DNA of 60,999 nucleotides, counting the filler, from Globobulimina sp. (Eukaryota): assembly GCA_003354225.1 (NCBI GenBank). It is 17 parts of 17 records of this genome, joined end to end, with 100 filler letters (N's around TTAATTAATTAA, not from the genome) between each part and the next. Parts side by side here need not be neighbours in the genome. Positions count along the whole stretch, not along the records: positions 57,510 to 60,999 come from PIVH01002678.1; 16 more parts are not named here. One strand, given 5' to 3'. The notes below the pieces were generated by a model. The model did no database searches. It had not been told where the DNA came from and saw only the letters and a program-made list of their open reading frames with translations. Every line of letters starts with the position of its first letter. The first letter of the stretch is position 1. The translations under genes were made by a program, and so were the position numbers. Shown piece by piece: positions 1 through 60,999 of the stretch.

Positions 1-2
1 TA

Positions 3-2873
3 GAAAATATAGAACTCCAAATACAAATTGAAGAAGAAGAGGATGCAGAAATATGTCCAACATCGCCAAGGACAACAGCAATAAAAGAAGAATGGGCAAC
101 AAAGAGGAGGTTTGACGGAAATGGCTTGCCATTGGTTGTATGTTTGCGGTGCAATAATCATTTTTTTGTAGAAAAAACAGAGCAACATTTTACTGCCACA
201 GCGAGACATAAAAATTTGAAATATGCATTCAGTTTAATTCCAGATCAAATTGAAACAGATATTTATCAATTAATTCATATTCAATCCGGATGCTATTTGG
301 GTGTAAAAAAAATGGGCAAAGATTGGATATTATCTCCTGTAAATAATGACGATGACGGATTTGCAATTATTAATCGCAAAGATTTATGCTTTAATATTAT
401 CAGAATATCAAATGAAAAAGAAGTCAATTTAAAAGTGAGCATTGGTTGGAATAACAAATTATTAACAATAAGCGACGAAATTGACGAAATAAATGATGAC
501 GAGGCAAATGCAAAACAAATATTAGTATTTGAACCAGAAAAGACCGAAAATGCACAAGTTTTTACGCTAGAACGTGTCACCGACGATGTGGAAGAGGATG
601 ATTTGGATATTCTGTTTTTATTGGATTTGGTGGATCAACCAAGAATATCCAAAATTGGAATAAATTTAATAAAATTAAGAAGATACAAACATATTTCATC
701 GGAATTAAATGAATTAATCCAACAAATCTATGTTCGAATCGATATAAATAAGACCGGCTACGCCATATATAACCAAGTATGGTCCCAATTTGTGCAGTAT
801 TCGCAAGGTATGCTTCCAAATGTGGTTAAAAAAGTATTTGAAGACGGTATAAACAACAATTATGATCCAGCTTTGCATGGCGATCTTGCAAATAAATTAA
901 TTCATATTAAAAATTTCATCTGTTGTATAGATACAATATGTGAATTTTACGAGAATGAAATAAAAATGGAAGGTTTGCAAAATAAGAAAGAAGCTGCATC
1001 AAAAGCATTGGACCCAATTGATATTAAGTTGCGGAGATTAGATAGTGACATATTAAAAGAACATCCATTCTTAGAGCAATGGCAAAATATGTCCTCGTTT
1101 AGACGCAAATTGTATGATTGGAAAATTTACATATTCGATAAATGGAATTCAAGCGGACAAGCTGATGCAGGATTTTTTTTGTGGAGAAAACATTTACTGT
1201 CCATTCAATCGACTTATGGCGAATCAATATTTGCCTTTTTTCAGTTTACGCGCTGGCTCATGATATTGAATTGTGTCATGGCGCTATTTTATGGCTGTTT
1301 AATGTTTACACATTGTTTGAATTTTAATTTTGCTGCATTTGCGTATGACGAATATATTGATATGGCGCTAGGCAACGAATTTATAGATTCATGGTGGTTT
1401 TATGGGGCTTATAAATCAGAATATGTGGGTTGGGAGTATTTGAGTTATAACGTAGCATTTGTATGGATTGTAGTATCAGTTTGCAGTGCCGGTATATCGG
1501 TAATCGCTATATTGCGCGTATTGTTAGCATCAGGTATTTATTTTGGCGATGATGAATATATTTTCAGCAAAAATGTGTTTGCAAATTATAACCACTCACT
1601 GTCGCATGCGGACGCAGTGACATTGCAAAGAAATTCTTTAATGATTCGATTACATGAAACATTGCTAAATAAATTGGATGATGAAGAGAATAAATTGACA
1701 TTTATGTTGGTATTAAAACGGATCATTGGTATAATATTATGTTTAATAATTGGCCTCTTCTCTGGTATTGGCATTGTTTGTTTACTTCATTTTGAAAAAA
1801 GTTATATCATTCCATATGTTTCCAAACGTTATCCTTTAATTGAATCCATAGCACCCTATATTGTGCCGGCCGGTGTATCCGTTATAAAAGGAATGACACC
1901 GCATATTGTGAGAGGTATCGTTTTATTTGAATCTTATTCTGCAGAATTTCTATTTCAACAAACATTCTTTCGAGTGTTTATATTGCGAATATTTGCCATT
2001 TTAGTAACATTGTTTCAAACTGCCCAAACTGCAGAATTTACGGAAAACGATGATGGTGCGGCATGCGCGGAAAGTCAGATCGGAATGGTGCTGTACAAAT
2101 TTATTTTATTCGATATGGTTATTGAAATTATTTTTTATTTCGTGGTGCCTGAAATTAAATATTGTTGTGGTCGCTGCTGTGGATCAATTAGGAAATTAAC
2201 AAAAGAAGAAGAGTTATCCGAATTAAATAGGAAATCTCATGTGAATGTATTAGAAAATAAGAGTAAAAAGAAAAAGAAAAAGAAAAACCAACATAAAACA
2301 GAATTTGAATTAGCAGGGGATTCATGGAAACGTCAATTTGATATTCCCGGGGCTTTAGTCGATGTTATGTACAGACAAGGCATTGTTTGGAGCGGCATGT
2401 ATTTTTCGCCCATGATAACAGTTATTGCTGTAATTGCGTCAATGACTACTTTTTTTGTTAAAAAAAGATATTTATTTCGTTATTGCGGTCGACCGAAAAA
2501 AGCATTGGGTGTTACAAAGCAATTGAAATTTTTTTATGGTATGATGTTACTTGCAATTCTTACTAGTTTTGTGCCATTTAATTATTTTTTAAATCGTACT
2601 CCAAATTGTGGGCCTCATAAAAATCAAAATGTATTAAATCAAACGGAGACAACATTAGATCAGGATATGCCATATTTTTTGCGAACTTTCTTTTATTATG
2701 CTTTTAATGGATTGTTGTTATTGCCATTGTTTATGTTCTCTTTGGTATATTTGGGATATGTTCGTGGTGTTAAAAATGTTCACCACGCAAATTCAAGAAT
2801 ATTAAAAGAAAGATTACTTAAAGAAAAAGATGAGAAGAAACAAATATTAAAAGATTACAACATTAGATTATAA
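3..2873 (+). CDS. Transmembrane channel-like (TMC) family protein with long N-terminal extension; 5'-truncated
   Basis: Frame is open from nt 3. TMC hallmarks: IQSTYGESIFAFFQFTRWLMILN (cf. IEGxFGxGVxSYFxFLRWL), CAESQIGMVLYKFILFD (cf. CWETxVGQELYR), FDIPGALVDVMYRQGIVWSGMYFSP (TMC domain), TPNCGP; multiple TM segments. Confidence 0.88.
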   Translation, partial: ENIELQIQIEEEEDAEICPTSPRTTAIKEEWATKRRFDGNGLPLVVCLRCNNHFFVEKTEQHFTATARHKNLKYAFSLIPDQIETDIYQLIHIQSGCYLGVKKMGKDWILSPVNNDDDGFAIINRKDLCFNIIRISNEKEVNLKVSIGWNNKLLTISDEIDEINDDEANAKQILVFEPEKTENAQVFTLERVTDDVEEDDLDILFLLDLVDQPRISKIGINLIKLRRYKHISSELNELIQQIYVRIDINKTGYAIYNQVWSQFVQYSQGMLPNVVKKVFEDGINNNYDPALHGDLANKLIHIKNFICCIDTICEFYENEIKMEGLQNKKEAASKALDPIDIKLRRLDSDILKEHPFLEQWQNMSSFRRKLYDWKIYIFDKWNSSGQADAGFFLWRKHLLSIQSTYGESIFAFFQFTRWLMILNCVMALFYGCLMFTHCLNFNFAAFAYDEYIDMALGNEFIDSWWFYGAYKSEYVGWEYLSYNVAFVWIVVSVCSAGISVIAILRVLLASGIYFGDDEYIFSKNVFANYNHSLSHADAVTLQRNSLMIRLHETLLNKLDDEENKLTFMLVLKRIIGIILCLIIGLFSGIGIVCLLHFEKSYIIPYVSKRYPLIESIAPYIVPAGVSVIKGMTPHIVRGIVLFESYSAEFLFQQTFFRVFILRIFAILVTLFQTAQTAEFTENDDGAACAESQIGMVLYKFILFDMVIEIIFYFVVPEIKYCCGRCCGSIRKLTKEEELSELNRKSHVNVLENKSKKKKKKKNQHKTEFELAGDSWKRQFDIPGALVDVMYRQGIVWSGMYFSPMITVIAVIASMTTFFVKKRYLFRYCGRPKKALGVTKQLKFFYGMMLLAILTSFVPFNYFLNRTPNCGPHKNQNVLNQTETTLDQDMPYFLRTFFYYAFNGLLLLPLFMFSLVYLGYVRGVKNVHHANSRILKERLLKEKDEKKQILKDYNIRL

Positions 2874-3497
2874 TATAACATTTTTTTTTGTTTTATATTG
2901 ACATGCATTTAATATTAAAACTGTTTTATTGACAAAATCAGTGTTTCATTTATTATTTAAGAGATGATCGACAATCGAGAATAATCTTACGTGTAACTTT
3001 GTGTATACAAAATCTAAGAGGAAACCACTCGGCTGCTCCTTATAGTCGAGGCCTATCCAAAAGATAGATGGTTCACCCATCATTTACTGCATAATATTTG
3101 TAAAAAGTGGAAAGATAACGACTTAGTGTGCTTACAGATTAGAGCGATATTATTTGCTTGAAGTCACAAAGTCTCAACTAACAATGATGCCCATGTTTCT
3201 CATGGTCGTTTATATTATCCTACTCGCTCATTGCATAGATTGACGCTATATGATATGGATATTTCTGTTGCTTTGGATATTTCAGTTACAAAATATATGC
3301 CATAAGTAGTTTATATACGAATGTGTTACAGCGATACATATACGCAACTTATGTCAATAATTCTTGTATGGATCAGTTTAGTTCCTATTGGATCTAACCC
3401 ATTTCCTTTTTGCATCATCACAACAATTTTTGCATCATCAAACAAAAGCGACTTGAAATTTTTTTAGAAGTGAATGAAAGGGTGCAAAAAAAAAATA

Positions 3498-3597
3498 NNN
3501 NNNNNNNNNNNNNNNNNNNNNNNNNNNNNNNNNNNNNNNNNTTAATTAATTAANNNNNNNNNNNNNNNNNNNNNNNNNNNNNNNNNNNNNNNNNNNN
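3498..3597. other. Artificial contig linker (44N-TTAATTAATTAA-44N), first of 16
   Basis: Identical six-frame-stop linkers start at 3498, 7095, 10692, 14288, 17884, 21479, 25074, 28669, 32263, 35857, 39451, 43044, 46637, 50229, 53820 and 57410; intervening contig lengths decrease from 3497 to 3490. Confidence 0.99.
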
Positions 3598-3813
3598 ATT
3601 ATAACTATTTATAAGGAGAAGAAAAAAATAAATAATAACAATAATTGTAAAGTTTACGGGATCTCATACAATAAAACTTTGTAATAACAAAGTAAAATAA
3701 TGAAAGATGTTGTAATAGCATTTAAAAAAAAAAACAGATAATGTTTGTCTTTACTTTTGTTTGTATACATTTCAATAAATTAATAATACGTGAAATATGC
3801 AGGTGGAATATTA

Positions 3814-4146
3814 TTATTTTCTATTTTTCTTCAATTGATATCGATGTTTAAATTGATAATATCTTTTTCTTTGTTCTCTGAAAACAGTATTTATTCGTCT
3901 TTGTATCTTGTTTCTACACTGAGGACTCAAGGTTGCCATACATGAATCCGCATCAATTTGAGGGTTAGTAGATAATGACAGTGATGGTACAAATGAATAA
4001 GATGAAGAAATTTGTCTATTTGATATTATTGACGATGATGCGAATGATGATGCTGATGACTGTGGAGATGATAAAGATAAAGATAAGGAAGGTGACGGAG
4101 GCTTTGTTTGCGGTGTTAATTTTGGTTTACATTGACATTGTTCCAT
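3814..4146 (-). CDS. Small Ser/Pro-rich protein with basic C-terminus, hypothetical
   Basis: 110-aa ATG-started ORF in otherwise non-coding AT-rich DNA; no domain recognised. Confidence 0.35.
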   Translation of the reverse strand: MEQCQCKPKLTPQTKPPSPSLSLSLSSPQSSASSFASSSIISNRQISSSYSFVPSLSLSTNPQIDADSCMATLSPQCRNKIQRRINTVFREQRKRYYQFKHRYQLKKNRK

Positions 4147-4866
4147 ATGTTTATATTAGCAAAATGCGTGACTGACGGAAGGATTGTTGATGTCTAACCT
4201 CGAAAATGAAAATTTGAAGTTGAGACTGGAAATAACTTAGATTTCACATTTGATGTTGATATTTTCGAACTTTTTTTTTGCACAATTTTCACGATCGGAA
4301 TGCAAGAAATAAAGAATTGATTACAGATAATAAAATATGTAAAGATTTCTTCACAATCAAAGAAATCTGAGAATAAAGTCAGAAATGAAAAATCAAGAGA
4401 AAAAAAAAGAAATTTCTCAAAACAACAAAAATATACTATGTAATAATGAGGCTGTGGTTTGACAGTAACATGATAACCACACAAACACTGGAAAGAAATA
4501 AATATAAAAACAAATCAAATTTTGATGAAATGAATGTAGAACCAAGGCATCACTGAATGTATCTTTGTGACCTTAATTTCGCTGTATTTTAAATAGAATA
4601 TTTTTTCCAATCTGCAAATGCGCAAAATAAAATACTTTTAACTGAATAGTTTTACCAATTTAAAGTTATTTTGAACCCCTCCCCATCTATGTTTGGGTAC
4701 AATAACTCGGAATGTCAGCTTCTTCTTCATTTTGTGATATTTTGATTGTTTTGGTAAAAGGGAGGATCTGACGTTGTTTGTCATTGTAAGTATTTGGAAA
4801 TAATGGTCGAGCTGTTTTTTCTGTAAGATGTACAAATATAAAACTCACAGTTTTTGACTGCTACTC

Positions 4867-6936
4867 ATGGAACATAATAGAGCCGTTAGTTTACCAGCTT
4901 TTAAATATAAACTGCACGATTTACAGTTAGAGCTACAGTTTGCAACAAGCACATCAACGATCAAACATTTACCAAAATATATATCGCCAAATACTCCAGG
5001 ATTGGGCCTAAAAAGCTGTCATAATGACGAGTGTAAAGATGATTATAAAGATGCATATTCCAAAGCTGCTCTGCCACCCACAAATACGAATGACCTCAAT
5101 GAAGGGGAAAAACCAGAAACACCTTTCATTCAAATCTGTTTATTATGGTCGAATGTATTAATATTTACATTGTCCGTTTTATCTGCAATAATCTCTGTTA
5201 TATTGAGAACAGTACCAATTGAATTACCTTGTTTTATGCTATTTGTTTGCGCCATCTCTGGATTAATATTTACATATTCATATAAAACAAATATGATCAA
5301 AATATCTACATTAAAACGCATAGTGTTACAATACGTTTCCAAACAAAAATTAGAAGGAACAGTCACTCGGATCTCTCCAAAAACGGACACGAAAAATACA
5401 GACATGAATCCCGAAGGAATGGAGCAAATATCATTACTATCCAGTTTTCGTAGAGGCGATTTCCATAAACAATTAGCAATCTGTTCGACCAAAGACCTTA
5501 AACAATTATTGCCTGTCGTGTTGAGTAATATATGTTGTACTTTTCAAGTTTTATAATCAATCAAAAACGCTCTGAATTACATTTACAGAGCGCAGTCGCT
5601 ATGCCAATTACCTTTCGGTTTAACTGAGTTCAGATCGGCGTTGTTTGTCATTCTTGCTCATGTATGTTATGCGTATGTTTAATATTAATGCAAGGCAACA
5701 AAACAAACACATTACAGAGGATCAGTAAGGACGCAACATTGGATCAAACATGGCGGTTTTTCTTAAACTCCAACCGTGACATACCAGATATTGTACGTAT
5801 ATGGGAAGACCATGAATATTTTCAAAGTGAAGATGCTGTGCAGGGTCAACACGAGAATATGGATGATGTTATGGCATGCGATACGGATTTAAATTCTGTA
5901 CTGTTTTTTCGATCATTATTTACAGATTTAAATAAAATCGGATCCAAAAAACATATTCCTGGCACACAACTCATTTATGATCCAATTAATGGACAGAAAT
6001 TAGTTCAAGTGCAGTTAAAAAGGATTATGCCCTCCAACGCTAAGCCATATTTGCTGGACTGTTATACCGCAGATAGAGAGATAAATACATCTGATAATTT
6101 GGATGAGATGCACAGAAATCCAAAATGGAGCTCAACTATACTTCTTAAATCTGGTTATTTTTTATTTTTTTTAATTTCAGAAACAAAAACGTTTCTTAAA
6201 ATATGACATTTAATAATATTTAGGTAACGACTTAAGAAAAGATTTGGGGGTTCAGCTAATGTTTAAATTCATGAATGAAGTGTGGAAGGAAAGTTGTCTA
6301 AATTATCACGGACAACAATGTGAGACTTTAGTCTATAGAGTAGTGCCCATGTCAGTTGATTTTGGTGCGATTGAATTTGTTGAAGGAGCTACAAAGATCT
6401 CCAACATTGATTCTGTAATTATGGACATTCATAGCAGTGATCAATTAAAGATAACAATGGATAATTTAATAGCGACCGGCGCCGCTTCATATGTTGCTTC
6501 GTTCATATTAGGTGTTAGAGACCGACATCATGACAACATTTTAGTTTGTAATGATGGTCGAGTATTCAATATAGATTTTTCACATATTTTGGGTGAAAAA
6601 TTAGGTGGTTTGGATGCAGCAAAGATAGCTATTCCACATCGGTTTGTGAAGGTGCTTGGAAACGAGAATTGGAACAGATTTATTGAAGTCGCAGTTTTGT
6701 GTTTTAATGTTTTGAGGAAGAATTATTTTCAGTTATTAGATTTTGCAAGAATTGTATTTGCATTTATGAAAACTACAGAGGAAAATGAGAGATATTTAAA
6801 GCGCAGTTTGATGATTGATAGCGATGATATGGAGTCTTTGAAGAAAATACGAGCAAAATTCGGTCAAGCTCCTTCTAAGTTATCTACAAAAATGAAAAAC
6901 ACTATTCATACATTAGCTGTTATGGGAAGAAACTAA
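4867..6936 (+). CDS. Phosphoinositide 3/4-kinase family protein with two N-terminal TM helices; introns 5520-5588, 5662-5717, 6154-6223
   Basis: Three GT-AG introns join the ORFs in frame, giving LLPVVAQSL (helical-domain-like), MPSNAKP, LLKSGNDLRKD (cf. FKxGDDLRQD), GAIEFV, LGVRDRHHDN and IDFSHILG. Confidence 0.88.
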
Positions 6937-7194
6937 TCCTTTTGATGTACTCGTTCAGTTTGTGTGTGTTCCTTTCGTTTGTTATATATTTAGCTTTTTT
7001 TTTGCTATATTATTTTTATAATTAGTATATTTCCCATCGCTATTGATAAAAAAATGTGTGTCAAAGAGCATCCGGTTTTCAACGTCAGATTATTNNNNNN
7101 NNNNNNNNNNNNNNNNNNNNNNNNNNNNNNNNNNNNNNTTAATTAATTAANNNNNNNNNNNNNNNNNNNNNNNNNNNNNNNNNNNNNNNNNNNN

Positions 7195-9425
7195 TTACTC
7201 CAAAAAAGCAATGATTGATGGTTTAATCCAAAAATATAAAAAAAAGCAGTCATCAAAGGCAAAAAAAAAGAAAAACGGCATTATTAAAGCAATTCAAACC
7301 AAAAAACGTAAATCATTAAAATTAAGATCAAATCGCGAAAAGTTATTAAAGTTATATCAAACTGCAGATGAAAGCGAGCATTTTTTTGAATTTGTAATGG
7401 AAAACAGTGATAAGTTCGTGTTGTCTGTAATTGATATTATTTTGGACAAAACCGCCGTTAGCAAAGACGAAGACGCATTGAGCACAATGCTATTCCATCA
7501 ATTTCGAAATGATGCCAGATTTTGGTTTGATTTAAAAGCTTCCATTCAAAACACATTAAAACGCAGATTATTGAATGGGATCACTGCATTGGATGGCACG
7601 GATAAAGTAGCAATTTTAGCGCATATTATTGCAGTTATTGCCTCATTTGAAGAATGGAATGAACTCATTCCACACTTAACAGATTTAAATAGCGGCAAAC
7701 AAACGAAATTAAAAATATTGGCGATGATTGCTGGATGGATTCCTGATCGATTCGAAGTGCATACTCTACAAATTGCAAATGCCATTTATGCCGAAACACT
7801 GAACATTGATGAAAGTAACATCGATTCCCATGAATCCGCCTCTTTGTTTAGGATAATATCTGCGGTCTGTTCCCATCGGAATATTGAGGATGTTAAAAGT
7901 TTACGTCGGACAGTATGAAGAATTAAAGTTATTTGACACCAGTTTCGGTAACGACACAAATATAAACAAATCCGTATGGAACTTACTTATTTTGCATATC
8001 AATGCACATCAATCCTATGACACAGCTGATACATGTTTCCGTTTATTGTGTCAACTTTATTTTGTGCATTTTGATGCAATTCCAGCCCAATTGCATGAGG
8101 ATATATTTTTTCTTTTAAATGTGTTTTTAACAATGAATGCTGAAAAGATGGAAGCTGGCTTTATTCGATTTGCTGAAGACCGGCAAGATTGGGATGAGGA
8201 TCAACATCATTTTGCAATGATTTCACAGTTTGTATTTGGAATCTTGTCTGAAATGCAAAATAAAAAAGATTCAGTAAACTTTGATTATTATAGCATTGTT
8301 AATTGCAATTTGATTGAACATATTGTCCGTAACATAGATTATGACATTATACATGAAGAGGTATATGCCATTTGGCTGCATTTATTGAACGAATTGGATG
8401 TGCGTCATTTTTGGCATCAGAAATCTTTGTTGGTGCCATTGTTGCAACAGAAACACCCCAGTTCTACGTACGATGATTGTAAGCAGCTCAAAGATAAGTT
8501 ATATGAACAAGAATGGTTTGCAGTTAATTGGTTTATTCGTAATAATTATTCCAAATTATATGATGAAATTACTGTTCCTGTCACGCAAATTGTGTTGAAA
8601 TATTTATCTGAATATGCATCGATTGATATTGTTAGAAGAGAGTGTGACGATTACTTTGCAAGAATGGCAGCAAAACAAAATGCAAATGTATTACAAGAGA
8701 GTGTAGAATCTGTCATAGAGGCATTGCGGAGCACATTTCCAGACACCATTATAAAGGAAATATGTTCACATTTATCATATACTGAATCGAGTATGGAAGA
8801 AGAAATAATGTCCAATTATATTTTAGCACCGATACTGGATCAAGTTGTTCCGTGTATTGTTATTTCCACGCTCAAAGATAAAACATATGAGGTTTTTAAT
8901 TATAATTTGGCATCGATTCAGTTCAAATTGGGTTGGTTTGCTTGCGTTGATGATAAAAATAAGTGGCCAAAAGATGGGAAATATTGTGTTTGTGTCCAGG
9001 AATTTGATATTGAAAAACCTTTGGAACCAAATAATGCCAAAAAGGAAATATTGTTTAAATCTGATTTATTTACAATCACAACGCAAGATTATGAAACATG
9101 TAAATTGGATAATATCAATTTAAAATTGAAGAATGGAGCATTTTATTTAGTTTATATCATGGAAATGGATCCAAGTTTGGATGGAGGAATTAATGAAGTT
9201 TATGCAGAAAATAATACGGATTATTCGGTTAAAGCAGAAAATGACTTGTATGCAAACCAAGAGAGTGTGTTTTGGAAAAAATCGATTGCTTTGCCATGTA
9301 CACATATGGATAAAAGATCGGATATGTTAATGACGACATTTCTGTATTATAACATCACAAAACAGGAATATCATAATAACCAAAAATATTCTGCATTGTA
9401 TGCTATTACATTTAATTGTGTTTAA
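7195..9425 (+). CDS. Importin-beta/karyopherin-like HEAT-repeat protein with a +1 frame discontinuity at ~7857-7928
   Basis: WFDLKASIQNTLKRRLL...AHIIAVIASFEEWNELIPHL resembles the importin-beta N-terminal HEAT pattern. ORFs 7211-7918 and 7884-9425 overlap in adjacent frames. Confidence 0.55.
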
Positions 9426-9546
9426 TTAAATTAAAGCTTAATTTTATTGTTTATTTCTAATCTGCGATCTTAATTTGCGATATAATCTCATTTTGCCATG
9501 AAGTGGATATAACACTCAACTTCAAAAACAAAATCATTTCCAAACC

Positions 9547-10691
9547 ATGGCAACATTTGCAACAGTCATTTTATTTACATTAATAACAATCATGATTATG
9601 GCACAAAAACCTGCTACAAAACCTCCCAACAAAGGTGGAGGTAAACCAAATAAACCTGGTGATAATAATAAAGAATATACAAAATATCCAACATCTCCAC
9701 CAACTCCTATGCCAACTAAAAAAATTAAAAAACCCACACTGCCGTCATTACCGTCTTTAATATCCTTACCAAACATATATATGAATCCAGAAACAACTAT
9801 ACCTTCACCAAACGATCAAGTATAAAATTTAATCCCTTCCAACTTTAATATACCAATTGTGAAATCCCTGTATTGTATTTTAAATAAAGTGTTGTTCGGA
9901 GGACTGCTGTGTATCATTAACATATTCTCGTTCTGTTGCCAAAAAAGAGGGGTTGTTGCCTCAATTACTGTTACAAAGCAATGGCAGCGGCTATTTTTGT
10001 GAAAATATGGAGATAGTCACCACAGGCAACTGCGACATTGATTTTATTGTATTTCCGCTGTCGTCACATTGCAATCTGCAGCAAACCGTGTATAATATGC
10101 GATGGGTGACACAGTCAGAGGATGCAATTGGTTATCAACGGGCTGTTGTTGAAAACGATATTGTTACATTAAATAACGCGGAAATGCTTTATATGGATCC
10201 GAATGATGCCAGAAATCCAATTCATGGCTTTGATGCGCTGAGGTTTCCTGTAATTCCAAATCAACAAATTTCAATGTGTACATTGCTTGGATTTGGCGAT
10301 ATTGTGCAGAGCATAAATGGCAAAGCAATACATATTGGATACATGGGAGCAAACAATGGATTTGCGTGTCATAACGCCACTGTGAGAGATATATGTTCTG
10401 TTTCAGTTGATGTTGATGTTGATGTTGATGCTATATTTGATGCTGAGGCAACATATGATGCAAAAGAACATGTTAATTTTAAATTTGATGAGGATACATC
10501 GCCGGAGCAGTTTGGACATGGATACATCAATAGATATGTTATAATGATATTGATTGCATGCTGTGTTGCAATAATTGAATGTTTTATTGTGTTTATATGT
10601 TACCAAAGGAAAAGAGTTGATGTTGATAGGAATAATATTGTTGATGTACAAGTACATAATTGTACTGATTATGCAGATGACGAAGACGAAT
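9547..10691 (+). CDS. Type I membrane/cell-surface protein (signal peptide, Pro/Thr-rich stalk, Cys-containing ectodomain, one TM); intron 9820-9889; 3'-truncated
   Basis: Hydrophobic N-terminus and PTSPPTPMPT stalk; a 70-nt GT..AG intron joins the two ORFs in frame (NDQ|CCSEDCC); TM YVIMILIACCVAIIECFIVFIC is followed by QRKR. Confidence 0.75.
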
Positions 10692-11010
10692 NNNNNNNNN
10701 NNNNNNNNNNNNNNNNNNNNNNNNNNNNNNNNNNNTTAATTAATTAANNNNNNNNNNNNNNNNNNNNNNNNNNNNNNNNNNNNNNNNNNNNTATACAAAA
10801 TAATTACAAACACCAGTTGTCACGACAGCGTGATAACTGCAGCGTGTTTCTAATTTGGTTCTAACGCACACGTGTCAAATGGGTGTTTTCACCACCTATC
10901 AACACTACGAACAAAGTTCCAAACAGCTAAAAAACACAATACTAAAGACATTAAAAAATAATCAAAAAACATCCACTCAATTCCATTTGATTACATCAAA
11001 AAAGCAACCT

Positions 11011-12189
11011 TCAAAGAGAAATGGTTCCCGATCCATCCAATCCATTCAATTCAGTTATTTCCGCAGTACTATCAACGATGACTTGTGTATTATTCTCACT
11101 TTTATCTCTTTTTATATTCATTATAATGGCACCAAGCAACACACAAATAACACCAATTATTTTTAAGGCAGATAATGTATTTTCTGCCACATCGATTCCA
11201 AACGCACCAACAACATCATAAAGCAAAGAAATTAGCAACGATCCAAAAATGGAACAAATATACGTAGTGACAAAAGCAATATGCGATAAACAAATGATAT
11301 ACATACACACTATAAATGCACCGCCAACACCTCCAAAAAACATATACCACACAAAATATTCAGCACTAACCAGAAACCAATCATCTTTAATAATGTATAC
11401 AATAATATTCATCATCAAGGCTAAAATTGTTGCATTTATAAATAACAAAAAAGCAGCTTGATATGTGGTGCCATCAATCATTGTTTTGAGTCTCCGATTC
11501 AATGCAGATAGCAAAGTAAAACACGTTCCTGCAAATATGGAGATTATCGCATAAACGAATAATAATATATTGATGGCATTATTGTCATTGTTTATTATTT
11601 CTCGGATTTGGAATATGATAACTCCGATAATAGCAATTATGCAACCAAATATATTTAATAATGATAGTTTTTTTTCCATATTCCATACCAATCCAAAATG
11701 ATCGATAAACATTGATGATATAATTTGTCCCATAACAATGCAGATTGCATACAGACCAAAACCAATCTGTGGTGCAATGTATATCGCAGTACATATCCAA
11801 ATTATTCCGCAAGAGCCGTTTGCAAACACAAAATAGTTTTTTTTATCTTTTTTTAATGCAGCGGATAAGTTTGCAAATGTGGTGCGCAGTGAATTCGTTT
11901 GACTCTTATTTTCCGCATTTTTTGCTTTACAAAGGATAAATAATGGGAATAAGACCGTTGCGCCAACCAGAAATTGAATAAATGCTGAACGTAGCGGGTG
12001 TTTTGTCCAATGAGTTAAGGATATGTTGATTCCGCTTTGTGTTACTTGGACAATACCGATAATTATTGCATTCATCATAGCTAAAGAAATACATATTTTG
12101 CTTGTTGAATGTCTAGGTTTCACGGTCTTGTGTCTGGGTTGCATTAGGAATGTTTTATGCGAAGTTTTCAATTTTGCTGCTACAAACAT
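11011..12189 (-). CDS. DMT-superfamily transporter with two fused YdcZ (DUF606)-like halves
   Basis: Repeated pattern GIVQVTQSGIN / AGTCFTLLSALN, GxxG helix (NGSCG / GGVGG), PQIGFG...MGQIISSMFIDHFG / SHIAFV...FGSLLISLLYDVVG; about 10 TM segments; intronless. Confidence 0.8.
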   Translation of the reverse strand: MFVAAKLKTSHKTFLMQPRHKTVKPRHSTSKICISLAMMNAIIIGIVQVTQSGINISLTHWTKHPLRSAFIQFLVGATVLFPLFILCKAKNAENKSQTNSLRTTFANLSAALKKDKKNYFVFANGSCGIIWICTAIYIAPQIGFGLYAICIVMGQIISSMFIDHFGLVWNMEKKLSLLNIFGCIIAIIGVIIFQIREIINNDNNAINILLFVYAIISIFAGTCFTLLSALNRRLKTMIDGTTYQAAFLLFINATILALMMNIIVYIIKDDWFLVSAEYFVWYMFFGGVGGAFIVCMYIICLSHIAFVTTYICSIFGSLLISLLYDVVGAFGIDVAENTLSALKIIGVICVLLGAIIMNIKRDKSENNTQVIVDSTAEITELNGLDGSGTISL

Positions 12190-12430
12190 CAAAATGCGTC
12201 ATAATCAAACAACAGAAGATAGTCAAGAGACGAAGTTAAATAACAATAAGAATGGCTGTAAATTCTTGCTCAATTTGCCGAATCTGAATTTACCCAACGA
12301 ATTACATCAATATTGGATTCAATTCCAGAAACGAGTAATCTGTAAAAACCAACAGATAAAACATAAATATGCTGTGGAAAATGCCTGCAATACATTAATA
12401 TTTAACAATAGTCATCATATAACATTGCTG

Positions 12431-14042
12431 ATGTCTGAAAAACTCAATCAGTACAGAATAAGCACAGCATTTTGTCGCTCAATCATTGAAGATGTAATTA
12501 ACATTTATAAGAATTATTGTATCCGAATTGAATTTAAATGGAAACTGAATAAATGGTATTCATTATTACTCAAAATCGAAGGCACATTCAGAAGCTGTGG
12601 CAAACAATATTCGTCAACTTCAAGCAATGTAGAAGTAGAAACATATACTAATCGAACACAAAACTCTGTCATCATTGTCATTTTCAACACAAAACCCGAC
12701 ATTCAGTCCATTATAAACTCAGGTTTCAGCAACACAAAGTTAATGGAAACGATAATTATTCGTTTCATTGACGCATTCTGCTCACGGCGTTTCCCACAAG
12801 AGATAACATTGCTTGTTTTTGCGTATACAGAGGATATAAACTCATACAGTTTTGATGATTCAGATGAGATCAAAAACTTAGGCGAAGGAAGTTACATTGG
12901 CTATGATATGGAAAAATATCAACTGCGCAGAGCACAATTAGTAAATGATATGACTGAAGAAACCATGAAAGCAGAAATAATGCTGCCAGGTGTATCCGTA
13001 GTGTATTATTCATTGTTAATGATTTATTCGGATTGGCTTCATCAATATGAGGATGTGGCAGGATTCCTAACAGACAATGCATTATATTGTGCCTGGAACA
13101 CTCAAAATTATGCAATCTGGCAACAGTTTAAATGTAGATCAAAGATTGATGAGTTGGTAGATTATGACACAGCGATTAATCAAGAAATAGCTCTGCAAAT
13201 AGCGTCAAATCTGACAGATATTGGACAAATATGGGGCAGGATTGTAGCGGCTTTGATTGGATTGACAAAAAAAAGTATTATTGTCAATATATTATTTTAT
13301 CGTGGAACTATACCATCTGTGATGTGGTTGTTTGGACTGCCTACTGTGACCACAAGGGTTTCAAGTTGAGTTTGATTGCCATTTCGCAAACATTCCCGCA
13401 GTCTTTAATTGTAGAAAATGATTTTACTTTTTTTATACATCAGCTATATGGGAAATATATGCTGGGAAATGGCGTATGGGCGAAATTACACAACTTAGAT
13501 GGAATAAATATAGGCATGATTCAGTGAGTAATATTACTGATTCGAGCTGTCGAGTATTTGATTTGTCCATCTTTACAAGAATCAGGAAAGTGAATGAGGA
13601 TCGTTTTGAGCTGAAAGTTGCAGATAATAACAATTCATTGTATCATGAAAGCGTTCAGTTTGAATCAAGTTGTAATGATGTACGGAATGAATGGATTGAG
13701 CATTTTGTTGCATTGGGTGCATGTATGGATGAGATAGAATGCGAAGAATACCAATTGGACGAACAGCCAGATGGTTGCAATTGTAGCTTTTCGTTTGGTG
13801 CTGAGCTCGAGATTAGGTTACCTGCATCGTGGACTGTACTGTTTACAGATGATGGAATTGTATATTATTATAATGAAATAACTGGTAAAAGTCAATGGGA
13901 AATAACTGGTAAAAGTCAATGGTATTTGCCTTTGAATATAGATGGTATTTGGCAATCTGCTATAAACTATTTGCTTATATCAACAAGATGGAGGTCAGCT
14001 GCCTCAGCAATCACAAAATACAAAGTAATGTCGCATTTATAA
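12431..14042 (+). pseudogene. Frameshifted gene ending in a PH-like domain and a WW domain
   Basis: Three overlapping ORFs in successive frames (ending 13369; 13231-13527; 13476-14042) with no intron-like gap. WW: LPASWTVLFTDDGIVYYYNEITGKSQWE. PH-like end: VQFESSCNDVRNEWIEHF. Confidence 0.5.
13875..13922 (+). repeat. Perfect 24-bp tandem duplication at the end of the WW domain
   Basis: GAAATAACTGGTAAAAGTCAATGG x2 (EITGKSQW twice). Confidence 0.95.
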
Positions 14043-14387
14043 TGTTGCATTACACAGTTGTGAAGATTGGATGATTGCTTTTTTGATGCATAATTAGTGG
14101 TTATTTGTTTATTATTATTTTAGTGTAATAGTAGTTGAACAAATTATGCAATGACCAACTGCTGTTAAGGTAAAATTATGCAAGGAAACATGTTTGAAAA
14201 ATAGTTTTTAGTTTAATGATTTAACGGGACGAGTCCCAACGATTGGATGAAAAACTAAACTCTGAATGATTGGTTTATTATAAAATANNNNNNNNNNNNN
14301 NNNNNNNNNNNNNNNNNNNNNNNNNNNNNNNTTAATTAATTAANNNNNNNNNNNNNNNNNNNNNNNNNNNNNNNNNNNNNNNNNNNN

Positions 14388-15565
14388 AATTTGAGTGTCA
14401 AATAAATGAATTACAGAATATTTATGCCGATAATTGTCTGAATCAAAGATTAGTATCAAGAACCCCTTTATTATCAATATCAAAGTGCATTATTCCAGTA
14501 ATTACAAATTACAATAAATTAGAATCACTCAATTTACATTTTCCATCATGGAATGTTTTAGCCAATCAACAAATATTTAAATTACTTATTTTAAATCCAA
14601 ATTTAAAAAAATTATTGATTTGTTCTGTCATTAATATCAACGATATCGATTATGGCAAAATTATCACCAACAATAATAATAATAAATCATTACAGGAATT
14701 AGGTTTAAAATTAATTGTTGATTTTGAAGATCCTACAGCTAAATATCGTAAATTGGCAACATTTTATCTTTCAAATTTGTTTTCATGGTTTACAAATATT
14801 AATAGTTTTTCATTTGGAATTTTTTCATGTATGAATTGGCAAAATAAGTGGAGGGGAATTAATTTAAATATGGATTGGCAAAATATATTTGACAAATTAA
14901 TATTAGATAAAAATAAACATAATTTAAATGCGTTGATCTCATTAGAAATTACATATATTTCTCATAATGATGCAATGGATATTATTAAAGCATTAAAAAA
15001 TATAAAAGATGACAAACATATTAATTTAAAAAACTTTTCAATCAATGTAATGCATGACAGTTCAATGAAATTTGATGTTTTTATGAATGAACAGTTTGTT
15101 CCATTATTAAAATTATATAATAATAATTGTGATGATTTAAACGATTTATCTGTTTCTTATGGGAGTGGTGATGTGATTAATGATGGAGGATATACACTAT
15201 CGAGAGATTGGAAATTCCATACTCTGAAATCATGCACAATGAGTACTAGTAATTTATGTAACAAATATTATACAGCATTGGTACATTTATTATCGAGTAT
15301 ACCAAAAACTGTTAAAAGATTTAAAATAACTCTTCCGAATTTATCAAATCAGGGTTTCTGTTCGAATGAGTGGCAAAATCAATCAATGAATGTCAGTAAA
15401 ACATTATGTCAAAATGCAGTAAATAAAGATTCTAAATTGGAACAAATTCAATTAACAGATTTAAAATTACATAAAAAAGCAGAAGATTTTCTAATTTTTT
15501 GGTTTGGACATAATCGGAAATTGTTGCAAACAAAAAACACATTTTTTATATCTTTTATTGAGTGA
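14388..15565 (+). CDS. Leucine-rich-repeat-like (RNI-like) protein, 5'-truncated
   Basis: Recurring LxxLxL/I units (LESLNL, LKKLLI, LQELGL, LISLEI, LKNFSI, LNDLSV, VKRFKI, LEQIQL); frame is open upstream of 14615. Confidence 0.6.
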
Positions 15566-15748
15566 CACTTATTTTTTCATATTATTCTGATAATCTGATC
15601 CGTTCAAAACGGACCATTTATTATTTTCCTTCCACGGGATAAAAAAACATCTGAAGTTTTTTTATCAAGAATTTTATCATTTCATTTTCTACTAAGTACG
15701 TCTCCTTTTTGATACTTTAGACAAAATTCAGATTCAATCTGATTCATA

Positions 15749-17396
15749 ATGTATGGAACAAAAATTAGAAGAAGAGATCCTCCGAACCAGACCACTCTTT
15801 ATGTTGGAGATCTAGCAACATGCGTTACGCACGATACATTACTTGGGATATTCAGCAAGATTGGCGATGTTAAATCAGTGCATATCCAGGTTGACGCAAA
15901 CAACAAACCATTAGGATATGCATACATCAATTACATGAATAAAGTTGATGGTAAACTTTCCATTCTAAATTGAAACAATATCCCTATCCATATGATATAT
16001 ATAATTATATACACACTATACAGCTGAAGTTGCATTGAAAAAATTAAATTATAGCAATATATCTGGCAAACAATGTCGTATTATGTGGAAACAAAATAAC
16101 GAAGCAAGAAAAACTGGTAAAGGCAATATATTCGTAAAGAATATACATTTGTCAATTGATAATAAAACATTACATGACGCATTCTCGAAATATGGCAATA
16201 TCTTGTCATGTAAAGTAAAATGTGATGAAGTTACAAATCAATCCAAAGGATATGGCTACATTGCATTTGAACATGAATACGATGCTCAGACCGCTGTCAA
16301 ACAGGTTGCATTTTGTGTAGTGATAAAAAATATAATATATATAAATATAACATACATACAGATGAATGGGAAACTGTTACGTAATAAACGCATAAAAGTT
16401 GACTTATTTATACCGAAACAAGAAAGAATGGAAAATATTCAAAATATACCATTTACAAATGTTTATGTAAAATATATCCCATACACATGGAATAAAAATA
16501 AACTAATTTCAATATTCGAGCAATATACCAATGGTGAAATAACATCATCGACATATTCAAGTACTAAACGTGGCAGATACGCTTGTTTAAATTTTGCCAC
16601 ATGGCAACAGGCAAAAAAAGCTATAAAACTATTGAATAAGAAACAATTTCAAGATGTAAACAATTCAGTTACTTGTTTATATGTAGCACGAGCGCAGAAA
16701 AAGAAAGAGAGAGAATATATTTTAAAACGCAATTATTTTCAGCCAAAATTACATGTACAAAAAAGTGTGTATGGCAGAAATTTGTATATTAAAAATTTAG
16801 CAATGACGGTGGATAACCGCTCATTGTTTGACTTGTTTTGTAAGTTTGGTGCGATCGTATCATGCGCGGTGATGAGAGACAATGAAGGAAGGTCTAAAGG
16901 AGTTGGATTTGTTGAATTTGAAAGCAACGAATGTGCCGCCAGAGCGCAAAGTGGGTTATTTAATAAAATGTTTCATCGTCAGAGAATATCAATATTTATT
17001 GCGAAACCGCGTAGTTATAAACACGCATCATATACTCATGAAATATTTGAAAAACATCCATCGCATTCAAAACAAGTGATATCTGAAGAAAAAGATATGT
17101 TTGAGGTTGTTGAGGTTGTTGATAGTGAGAAAAAAGAGGAAGAAGAAGAAAAAAAAGAGGAGAATGTGGTAATAATTTGGTTGAGAGATGAAGTTGGACT
17201 GAAAGAGTATATTGGCATTTTTATGGAGAATGGATTTGATGACATAGAGATTGTAAAGGATATGACTGGAAATGATTTGGAGGACATTGGAATAAATAAA
17301 ATCGGACATCGACGAAGAATATTATCATATATTAAAGGTTTAAAAACAAATATAAATGATCAAAAAGAGGGATTAAATAATCATATTAATGTTTGA
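15749..17396 (+). CDS. Polyadenylate-binding protein (PABP)-like: four RRMs plus C-terminal SAM domain; introns 15951-16023, 16305-16361
   Basis: TLYVGDL...LGYAYIN; CRIMW...RKTGKGNIFVKNI...SKGYGYI; FTNVYVK...LYVARAQKKKERE; GRNLYIKNL...RSKGVGFV match PABP RRM1-4. WLRDEVGLKEYIGIFMENGFDD...DLEDIGINKIGHRRRIL is a SAM domain. Confidence 0.9.
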
Positions 17397-17790
17397 AAAT
17401 ATTATATTTTTATGGGATAAAATCCATTTATTTTTCATATTTGTCAGTATTTATCCATATATATTTTCCATTATTTATTTATTTTTTGGCCCAAATCAAC
17501 GCTGAGAAATAAATCCTGCCAATTTTATTTGTGTGTGAATTGTTTGTTTGTTTGTTTCTCCATGTTATTTATATACGAAACATGGAAGTTTAAAATTGCG
17601 CAGAATTACTCTTTTTTGCATATTTTGTGACGAGCAAATAACGCATATACTTTATTGAACTCAAAAACCAATATGACACTCTTGACATCAACGCAATAAA
17701 ACATTGTCATGCCGTAACGTTTAATAACTTTCCCCGCTATCATTCGCCACCAAGCCGTAAATGATACATTGTGGAATATTGCAATCATCA

Positions 17791-17826
17791 TTTTTTTTCT
17801 TCAAAACCTTAAGAAATCAATTAAAG
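17791..17826 (-). repeat. Second copy of the LINE 3'-terminal motif with poly(A)
   Basis: T8-CTTCAAAACCTTAAGAAATCAATTAAAG versus T11-CTTCAAAACACTAAGAAATCAATTAAAG at 19904-19942 (26/28 identical after the T-run). Confidence 0.8.
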
Positions 17827-17983
17827 GTCAAAAAACTCACGAAACAATTGACTCGTGCCAACTAACTTTTTCTTAGCTACTAANNNNNNNNNNNNNNNNN
17901 NNNNNNNNNNNNNNNNNNNNNNNNNNNTTAATTAATTAANNNNNNNNNNNNNNNNNNNNNNNNNNNNNNNNNNNNNNNNNNNN

Positions 17984-18593
17984 AAAGGCTAAGTTATATT
18001 TTTTAGTATTTTTGTTGCTCTTAAATGGAGTGCTTGGCGAGGAAATATTGTGTATGTCATTATTATTATTATTATTATATGGTTCTGAGTCGATATTTAG
18101 TGTTCTTATATGTTCGATTGCGTGTAAAATATTGCGATTTGAAGAAGGAAGTGGCGGTATTGAAGCTAAAGTAGATATCGTTGTATCTGGCAATCATGAA
18201 AAAAAAACACAATTTAAAGATTAGTCCACAGCAAAAACGCAATTGCAATATGGAAATGTTAGACTGTTGCTATGATTTTGTGGCTTTGGTTACATACTGA
18301 TTGGGTATGGCGAGGCGGGCTGAATGTCGTCGTCTTCGTTTTCGTCATCTTTCCTGTCCTGTATATATTTTATATGTGTGCTTTTGTTGTGTGTTTGAAT
18401 GTGCTTTAGAGAGGTTTTCATTTTTAACTTCTTCGTCATGCCCTGTTCCAGCAGGAGTTAGTCTGAGTCGTTCGACTTGTATAGTTCCATCAGATGGACG
18501 CGAGATGTCACTGAATCGCGGTGGTAGAGCTGTTGCACTTTGTATTGATGTCAAGTATAATGGTTGTTCGTTGTCTTGTTGTTCTTGGGCCAT
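17984..18593 (-). CDS. Low-complexity hypothetical protein N-terminus; introns 18428-18359 and 18297-18187; 3'-truncated
   Basis: Two GT-AG introns join three exons in frame (DEE|DRKDD...YPIN|TTIST). Confidence 0.55.
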
Positions 18594-18717
18594 ATTATTG
18601 GATTATATATATATTATAGTATTCTGTGTTCAGTGCTTTGTATGTAAATGCGACATGCTGTGAGAGTTGAGATTTGTGATAGTTTTTTGTTGTTAGTTAA
18701 AACTTTTTTTTTGAACA

Positions 18718-19836
18718 ATGACAACAAGTAATGCCACGATTGAGGAAGGATCGTGTACGATTGTCATCTTTTTCTTGTTGTTACCAGTGATGATATGCAT
18801 CATTAAAGACGTAATGCGTGATTTTAAATCATATAATCTCCGCAAAAAAGAGAAACAAACGAATTTTGCATTAAATTTAAATCTAGAGAACGATCTCGAT
18901 GCTGAGAGTGAATCATTATTAGCGAAATCAAAGAATTCAGATGATGATGAAAACGTAGATGACGATGACGATGAGACAAAAGCAGAGCGACTCATTATTA
19001 GGGAAAATGATATAACATCGTCGCCGAATTTATCAGTCACCTTAGTCGATTCAGAGAGGAATGTATTGGCACAGACAAAGACCCCAAACATGACTGACGA
19101 CACACAGTTATGTGCAAACAGTAAGATACCTGAACTGATATTATCACCCATCATGCCGGCGTATGGACAATGCATAAATGTGGGGATAAAACCAATGGAA
19201 TTAATGCTATGGTTGTTGTTTTTGACATTGTCATATATTGCATTGAGGACAATTGTCATTACCAAACAGATGAGATACAATTTTAAATATAACGCCGTTG
19301 AAATGCAAGATATATTTGAACTGTGTTTACGTGGCATAATAATGTATATATTTGGCAATATTGCACAGAGAGTTTGTTATAAATTTTTTTTATGGATTGG
19401 GTGGTTTGTGTTTTTTTATCCGTTTGTGTTTCAGATTTGTCCCACGAGTTTTACCATTGACACGGAAGTATCTATGGATTGGACGTTGATATCGATTTGC
19501 ATCTTTGTGGGGGTCAGCAATGTTTACATTGTATTGGATAATTTCTATCATGTGTGGAAGATCAAAAAATGGTGGATCTATGGGTACAGCAGTTTCTTTA
19601 TTGTGGTGTTGTATCATATTATCTTTATTAAATCTGCAAATAATAATATCGATATCCATATACATCATCATCACTGGGCATTTATATTATCCTTATTCTT
19701 GCATTCGAAAAAAGACTCTTCTGTTGTTATGCATGCACTGTTGACCTCTGTTTTTATTCATGGCATTACAGTCTTTGGCTGTGAGAATTTATTTGATTAT
19801 AAAAATTTAGAAGATGCTGAGCACATTGAAGTGTAA
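18718..19836 (+). CDS. Multi-pass membrane protein with His cluster (HIHIHHHHW...FIHG)
   Basis: 372-aa ORF with an N-terminal TM, an acidic loop and about 7 C-terminal TM segments with an HxHH-type motif. Confidence 0.7.
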   Translation: MTTSNATIEEGSCTIVIFFLLLPVMICIIKDVMRDFKSYNLRKKEKQTNFALNLNLENDLDAESESLLAKSKNSDDDENVDDDDDETKAERLIIRENDITSSPNLSVTLVDSERNVLAQTKTPNMTDDTQLCANSKIPELILSPIMPAYGQCINVGIKPMELMLWLLFLTLSYIALRTIVITKQMRYNFKYNAVEMQDIFELCLRGIIMYIFGNIAQRVCYKFFLWIGWFVFFYPFVFQICPTSFTIDTEVSMDWTLISICIFVGVSNVYIVLDNFYHVWKIKKWWIYGYSSFFIVVLYHIIFIKSANNNIDIHIHHHHWAFILSLFLHSKKDSSVVMHALLTSVFIHGITVFGCENLFDYKNLEDAEHIEV

Positions 19837-19903
19837 TTTGTTTTCATTTAAAATAGTAAGCTCATTTTGATATTTTGTGTGTTAGCATTCTTATATTTTG
19901 AAC

Positions 19904-21478
19904 TTTTTTTTTTTCTTCAAAACACTAAGAAATCAATTAAAGATTTCACCTAATACACAAGCAAGAAACACTAATAAAAGTATAAACAAAACAAGGATAC
20001 AGGCCCTTTTATTTGGGGGTGAAGCCAATGAACAAAGGTAAATAAAAATATTTGGAGCGAAATACAAAGTATTAAGCTTCCTTAATCCGATATGATCGGA
20101 GATAGGTTTACTAGGTCCACTTGGTATAAGTAATTGAATCTTTTTGTTTCTCTTGTGAATCGAAGGAGGTTTTTCCATATCTTTACTTGAGTCTCTATTT
20201 CTAACTCTCTCTCAATGTCTGGCGGTCTGCGGATAGTGTATGGATAGAGTAGTTCTTTCAAGCTATATCTATTTCCATTTCTGAATCCTATCCAGATATC
20301 ATGGAATGAGTCAACCATTCGTTTACGTTGTTGAACATAGGCTGGGCATTTAATGAAGAAATGGTATATCGATTCCTGTGAATTGGTATTACATTGATCG
20401 CAATTTGGTGAGGTTATATCTGTTTTGTCTGTATCTTTGTATTGATGTTTGAATAGAAACGCATTTAACTCTATATGCCCAGATATAATTCTATTCAACA
20501 ATGCCGCTTCGTCTATATTCAAGTATCTAATTATTTTATTAAGTTTATTGTGGAGAGTTGGATTGGATTGATACATTTTATAGCTATCTTGGTCTGGTTT
20601 TGTGTCTCTATTTAGCCAGGATTTGCTCCATTGGTATCGAATCTGTTTATGCATCTGTGTTATTGTAGTATTGTATGTTATTTCTGTATATAAATTTGGG
20701 TCATATTTTGCATGTTTAGCTGCAAAATTCGCCATTCGATCAACCTCATCATTATAAATGTTATTATTATGAGATTTGATTTTGATGAAAGAGATGAAAA
20801 TATTCGGTTTGCTTTGCTGTATTTGTAATAATTTTATGTATATATTTTCTATTAAAAGTTTAGTTTCATTGTATCTGGGATAATTTTGCCCGTTCACAAA
20901 CTGAAGGAGCGGCAGGTTGTCAATATAAATTTTATAATGAATGTGAGAATTGTTTTGTTTATTTATTATATAGTTTAGAATCATATGGACTGCCTCAGTT
21001 TCAGCGGTTGTTATTGTTATAGGGATTTTAAAATATATTATTTGTTTAAAAGGTAAGTGGTGTGATGGTAGGGGTGGTATATATATCGCAGCTCCTCCTT
21101 TCCCTGGATTTGGATCACATGATCCGTCGGTAAACGCGATGGTGATGTTATTATCAGATGGTTTTGAAGGGTCGGCCGGAGATATATTGACATTATAGTT
21201 TGTTGGCATTATTTTAAGATTATAGGCAGGGGAGGAGGTTACCTGTGTTTTGTTCATGTTATTCAAATCCTGGGTCAATGCTTTGATGTTTTTATTATTA
21301 TGGCAATATTTAGTGGCGATTATTAGAGAGTTTTTGTTCAGATTTATAAATTGGTTTGGATTGTTTTTATTGGCTTTTCTGTATTGGTGGGATTCAATGG
21401 TTTTTTTATATGTTATTAGCGCTTTATATGTTTTATTTAAAGGGTGGTAATTATTGTTATAATAGGCTCTGGCCAGTT
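19904..21478 (-). mobile_element. 3' part of a non-LTR retrotransposon (LINE): RNase H, Cys/His zinc-binding motif, 3' UTR and poly(A)
   Basis: Frame is open from contig end 21478 to stop at 20082. RNase HI residues FTDGS, AETEA, YIDN, IKSH...NDEVD; SGHIELNAFL...CDQC...ESIYHFFIKC C-terminal motif of APE-type LINEs; A11 tract about 170 nt after the stop. Confidence 0.88.
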
Positions 21479-21729
21479 NNNNNNNNNNNNNNNNNNNNNN
21501 NNNNNNNNNNNNNNNNNNNNNNTTAATTAATTAANNNNNNNNNNNNNNNNNNNNNNNNNNNNNNNNNNNNNNNNNNNNAAAAACACAAAAAGCGAACTCA
21601 ACAACAAAAAAGGGCACAAGAAGGAATGTCCAAAGATGAACTGTGACAAACTAAAATGCAACAAACATCATAAAATAAAATTGAGTGCAAGGATAAAATG
21701 CAACACCATAAATATATATAATATTTATC

Positions 21730-22656
21730 ATGTCAACAAACATCAGCGTGCAAGATATCGATCCTTCCATTTGGAGCAATGTAGCATCATTTTTACATCC
21801 GTTTGAACAATGTAGAATGTTGGTTTTATGTCGTTATTTACAACAATTAACAGTTCCTCAGCATAACTTTGTAAATGATATACAATGTTGGCAAGATAAT
21901 TTTCAATCATTTGCAGAATTTGGCTTTGCGGACATCAATGTCAAGGATAAAATAACAACATTAAGTATTGATAATGGATTATTCCAAACTCTTACAAACA
22001 AACAGTGTTTCTATTTATTATATTTTCTTAAATATCATTCAAAAATTGCTATATTATACCAACCAAAAGTCGAACAAGTATTAAATGAAGAAATTGATGA
22101 TTATGCTGGAGAATTTTATAAAGAAATTAAATTTCTATATTCATTGAACATTGGTGATAATAACAGCATAAATCCTTTCTTGTTTATTATAAAATATATT
22201 GAATCCATGACAATTGAATCGAGCGTATTAAAAGTAAAGAAATGTGCCTTATTAAAAGAAGTATATTTAAATGATAATAATTTAGACGATGAGTGTTTGT
22301 TATTATTTTGTGAAACAATCAAAAATAATTTGATGAAATGGGGTAATTTAAGGACATTAGATTTAAGTGATAATAAAAATATATCGGATAAATATATGCC
22401 ATTATTTTTGGAGAGTGTTGTTATGGATACATGCGATGGATTGGATTATTTAGGATTTGAATCCACATCGATTGGGGATGACACAATAGATTGTATTTAT
22501 GCCATTTGTGAAAAATATCCCAAAAAGGTGTGGATTAAACGTTTGAATATTCAGTTTAATGATAATGTAACAGAGAAAGGAGTGGAGAAACTTACAAGTG
22601 AAGGTTTTAAAGACAAGTTTCCTGAAATTGCGCAACAAATGAAAATTCAGATATAA
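21730..22656 (+). CDS. F-box-like N-terminus plus RNI-like LRR protein
   Basis: IDPSIWSNVASFLHPFEQCRMLVLCR; LRR units LYSLNIGDN, LKEVYLNDNNLDDEC, LRTLDLSDNKNISD, LDYLGFESTSIGD, IKRLNIQFNDNVTEKG. Confidence 0.8.
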   Translation: MSTNISVQDIDPSIWSNVASFLHPFEQCRMLVLCRYLQQLTVPQHNFVNDIQCWQDNFQSFAEFGFADINVKDKITTLSIDNGLFQTLTNKQCFYLLYFLKYHSKIAILYQPKVEQVLNEEIDDYAGEFYKEIKFLYSLNIGDNNSINPFLFIIKYIESMTIESSVLKVKKCALLKEVYLNDNNLDDECLLLFCETIKNNLMKWGNLRTLDLSDNKNISDKYMPLFLESVVMDTCDGLDYLGFESTSIGDDTIDCIYAICEKYPKKVWIKRLNIQFNDNVTEKGVEKLTSEGFKDKFPEIAQQMKIQI

Positions 22657-22940
22657 CACCAGCAAATTAAATATAATATTTATGTTTGTATACTAATATT
22701 TAAATGATGCAAACCAAAATCTGAATTAATTTAGTAAATCATCGCCATAATACGAGAGAAACGCGTGCAAAAACGTTGACACATAAAAATAGAAAAAAAC
22801 AAAGGGTACAAACAAAATGCGAATCAGATTATAAATAAAAAAAATAAAATAAAAAAAATTTACGACAATATTGTGATAAAATTAGGCTGCTATATGTATA
22901 GCTATTTATGTATTTAGACAGTATATTCCATTTTGTAATT

Positions 22941-23648
22941 TCACATTTTAACAAAATAAAACCAAAACAAAAATAAGGAGACATGAGAGCATCCATCAAA
23001 AAACACCCATTTATCACCATTTAATTTCCATTTATTGCCATATTTTAGTGACGTAATTGGTACAATAAAATATAACATTTCAAATACAGATATTAACCAA
23101 TTTAACGAGATATAAATCCATGAAATAAATATAATTTTACAAACGGCAAAGCATAATAAATGACAATCTGTCCATTTGATGACAAAATATTCTTCAATTA
23201 TTCTTTGAATAAAACATCCTTCAAATATAAATATATACGCTGCTATGCACGAGATATCATTACATGTAAACAACCAAAATAATTCAAATAATACCACTAA
23301 AATAAAAAAGTTTTTTGATGAACTTAAACGTTCTAAATATATCATTGCGGTACAAAATAAAATATTTATTAACATAAAATATCGGAAATTTATTATTGCA
23401 GATAAGCCATTCATCCATGAAATTAATAATTGACATATAAACCAAATACATGATGCCAATATTTTCCCTTTTTTAGGATCTACTATGATGGATGCTGAAT
23501 AATGACCAATTACTTTAAATATTACTAATACACATTGAACAATGACCAACTGGCACATTGTAAATAAGATGGGTTGTGGTTGTGATTGTGATTGCATTTC
23601 AATTACTTCACAATCGTCATATACCTCAAGTGACGTAACATTTGACAT
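22941..23648 (-). CDS. Multi-pass membrane protein, hypothetical
   Basis: 235-aa ORF with several hydrophobic segments; no family recognised. Confidence 0.55.
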   Translation of the reverse strand: MSNVTSLEVYDDCEVIEMQSQSQPQPILFTMCQLVIVQCVLVIFKVIGHYSASIIVDPKKGKILASCIWFICQLLISWMNGLSAIINFRYFMLINILFCTAMIYLERLSSSKNFFILVVLFELFWLFTCNDISCIAAYIFIFEGCFIQRIIEEYFVIKWTDCHLLCFAVCKIIFISWIYISLNWLISVFEMLYFIVPITSLKYGNKWKLNGDKWVFFDGCSHVSLFLFWFYFVKM

Positions 23649-23714
23649 GAAGTTGAACTTGAAGGAGCTACTAGTAGTACTAGGTCAAAATTGGACGTTT
23701 TTTTCTGTGAAATC

Positions 23715-25073
23715 ATGGCGTACCTTGAATGTGAAGAAAGCGATATCGATTCTGTTAAGTTTGAAACATATTACTTTAACTATTGCATATATCGATATGT
23801 ATCAACCAAAAAGGGATTAGATGAACTGATATCGCTCATTTTACCTCAAGTTGACGCAGAAATTAAAAACAATCCCCAGTCTCGTGAAATGTTAAACGGC
23901 TCACCACCACTAAATGCAGAAGAACATCCAATAAATTTAATACCATTTGTTCCTAAAACACAAAACGCTGAAAACCAGGATAAACACGAACAGAAAACGC
24001 ATGTTTTAATACCAAAACAACAAAAACAATCACCATTAATGTTGGCAAATCCATTTAGTAATTCTGAAATGCCTGGAAACAGCACCAATAATTATAAAGA
24101 TCCAGTTACTTAAATTCATATGCAATGATTGCAATCCTTCCCTTTTAATAATTTATTTTTGTTTTAGATTAAAGAGATTGAGGATGGTTTGAATGAAATA
24201 GATGAAGACTTTAATGGTTATATTGATTTTAGTGAATTTGGAGAAGTAATGGAGTTTATTGATAATACAATAATACATGGCGAAATTGATGCAATTTATG
24301 ATTTTATTACACGTAAATATCCATCGGATACATGTATCGGCGAATTAAATATTAAAATATTTATAAAATACTTGCGAGATAAATATAATGAGTATAAAAA
24401 GAAATATAATTCAAATTATAATGCTGTGGCTATGCCTAAGAAGGTGATACGTATTGCATTTGGGGATATATTTAATAACAATAATGATGATAAGAGAGGC
24501 AATGAGATTACTACCACAAATCTGTGGGGTGTACATGTTAAACAATTGTCGCCGTTGGAGAGATTGCAGAAAATATTAGAAGAAGAAAGCGACTCTTTGG
24601 ATTTTCCTGAATTTGAATCGGCAATGAATAATTTAGGTGTTCTATTTGAGAAAGAGAGCAATAAACAAATATTATTTCAACATTTTATTCATTCACAATT
24701 GCAATCCATGTCAATTACCTCCAAACATTTACATAAAAGGAAGGAATTAAATATCGCATTTTTTATAAAATATATAACTACAAAAGTAAAAGACTATAAA
24801 TTGGAATCAATGCAACCAAAACAAATATTAACTGTTGCATTCAATGAATTATTAAAAAATGGAATAAAATCTGATCTACACAAAGGATTACATAAAAATA
24901 AAAATACATTGGATTTGTCTCAAGATGATAGTGATGACAGTAATGATGTTAATCCCTATTTAGATGGTGTTTTGATGGGTGGATTGCAAAAAGAATTCGC
25001 GCCGGAAAAGATAAAAAAGTTTGAACACACTCATTCGGTGCAAAATGAGAAGAGACATCGGAAATTAGTGAGA
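23715..25073 (+). CDS. EF-hand calcium-binding protein; intron 24105-24167; 3'-truncated
   Basis: Canonical loop DEDFNGYIDFSEF after a 63-nt GT..AG intron; a degenerate second loop (ESDSLDFPEF). Confidence 0.75.
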
Positions 25074-25350
25074 NNNNNNNNNNNNNNNNNNNNNNNNNNN
25101 NNNNNNNNNNNNNNNNNTTAATTAATTAANNNNNNNNNNNNNNNNNNNNNNNNNNNNNNNNNNNNNNNNNNNNTATGTGCAGCATATTGCTTCAGTTGTA
25201 CATACAACCTTGTTTTAGATTTATTGCATGACTCTGAAATTTCTTGCCATATTATGATGGAAAAATATAAAAAATAAAATTATTACAAAAAAAAAATCCA
25301 GATTTACCAGTTCAGAGTCAAGTGAGTCAATTTACAGCGCCTTGTCTTTA

Positions 25351-25539
25351 ATGAATGGCGTGGATGATCATGAACAGAATGTGAATGAACAGAATGTAAA
25401 TTTTGAGATTTCTGTGTCACAACAAACGTCTATCAATTTAGTGCTTATATTTGTATTATTTTTGTTTGTGTGTTTTTTTACTTTTTTATGTATTTATCAA
25501 TATAAAGCACCGCCAGCCGCCATTACTAATATTGTATGA
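25351..25539 (+). CDS. Possible small single-TM protein
   Basis: Short ORF with an (EQNVN)x2 repeat and one hydrophobic helix. Confidence 0.25.
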   Translation: MNGVDDHEQNVNEQNVNFEISVSQQTSINLVLIFVLFLFVCFFTFLCIYQYKAPPAAITNIV

Positions 25540-26211
25540 TGTTTTTATTTATTTATAGTTCTTTTTTCTGTTTTATTTTGCTATTATTTATAATTCTCAA
25601 TTTTTTTATTAAACTAATTATTTTTATCTATTAAATTGAGGCTCTTCCTGCATAATATTGCCAGATAAACCTCAATTAATTTATTCTATTTTTTCTTCTA
25701 CTTTTTTTTTAATTTGTAATAATTTTAAATTAATTTTGATATTTTGTCGATCAAATTGTCAAATCAAACCTGACTGCTCTGATGGCCTCGGCTCTTACTC
25801 TAATATGATGCGTATAAAAGTGTTTAAACAATTCGAAATATGCGCCTTCCTTTTTTTCAACATTTTTTGAAGAATCAATGCGTCGCAAATACAGCATTTT
25901 TGGAACACGCACAACCAATTTCTAAAATTCTAAATTTTTAAACAAGCTAAAAACAGTTTTTGATTTAATTTAAGGATTCTGTCTAATTTTAGTGTCTAAG
26001 TTGATACACTTTCTTATTCGCTTCCTTCTTTTTTTTGTTTATTTTAACAATTAATATCTATATGATCTGCTAAAACCAATTGCAAGCAATAGACAGAAAA
26101 ACAATATTCACCATTTGATTTAATGTATTTTTTGAAGAACCTAACATTGCCAAACGCATTGCAATTAATATAGAGAATGGTGATAACTTTATTCTTTTTA
26201 TCATTTATCAA

Positions 26212-27029
26212 ATGCTGTCAATATTAATTCGGATTTATTATTTAATTTATTGGTGTTGCATAACAAGGTTTATTTGTTTGTTTGTTTATTTTCACAGAGG
26301 CAATAGATTTATATTCGTCACAACTTTCTGCTTTAATTTCATTGATATTAATTGTGAGCCACATGCTGCGATTAACCATGCCATATTAGGTCCGATGCAT
26401 ACAATCTATAACATATACATCCATCGCTAGTTTACAAACCACACAGATAAAAAAGGTAGATTCCGTATCCAGACACGAGGTTCAATCTATCTCATAAAAG
26501 CATTGTGGCAAATCGCAGGATTCATATATTGTTTAGTCAACATTTTTATTATTTGAATGAAGATACTGTTACAACGCAGAATTAAAGTATATAATATTTG
26601 CGCATTAGTCACAGCTTATTATTGTTGGGAAATGTCTACAAACCGATATGCAAAGTTACAGCAAAGCATCGCCATTCATCATTGGTGCTCGTGCATCGCA
26701 GCTGTATCCATCATATATTTTGATAGATTTTCACCATTATTTACATGGTATTGTGTCATTGGTTTATTTTCTGCAGGAATACCAATCAATATTTCATTAT
26801 GTATCCGTTCCTCCAGCAAACGATATAAAATAATGCATAAATACACGAACCATTGGGAATTAATAATAATGATAATGAAGCATTGCCGTCTAAGCTATTT
26901 AGCGATAATTATTCAACATATTTAAGTAATTATACGAAACAGCTGTATCTCGATGGTGATATTACTAGCGATGGCGACATAATACCCAGCTTTATATAGC
27001 ATGATTCGTTGCATTTTTCTGCAATGAGC
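26212..27029 (+). pseudogene. Decayed membrane-protein gene, TLC (TRAM/LAG1/CLN8)-like
   Basis: One frame stays protein-like across in-frame stops TAG (26428), TGA (26554) and TAA (26923); motif AYYCWEM...IAIHHW resembles the TLC HH helix. Confidence 0.5.
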
Positions 27030-27134
27030 AGTGGTAAACATAAAGACAATTAATGCAAATTCTGGATTGGTTGAATTGAGCGCATTGAACGAAAGTGAGT
27101 CAAAATCGCAGTGAAATTAGTTAAATTAAATCCG

Positions 27135-27185
27135 TACATAACCTCAACGACTACAGATACAACACTCAGATACATAACCTCAACG
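27135..27185 (+). repeat. 15-bp direct repeat upstream of the 7TM gene
   Basis: TACATAACCTCAACG at 27135-27149 and 27171-27185. Confidence 0.85.
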
Positions 27186-27211
27186 TATAATTTTAGAAAT
27201 ATTATTCAAAA

Positions 27212-28627
27212 ATGAGAAACCTGCCAGATAAATATCGTTTTTGTCCCGGTCGGATTAAAAACAGCTTAAAAACATTTAATCTAAGAAAAAACTGGTACTC
27301 TTTTTTTTTCAATGTCATCGCCATGCTAATCATTCTAATAATATCGACCATTATCGTGGGACTATGCATCGTGTTGCATTTCCATCAACATTTTAGATCA
27401 TGTATTATCAATGAAGAATTTGATTTTTTCCCCGTTTCATTCTTATTATATATGATTTTCATGTTTATTATTTGTGGTTTAATTACACTCAAATATATGT
27501 ACACCGAAACAACCTCATTTATCCCATATTTTTATTACAACGATGAATTTATGGGCAAAGCGCCCTATCCATTTTTGAACGACACATTCACCAAAACAAG
27601 CAATCTCAGAGTCTCATCATCCATTGACATCTTCATATATTGTTCCATCATTATCGCAATGGTTTGGGAGTCGTTGTTTTCATTCTACCGCTATTATACC
27701 ACTATAATTTCAGCCAAATACTTCTATTCGCCCAAATTCTCCACAGTCATGAAACGTTTCTCTATTTATATGGTTGTATTCGTCCTCTTATTCGTTGTGC
27801 AGACACAGCTGTATTACTGGCTATTTCCTCTCGTCTTCCTCTGCCATTTCGTAATGAACATTTATTGCATTTCAAAGGTGGCGCATATTTTAGTCGCATC
27901 CTTCCGACAGTTATCAAACAGAGTGAAAACCAATTCGGCTTTTGTCAATTTTCAAAAAGATTTGATTCGAGGCGTTAAAACAATGTGTTACTTATCTCTC
28001 ACTTCCTGCATATTGTCATCACTTTACATATTATCATTTGTCGCCACGTACAATATGCAAATTACTTATTATTTCCCTGTCATTTGGTGTTTATCAGTCA
28101 GTTGTTATTTGTTTAACTTTGTGAGAAATCAGCACTTTATCAAAGACAAATTATGTGTTTCCAAATCAACAAACAACTCAAACAATGTACAAACCCGAAA
28201 CAGGCAATGTATGCAACGCAATCCACATCAAAATGGCAACCAAGGCGTAAATTTAGCGTTGGAATTACCGACTTACAGTCCCAAAGCAGACAAATTTGTG
28301 GTTTATGTGGAAAATGTTGACACGGAAAACAAAGTAAACACTCCAGAAACACCGTTGATAAAAATAGAAACGTTCACATCGAAAAGCGTCAGTTACATCA
28401 GTCAGAAACATGTCGATGGTCAGAGGAACTCCTTTAAACTACCAATCTTTACTAACAATGGCAATACAAATGATAAAAAATCACGTTCGACGGGCAATTT
28501 AATGTCATTTGACACAAAGAAAAGAGTTAATAAATCAAACAGTGATAAGAGGATCCACGAGTTACCATTGATTGATACGCAATGTATTGATGACAAAGTT
28601 GCCAATTCAGATGCGAGCAACAGTTAA
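27212..28627 (+). CDS. Seven-TM (GPCR-like topology) membrane protein with a long cytoplasmic tail
   Basis: About 7 hydrophobic helices; FYRYY after TM3 (DRY-like position); hydrophilic Ser/Asn-rich C-tail. The true start may be the second Met. Confidence 0.6.
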   Translation: MRNLPDKYRFCPGRIKNSLKTFNLRKNWYSFFFNVIAMLIILIISTIIVGLCIVLHFHQHFRSCIINEEFDFFPVSFLLYMIFMFIICGLITLKYMYTETTSFIPYFYYNDEFMGKAPYPFLNDTFTKTSNLRVSSSIDIFIYCSIIIAMVWESLFSFYRYYTTIISAKYFYSPKFSTVMKRFSIYMVVFVLLFVVQTQLYYWLFPLVFLCHFVMNIYCISKVAHILVASFRQLSNRVKTNSAFVNFQKDLIRGVKTMCYLSLTSCILSSLYILSFVATYNMQITYYFPVIWCLSVSCYLFNFVRNQHFIKDKLCVSKSTNNSNNVQTRNRQCMQRNPHQNGNQGVNLALELPTYSPKADKFVVYVENVDTENKVNTPETPLIKIETFTSKSVSYISQKHVDGQRNSFKLPIFTNNGNTNDKKSRSTGNLMSFDTKKRVNKSNSDKRIHELPLIDTQCIDDKVANSDASNS

Positions 28628-28768
28628 ATCTATATTTGTGTACATTGTTTCTCTTTGATGTATATACANNNNNNNNNNNNNNNNNNNNNNNNNNNNNNNN
28701 NNNNNNNNNNNNTTAATTAATTAANNNNNNNNNNNNNNNNNNNNNNNNNNNNNNNNNNNNNNNNNNNN

Positions 28769-30121
28769 GTAACATTGTTCTTACAATTTTTGTGGTATAT
28801 GTGTTGTGGCTCGCGATGGTTGTTTGATGTGAATGTATTTCAAACTTGGCGCTGGATTTACGCTGATTTTTGGGACCTCAGTGTATTGTGTCCGTGTTGT
28901 ATGGCTTTTAGTTGCTGCAAGAAATCAAACTCTCAGTCAAAGCCACACAGTCGCGATCGTTCATATCATGATTATACAAAATCTGAATTGATTTTATCCA
29001 CTCAAAAACCGCGTAGAAGTCACAGACCGAATGACGATGTTCAGAGCAGTAAATTACAGGAGATCGCACCGGATAAGTTAGCGGATTTAATTGTTGATGG
29101 AGATTATGCAAAAGGTGCAATTGATTCAGTATCAAAACAAAGAAAAACATGTTGTTTCTGTTGTGTCAAACAAAGGACCAAATCGCAATGGTTACAACAA
29201 GAAATTGCGCGTTATCACAGTTTAACTGTTGAGCGGAAACAGCAACGAAGAGAAACAATGAAAATGACGCCAACTTTGATACAAACTCAAATTTTAAGTA
29301 AGACCAAAGAGAAAAGTAACTTATTATATGTATCAGAATCGGATGATTCATCCTCGTCGAGTTCGGATGAAAAAACACATTTAAATAAAGCAAGAGAATC
29401 GGTACAAAATGTTCGTTTTGAGGATGATAAAAGTTATATATTTGAGGAAATGTTAAGTAAAATGAAAAGATATAAGACCAATGATAAGAGAGTATGTCGC
29501 AGGGAAATGCAAAGAAATCGTCGTTTGAATAAAGTTCGAAAAGATTTTGAAAAAATGAAGAAAAAACAAAAACAGCAAAGTTTTGTGTTTCGCTTAAAAA
29601 ACTGGTACAATCGGTGGGGATTTGTAGATAATGAGACCTTTTGCCCAAACTGTTTTATTGGATCGCCAGCAAACTCGATATATGAATATGGCACAATCGA
29701 AGGGTTTATAGGTTCGGTGGAGAAGCAGTTTGAATATGTCATTAAACGGAATGACCGGATGTCGTTACGGCGGTCATTGCAAGATTGTATTTTGTGCCAA
29801 AGATGTTTTTTCCCATTGCATATGAATAAATTTCATGATGAGAGGAAGACACGATTTCAAATTATGGTTGAAATTACCTCTACATATTTTTTTTATGTAT
29901 TGGTATGGATGCCGTTACAAATTCTAATATTACCATTTGGTTTAATCGGTTTACTTAGACGGAAAACTAAAGAATATGGCTCTGCGCAATATTTGTTATG
30001 GCAAATTGAAGAAACTAAAAATTTCCATGATGTTCACGGCCAATTGTTGCCTGATCATACTTATAATGTTGACAAATGTGCAGACTCTTATCAACATAAA
30101 AAGAAAATTACATTTGAATGA
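28769..30121 (+). CDS. Hypothetical protein with Cys clusters, a CxxC...CxxC pair and a C-terminal TM; probably 5'-truncated
   Basis: 448-aa ORF; FCPNC and LCQRC; TM YFFYVLVWMPLQILILPFGLIGLL. Confidence 0.65.
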   Translation, partial: VTLFLQFLWYMCCGSRWLFDVNVFQTWRWIYADFWDLSVLCPCCMAFSCCKKSNSQSKPHSRDRSYHDYTKSELILSTQKPRRSHRPNDDVQSSKLQEIAPDKLADLIVDGDYAKGAIDSVSKQRKTCCFCCVKQRTKSQWLQQEIARYHSLTVERKQQRRETMKMTPTLIQTQILSKTKEKSNLLYVSESDDSSSSSSDEKTHLNKARESVQNVRFEDDKSYIFEEMLSKMKRYKTNDKRVCRREMQRNRRLNKVRKDFEKMKKKQKQQSFVFRLKNWYNRWGFVDNETFCPNCFIGSPANSIYEYGTIEGFIGSVEKQFEYVIKRNDRMSLRRSLQDCILCQRCFFPLHMNKFHDERKTRFQIMVEITSTYFFYVLVWMPLQILILPFGLIGLLRRKTKEYGSAQYLLWQIEETKNFHDVHGQLLPDHTYNVDKCADSYQHKKKITFE

Positions 30122-30536
30122 TTTTTTTTTGATTTCTTACTTTATTTCTTTATATACAATATACATTATAATTATTTTTATATACAATATACAACATAAT
30201 TTTACTCGGACATTTAAATTAAAGTTTTCGTCCTTTGTATGTAGTCACAACATGTATTTGTATATATTTATTGTATATTGTATTATTTGTATAGCGCTGT
30301 ATATATTTATACTATATATTATTTTTTGTACATTATATATATATATATATAATTAAATTCAATGAAGGCCGGGGCTTAATTACGTATCCACCTCAAATGA
30401 GAAACACAATGTATTTCTTGAAAGTTTGAGCGTATATACAAGATAACTAATTTGTATTTAGCTGACTGAGAATGTTTTAACTCACACAAAGCCAGCTACT
30501 TTTTCACAAGTTTTTTAAATTAATGATTGTGAAACG

Positions 30537-32262
30537 ATGGAAAATAATCCCGATCCAACAAATATAGTATTAGATGAAGAATTTGATCCGCATTATGTTC
30601 CAACAAAAGAAGAAATTAAAGAGTATGCTGAATTCATTGGAATGGATCTTAACAACAAAGAAGAGATGGAATTGTTGTGGATCGCAGAAAAGGGATTAAA
30701 AGCACCATTACCGTCAGAATGGAAGCCGTGTAAAACTAATGATGATGATATCTATTATTTCAATTTCGAAACAGGTGAAAGTCTTTGGGAGCATCCATGT
30801 GATGAATATTACAAACAATTATTTAAAACGGAAAAAGAAAAAAAACAAAAAACACAAAACAAGCAAAAACAAAATAAAAAAATTCAAGAAAATTTTGATT
30901 CCATTTTTCAAAACGAAATTGAGAAAATATTAGATTCAGATTCATCAAATTCATTACATTCATCAAACACATTACACTCATCACATTCGTCGCTGTTTGA
31001 AGCCACAAAAAAAGAAAAAATGAAAGCAATAGAAAAGAAATTAGAATCTGAAATGAAATTATTTCACGAAAAACTACAGAAAACACTTAAAAATAAAGAA
31101 ACAATGTTGCGAAATCGATATGAAAATGAATTAAAAGAATTAGTCACAAAATTGGAATTAAAAAATACAAAAGAAATAGAAATAAAATCAAAACAACTAA
31201 TTATTACGAATAATAAACATAAAAATGACATATTACGCAAGCAAAAAATTGCGATTGTAAATTTAAAGCAAAAACATGAAATATATACAAAAACTCTTTG
31301 TGATACAATGAATGAGGAAAATAATATTACATTGCAAAAACTGAAAATTGAGAATAAAAAAGAATTAAATCGATTAAATCAAGAATTGAATGAAGAAAAA
31401 TTAAAATACGAAACAGAGTTAAAAGAATTACCTGGAAAAAAAGAAAAAATATTAAAAGAATACAAACAAAAATACGAAAAAGAACACGAAAATTGGATCA
31501 ATGAAAAACAAAAACATTATCAACAAAATAAAGAGAAACATGTTAAACAATTTGAAAATGACATAAAAAAATTGCACATAACACAAGAAAAAGAAATAGA
31601 AAATATGCAAACTAAAATAAAACGGATTAGACAGCAAAATGAAGAGCAATTAAAGCAAATTAATAATGAAAATCAAGAAATATTGAAACAAATTAACCAA
31701 AAAAATCGGGAAAATCAAGAAAATCAAGTAACATTAAAACAAATTAACAAAGAAAATCAAGAAAATAAAAAATATAAAATGAAGCGTCAGAATTTATTGA
31801 ATGAATTAGTATTAAAAAACAATGGCAATTTACAGCAAGAAATATCAGAGTTAACTAAGGAAAATAATAAATTGCAAAAACAAATACAAGAAATACGAGA
31901 AATGCAAAAAAATAAAGAGAATGATGTTGAGATTGATGATATTGATGACAATGAATCATTTTCTTCGCAGTTTACTCAATTTACCGGCTTGCAACCAATG
32001 GAGGAATCAAATGAGATCACCGAGATTCCGTCCAATATCAGTTTATGGTCTCAATATTTACAAAAAGAACACGAATCAATCCATCATTTAACCAAAGAAA
32101 TAAATTTTCAAAAAAAAGTAACGAGGGACAAACAAAGAAAATTAAAAACGTTACAAAGTGAATGGAAAAAAGACCGAGATAAATATACAAAAGAAATCTT
32201 AATAAACAATAATAAAAAGCAATGTAATGACATAAAAAGATTGAAACAACAAAAATATGAAA
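30537..32262 (+). CDS. CEP164: CEP164-like centriole distal-appendage protein (N-terminal WW domain + coiled coil); 3'-truncated
   Basis: VLDEEFDPHYVPTKEEIKEYAEFIGMD...ELLWIAEKGLKAPLPSEWKPC...IYYFNFETGESLWEHPCDEYYK is the diagnostic CEP164 N-terminus. Confidence 0.85.
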
Positions 32263-32362
32263 NNNNNNNNNNNNNNNNNNNNNNNNNNNNNNNNNNNNNN
32301 NNNNNNTTAATTAATTAANNNNNNNNNNNNNNNNNNNNNNNNNNNNNNNNNNNNNNNNNNNN

Positions 32363-32503
32363 TGTCAATGCCTTTAGGGGTGATGGGGGTAAAACGATTT
32401 TATCAGATTTTTCCAAATCAAAGGCAGTCTCGTTTTTTTGCCAAAATGCGGCAGAAAATACACGAAATTTTTGTTGAAATGCTTTCTTTTGATTGGACCA
32501 CAT
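32363..32503 (-). CDS. UFD1: N-terminus of a UFD1-like ubiquitin fusion degradation protein (truncated by contig end)
   Basis: FQQKFRVFS...DLEKSDKIVLPPSPLKAL matches the UFD1 motif GGKIxLPPSAL. Confidence 0.65.
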
Positions 32504-32865
32504 ATTATTTCTAACTATAGTGTATATTTAGGAGTTGCTTATTTTAAAAACGTTGACATTAAAAATGTAAAAAGAAATTGACTGTGTCTAACTAACGGTT
32601 TTTGAAACGTTAACTTTACACTGCGATGGTTATGACAAACCCAGTACAAATCCAAGACAAATCTATAGCAAACTGTTTCTGGATTTGCAAACAGTTAATT
32701 TCGTTAAAAGTGGTGTGGTGTCATGGTGTTATCACATCTGAGGCTGATGTAAATGTGTAAGATTTTGAGGACAACAAAAAACTCACCATCACTGTTTAAG
32801 TGGATTTCATTATAATTAGCAAGAAAAGAATTAAATTCAGTCTTTTACAATCACAACAGATATCG

Positions 32866-33723
32866 ATGCGCGAAAACAAGCGGCTTTTGTGTTCGTTATT
32901 ATGTCTATTTCTCATGTTTCTGACTGCTATCTATGTGATAGTTATACGCCCGATATATAATAATAAGAGTACGCCACATAATATTTATGTATCAGTATCA
33001 GTCACCGCCCTATGTGTGACGTTTAGCGTTTTTCTATATTGTAAACAAAGAAGTAATGGTAATGGTAATGGTAATGGTCAATTTAAGGATAAGGGCAATT
33101 TAAATATTATTAACAATAACAATAATTATAATTATAATCAGTTAACGTTTAATCACTTTGATGTTGAATCTAAATATGTTGAATCAACAATTACTACTTA
33201 TAATACCCTGTATGTGTTGCTATGGCCAGAGGCAGAGGATTTGGTGCAATTAATTGCCGAATATGCGGCCACGCTCTCTACCAAATGCAGTCATTGCGAG
33301 GATACGTTCGGATTTATCGAATGCTTCCTAGATTACGAAGAATATAATGGCTCCATAGTGGTCTGTGACGAGGACGACAATATTCGCTATTATTTGAATG
33401 TAGAGGAATGGCGATGGTACGTGTCGAAACCAGAAGAGATTTTCGCCGAATATTATGGCGATCCGATGATGACTGTTTTATGTATTCCGTGTGGGATGCA
33501 ATGGAAATGCGAAATATGTTCGTTACAAGCTCTAGAATGGACATACGACGCATTGTTTACAGCGGGCGGTTGTTCTTTATGTACAAAAAACATTTGCGAT
33601 GACTGCTCTATTTTTGATAAAGATTCGGTACTTTGCTACAGTTGTTTTGAGAAAATGAGTTCAAGCGAGTCCAAAGACGATGAGAATAACGATATTAGTA
33701 AATGGCACTTTCAATTCGATTAA
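32866..33723 (+). CDS. Two-TM protein with C-terminal Cys-rich zinc-binding motifs, hypothetical
   Basis: Two N-terminal hydrophobic helices; CxxC pairs CSHC, CIPC, CEIC, CSLC, CDDC, CYSC. Confidence 0.7.
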   Translation: MRENKRLLCSLLCLFLMFLTAIYVIVIRPIYNNKSTPHNIYVSVSVTALCVTFSVFLYCKQRSNGNGNGNGQFKDKGNLNIINNNNNYNYNQLTFNHFDVESKYVESTITTYNTLYVLLWPEAEDLVQLIAEYAATLSTKCSHCEDTFGFIECFLDYEEYNGSIVVCDEDDNIRYYLNVEEWRWYVSKPEEIFAEYYGDPMMTVLCIPCGMQWKCEICSLQALEWTYDALFTAGGCSLCTKNICDDCSIFDKDSVLCYSCFEKMSSSESKDDENNDISKWHFQFD

Positions 33724-33817
33724 ATTTTTGTATACTACATTTTTATTTATTTATTTATTTTTGTATAAATTATTTAATTATGTTGAGTTTGGCATTATTG
33801 TACAGTTAACATAATAT

Positions 33818-33936
33818 TGTAATTCTTTATTTTTTTTGGGCCTTCTTTTATTTTTTATTTCATTATTTTGTCCAATGTTTAGAAGATATACTTAGGGGGC
33901 TATACTTAGGGGGCTATAAATGATCAATATATTACA
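33818..33936 (-). repeat. Putative 3' LTR (119 bp) of the gypsy-like element
   Basis: Begins TGTAAT immediately after the purine tract AAAAAAGGGGG-TAA and ends ATTACA (6-bp terminal inverted repeat); contains AATAAA and a 14-bp tandem repeat TATACTTAGGGGGC x2 (33887-33914). Confidence 0.7.
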
Positions 33937-33950
33937 TTACCCCCTTTTTT
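33937..33950 (-). other. Polypurine tract (plus-strand priming site)
   Basis: AAAAAAGGGGGTAA directly abuts TG on the integrase-coding strand. Confidence 0.75.
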
Positions 33951-36238
33951 AGGAAAGTCTGAAGTCTTTATTTAAGTCTTTGAGTTTTCTTGAACTTTCA
34001 TCAAAACAAAACTTCTTCTTTCTTTTCTTGGTCCTCGGCGACCATGGGTCCTTGACTTGGGCCCAGTCCATTCATTGATTGATCGGTATTCAATCGATGT
34101 TTGGATTCCAATTGATCTCATCATCCATGATGATCAATTCAAATCCGTCAATTCGCCGATCGCGGGAATTGTACAGCAATCATTTAATGAGTTTGCCGAT
34201 GGCGGCAATTCATTCAATTCCGATGGCGCAAATTCGCATTAATGGACAATTTATTATGTTATAATTATGGCGATCGGGCATTATTCGCACATATCCTTCG
34301 TCGTCGTTGAAGAGCAAATTTACAATTTAAATAAACAAAAACTGTATCCATTGAGCCATGCGACGTTTGAGCGCATCCTGGCCATTGGTACGGTGACTTT
34401 GATCATTTATGATGCATTCGCTGTAGTGCCTCGTTGTGTGCCCACTGATACCGTTCATTGGTCACTCTCTGCGCATGCACGTTTTGAGGCATTCGCTTTG
34501 CGGATTAGATTTGTAGCATTGTCCATCGTGCCATTTGGTTCATTGTTGCTCGTTGCGTGGTTTTAGTGGATCACAGAAGCGCCCTATGCATGGGTTATAT
34601 TGCCGTCTGCCTTGGGTAACCCTTACGCTTTGGGGGGATCCTCGTGATATTTTTATCAGTAAAACGCATAAACCTCGCAAATTTCTCAAAAATTCATTTA
34701 TTTTATCGTGGTTGAAGCTATTTTTCGTTTTGTTCCTGGAATATTATGGTCCGGACATCTACGTATTATTTGATTTTATTCGGGTCGATTGGATTAAGTA
34801 ATTTTCGTAGTATGATTAAACCGGACTTATTCTGGGAATATTAATGGACCGCGATGATGCCGGGAACCTGTTAATTTAATAGGAAACATTCATGCATCTC
34901 ATTGTAGTTAAAATGAGTTTGCATGACCAATAATGAATGATTGGTGGCATTAATTTCATTCGGTATTATATTCGCCAAAATATTATAATTATTAAACTGT
35001 CGTTGGATGGTTGCCGGGGACAATAAGGTATTGTTCATATCCTCGCTCTCCTTTTTTATTTTTGTATATTGCCGTTGCAATAAAAACAATTTAGATTCGA
35101 ATTCATGGCACATGAGCAACGCCGGGGGCTTGGATACGAATTCCGATGGTGATTTTCCATAATGATATAATTTCAAATGGGTCTTAGGGGCGTTGAATGT
35201 ATTAAATACAGCGTCCGACGGGTTATCGGAGATCGCAGTATCATCAGTATTAGGTATCAACGATCGGATTTTATAGGTATCATTGCCATATAATTTAATA
35301 ATTTCAAACGGGCCAATCCAACGCTCGTCGAACTTTTTGCGATTGCCGACGTAGTGGGACTGCATATTATACAGCACATGCTGGCCAATGACGAATGGGT
35401 CATCGATTTTATTCATATCATAGGATTTTTTACGCATTTTATCATAGATACGCTGGGCTCATTGCCATTATTACGGATTGTCGTCAATCTGTTAGTCATA
35501 AATCGCATATATTCCAATGGATTTTTTAGATTGAACTCGTATTGTAATGGCTTATACGGATCGTGGTCGAATATAATATTGAACGGAGCATATGTCGTCA
35601 TTCGATTTGGCTGCTAATTATATGTATATTGTATGATTGGTAGGTAATCGGACCAATCGTCGCTGCCATCGAGAAAATTGAGTCCTCCGTCTTGGGCAAT
35701 CAGCGCCAATCTCTCTTTTAGCCATCGGTGGAGACGTTCAATCTGTCCATTACATTCCGGATGGTATGTTGTTGTATATTTTCTAACTATTTTTTTATTA
35801 TTTAACATATAATTATGATAAATAGATGAAATAAATTGGCTGCCATTGTCGGATAGNNNNNNNNNNNNNNNNNNNNNNNNNNNNNNNNNNNNNNNNNNNN
35901 TTAATTAATTAANNNNNNNNNNNNNNNNNNNNNNNNNNNNNNNNNNNNNNNNNNNNAATCACGCTCTGGCATTCCATGTGGTTTTTTAGCAGAATCCGTT
36001 AGTGTCGATTGCACTCTTTCCCATGCAAATTTTGATGGACATACCGTATTGCGATAGGTTTCCATGCTCAAATATAAAACAATCAATCTCCCCACAAAAA
36101 TGAGTACGATCGATATCAGTAACAATGTTCACTATATTCCAAATGTTGATTTACTAAAGTTTTTTGGCTGAAATGTTTTTTAGCTGAAATTAAATTAACA
36201 TTAATTCACTAAATCAAAAATCAATTAAATAGTATTTA

Positions 36239-37515
36239 CTAATCATTTTTCCTTTTCGTGCAATATTTGGTGCACTCATTAAATGCATACATAATTCCGT
36301 TTGGAATCACCATTATTATATTCCATAAAAAACCATCATACATTTTTCTCTTTTTTATAACTTCTTTATCATCATACAACGATACATTTTTTTTGCTTTT
36401 CTTATCCAAAAATCCAGCGTACATTTTCCGCTCTTTCTCCATTTCCTTTTCTTTTGCAACTTTAATTTTATTCAAATATTTTTTAATTAACCTTTTCTCC
36501 CTATCCTCAGTCGCCAATTTCTGGAATTTAACCATATCATTTCTCGCTAAATCAAAATCGCACTGTTCCAAATAACTTAATCCTCTGCGAATCAATGCCT
36601 TCATATTTCCACCATCAATCTCCAATGCCTTTGAGCTCCATTTTATGCATTCACTCACTTCTTTCAATTGTCTATGACATCTAAATTATGTCCGAAAATC
36701 CGAAAACATAACAGATTCAACAAAAAAATAACATAACATATTACATACATTGCGCAGTTCAAAAAACATTTCAATTTACATGCATTGATGTCGTTTTTAT
36801 GCACTTTTGTGCCTTGTAACTGGTCAGGCATTGCCATGTCGCAATCGTCCATTGCTTCTAAACATTGTACGGCTTTCTCATAAATATCCAATGCCGTTTT
36901 AAATCTCTTTCTTTCATACCGTTGATTGCCACGTTGGCGTAATACATTTGCAACATTTAACTGTTGAACAAATGTCATTTTATGGGAGTCTTCTTGCTTT
37001 GGTAAGCTATCAATGACAATTAAGTCATATCGCAATGGCAATTCTTGTGCATTCGTGTTGGTGGTTGGACATTTTGCGGGTGATTTATTTATGGGATATC
37101 CATACTTTTCAATGTCATATATCTCAATGATGGCATGTTCGCCGTATTTCATAGTCACTAAAGCTTGATCGATAGCTTTTGATTCTTGCGCTTGACCTAA
37201 AATTAACGATATTTCCTCAAATAACTCGTCGCGAAATACTGTGCCATTTGCGGTTTGGCCTTTGATGTTTATCCAGATGCGACCGAGGATATGTTCTGAT
37301 ACTTTCTGGCCTGAGCTATTGGTGCTTATCATTATCTTTTTAACCAGTCCGTCATCTGTGATATTATAGACACGTCTGCCTTTACCGTCGGTGCAATACT
37401 TTTCTTCTGTTTGGTCAGCAATTTGTTGGTTTTGTTCGGAGTCGTTGTTTTTGGGTTGTTTATTGATGTCTGAATTGCTAGAAGCTGATGAAATTGTGTT
37501 TGTTTGCTGTGCCAT
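36239..37515 (-). CDS. FKBP-like domain + TPR co-chaperone with hydrophobic C-tail; intron 36748-36681
   Basis: ITDDGLVKKI...AIDQALVTMKYGEHA...YGY; TPRs ANVLRQRGNQRY...ALDIYEKA, CFLNCAICH, KALEIDGGNMKALIRRG; a 68-nt intron restores the frame. Confidence 0.88.
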
Positions 37516-37701
37516 CTTGATTAGATGCAAAAACTCGAAGTGAAAATTTTTTCACTCAAACTAGCAAAGTTTTTTTACAGCAAGCAATGTTGTCGTTTAA
37601 GTGAAACTGAGTTGGTGAAGGTGAATATCAGCTACATAAATAAACTGACTTTTCATCATAATCGCTAAATATGTAGAAATTATCTCATTATTAGTTATCG
37701 A

Positions 37702-39450
37702 TTGTATACAGCGGTGCAAAAACAGATGGAATTAACTGAGGAAGACAGAGAAACGCTAAGATTCATAAACAAGAGATATAAGTTTGAGGACGAATTAATG
37801 CATTTTGAATCTGGTACTTTGGATTTAATGGCAATGGAAGAATTAGAACATAAATTAAGAGATCTTGATTCAAACGATGTCAATGATAAATTACAAAGTA
37901 TGCAACGTAAGAAAGATACTAATGCAATAAAACAGAGATTAGAGACTGAAATGATTGACACATTGCAAAATGAAGAGTTAATAGAGCAAAATATCGAAAC
38001 ACTAAATTATAGGATTGATTCTTTAGAATATAATTTGGATGAATTCAATAATAAAAATAAGGAATTAATGGATAAATTAAGTGATACAAAAAAAGAAAAT
38101 ACGTTGTATCAAATGAAAATATTATCATTACAGAAAACTATGACTCATCTAAATGCAGCAAATATTAAATTACAAAGTAATCTTAAAACTGTTTATAACG
38201 GGAATGCAGCACAAAAAATTAAAATACATCATTTGGGTCAAAGTATTAAGCATTCAAATAATGAAATAAATGATATGAACCATTTTATGAATGAGTTGAA
38301 TGTACATACATTGGAACAAATAATTAATGATAAAAAAACAAATAAAGATTTGTTAATTGCATTGAATTCAAATGAGATAAAAATGAAAGAAATGAAAGAT
38401 AAAATTAATGAAATGCAAGAAAGCAAAAGTGTTTCTGAGAAAGAATTGAAACAAACAATTACTGATAAAAATAATAAGTTGAATGAAATAAAAGAAACAA
38501 ATGAAGATTTATTGCTTGCATTGAATTCAAATGAAATGAAAATTAAAGAATTAAAATATAAAATTAACGAAATACAAGAAACAAAAAATGTTACTGGAAA
38601 CCAGGAAATATATTCATTGAAACATACGATAAGTGATTTGAAGCAAAGCATTGATGATACAAACAATGAACTGCATGGAATAAAATATGAAATTGAGACA
38701 GATAAAGATTTATTATATATATTAAATTCAAATGAAATAAAAATTAACGAATTAAATGATAAAATTAATATTAATGAATTGCAAGAAGCAAAAAATGAAA
38801 AAAATGCATTTTTGGGACAGCATATAAGAGGAGATATGTTCATTGAAACAAACAATTAATGGTAAAAATAATCAATTATTGGAGGTGAAAGAAGCAAATA
38901 AAGATTTAATAACTGCATTAACTTCAAATGAAATAAAAATTAAAGAATTGAAAGTTAAAATTAATGAAATACAAGAAACAAAAAATAAGGAAATTGCAGT
39001 TTTGGAGCAAACGATTCGTGATTTGAAGCAAAATATGGATCATGCAAATAATGAAATAAATGAAATAAAATATAAAATTGAGACAGAAAAGCAATCATTC
39101 CATGATTTGATGAATGATTTACTTTCACAAAATGATGGGAAATATTATGAAATGGAAATATTTGCATTGCAACAAACAATTATTGATAAAAATAATGAAT
39201 ACAATCAAATAAAAGAATCAAATATATATTTGTTACATGCATTGAAATCAAATGAAATAAAAATTAAAGAATTAAAAAATAAAATTAATGAAATACAAAA
39301 AACAGACAATATTAATGATCAAGAATTATTCAATGATTTTATGGAGGAGCTAACCGTTAATGATAACAACAGCGAACTCAATGAAGAGAAAGAATCAAAT
39401 ACAGATATTTCAAATGTTTTAAATTCAAATAAAGATTTATTAAATATTTT
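37702..39450 (+). CDS. Coiled-coil repeat protein with a frameshift near 38825; 3'-truncated (possible pseudogene)
   Basis: Repeated unit QTIxDKNNxLNEIKExNxDLLxALNSNEIKIKELKxKINEIQE continues across the two frames. Confidence 0.6.
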
Positions 39451-39550
39451 NNNNNNNNNNNNNNNNNNNNNNNNNNNNNNNNNNNNNNNNNNNNTTAATT
39501 AATTAANNNNNNNNNNNNNNNNNNNNNNNNNNNNNNNNNNNNNNNNNNNN

Positions 39551-40644
39551 ACGACATCACAAAATGCTTCTAACAACAAACAATTGGCTGACTTTTGTAA
39601 CGAACTTAGAAATCCTCTGCAAATAACAGCTCCAGTACCAAATACTTGATTGTATCTCTTTGCTTTTTTGTTCGTTTTCTCCCATAAAAATCCTCTTTGC
39701 AGAAAGAAGTTTTTCATATCAATCCAATTTATTTCCTGATTGTTAATCCTTATTGGTTCACAAAATAAAATATCCGGTGTTAATTTACTTTCATTTTTTC
39801 TAGAATTGTCCTTATTTCGTTTCGCGAGCTGTTGCTTTTCCGTTAGCATAGTTACATTCACCTCATTGTCGGACATTAACTGTGCCAATTTCTTATACAT
39901 CAAATTCTCAAATTGTTGAGATCTTTGGTTTTTATCTGCTTCGTACTGAAAGCAACTCGTATCTGCCATGCTTATTTCTACACAAAATTGACGAAATGAG
40001 CTATTATTTAACACCTCAAATGTTGCGTTATTGGGATAATACTCATTGCTTTGCGTTGCAATGACCATTGCATTAATTTTTTTATTTCGTTTAAACACTT
40101 TATTCGTTTTCAACCAATTTGTAAGAAGCCTGTATGGTGGGATACCGTTAAAATGACAGAGATTTAGCCATTTGGATAAATCATATTTATCATAAGATTT
40201 GTGGCTGAGTTTAACATTAAAACATGTTCGAAAATCATCCCGTTTTAATGCGTAGCGTATACGCCCCGAACAATATAATTGTTGACTCAAAATAAATGCT
40301 GCTCGTAATGCTTTGAGGAGATCAATGATATTTGGTATGTCTCTCAAAAATGATCCATTCACAGTCTGTAAACCAACAAAGATATCGTTGCTGATAACAG
40401 ATTGATACAACGCATCATCAATCACTCCAAAACCGTACTGTTTAATTGCTATATTTTGTGAAATGAGTTGACTTAATTTATCAATACAATCTCGAGAGAA
40501 AATGATTTCATTCTTCCAGACAATGTTATTCATTTTATTTGTATTATGGTCATTGCATAATTTTCTTTTTTTGTGTGGCGATTTATCAACAATTGTAAAG
40601 TCATCCAATTGCAATTTTCGTTTCCTATTTGGTGACGCAGCCAT
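39551..40644 (-). CDS. CDIN1/C15orf41-like (TPD-domain) PD-(D/E)xK nuclease; 3' end at contig edge
   Basis: LTEKQQ...KLTPDILFCEPIRINNQEINWIDMK...RYNQVFGTGAVI..GF matches the TPD family pattern TPD...INWIESK...Y...FGPG. Confidence 0.8.
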
Positions 40645-40722
40645 GCTGAAAAGAAAGATTTAGGATTATTTGATGATAAACATTTTTTTTGGTCAAGTGC
40701 ACCAGTAACATCTAGATATATC

Positions 40723-41398
40723 ATGTTCCGTCGCTCAACGTGTTTAATGAAAAAGCATGTCGAGAATTGGAAAGCCATCACGCAACAAAACAATGTGCCA
40801 GTTGTCCGCAATGCGCGTCAAATATTGATTCAATTATATCGTAAAACCTTAGAAGACGTCAAAGTAATCCCATCCACTGCGGCATACCGACAAAATGTAG
40901 AAGCAATTACGAAATGGAGGCTATCTGTCTGTGAGGCTACACATTCCCATAAAGAGATTGAAATGGCCATCGAAGCTGGCATTATTGAGGAGGTTATAGA
41001 TCAGGCCAAGATGGAATTGGAATTGCTTCCATTTGTTATCAGTTAAATTATATATCTCCAATATCCACAGTCCACACTGATCCCATCGCAATTTCGCAAA
41101 CTAATATGGCCTAAATATAGACCGTCGGCCCTGGGAGGTTCCAATGGATTGGCAAGCACCAAAATTGACAGTGGATGGATTCGAATTTGATTGGATGAAG
41201 CTTCGACAAGATCGAGTGGACAAATCCTTTGCGATAAGAACTGAAATGAGTGAGAGTGATCGGGGACAATTTATGAACAAAATGTTAAAAAATAGCAATC
41301 CCGATTATGAGATATATCCCAAGGAGATGGCGGATTATATCGCGAGAATTGGATTCTGTGATCTCAAAACATATAAAGGTGTTAGATTTGGCGAGTAA
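40723..41398 (+). CDS. NDUFA5: Complex I accessory subunit NDUFA5 (B13) with C-terminal extension; intron 41042-41120
   Basis: PVVRNARQILIQLYRKTL...IPSTAAYRQNVEAITKWRL...IEAGIIEEVIDQAKMELEL; splicing yields the expected (R/K)PWE motif. Confidence 0.88.
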
Positions 41399-41441
41399 AA
41401 AATATACTGTTTAGAATCCTTGCACACAAAAAACATCACAG

Positions 41442-42209
41442 TCACGGCTCAATCATGCTAAATGTCCACTGTTCAGTGTCCAGTTTTTCATATCTATGTC
41501 GGTGGTGACAGCCTTCGTTATGACCCTTCCAAAATTCAATCATTGTGGGACACAGTATCCAGGCCACCCAATTGGATGGACGTGGGATGTTTTGAACACT
41601 CTCATATTTTGCAGCTGTTTCCGTCATTGTTTGTTGTAAGTATTGAATATTTGCAATCTCTTTGCATTGATGTGTTGAACACGCCCAAATCCAATATGAT
41701 CGGTCTTTGTTTGACCATATTTTGTCTGAAATAGCATCATCTGCAATATGGCAATTACCATCAATGCGTACTTGTTTTTTGAGGACTTCCCAATTATACA
41801 CTAGATTGCATGCAGGGTTTTCCATTAATTGTTGTGATTTGGCAGATGTCAATGTTGTGGTGAATACAAAACAACCATTTTGATTCAAATCGCATATTGC
41901 AACTGTCCTCGCAGACGGTCGTGGTGGGTTTACACGCATATTGATGGTTGATAATATCGCAAAGTTTGCTGTATGAACATCACATAGTGGATGATTTTGG
42001 CGTTCTATCAGCCAAGAACGAAATACATGAATTGGATCTTTGTTTGATGCTGGTCGCAATGTCTCAAATCCATTGTTAGTAAGCGATCGATTCGTTGTTT
42101 TATAGTACAAATTCTTAGAAAATGCTCTTTGTTAATAATAATGAATAATCATTGATGTTAAATGTAGATTTAATTGATTATACCTATGGAAACGTCGCAG
42201 CCATTGCAT
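41442..42209 (-). CDS. PNPO: Pyridoxine/pyridoxamine 5'-phosphate oxidase with putative mitochondrial presequence; intron 42183-42127
   Basis: DPIHVFRSW, LST...PSARTV, SAKSQQLMENP, KQVRIDG, IPRPSNW...PTMIEFW...HHRHRY; a 57-nt intron links exon 1 MQWLRRFHR in frame. Confidence 0.88.
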
Positions 42210-43143
42210 TTTGAAAAGATTTAATTAAGCTGTTTTCAGCTTGACACTTTACTTACAACTCTGCGTCTGTCGCAATTTAATTATTATCAAAGTATAATGT
42301 GCAAGGATACAGAATAAAAAGTTTGCAACTTGAAAAGGTAAATGGTAATATATATATGTTTATTATTAATTAATTTTACAAACACATTGCTCACAAAACA
42401 AATGTTAAAATATATCATATATAAAAATATTTATTAATTTAACTCAGTTAATACACTGTAAAAAAAGAGAAATGAAATGATAGGAGATTTGAATTAGTGT
42501 AAAAATGTATATAATGAACAAATTGTCCATATCCCATTTTAATGGTCAGGCCAGCCATAAATATAAATATAAATAAATAAATATAAACAGCCCCCGGCCA
42601 AATAGCATGGGCAGCTCATTCCAGCCTAACAAGTATTTATTAGATGTTCGATCTGTTTTTGCCATCATTTATTGTTTGCTGCTCCGATTAAGAAAAATAT
42701 TAAACCAATGTATCAATACAGCTAAATACCAAACAAATATAAGAATACGTAATATATTATTTGCCTTTCCTCTGTGTATTCATTTGCAAATTATATTTTA
42801 ATTAATATCAATTACAAAATTCGATGCATAATCATTTCTTAACTAAAGATATCGATAATTTGCTTACTATTAAAATGCCAGCAGAATCTCACTAATATTT
42901 TGTTTCAATGTACAGCAAATTTAGTATTATTATTTATTTGATTGCAATTTAGAAACCACAGTTTAATCACTGATCAGTTGCGAGAAAATGGAAGGAAGGA
43001 TTGTTTGTTTAGTTTTTATTTTTAGAGTTTTTTTTTGTGAATGNNNNNNNNNNNNNNNNNNNNNNNNNNNNNNNNNNNNNNNNNNNNTTAATTAATTAAN
43101 NNNNNNNNNNNNNNNNNNNNNNNNNNNNNNNNNNNNNNNNNNN

Positions 43144-44186
43144 CAATTACTATGTGTGGTGCAGCGGGCAATACATTAAAAGAAATGTTATCGATATTAT
43201 ACCCATCCAAACCAAAGAAATATGAATTTGATGCCATTAAACGAATTACAAATAAAGCAATTAAGCATTGTAAATATTATAATAAAACATACGACAAAGA
43301 ACCAATGGTTAAAATTGCAAATAAAATATGGATAAAGAAAGAATGTAAGGTGTTGGATGAGTACATTGCAGCTTGTCAACGGGACAATGTTGCTTTGATT
43401 GATATCAGTAATCCGAGTGTGGCAGCAAGAATTGTCAACGAATGGTGTGCACAGAATACAAATAATATGATTCAAAAAGTTGTTACAAAAGACATAATGT
43501 CTAATGTTGAATTATTAATTGCAAACGCAATATATTTTAATGGTAAGTTTGAGGCACCATTTGAGAAAAAACATACGTATAAAAATATATCATTTTATAA
43601 GAATAAAAAACGAGAGAAAGAATTAAGTAAAGTGAGAATGATGCATTCTGAAAAAAGACATTATTTTATACAAAAGTATAATGGCATTTATGATGTTGTT
43701 AAATTACTATACAAACATTCTGATTTATCGTTGATATTGGCAATGAATGAATATTCTGTCCGACATAAAAAACTGTTTTCAGTGTCAGATATTACTGATT
43801 TGAACTCAAGAAATGAATGGAAAAATAGCAAATTGAAATTATTTTTACCAAAATTTAAGTTTGAATATGAATGTATATTAAATTCAGTGTTGCAGCAAAT
43901 GGGGATACGAGATGCGTTTAGTGATAGCACAGCAAATTTTGCCAGAATGAGTGGTGATGCATTAAAAATTGGTCTTGTTATTCATAAAGCCATTGTTGAA
44001 GTGGATGAGATCGGTACAAAAGCTGCTGCCGTTACTGTTGTAGCAATGAAAAAAAAATCATGCGCGCGAAGAGTAAAAAAACCAAAAGTGCCAACTATTC
44101 GATTCGATCATCCATTTTCATTTTTTATATTTGATGAAAAAAAAAATAGTGCGTTATTTAGTGGTTGGTTTGTTGGGAGCAACTAA
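43144..44186 (+). CDS. Serpin (inhibitory-type hinge), 5'-truncated
   Basis: IANKIW, VNEWCAQNTNNMI, IANAIYFNGKF, LPKFKFE, HKAIVEVDEIGTKAAA, FDHPFSFFI...LFSG. Confidence 0.95.
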
Positions 44187-44387
44187 ATTCCTTTGATTTG
44201 AACTGTTTGTAATTTGTCAAATGTTAATTTTTTTCAAATAATTTAATATTAAATCTCAAATTGACGTTAAATCGCATTTCTCCGTAATTTCCGGTGATTT
44301 CGTTTCTAAAAATATTTTGTACAGTGTGCGACTGATATGCGCTTTAATGCTGATGAGGAGTATTTAAAATAATAAAACTCATAGAAT

Positions 44388-45698
44388 ATGATATCTTATG
44401 ACAAATACGAGAAACCAATTCCTCGTTTTAGTTGGGAATCAGATTCATGTACATCAAAATGTAATATTTGTCACACTACAATTAAATCAACACTCATATT
44501 CAAATCAAACAAACATCACTGCAGATTTTGGTACGATATCTATTTACATTCAATTCAGACAATATTCAAAGTATTTACATGTATAACAGTGGCAAGATAA
44601 TATGTGATGGATGCAGCCAAAACAAAAGTAATAAGCATCGTATATGTGATTTATGTGTGACAAAAAATAAAGGTTTACAAAATGCATTCATAAAATTATC
44701 ATCTTCTTCACCTGATTTTGATTATCATCATCTTCTTCATAAAATTATCATAAAATTATCGGGATCGCCGATTGATCCAATAAAAATAAGTGATCATGAA
44801 TTTATGTTCATATCTGATAGGTTTGACGATACATTACATTTATATTACTATAATACAATCGAAAATCAATGGAAACAAAAAGATGAGAAAATGTTTGAAA
44901 AGTTCTCAATGTTAAGTGCCACCGCAACTGCTTTCAATACAAACACAAAAGAATTGTACAGTATATTTGGTGAAACATTAACAAGAGTACATTTAAAAAA
45001 TAAATCCAAGGCACCATTTAAAATAACATCAACAATATATTGGCCAAAATGCATTTTTATAAATGATAAATTGCACATAATCGGTGGGGTTAAAGCAGGC
45101 GGAGGTGATAGTAATCATCATTTTGTACGGAATGATAACGAACATAAATTGATTCGAAATGAGATTTTGGATTAATTTTTCTTGAAAATAAGCAAAGATT
45201 GTATTTATTTGGAGGTGTTATTATTGCAAATCAGATTGCATATTCATGTATGATATGGATGAATCGAGCAATGGATGTATTTGGAAGCAATTAAATGTAA
45301 AAATGCCATACAAAGCATATGTTTTTGCAATTATAACATGTAAAAATGATAAATATATTTTATTATTTATTGCTGCAAGGCATGATGATCTGGCAGAAAT
45401 TTATATATTTGATGTGAATAAAGAGATATTTACAAAAAGTTCAATACAATGTCCAATTCCTGCAGGTGATATAAAAGCATTTGTGACAAAATCATTTGAT
45501 TACAACAAAATCATATTAGGTGGCTATATTCATAGCATGAATGCAACAAAATCATTTGATTACATTCCTCGCGATGTTGTTAATTTAATTGCACTGTTTA
45601 TGTGTAGCGAAGGTGAATATGTTTACGTATTTGGTTATAACGGAATGTGGAAAATCAGTATAGATTATATTCTCAAATATTCTCTGTTCAACAGATAA
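44388..45698 (+). pseudogene. FYVE zinc finger + Kelch-like propeller protein; intron 44531-44589; two frameshifts near 45165 and 45217
   Basis: WESDS..CNIC...KHHCRF|CGKIICDGCS...RICDLC is a FYVE finger. Kelch-like LHIIGG, then LYLFGG in a second frame, then DCIFMYD in a third frame. Confidence 0.75.
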
Positions 45699-45832
45699 AT
45701 CGTTGGATGTATTCGGTGTGCTCTTATTTCATTTGTTGTGTTTCTTTTGATTGCATTTCTATTGCGCAGTATAACAACAACCCCTAATATGGCAAGAACA
45801 CAAAATGTAACTCATTTCATAACATTAAAGCA

Positions 45833-46636
45833 TTAAATAAAGCTACAAAACATTGGATTGTTATTATTGAATTGACTTTTTAATGATTGTATCGCATTAT
45901 AGACACGTTTTTGATTACCAACTTGATTCGGTAATAATATCGAATAAATTGACGATAAAAATGGAGGCTGATTAAATTTCCAAATCGATTTATATAAATC
46001 ATAAACAGCAAACATTAAATCAACTGATTTTATCATTGTATTATTTTTGTATTCAAGCAATTCATTATTTATTTCATTACAATATTTTACAGATTCTTTT
46101 TTATCAATGGTTTGCAATAAAAAATTCCAGATTGTATATGCAATCCATTCTTGATTCATTGATTTTGTATTCCGCAAAACCATTTTATTAAATGTACGTT
46201 GTGTAATTATAACTTGTTCGTTTCCCTTATTCCGATTATTAAAATTTTTACTTAAATATCCTCGCAATGTCGGTCGCAAATTAATTGCCTCCAATTTTTC
46301 GTCCTGTTGGTTATTTTCATGCAATGCGTCACTCATTTCTTCATAAGCAATAAAATAATCATTTTTGAGATTTATCCGCGTCCAAATCTCTAACATTTTG
46401 ATTTTAATCCCAGGAATTTTCTCAATCGATAATATCCGTAAACATTTTTTGATTTGCTTTGACTTTGTGTCCCGTATTAAACCACACATAATCTCAAACG
46501 CAGTCAAACGTACATTATCATGAAACTTACCATATTTGCAAAATTGTCTGATTTTCTTGATGGATAATTCTAATTTTGTATGTTGCGGATGATTTAAATG
46601 CAATTTACAAAATGTTTTCAAACACGAACTGCGTAC
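45833..46636 (-). CDS. TAF2 (TFIID subunit 2)-like C-terminal region, 5'-truncated
   Basis: VRSSCLKTFCKL...FCKYGKFHDNVRLTAFE resembles the TAF2 segment ITVSCL...YGHFVDIRIAALE as I recall it. Confidence 0.5.
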   Translation of the reverse strand, partial: VRSSCLKTFCKLHLNHPQHTKLELSIKKIRQFCKYGKFHDNVRLTAFEIMCGLIRDTKSKQIKKCLRILSIEKIPGIKIKMLEIWTRINLKNDYFIAYEEMSDALHENNQQDEKLEAINLRPTLRGYLSKNFNNRNKGNEQVIITQRTFNKMVLRNTKSMNQEWIAYTIWNFLLQTIDKKESVKYCNEINNELLEYKNNTMIKSVDLMFAVYDLYKSIWKFNQPPFLSSIYSILLPNQVGNQKRVYNAIQSLKSQFNNNNPMFCSFI

Positions 46637-46822
46637 NNNNNNNNNNNNNNNNNNNNNNNNNNNNNNNNNNNNNNNNNNNNTTAATTAATTAANNNNNNNN
46701 NNNNNNNNNNNNNNNNNNNNNNNNNNNNNNNNNNNNTTTCTTTCGTGCGGAGGCTAAGGATTAGAAAGGGTGGTTCAAGTAAGTGAAGGTTTTTTGTTTT
46801 GTAAAATATTAAAATCTAGTTT

Positions 46823-47776
46823 TTAAATTATGTCTTCAAGGGGTGGCGGATTTTGTTTATGCACAGATAAGTCTGTGTCTACACTGTTACTTTTAATTAT
46901 GTCTTTAATTTCTTCATTATTGTTAGTATTGTTTGGTATTTCTTGCTTATCCTCGGCTAAATCTACTATTCTTGGCGTTGCATCAATATTTTTTGTATCA
47001 TTTTCTTGATCACTAGTATGAGTACGTAATAATTCCATCATATTATAATCTGTAATTAAATCATCGAGTGATATTTTATATTTACAAGCTGGGCATTGAA
47101 TGTCAGCAAAATAATAAATGTTTGTTTGTTTATTTATTATGTAATCCACAATTGCAAAACACTCAAATATGTGCCTACATTTTATAGATTTCTTTGGATA
47201 TTTTATAGTACATTGTGTCAGCGGGCATTTTATTGACTTTTTTGACTCAATTATTTGTAGCTCGCTATCTTCATTGTCATCATCATTGGCATTGTGATCA
47301 ATAATATTATCATTATTTTTATGTTCATCCTCCATTAAATCTCGAATTATGCAAATTCTTTGACTCATCAATTGATAGCATTTATTGTCATTTTTATTTA
47401 TATTTTGTGTATTAATATTTACAATATCTCCATTTAACAAATCCATCAAAGTATCTCGCTCTTCATTTAATGTTTGATTTATTTCTTGCAAAGAATCAAT
47501 TGCATTTAAGCTATTTTCAAAACACTGTTTAAGAGCCATGACAATGGATGTTTGCTCTGTTTGTATTTTCAATATCCATTCAAAAAAGTTTGATAAATCA
47601 ATATTTTTACGATATTTCAACAAAGAGATAATACATTGTCTCTCCATTAATAATGCCTCGGATAAATTTAAAGCACCATCCAAGTCAATATTGAGATTTT
47701 TTCCGTTGCAATTGCTGGCATTTATGTATGAATCATTGTTTAATTTGCGTCGTTTAGGACATGGAGGGGTTGACAT
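46823..47776 (-). CDS. SP-RING (Nse2/MIZ-type) SUMO E3 ligase-like protein
   Basis: SIKCPLTQCTIKYPKKSIKCRHIFE..AIVDYI...CPACKYKISLDDLITD; N-terminal NLS PKRRK. Confidence 0.8.
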   Translation of the reverse strand: MSTPPCPKRRKLNNDSYINASNCNGKNLNIDLDGALNLSEALLMERQCIISLLKYRKNIDLSNFFEWILKIQTEQTSIVMALKQCFENSLNAIDSLQEINQTLNEERDTLMDLLNGDIVNINTQNINKNDNKCYQLMSQRICIIRDLMEDEHKNNDNIIDHNANDDDNEDSELQIIESKKSIKCPLTQCTIKYPKKSIKCRHIFECFAIVDYIINKQTNIYYFADIQCPACKYKISLDDLITDYNMMELLRTHTSDQENDTKNIDATPRIVDLAEDKQEIPNNTNNNEEIKDIIKSNSVDTDLSVHKQNPPPLEDII

Positions 47777-47834
47777 GGTTCAAATCGATGGAACTTAATT
47801 TAAAGGTTACTCTGAATCAACGTATTTTATTGCA

Positions 47835-49172
47835 ATGTTGTTGACAGTGTTTCTATATTTAGACGTATTGCATGCATCATCACCATATTTAGTTAGTAAT
47901 TCAGCAGAATTAACACCGACTCAATTGACACAAAATGGTGCCACTTTAACCATTGGAATTCCATCATTGGTCTCAAATAACGGGCAACAATGGACACTAA
48001 ATGGTGGTAGTTATGTCGGTTGGCATCACCATGTATCGCTGGACGCTGCGACATTTGGACTGCAGAACACATTATCCTCAGAGTTAAATGTTGCAATAAA
48101 TAGCATTTATACGTCCGGAGTTCCAAACGATTTAGAGATCATAATCTCATTCAGTGTTGATGACAGTCAATATATCTCATTAATGATGAGAATGGATAAC
48201 AACGCAAATAACAGAGTGTATCCAAATTGTGCTACAGCATTACCAACAAATCAGCATTGGGCAACTGGGAATATTGAATCATTGGTAGCTACAGATAACG
48301 GCGACACACGTGACACGAAAGCAGGAGTTGATGCTCCTGCAGTATATGCCGAGATGTCTTTTACTAATAATTATTGGCCATTGCAGTTTACATTCATCAA
48401 TGATCCATCACAGAATATTTTAACTTTTCAATATTTATCGCATGTGTGCTATTTCCAAGCGTCACTAGCACCAAATAAAGGATTTGATATTTTTATTGGT
48501 ACCGAAGAGAATAACGAGTTATTTACAATAAGTTCATGGAGCTTAAATTATTCATACTACGCAACCACTGAGCCAACGAACGCTCCAACCGGTAATCCAA
48601 CAACTTTGCCAACATCAAATCCAACATATATACCAACATCAAATCCAACCTATATACCGACTGTAATAAATGATAAAGAAGTCACTGGAGAAGAAACTAC
48701 AACGGCGATGACTGCGATACACGGTGATCATGAACAAGATACGCTGGACAATGAAGGAGATACATTCTTGGATGCACTGTTTTTTATATTAATTGGTTTA
48801 GTATGTGGTGTGTTGTTGGGATGCTGTATCGGATTTATTTATTATCGAAAGAAACAAAAACAAAAAGAACAAATAAAAGCATTGGAGAATTATGGTGATG
48901 ATAAACAGAGAAAAAGCAGTCTGTCTTTGCAGAAAATAACAAAAGCAAATGATATGGATATGGTTAATAGGGAGTTTTGTCGAATAAACAGTGTTTCAAA
49001 TGTAGTTAATGTTGCTTCGTCTCCAACAAATGAAGGTAATGCAGTTTTGATAATAAATGATCGAGAAACACGATTGCCGCCACCAAACACAAGGAAAACG
49101 TCAGATGGTGACAACAATGAACAAGAAGGAGAGAGCGATGTAGATATTGACGATATAGATATAGTTTTGTAA
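47835..49172 (+). CDS. Type I cell-surface protein (signal peptide, beta-rich ectodomain, PT-repeat stalk, TM, tail)
   Basis: Signal MLLTVFLYLDVLHA; stalk PTNAPTGNPTTLPTSNPTYIPTSNPTYIPT; TM LFFILIGLVCGVLLGCCIGFIYY followed by RKK. Confidence 0.85.
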   Translation: MLLTVFLYLDVLHASSPYLVSNSAELTPTQLTQNGATLTIGIPSLVSNNGQQWTLNGGSYVGWHHHVSLDAATFGLQNTLSSELNVAINSIYTSGVPNDLEIIISFSVDDSQYISLMMRMDNNANNRVYPNCATALPTNQHWATGNIESLVATDNGDTRDTKAGVDAPAVYAEMSFTNNYWPLQFTFINDPSQNILTFQYLSHVCYFQASLAPNKGFDIFIGTEENNELFTISSWSLNYSYYATTEPTNAPTGNPTTLPTSNPTYIPTSNPTYIPTVINDKEVTGEETTTAMTAIHGDHEQDTLDNEGDTFLDALFFILIGLVCGVLLGCCIGFIYYRKKQKQKEQIKALENYGDDKQRKSSLSLQKITKANDMDMVNREFCRINSVSNVVNVASSPTNEGNAVLIINDRETRLPPPNTRKTSDGDNNEQEGESDVDIDDIDIVL

Positions 49173-49341
49173 ATATAACACCAATTATTGACACTTGATG
49201 AATATTATAATTATTTACCCAAAACAACGCCAGCAAAATAAACTAAAAATACCATACTTTTTACTTTCGCCAAAAACAATACAACCTTTTTTTTTTGTTT
49301 GTTTGATGGTAGCATAGGTAGCATAGCTCAAAATACAAGCA

Positions 49342-50228
49342 ATGAGTGACAATATTGACGCAGATAAAGATTTAATACAATTATTGGAAAGTCAGCTAAA
49401 AACGTCAGGTAATCGATATTTAAATGTTAGAAGAGAATTGTTACGAACATTAACATCAAATGCCAAATTATTAGAGTATATACAATATACAGAAGATCAA
49501 TTATTGTTTTATAAAGAGAAAGCATTATTTAATAAAAAATCTGAAATACACACATTACCGCAAAAGATACGTTTTAATAATCGACAAGATTATGATATGA
49601 ATATTCAGCAAAATCAAGCAGCAGGAAAACAAATAAATGTATCATCCACATCCAGCAAAGTAGAAGAAAGCAACGGTACCATCTCACCAAATCTACAAAC
49701 GTATGAAATTTTTCTTTTCTTTTTTCCCAAATTTTAAAATATATCCACTTGCGAAATACAAATAAGCTATGAAAAATTCGTGAGTTTATTATCAAGCAAT
49801 GATTTAACGATGGAATCATTTTTATCGTCAATTTGCACAATTTTATCATTTGATGCAGCATCAATATTTTCTATATCCCATTCATTGAATAAAATCCAAT
49901 GTGAATTATCGACGTTAACTCATTTAAATAACAAATGTTTAAATAACAAAGGTTTCTTATCCCAAAGTGTTAAACATAAGAAACGAATAATTATTTCCAA
50001 TGTTAATCAAACGAATTTCCAATTTAATAAAGAAATCGATGATAGATTTCATGGCTTAGATGGTAAACATGAAACATTTACGGTATGTTTAGAACCATTG
50101 TTTACATTCGATGATGAAAAAAATCAAAAAATGGTCGGAATTTTAGAATTAGTAAGTTGCGGAAATACAAATGATGAATATAATACTTCAATGTTTTGCA
50201 ATATTCTACAATTTTCGCGAAATCTTGC
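49342..50228 (+). CDS. Coiled-coil + GAF domain protein; intron 49701-49766; 3'-truncated
   Basis: ICTILSFDAASIF...KGFLSQSVKHKKRIIISNV...FNKEIDDR...TVCLEPL...MVGILELV is a PDE-type GAF pattern; a 66-nt intron joins the frames. Confidence 0.75.
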
Positions 50229-50455
50229 NNNNNNNNNNNNNNNNNNNNNNNNNNNNNNNNNNNNNNNNNNNNTTAATTAATTAANNNNNNNNNNNNNNNN
50301 NNNNNNNNNNNNNNNNNNNNNNNNNNNNAGATCCAACGAAAATAACAACTTCCTGTACGTCGAGATTCGTGTTTTCTAACAATTAAATCTGTTCCGCAAA
50401 GTTGGCAAACACCATACACAGTTGTGAAAATGCTGAAGTTGTCGAGTTTTAAATA

Positions 50456-52414
50456 ATGGCTGACCCTGAATACGAAAATAAATATGATATCTTTGACGGC
50501 CTTGCAATGGATATGAAACAACCTGCAAAATCCATTGAATCGTTATTGGCATTATTTATGGACAAATACGCAGCGAAGACGCCAGATAATAATGCACAAA
50601 CTTTATACGATTTCAATGAAAAATTCACTGAGATATTGTCGTTATTATCAAGTGATGATAGCTATTGCATTTTAAATAGATATTATAAATCAGCAAATTA
50701 CAAAGAAATTACTCCATTGAAAGCTTGTTTAATTGGAATGCATTTATTCTCTCAAAATGCATCTGCATACACTGACAGACAACAGATATTCAATGAATAC
50801 TGGCGATTATTGCTATTATTTTGTAACAATGGCTCAAATCCAGCAATAGCACAAAGTCAATTTGATTATAATAATGAAGAATATTCATTTGAAACGCTAT
50901 GCAATTATTTATTAACATCACTGTACAACTTAATGTCGGATGAGGCTGAAATAATTAATCGATACATGTTTATAATGACATTTGGAACAGAAAAAAATAC
51001 AAAAAACCCAACCCGCTTTGATCCAGCAATATTTTCTGTGGAATATGTGCAATATGCCACCTCTTCAAATATTAATATTAATGTCACATTATGTGGCGGT
51101 GCATTTGTATCGCCCTTATTTGGATTTAATGCAAATGATAAATTGAAACAACTTCAATCCCCGTTAACTATTTATCAGTTATTGCAGAATGGATATGTTT
51201 TAATGGAAAATAATTCATCGGATCGCAAAGTATCGACACTTATTCACGAATTATTTATAAACAATAGCAACAAAGAATGGATCTCATACGGACATAATTC
51301 AACATTTATTTTATATTTATGGATTTTAAAGAATATTTATAAAGAATTTAGAAACGGTTATCAGCATTTATTGAATCAATGCTTCATTGCAATGACACAA
51401 AAACAATTCAAAGATGAAGAACTATCATTTGATATATTTTATTGTATCATGGATTTTGCCATTGGAGACTTTGCTGTTTTGCTGAATGATATTAACAATG
51501 AATTCTTTTGTAAATATTGTATGAAATATTTCCCGGCCATTCCGAAAAAATTTCAGTTTTGGTGTATTAATTTTGTTTTAAACAAATTATCAGATAAAAA
51601 TTTAGAAGTTTTGAAAGAAGCTACAAAGAATTATTCCGATTCGTGGCCCAAATTATTTTCAACAAAGTATGGAAACAATAAAAGTGATAGAAATATATTG
51701 TTATATTTATTGAAGTTATATAAAGGAGAATTTATAAATGGTAGAAATGCGAATGATTTTAGGGTTTTGTTGCAGAGACAATGTGGGAATGATGAAATTA
51801 TTGAGATTTTAATGGCAAATAAACTTCAAAAATTGATGATAAATAAAAGGTTATTGGTTGAATTATGGATGGAGAATAATAATAATTTGAGTGATAAGAG
51901 TTTAATGATAATTTTAGATGCGATATATGATGAAATTAATAGTGATTCGTATGATGAATGCAAATTAGGTTTATGCGCGACATTAACCGCAGGATTTGGA
52001 GTTCTTTGTAGTGATAAATTAGTAAATGCCAATTCAAAGCATTGTGTCTGGCATCGACTATGTATTATATTGTCAAATAAATATCAAAACAGGAAAAAAT
52101 GGATTGATTTGAGTGCGATTTTAGATAAAATATTTGAAAATAATCAAATGATACAATTTTTAATGAACAAACAATTATTAAATATAGATGACTGTTTTAA
52201 AGATATTTATAAATTAAAAAGAGCTTTGCTGCAAAAAAGCGATGATGAATATTATATTTTGAAAATAATCTTAAATTATTTGATGGAACAATCAGGTCAA
52301 ACATATAAGGAACAATTAAAATTGATTTGCATCGAGAATGAAAAAATTGCAATGAACATTCAAAACAAACCGAGATGTTCTCGATGTTTCAAAACATGTG
52401 CTTCTGTCTTGTAA
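50456..52414 (+). CDS. Hypothetical alpha-helical protein (652 aa)
   Basis: Long uninterrupted ATG-started ORF; no family recognised. Confidence 0.75.
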   Translation: MADPEYENKYDIFDGLAMDMKQPAKSIESLLALFMDKYAAKTPDNNAQTLYDFNEKFTEILSLLSSDDSYCILNRYYKSANYKEITPLKACLIGMHLFSQNASAYTDRQQIFNEYWRLLLLFCNNGSNPAIAQSQFDYNNEEYSFETLCNYLLTSLYNLMSDEAEIINRYMFIMTFGTEKNTKNPTRFDPAIFSVEYVQYATSSNININVTLCGGAFVSPLFGFNANDKLKQLQSPLTIYQLLQNGYVLMENNSSDRKVSTLIHELFINNSNKEWISYGHNSTFILYLWILKNIYKEFRNGYQHLLNQCFIAMTQKQFKDEELSFDIFYCIMDFAIGDFAVLLNDINNEFFCKYCMKYFPAIPKKFQFWCINFVLNKLSDKNLEVLKEATKNYSDSWPKLFSTKYGNNKSDRNILLYLLKLYKGEFINGRNANDFRVLLQRQCGNDEIIEILMANKLQKLMINKRLLVELWMENNNNLSDKSLMIILDAIYDEINSDSYDECKLGLCATLTAGFGVLCSDKLVNANSKHCVWHRLCIILSNKYQNRKKWIDLSAILDKIFENNQMIQFLMNKQLLNIDDCFKDIYKLKRALLQKSDDEYYILKIILNYLMEQSGQTYKEQLKLICIENEKIAMNIQNKPRCSRCFKTCASVL

Positions 52415-52483
52415 TGTAATCAATATTTAGCTGTCAATTTTTTCAGTCTTGGATACGAATTACGAAAACATTAGTAAAGATTT

Positions 52484-53356
52484 ATGATGGCAACGTTATT
52501 GCGTCAGTCACTTCGGACATACACCAATTCAACTCCAAAACAATCAAAATTCCAATTTTCCAAACAATTTGAGGATTTATGTTATAAACATCTATTAGTT
52601 GGACAACATAAACAACAGTCATGCCGTAATTGGTTATTTGACAAAGCAGATGCCACAAATTGGAAAATATCATTACCTGAACAAACATTTAAATTGCATT
52701 CTGATGTGGATACTGCACTGACTGTCCCATTGCAAATATTTGGAACCTATTCAAAAGAAACTAAATCATTTTTGTTTGCAAATCATAATAAAGAATTACT
52801 GGAAAAGCACCCAATGGTAATTTCAAAAATAAATCAACTGAAAAATAAATTTACGGAAATAAATGAATTCCAACAGATAATCATTGAAGATTGCGATGAA
52901 AACCTACCATATATTTTTGCTTCACTTATGATATCGTTGTTAAATATCGACGGATATTATGTTGGGTCTTATCCATACAATAAACAGCAGCCCATTGTGT
53001 TTATTTTGATGGATGAATTACTAAAATATAGTGACTATAACGAAGAGGAGTATATCGGCACAGATATGTCTGAGTTGATAACTACGTGGGATTTCACATT
53101 TAAATTTATGTGCAAGCAATGCGGATTGCATTTAAATGACAACATGACCATCTTTGAGAATTTTTTTGCTCATTATAATATTAAATGCAATCGGGAGGAA
53201 AACGTAATAATCACTGATTTTAACAGTGGAGCTGCCATAATAGTCACCAGATTGACATTGGAGAGAAATATGTTTCATCTCAAAGATATTGATTTCGACG
53301 ATCAAAATGAGATTCGTAGGATAAATGGTATTGATTTTAGAGCTGATAATCAGTAG
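52484..53356 (+). CDS. DUF6882-like protein with putative mitochondrial presequence
   Basis: N-terminus MMATLLRQSLRTY (Arg/Ser/Thr-rich, no acidic residues); core W.ISLPEQTF...LQIFGTYSKETKSFLFANHN resembles the Q.LG(S/T).S....(T/S)WLWAWAN signature. Confidence 0.6.
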   Translation: MMATLLRQSLRTYTNSTPKQSKFQFSKQFEDLCYKHLLVGQHKQQSCRNWLFDKADATNWKISLPEQTFKLHSDVDTALTVPLQIFGTYSKETKSFLFANHNKELLEKHPMVISKINQLKNKFTEINEFQQIIIEDCDENLPYIFASLMISLLNIDGYYVGSYPYNKQQPIVFILMDELLKYSDYNEEEYIGTDMSELITTWDFTFKFMCKQCGLHLNDNMTIFENFFAHYNIKCNREENVIITDFNSGAAIIVTRLTLERNMFHLKDIDFDDQNEIRRINGIDFRADNQ

Positions 53357-53403
53357 ATTTTGACTTGTCTTGCTTTTTATAAAAAGATGTTTTTTCCTAA
53401 CTC

Positions 53404-53819
53404 ATGTTAAACAGTACAATCTCAACCAGTACAATGCAGGTTATCCAGCCGACAAACGCAGTGGATACGTTTATAACAACGCAAGGTGCGTTATTGATCG
53501 CATCCGGGGTTCTTATCGTGTTGCTACTCTGCATCATCATATGCCTCATTTGGAAATGTATCACTTTGGGCAATTTGGCTAAAATGCAAAATGATTTCAA
53601 AAGCAAGCAGATTGAAATGGAGACAATCATCAAAACTAAAAACGACAAAGCAAAATACAATCGCGTTGCGCTGAGAGATAAAGCAAACGAACCATTTCCA
53701 GCAAAACACAAACATGATTTTGTCATCAGTTCGCCCAAAATGATAAATATTGTGATAACACCAAAAGAAAACCATCATAGATCATTTGACTTTGAGGATG
53801 ATGAAGATTTTGCATTGAT
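53404..53819 (+). CDS. Small single-pass membrane protein, 3'-truncated
   Basis: Thr/Ser-rich N-terminus; TM ALLIASGVLIVLLLCIIICLIW. Confidence 0.6.
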
Positions 53820-53919
53820 NNNNNNNNNNNNNNNNNNNNNNNNNNNNNNNNNNNNNNNNNNNNTTAATTAATTAANNNNNNNNNNNNNNNNNNNNNNNNN
53901 NNNNNNNNNNNNNNNNNNN

Positions 53920-56900
53920 ATTTGTTTGGTATTATTATTAATATTATTTGATTTTTGAAGAGCATTCATTTTTTGTTCCATTGTACTTAATCTATTTGTA
54001 ATTATTTTTAATTCTTTTAATAAATTAGATTCCAACGACTCACATTGTTGAATGTTCCCATCCACATAATCGCTAATTCCATTTATAATTGCCGCCTTAT
54101 TCTGTTCAAAATCTCTGTCTCTCGCATTATCTGTAAAAAAATCTCGCATTTCGTCTCTAACCGCTATCATTTTTTTTAAATATTTGGATATTTGTTTGAA
54201 TGTAACTTTTGAACCATGCAACGAGTCAACTTTGCTAAATAACCATTTACTTTCATCATTCAATTTGATCTCTAACAACATTTTCATCATCATCTTATTC
54301 AATGTGGTATCCTCCGCTTGTTTTGATTTTAATATTGCTCTATTTACATTATATTTCATTAATAATAAAAATTTGAAATAGTCATAAACTTGCTTCCAAC
54401 TCAGGGTCCTTATTTTAAATCGAATAATGTGAAATAATTTTATTGCTAACTCGTCATTCACATTCAACGAATGCTTCAACTGTGCAAATTCAGGCTCTTT
54501 TAATTCATAATTGCCTTGAATTTGCTCTGTCGATTCCATAAACGAATAGATGTCGGATATCATTCTCCCGCTCCAAAATGGATAGATCTTATGACATAAA
54601 TCATACTCGTTCTCGCAGCCCAAAAATAAATAATTAATTTCTGCGTCCCAGCTCATTTCATTCTTTTTTTCCAACTCGTTGGCACCAAAGTATTCCGACC
54701 GGAAATCTTCGACTTTTGAGGGGATTCTATGATTTTTCATTTGCACCTCTTGCATGAATGTCGTTTCTTGTCTTGTTATTGCTTCCAGATCGTTGTCGAA
54801 ATTATTTATTATTTTCTGATACTTTCCCAACATTTCATTGATTATTTTATTGTCAGTTAAAAATTGCTTAAATAGTTTTGAAAATGTAAACATTTGTTGG
54901 AGGGTAATGCGTGAACTGCAAAATGATAATACCGTATCAAATACTTCTCCTCTTTTTTTTTTCATTGCTCTTTGTTTCTTGTTTTCTTTTTCGTTTCCTT
55001 TCTCTTCTTTTTTTTCCTTTTCTTCTTTATATATTTCATGATCAACGTTGTTGATTTTAATAATATCAAACGCTGTGTTGTCCAAAATGGAGTCAATAAT
55101 TTTTTTACCTGCAGCTCCTCCTCCACCGCATCGTATTTACTTTCTTCTTTATTATGGTTCAATATGTGACTGATTTTAGTACTTTTCACATTCATTTGGA
55201 AATTCTCTGCCATTTTATTAATGAATGCAATCCATTTATTTCTCGAAATGTGTTTAAATGCCAAACCAGGGTTTTTCATCACTTTATTACTTTTGTCATC
55301 GTCGCGAATAGTTAATTGTGTCTGTAGTTCGTCTTCGTCATTTTTCGTAAGAAGTGTATATTTTATCCGGTCTGTTTTGCATCGTTGCTGATCTTGTTTG
55401 TAATGCTTGTATAAATTATTGATAATTCTGGTCAATTCGCCGCATTTCATAGCAGAAACATCGTGCATCAATTTATCAATGGTCTGTCTTATTTGCCCCA
55501 AAGTTACAAACGACTGCGCCTCGTCCAATACAGATTGAAATAAATCAGAAGCAGAGATTGTTTTGTGTCCCCAATCCCTTTTATCGACATCTGGATCAAA
55601 TGTGGAATCTACAAACTTGCAAAATACATCGTGAGTTGCGGTAAAACTGTCACCCTGATCCACAATCTTTGTGTTTAATGTACTAAATGTCCGTTGGTAT
55701 AACATTATGATTGATAAGACATCTTCGACGGTCATATATTCCAATGTTTGCTCAATTATTATCGAATTAAATTTATGTTTGGCAGTGTCGGCATACAAAT
55801 CATACAAATGGTCATATAATTGTTGAACATGCGACTCATTCCTCACTAATTTAGGTATGGTCTCATCATCAATCATATAATTGTCACCAAACCCTAATGT
55901 ATTATATAATATTCTCTTTAATAAATCTGCACTGCATTTCGCTTTCATTAATTTCGCATAAAACGTGGCATATCTGCTCAACTGCTCGAATATAAATCGC
56001 AGTGATTCGTCGTCTTGTAATAATCTTACATTTTTTAATCCATTTCTTCGATAATAAGCGATTGATGATTCAGTTATTTTGTTATTCCGCCTACTTTGTA
56101 TCTTGTCAAAGATTGAGGATATTTCATCCCTCACTGCCGAGGCTGTTATTGCGCCTTTGTGAAATAGCTCCATTCTTTCAACTACAATTTGCTGTTTCTG
56201 TTCAGCATCTAATACCTCATCGCCTTGCGCGTCTTGGTCTAATTGGGAGGCAAACACTGCAATTGATTGCTGTGCAAATAAATACGATCGCGTTGGTTGA
56301 TGGTCGCCATCAATGTCTTCTTCGTCAGCATATGGATTTGATTTAGCTTTCTCCTCTAATTCTCGCTGTAATTCATGATCTTCAGTGAAAATTATATCTG
56401 TTATGCCTTCGGGATCAATCTAAAAAAACAAAATAAACATTATGTGCCGGTATATATGTACATTGTTATAGAAGACTCGAATTCAGATTGCAAAATAAGC
56501 CACATTCAGATCAGATTTACCTTAGTTTGCAATCTGGAATTGAGTTATAACCAAATTGTCAGATATATATATCATACGATGTCAAATTTAAATGATTTAT
56601 AAACCATGTTTAATACATGTTGTCTACTGACATATAATCGCGAATGTTGTTTTAATATATTTTCGCGAACTGAATTATTCAAAAAATATAATGCATATAA
56701 AGTGTTTCTTATAGTCCACAATTCGCATTTTACTTCGCCGCCTTGCACCGAGGTTCGCATTGAATTAAAAAATGGAATGGCGAGGGTCACATTACGTACA
56801 TCTTCAAATAAGAAATGAATTTGATCCTCAAATAGCGCAGCATCTGCACCGCGTTCTAGAATACCAGTCTGTGTGTCCCGTAACATATTCTTTATGATTC

Positions 56901-57409
56901 TCGTATCTTGGAATATTGCTTGTACCTCAGTCATATATCTAACAAATTTATCAAACACAGTGCCATTTCGGGTGTCACCTTCCCAGATGGTGTCATTGTC
57001 AGTGTCTACGGAAGTTACTATTCGCATTCTTTGCTCTCTATCTATACAATTAAGTGACTGCAACTCTTCCAATGCGTCGGCAATATCGTCACAGGAGACA
57101 TCCTTTAATTGTTTATCGAAATTCTCTTTTTGATCAAAGAAATCCGTAAAATCGTCCAAAACTAATTGAATATCGAATGGATATCTGCGAAATAAATGCA
57201 ACGGGAGATAATCATTGCGTAGTTTTTGAATACGTTCGAATATTGTAATTGATAATGGTTCGAAATATTCATTCCATAGAAAATCACCACCGTTTTTTTT
57301 CAAGCCGTTAAAGTTGATAAAATTATCAAAAAATTCATGTTTTGTCAGTTCATCTTCCGACGATAGGTTCATTACATGATTGTTTATTTTCTGCCCTAAT
57401 GAAAATACA
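53920..57409 (-). CDS. Large hypothetical helical protein spanning the contig; probable intron 56577-56420 and a frame discontinuity near 55100
   Basis: Three long same-strand ORFs; a 158-nt GT..AG intron joins the first two in frame; the second and third overlap in the -1 frame. Confidence 0.65.
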
Positions 57410-57509
57410 NNNNNNNNNNNNNNNNNNNNNNNNNNNNNNNNNNNNNNNNNNNNTTAATTAATTAANNNNNNNNNNNNNNNNNNNNNNNNNNNNNNNNNNN
57501 NNNNNNNNN

Positions 57510-60500
57510 TTGACGTATTTATTCATAAACGTTTTTTGCAGATTTCCTGTTGGAATTGCTTCAATTTGACGCTTTCTACAAAATATACCATAATTCTGTC
57601 TGCATTGGAAATATGTTTGCCCTTTGATTGTACCATTATGATTTCCTAATTTATCACACAATTCAACACCAAATACATTCTCAGAACCAGATAAGAAATG
57701 TAATGGACCAATATATCGAATATATCCTTCACATTTTTTATGGATATTTACAAAGTCATTCAGTTTAAATTCAACTTTACTGTGCTGTTTCGGTATAAAT
57801 TTGCATTTTATATTCTTAAAACGAGTAAATATGCCATGCAATGCGTCACATTGAAAATATATCTCGTCATCTTTTGTGCCATTATTTAAGCCCAAGGCAT
57901 CATGTAATTCAATACCATAAATTACTTCATTTGCACTAAAAGCGGTTCTTCCGATAAATCGAATAAATCCCATACCTTTATTTTTCACCATTATTCGATC
58001 ATTGATCTGTAGCTGTTCTGTTGCAGTAATATCAATAACGTCAAATTCCGATGGATGGTCATCATTTTCTTTATGTTTAATATTGTTGGAAGAGGCAGCT
58101 GTGGATTGGATTAATTTTAATGATGATCTTCTTGTAAATATGCCATGTTTTGGTTGACATTTAAAATATTGTTTGCCTTTAATCATACCGTTATGAGTAC
58201 CATTTGCTTCATTCAATGCAACGCCATACATCAAACCATCTGTAAACGCGACATTGCCAATGAATCTTACAATGCCTTCACCTTTATTTATTACCATCAC
58301 TCGATGAGAAATATTGATTTCTGTATTTCCATCTGTTTTGTTTATTGTTTTTAGTCTATGAATGGCTGCAAATATTCCATATCCATCCTTACATTCAAAA
58401 TATTGCTGATTATCTTTTGTTCCATTATTTGTGCCAATTGGTTTAATTAATTCTATGCCAAATATTGGTGTTTGTTTAGTAAATTCGACATCGCCAACAA
58501 ACCTTATAATTCCCTCGCATTTACCAATCACTTTTACGTTGTCATTAATCTTAAACTCTTTTGATTTTCTATTCTCGCTCATTTCAAAATCATTGCATAT
58601 GGTCGGTGGATGTGTTATAAATATGTGATCGAAATCATATTCATTTTGTTGAGTATCTAATGAAGAAAATGAGAATAAATCGCCAATTTCAAATGTAATT
58701 TCACCAAAAACACGCTCCAATTGGCTCGAAATGCGATGGATTGTAATCCTATCAAATATGGAAATATTTTCTTTTTGTATATTAATTTGAAATGGTTCAT
58801 TCATATTTATTTTCTCACTCAATTTATGATTATTTAAATAGACACAAACCTTATCAATAAATGGGTTGTTTTCTTGACATTTTATATTTAGGTCTATATT
58901 GCCGTCAGTTTTTAATGATATAAATGGTCTGCAAACTGACGTTATTCTCGCATTAAATGTATCAATTTTGCCACCACGAATTGATAATAATAGCGAAGGG
59001 TACGGAGAGCCGGATTTTAAAACATTAAAACATTGGTCTTCCTTCAATATGACCCATTGAGGAGGCACTGTCCATTCACTCTCAATCAGGTCTTTTAATG
59101 TAATTTTGATATAAGCAAAGGGGATACTTTTTATTTCAAATTGGTTGCTCACTGTTGTTAAATCTATCTCTTTCTTTTCCTCCTTTTTCCCTCCGGCAAA
59201 CCATGCATTATCGTCAATAATTTTTAATAAATAAATAAAAATAAATGGGTAATTATCGATATTATTGTGCTTTTGCAATAAAATTAAATTTGGATTTCCA
59301 TTCTTATTTAAACATTCATTCCAATAAATATTGCATTTTTCAGTGTTACTTGTTGATGCAACTCTAGTTTGCCAGTATCTTTATTTGTAATTTTCGCAAC
59401 AAAAATGTACATATATTTACATATTGACTCAACTGAACTGCGATCCACATTGAATTTTGACGCAATATTTGCCAGGAATTACATTTGTTGCTTCATAAAC
59501 GTCCGCTTGTAGCATATATTCATGTTTTTCTTCAATTTCTGTATTTAATTCACTTTCATCAATGGCACTCATTTTTGTTTGTGCTTCTTTGCCCACATCA
59601 ACTAATTATAAATATTTGTTTATTGTATTAATTTAATAAATTATATTAAGTGTTTATTTAACTGTCATTGATTTGACATGAAATTGAAATTTGTCCGCGA
59701 TAACATGTCGCCTCAATAACATTTGTATTCATTTTATTTGCAATTTGTTTATTTTGTATTGGATGATATTTATTAAAATCAAAGTGTGATCCATACAAAT
59801 TATGCCATTTAATATTTGCAAAATCATTTATTTTATTATAATCTGTTACCAATCTGCATATTAATTTTTTTTGTCCGGAAATATTTTGAAATATAGAAAT
59901 TGTAATATTTTTTTGAAAATTTGGTAGTCTTAAAGGTAATAAGGTTTTCAAATTCCAATTAATGATTTCTTGATTATTTATATTTTGCATCTGTTTGGAT
60001 AACAATTTTTTATCTGAAAACTGTATCATTATCAAATATTTTTGTGTTTTTGATTTGTTCTGCGATATGTTTGACAAATATTTGCTTTGATGTACATTTA
60101 TAATCAATTGTTTATATTTGTATTCAATAAATGGTGGCAAAATAATATTATTCATATCATCTTCATTGTCGTTGCTTTGTTGAGATTTTGGATGAATATA
60201 TTTCTCATCATTTGGGGATAAAACAGAAATGGAACATTTTAGATATCCTTTAATTCCCTCAGATATTTGATTTGGATCAAACAAACCTGTCCATTGCTTA
60301 TAAATTTCATGATTTGTATTGGAATGAATGTACAATAAATCATATTCATAACAACCTATTACCTCATTACGAATGTAATTATTTGTGTCATGTAGCGATA
60401 TTTTGATTTTTTCTCGTGATAATTGATCGGATGTTAAATTCACTTTAAATATTAATATTTGATCAAAATATGGATTGAATGTTCTTTGTTTTTATGTGTG

Positions 60501-60915
60501 TGTTATGTAAATAAATGAAAAATACATTTTGTAGAAAATATGAAATTAACTTTTTCTGTTTATTTGTAGATAATTTGTGAGATAATATGTTGGCAGAACA
60601 AATGGGATCGCAGAAATTATCATTGTTGCTTGGTTTTAAGTCACGACATTCGATGATGTGTACGTAAATAGTAAATAATTCACCGGTTTGTCTGCTTGTT
60701 GGGATTAAATTTGGTAAAGCTCCAAATACATTTTTTAATTGTGATGGATTTAATTTCGATAATGATGCAACAAGAGAGTTTTGGTTGCCTTTTGAGTCTG
60801 TCATGTACTCGGTAAGCTCAATAGAAACAGAAAACGTTTTAGATGGTGTGTGCATTTTGGCCGACACTGCTAAACTTACACCAAAACATAACGAATTCAA
60901 GCGCACACACTCCAT
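57510..60915 (-). CDS. Ferlin-type C2/FerI protein fused to four tandem CAP-Gly domains; introns 60550-60484, 59662-59602, 59438-59379; 3'-truncated, 5' end uncertain
   Basis: Ferlin motifs FTIYVHIIECRDL..DP, TFNPYFDQ, IGCYEYDLLYIH...HEIYKQWTGL.DP...GIKGYLKCSISVL, NIILPP, WHNLYGS...MN...YRGQISIS. CAP-Gly x4: GIIRFVG...GIEL...GTNNG...YFEC...GIF. All three introns restore the frame. Confidence 0.88.
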
Positions 60916-60999
60916 AAATAAACATTATCAATTTTTGCTGTCAACATGCAATTTGGTTATGACGGAGTTTGAATTAATAATTATTGACACTGCATAAAA

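What the first reader, a model, noticed from the sequence alone, without database searches (positions are those of the whole stretch)
57510..60915. Ferlin-CAP-Gly fusion: a candidate link between membrane fusion and microtubule ends
Seen: three short GT-AG introns (67, 61 and 60 nt) splice ferlin-diagnostic C2B-FerI-C2C sequence, further C2-like sequence and four tandem CAP-Gly domains (~58555-57560; loops GTNNG, GTHNG, GLNNG, GNHNG in place of GKNDG) into one frame on one contig. Known: ferlins (otoferlin/dysferlin family) mediate Ca2+-dependent vesicle fusion and membrane repair, and CAP-Gly domains (CLIP-170, p150Glued, TBCB) bind EEY/F tails of alpha-tubulin and EB proteins. I know of no described ferlin carrying CAP-Gly domains. 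Inference: one polypeptide couples membrane delivery or fusion to microtubules, which would suit an organism with microtubule-driven, anastomosing reticulopodia.
Basis: partly seen in the sequence, partly recalled or inferred. Interest (0 to 1): 0.82.

Follow-up and report, generated by a model that had tools for sequence, protein, structure and literature searches.

The report
Ferlin-like gene fused to CAP-Gly array
A short contig from an AT-rich protist, probably a foraminiferan, encodes the membrane-binding front end of a ferlin joined to a row of microtubule-type CAP-Gly domains, an unreported combination whose single transcript and function remain untested.

Summary
On the minus strand of a 3490-nt contig (window 57510-60999), three GT-AG introns of 67, 61 and 60 nt join four exons into an open frame of 1052 codons. 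Domains found: C2, FerI, C2 (myoferlin E 1.5e-19), two further C2-like stretches (one backed by a fold), and four CAP-Gly domains (E 2.4e-74).

The frame runs off the contig six residues into a fifth CAP-Gly.

Relatives support a real, small family:
- P0018 and a metatranscriptome protein, P0015, repeat the junction from C2-like domain to CAP-Gly.
- P0013 has FerI and four CAP-Gly domains in one predicted protein, with the array lying inside C2C.
- P0001 and P0029 follow the CAP-Gly array with a Hint-like self-cleaving domain, not a ferlin membrane anchor.

The nearest named relatives are foraminiferal.

Weak points:
- No RNA run was found.
- Only inference supports intron 2, so two adjacent genes remain possible.
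- None of the four CAP-Gly loops keeps the GKNDG lysine, so microtubule-tail binding is unproven.

I found no paper describing this architecture. Verdict: new variant of known kinds; interest moderate.

The parts
60551..60855 (-). Exon 1, counted from the ATG at 60855. An earlier in-frame ATG at 60915 would add a hydrophobic 20-residue leader. Encodes an N-terminal stretch and the first half of C2B.
   Evidence: Pfam C2 profile positions 3-46, E 0.003.
60484..60550 (-). Intron 1, 67 nt, GT-AG, GC 0.19. It splits C2B.
   Evidence: The C2 profile halves 3-46 and 43-101 abut across it.
59663..60483 (-). Exon 2: second half of C2B, FerI and C2C.
   Evidence: Pfam FerI E 5.6e-11 and C2 E 3.1e-5. 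Myoferlin 289-437 E 1.5e-19; dysferlin 306-508 E 7.4e-13.
60279..60687 (-). C2B domain (residues 57-170 of the spliced protein), spanning intron 1.
60135..60278 (-). FerI motif (residues 171-218).
59673..60113 (-). C2C domain (residues 226-372). The limits are approximate.
   Evidence: Alignment to dysferlin up to residue 508; coordinates.
59602..59662 (-). Intron 2, 61 nt, GT-AG, GC 0.10. This is the least supported splice. Under the rival reading it is an intergenic gap.
   Evidence: No homologue or read spans the spliced junction.
59439..59601 (-). Exon 3 (55 residues): a linker and the apparent first strands of a third C2-like domain. Contains an ATG at 59572.
   Evidence: No Pfam family. 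The C2 reading rests on sequence pattern only.
59379..59438 (-). Intron 3, 60 nt, GT-AG, GC 0.25.
   Evidence: The ORFs of P0018 and P0009 begin at the same acceptor position, with R two residues before the conserved W. A Logan contig of run X1 covers 59322-59460 as unspliced DNA.
57510..59378 (-). Exon 4: an uninterrupted frame of 623 codons holding the rest of C2-like 3, C2-like 4, a linker, four CAP-Gly domains and the start of a fifth. It is cut by the contig end.
58970..59551 (-). C2-like domain 3 (residues 393-566), spanning intron 3. Its identity as a C2 is inferred, not shown.
   Evidence: Sequence pattern read. AF2 confidence is low here. hhalign against the protein's own C2 domains gave nothing. 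Conserved in P0009, P0018 and P0154.
58592..58909 (-). C2-like domain 4 (residues 587-692).
   Evidence: AF2 block-mean pLDDT 72-86 over most of model residues ~161-230. In the VIA search of 48,161 chains, 32 of the 50 top rows are titled as C2 domains, best Z 7.9.
58355..58549 (-). CAP-Gly 1, loop GTNNG.
58115..58312 (-). CAP-Gly 2, loop GTHNG.
57815..58009 (-). CAP-Gly 3, loop GLNNG.
57566..57769 (-). CAP-Gly 4, loop GNHNG.
57512..57529 (-). First six residues (FMNKYV) of an inferred fifth CAP-Gly, cut by the contig end.
   Evidence: They match P0001 'LINKYVKVKKRGNGHVRFVG' and P0018 'FMNKYVYVLNKGNG', each of which leads into a CAP-Gly.
57410..57509 (.). Artificial linker (N44-TTAATTAATTAA-N44) between two unrelated contigs. 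It is not biology.

Best explanation
This is a real protein-coding gene of a foraminifer-like protist, and it belongs to a small lineage-specific family. The family combines the N-terminal lipid-binding module of ferlins (C2-FerI-C2, here followed by two more C2-like domains) with an array of diverged CAP-Gly domains.

The contig shows only part of the gene. By homology, the protein continues with a fifth CAP-Gly and then a Hint-type self-cleaving domain, rather than the ferlin FerB, C-terminal C2 pair and membrane anchor.

The most likely mode of action is an adaptor. The C2 domains hold a phospholipid membrane (vesicle, organelle or plasma membrane). The multivalent CAP-Gly array holds tubulin or a tubulin-associated partner. 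Membranes are thereby tethered to microtubules.

Shown: the domains, the frame, introns 1 and 3, and the family.
Inferred: intron 2 (hence the single polypeptide), the Hint end, and all binding activities.
For: 1. Domains and frame. One open frame of 1052 codons in 30% GC DNA. Four CAP_GLY stretches, E 2.4e-74, and FerI, E 5.6e-11. Myoferlin E 1.5e-19.

2. Intron 1 joins the two halves of one C2 profile.

3. Exon 4 has no Met before about residue 190, yet it is conserved from its first codon. P0018 and P0009 begin at the same acceptor position. It must therefore be an internal exon, and exon 3 lies 60 nt upstream in a compatible phase.

4. The three introns share size (60-67 nt), a GTT[A/C]A start and low GC (0.10-0.25 against 0.25-0.34 for the exons). 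The 29 nt between the intron 2 acceptor and the ATG at 59572 have exon-like GC of 0.38. In 9 of 12 adjacent ORF pairs on the other contigs, a frame-keeping GT-AG of 62-79 nt was available (these candidates are unverified).

5. Independent sequences with the same joins. P0018 (44-50% identity) runs from the exon 4 start into a CAP-Gly. P0015, from the MERC catalogue of marine eukaryotic metatranscriptomes (nature of MERC from passages of bioRxiv 10.1101/386110), runs from C2-like 4 into two CAP-Gly domains.

6. P0013 (534 aa) aligns to spliced residues 147-268 (C2B end, FerI, start of C2C; E 3e-24). It then has four CAP-Gly domains, and then aligns to residues 276-301 of C2C at 69% identity.

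7. Hint end. P0001 (54% identical over CAP-Gly 2-4) and P0029 (44%) follow the array with C-L-H...T-x-x-H segments. These hit Pfam Intein_splicing (E 6.5e-4) and Hint (E 6.8e-5), both below the curated cut-offs. Five of six PDB profile hits are Hint-superfamily proteins, but at E 0.3-1.

8. Read support. Logan contigs of run X1 tile 57822-60501. A second study (X2) holds three pieces of 137-251 nt, 0-4 mismatches each.
Against: - No RNA run holds the locus, so no spliced junction has been seen.
- Intron 2 is not supported by any homologue. Exon 2 can end at a stop two codons past the donor, and exon 3 carries an ATG in a good context.
- X1 depth is only about 4-10. There is a hole at 59220-59258, and loose ends (assembly-graph branches) lie at 58928, 59161, 59351 and 59460. 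A mosaic of paralogues is therefore possible.
- None of the four CAP-Gly loops has the Lys of GKNDG, whereas at least 184 of 280 motif copies in other hits do. In canonical CAP-Gly proteins that Lys contacts the EEY/F tail (recalled, not looked up).
- C2-like 3 is not confirmed as a C2.
- No FerB, DysF, Ferlin_C or membrane anchor was found.
- The Hint end is seen only in relatives, and below Pfam thresholds.
- The method that predicted P0013 is unknown, so 'one uninterrupted ORF' is probable rather than shown.
Confidence: 0.6

Rival explanations
1. There are two adjacent same-strand genes rather than a fusion. The first is a short ferlin-like gene (C2-FerI-C2) ending at the stop at 59660-59658. 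The second starts at the ATG at 59572 and encodes C2-like domains plus the CAP-Gly array.
For: - A stop lies two codons after the proposed intron 2 donor, and an ATG with A-rich context lies 30 nt after the proposed acceptor.
- A frame-compatible GT-AG pair in an AT-rich 85-nt gap is expected by chance (my estimate).
- No homologue or RNA spans this junction.
Against: - A gap of about 85 nt would have to hold a 3' end and a promoter.
- GC drops to 0.10 exactly between the proposed splice sites, and is exon-like (0.38) in the 29 nt before the ATG.
- The stretch matches introns 1 and 3 in size and 5' motif.
- P0013 shows that the ferlin C2-FerI-C2 module is physically joined to CAP-Gly arrays in this family. 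A ferlin fragment lying 85 nt from a CAP-Gly gene by chance is therefore unlikely.
Confidence: 0.17
2. The contig is an assembly mosaic. Low-coverage short reads from paralogous or unrelated loci were joined, so the ferlin part and the CAP-Gly part are not contiguous in the genome.
For: - Depth is about 4-10.
- Logan contigs break every few hundred bases, with loose ends at 58928, 59161, 59351 and 59460 and a hole at 59220-59258.
- The family has several paralogues.
Against: - Homologues run continuously across the hole and three of the four branch points. P0009, P0018 and P0154 cover residues 440-582.
- X1 contigs cover all three introns and their flanks as DNA.
- Any paralogue sharing these 30-mers would have the same local structure.
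- The remaining untested point is the exon 3 / intron 3 boundary.
Confidence: 0.06
3. The gene is real and fused, but it is not a link between microtubules and membrane fusion. On this reading the diverged CAP-Gly domains bind another ligand or act as spacers, and the protein is one of many shuffled CAP-Gly architectures in foraminifera with no ferlin-type fusion role.
For: - None of the four loops has the GKNDG lysine.
- CAP-Gly is promiscuous among the nearest hits. Partners include ankyrin (15 of 71 and 16 of 79 proteins), EF-hand, PARP, SRCR, kinase, PDZ and CH domains.
- One Reticulomyxa filosa protein has 21 CAP-Gly stretches.
- No anchor, FerB or C-terminal C2 pair was found.
Against: - The CAP_GLY profile fit is strong.
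- Relatives in the same family keep GKHNG or GKNNG in some copies.
- The C2-FerI-C2 module is the conserved lipid-binding core of ferlins (Lek 2010, PMC2923515; passages read).
Confidence: 0.3

Closest known systems
Ferlins (myoferlin, dysferlin, otoferlin; apicomplexan ferlin-like proteins)
   Same: An N-terminal C2-FerI-C2 sandwich with clear sequence homology (myoferlin E 1.5e-19; FerI above the Pfam cut-off), plus multiple further C2-like domains.
   Different: - CAP-Gly domains follow the C2 domains.
- The available sequence has no FerB, FerA, DysF, C-terminal C2 pair or membrane anchor.
- Relatives end in a Hint-like domain.
- Lek 2010 (PMC2923515; passages read) lists FerB and two C2 domains next to a C-terminal transmembrane helix as common to almost all ferlins.
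CAP-Gly linker proteins (CLIP-170, p150Glued, and the membrane-associated CLIPR-59)
   Same: Tandem CAP-Gly domains with strong profile matches. A PDB profile search (built from A3, where only the tails of P0018 and P0015 supply CAP-Gly sequence) hit Restin/CLIP-170, CLIPR-59 and dynactin. CLIPR-59 is, from recall, a CAP-Gly protein bound to membranes, so it is the nearest functional analogue.
   Different: - At least four, and probably five, CAP-Gly domains.
- None keeps the GKNDG lysine.
- Membrane contact would come from C2 domains, not from a lipidated tail.
- No coiled coil or zinc knuckle.
Hedgehog/Hog and intein-like Hint proteins
   Same: In the relatives P0001 and P0029, the array is followed by a Cys-led segment with a T-x-x-H motif. 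It hits Hint and Intein_splicing profiles and Hint-superfamily structures.
   Different: - These hits are weak (below Pfam cut-offs; PDB E 0.3-1) and cover only the first half of a Hint domain.
- The domain is not on the window's contig.
- The N-terminal cargo consists of cytoplasmic-type domains, unlike secreted Hedgehog.

Membership tests
Ferlin family (as defined by Lek et al. 2010, PMC2923515) | N-terminal C2-FerI-C2 sandwich | tested here: met
   Pfam FerI E 5.6e-11, flanked by C2. Aligns to myoferlin 289-437 and dysferlin 306-508.
Ferlin family (as defined by Lek et al. 2010, PMC2923515) | FerB motif | tested here: inconclusive
   No FerB hit in any exon. The gene is cut by the contig end, so absence cannot be concluded.
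Ferlin family (as defined by Lek et al. 2010, PMC2923515) | Two C-terminal C2 domains next to a C-terminal transmembrane anchor | tested here: inconclusive
   The contig ends at 57510, inside the coding frame. The relatives P0001 and P0029 continue into a Hint-like segment, not C2 plus anchor.
CAP-Gly domain proteins | Match to the CAP_GLY profile | tested here: met
   Four stretches, E 2.4e-74, 245.6 bits against a cut-off of 26.5.
CAP-Gly domain proteins | GKNDG loop with the lysine used for EEY/F tail recognition (the role of the lysine is recalled) | tested here: not met
   The loops are GTNNG, GTHNG, GLNNG and GNHNG, so 0 of 4 have Lys. At least 184 of 280 motif copies in other hits have Lys.
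CAP-Gly domain proteins | Binding to microtubules, tubulin tails or EB tails | not testable with these tools
   Needs biochemistry. No tubulin or EB sequence of this organism was available.
Hint / Hog self-processing proteins | Hint module with a leading Cys and a T-x-x-H motif after the cargo | tested here: inconclusive
   Not on the window's contig. In relatives: Hint E 6.8e-5 (23 bits, cut-off 29.7) and Intein_splicing E 6.5e-4 (20 bits, cut-off 35.8). PDB profile hits at E 0.3-1.

The most novel reading that the evidence does not exclude
A foraminiferal family of anchor-less ferlins. On this reading the tail-anchor half of a ferlin has been replaced by a multivalent CAP-Gly array plus a Hint domain. 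The Hint domain cleaves itself off and may leave a lipid (sterol-type) adduct on the new C-terminus, as Hedgehog does.

The product would be a lipid-anchored, C2-regulated clutch between membranes and microtubules for reticulopodial transport. In a paralogue (P0013) the same array sits inside a loop of C2C, so CAP-Gly cassettes would have been inserted into ferlin scaffolds more than once.
Probability: 0.12. Interest if true: 0.85.

Novelty: new variant of a known kind. Interest (0 to 1): 0.55.

Why it matters
Ferlins are studied as calcium-dependent membrane fusion and repair proteins anchored by a C-terminal helix. CAP-Gly proteins are studied as microtubule-end and tubulin-tail binders. A natural protein that joins the ferlin lipid-binding core to a CAP-Gly array would be a ready-made candidate for coupling membranes to microtubules. 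That coupling is central to the very fast, microtubule-based pseudopodial networks of foraminifera, whose molecular parts are largely unknown.

The finding also shows that the C2-FerI-C2 module can be used apart from the canonical ferlin back end, and that a CAP-Gly array can be tolerated inside a C2 domain (P0013). Both points bear on how ferlin domains work as units. If the Hint end is confirmed, it would add self-processing to a cytoplasmic-type scaffold.

All of this rests on sequence analysis of a truncated gene from a low-coverage assembly, so its present value is as a specific, testable lead.

Tried and rejected
- **Whole genome:** none is held for this window.
- **RNA evidence:** no RNA holder was listed. 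The four runs laid are contigs without strand or splice information. X4 laid nothing, and no joint was reported.
- **Word-index protein searches:**
  - Exon 4 'near' gave only four CAP-Gly proteins.
  - The FerI exon 'longer' gave only P0005, a 734-aa prediction holding a FerI fragment.
  - The non-CAP-Gly part of exon 4 'longer' (1092-3115 aa) gave nothing. So no full-length relative was found. This is weak evidence.
- **Locus scans:** Metagenome contigs with alignment A3 and with P0005, and genome contigs with A3, all returned no confirmed locus. I could not read the DNA around any relative. The tool that would fetch their contigs is closed.
- **PDB sequence searches** with the first 273 residues of exon 4, alone and as a profile (only CAP-Gly hits, which come from the tails of P0018 and P0015): no ferlin or C2 hit.
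- **AF2 of that stretch:** mean pLDDT 47. Residues 1-156 (C2-like 3) are unreliable.
- **hhalign** of C2-like 3 against the protein's own C2B, C2C and C2-like 4: probabilities below 1%.
- **ESM Atlas with P0013:** best score 0.80, below the level that means anything.
- **Earlier notes of this scan:** nothing by place, by words or by sequence.
- **An alternative 63-nt GTAAGT...GAG intron in exon 1** (60879-60817) was considered and set aside. It was read by eye; its GC looked exon-like by eye (not computed), and nothing supports it.
- **Other contigs of the window:** none holds a ferlin or CAP-Gly relative.
Full report
**1. What the window is**

The 60,999-base window is not one piece of DNA. 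It holds 17 contigs of 3497 down to 3490 nt, sorted by length and joined by identical linkers of N44-TTAATTAATTAA-N44. The finding lies on the last contig, window 57510-60999 (3490 nt). GC is about 0.29-0.32 there and 0.24-0.37 elsewhere. No whole genome is held for it. None of the other 16 contigs holds a relative of this gene.

**2. The observation**

On the minus strand there are four open stretches. A script placed three GT-AG introns at 60550-60484 (67 nt), 59662-59602 (61 nt) and 59438-59379 (60 nt). Removing them gives one frame of 1052 codons from the ATG at 60855 to the contig end, without a stop. An earlier in-frame ATG lies at 60915.

Pfam results:
- Four CAP_GLY stretches in exon 4, E 2.4e-74.
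- FerI in exon 2, E 5.6e-11, above the curated cut-off.
- One C2 domain whose profile positions 3-46 lie in exon 1 and 43-101 in exon 2.

Exon 2 aligns to human myoferlin 289-437 (E 1.5e-19), to otoferlin (E 2.3e-15) and to dysferlin 306-508 (E 7.4e-13). That region is the end of C2B, FerI and C2C. The four CAP-Gly loops read GTNNG, GTHNG, GLNNG and GNHNG.

**3. How well each splice is supported**

- **Intron 1** is supported by the C2 profile halves that meet across it.
- **Intron 3** is supported at its acceptor. Exon 4 is conserved from its first codon and has no Met for about 190 residues. Two relatives found as separate ORFs, P0018 and P0009, begin at the same point, with an Arg two residues before the conserved Trp, as expected from an AG|A acceptor. 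Exon 4 must therefore be spliced to something upstream. Exon 3 lies 60 nt away in the right phase.
- **Intron 2** has only indirect support.
  - It matches the other two introns in size and in its 5' GTT[A/C]A.
  - Its GC is 0.10, against 0.25-0.34 for the exons.
  - The 29 nt between its acceptor and the next ATG (59572) have GC 0.38.
  - In 9 of 12 adjacent ORF pairs on the other contigs, a frame-keeping GT-AG of 62-79 nt was available. This size is therefore plausible for the organism, but those candidates are unverified.
  - Against it: a stop follows two codons after the donor, and the ATG at 59572 could start a separate gene.

**4. Reads**

One search for runs gave four rows from two studies, none recorded as RNA. 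X1, X3 and X4 are one sample, which may be the source of the assembly.

When laid:
- X1's Logan contigs tile 57822-60501 with all three introns present, so the data are DNA.
- Word depth is about 4-10.
- There is a hole at 59220-59258 and a 10-nt gap at 60214-60223.
- Loose ends lie at 58928, 59161, 59351 and 59460.
- X2, from a second study, holds three pieces (58441-58577, 58923-59073 and 60577-60827), 0-4 mismatches each.
- No joint was reported.

The reads therefore neither show a transcript nor exclude a mosaic of paralogues. However, the relatives P0009, P0018 and P0154 align without a break across the hole and across three of the four branch points.

**5. The stretch between ferlin and CAP-Gly**

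The first 273 residues of exon 4 have no Pfam family and no PDB sequence match. An AF2 model built on six sequences was poor overall (mean pLDDT 47). It has one confident block, with block-mean pLDDT 72-86 over most of model residues ~161-230. In a search of 48,161 chains, the matches covered model residues 156-261. Of the 50 top rows, 32 are titled as C2 domains, with best Z 7.9, rmsd 2.6 Å and 88 aligned residues. Z below 8 is middling, but the list is consistent. I call this block C2-like 4.

The stretch before it (exon 3 plus the start of exon 4) has a C2-like pattern of strands and a WNE motif. It was not confirmed by the fold or by hhalign.

**6. Relatives**

A full HMMER search with exon 4 gave 4218 proteins at E ≤ 0.001, of which 150 were listed. 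Almost all of them match only the CAP-Gly part. BLASTP of spliced residues 1-705 against the 153 proteins then stored matched six.

- **P0009, P0016 and P0018 match the exon 4 front.** P0009 matches at 45-46% over about 260 residues, P0016 at 61%, and P0018 at 44%.
  - P0018 continues into a CAP-Gly (Pfam E 1.9e-8).
- **P0015** comes from the MERC catalogue, which is a protein-level assembly of 775 marine eukaryotic metatranscriptomes (passages of bioRxiv 10.1101/386110). It runs from the end of C2-like 4 into two CAP-Gly domains. The junction from C2-like domain to CAP-Gly is thus seen in three independent sequences, one of them built from RNA reads.
- **P0013** (534 aa, on a 7848-nt contig) aligns to spliced residues 147-268 (end of C2B, FerI, first strands of C2C; E 3e-24). 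It then has four CAP-Gly domains (Pfam E 3.4e-77). After that it aligns to residues 276-301 of C2C at 69% identity. In that paralogue the array sits inside C2C. This is independent evidence that ferlin and CAP-Gly sequence are joined in this family. It needs no splice inference if P0013 is an uninterrupted ORF, which its abrupt start and end suggest but which I could not check.
- **P0005** holds only a FerI fragment.

**7. The missing end**

The window's frame stops at FMNKYV. In P0001 (54% identical over CAP-Gly 2-4) the matching LINKYV leads into a fifth CAP-Gly. A Cys-led segment with a T-A-D-H motif then follows. P0029 (44% identical) has three full CAP-Gly domains, preceded by the tail of another at its cut N-terminus, then a basic linker, then G-C-L-H...T-S-N-H.

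- Pfam gives Intein_splicing E 6.5e-4 for P0001 and Hint E 6.8e-5 for P0029. Both are below the curated cut-offs.
- A two-sequence profile hit six PDB sequences. Five are Hint-superfamily proteins (a bacterial intein-like domain, two inteins and two Hedgehog entries), but at E 0.3-1.
- P0001 and P0016 both list a 3678-nt contig, so they may be parts of one paralogous gene. This is unverified.

I infer that the window's protein goes on to a fifth CAP-Gly and a Hint-like domain. No FerB, DysF, Ferlin_C or anchor was seen in any exon.

**8. Organism**

Only two relatives carry names. P0002 is from the EukProt Bolivina argentea set. P0006 is Reticulomyxa filosa ETO05945.1, which has 21 CAP-Gly stretches. 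Both are foraminifera.

**9. How unusual it is**

- Of the 71 best CAP-Gly relatives scanned, 69 have CAP_GLY. Neither FerI nor C2 appears among the 25 of 31 families shown. P0013's FerI hit is at E 0.0018, just outside the limit.
- The other 79 relatives give the same result, with 25 of 33 families shown.
- Partners there are ankyrin repeats, EF-hand, PARP, SRCR, kinase, PDZ, CH and others. CAP-Gly is therefore a much-shuffled domain in these hits.
- Full-text searches:
  - 'ferlin' with 'CAP-Gly' gave 8 papers. I saw only the listing, and none concerns such a protein by title or abstract start.
  - 'Reticulomyxa' with 'CAP-Gly' gave 0.
  - 'foraminifera' with 'ferlin' gave 0.
  - 'CAP-Gly' with 'Hint domain' gave 0.
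- Lek et al. [quoted passage not shown]
- Domain-architecture databases could not be queried. Supplements were not consulted.

**10. Mechanism**

I think the protein is an adaptor. The C2 domains bind phospholipid membranes, as the homologous module does in ferlins. The array of four or five CAP-Gly domains binds tubulin or a partner on microtubules with high avidity. Together they tether membranes to microtubules.

The caveat is that none of the four loops keeps the GKNDG lysine. That lysine is present in at least 184 of 280 motif copies in the other hits and, from recall, contacts the EEY/F tail. Some copies in relatives keep it (GKHNG or GKNNG in P0001, P0013 and P0015).

A Hint end would cleave itself off. 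Whether it leaves a lipid adduct is speculation.

**11. Verdict**

The gene is a new variant built from known domain kinds. It is truncated on its contig, and a single transcript and any function remain unproven. Interest 0.55.

Noticed in passing
window 1-60999 (linkers at 3498-3597, 7095-7194... 57410-57509): The window is a concatenation of 17 unrelated contigs of 3490-3497 nt, joined by N44-TTAATTAATTAA-N44 linkers. Any feature crossing a linker is artificial.
   Followed up: yes
window 60856-60915, minus strand: The first in-frame ATG (60915) would add MECVRLNSLCFGVSLAVSAK. This is a hydrophobic, signal-peptide-like leader ending in V-S-A. A signal peptide would fit a Hedgehog-like Hint protein but clash with cytoplasmic ferlin and CAP-Gly roles. 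No predictor was available.
   Followed up: no
protein P0013 (relative; contig not readable): Four CAP-Gly domains are inserted inside the C2C domain of a ferlin-like paralogue, between its third strand and the conserved NW...LLPLR segment.
   Followed up: partly
proteins P0001 and P0029 (relatives): Their CAP-Gly arrays are followed by Cys-led, T-x-x-H-bearing Hint or intein-like segments. I found no paper pairing CAP-Gly with Hint.
   Followed up: partly
proteins P0006, P0007, P0012 (relatives): These proteins carry very large CAP-Gly arrays. The Reticulomyxa filosa protein ETO05945.1 has 21 stretches, and two unnamed proteins have 13 and 12. This points to a large expansion of the domain in foraminifer-like organisms.
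   Followed up: no
window 58631, 58664, 58667: Contigs of runs X1 and X3 (one sample) both differ from the window at these three bases, in the region of C2-like 4 and the linker. This could be an allele or a consensus error in a low-depth assembly.
   Followed up: no
window contigs 2, 3, 7, 13, 14, 15 (e.g. 50453-53817, 4858-6933, 7196-10690): There are runs of same-strand ORFs separated by about 50-80 nt, with frame-keeping GT-AG candidates of 62-79 nt. These look like multi-exon genes with short introns. The genes were not identified.
   Followed up: partly
protein P0005 (relative, JGI): A 734-aa prediction holds a FerI fragment (56% identical to the window's) embedded in unrelated low-complexity sequence. 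It may be a decayed copy or a mis-called gene.
   Followed up: no
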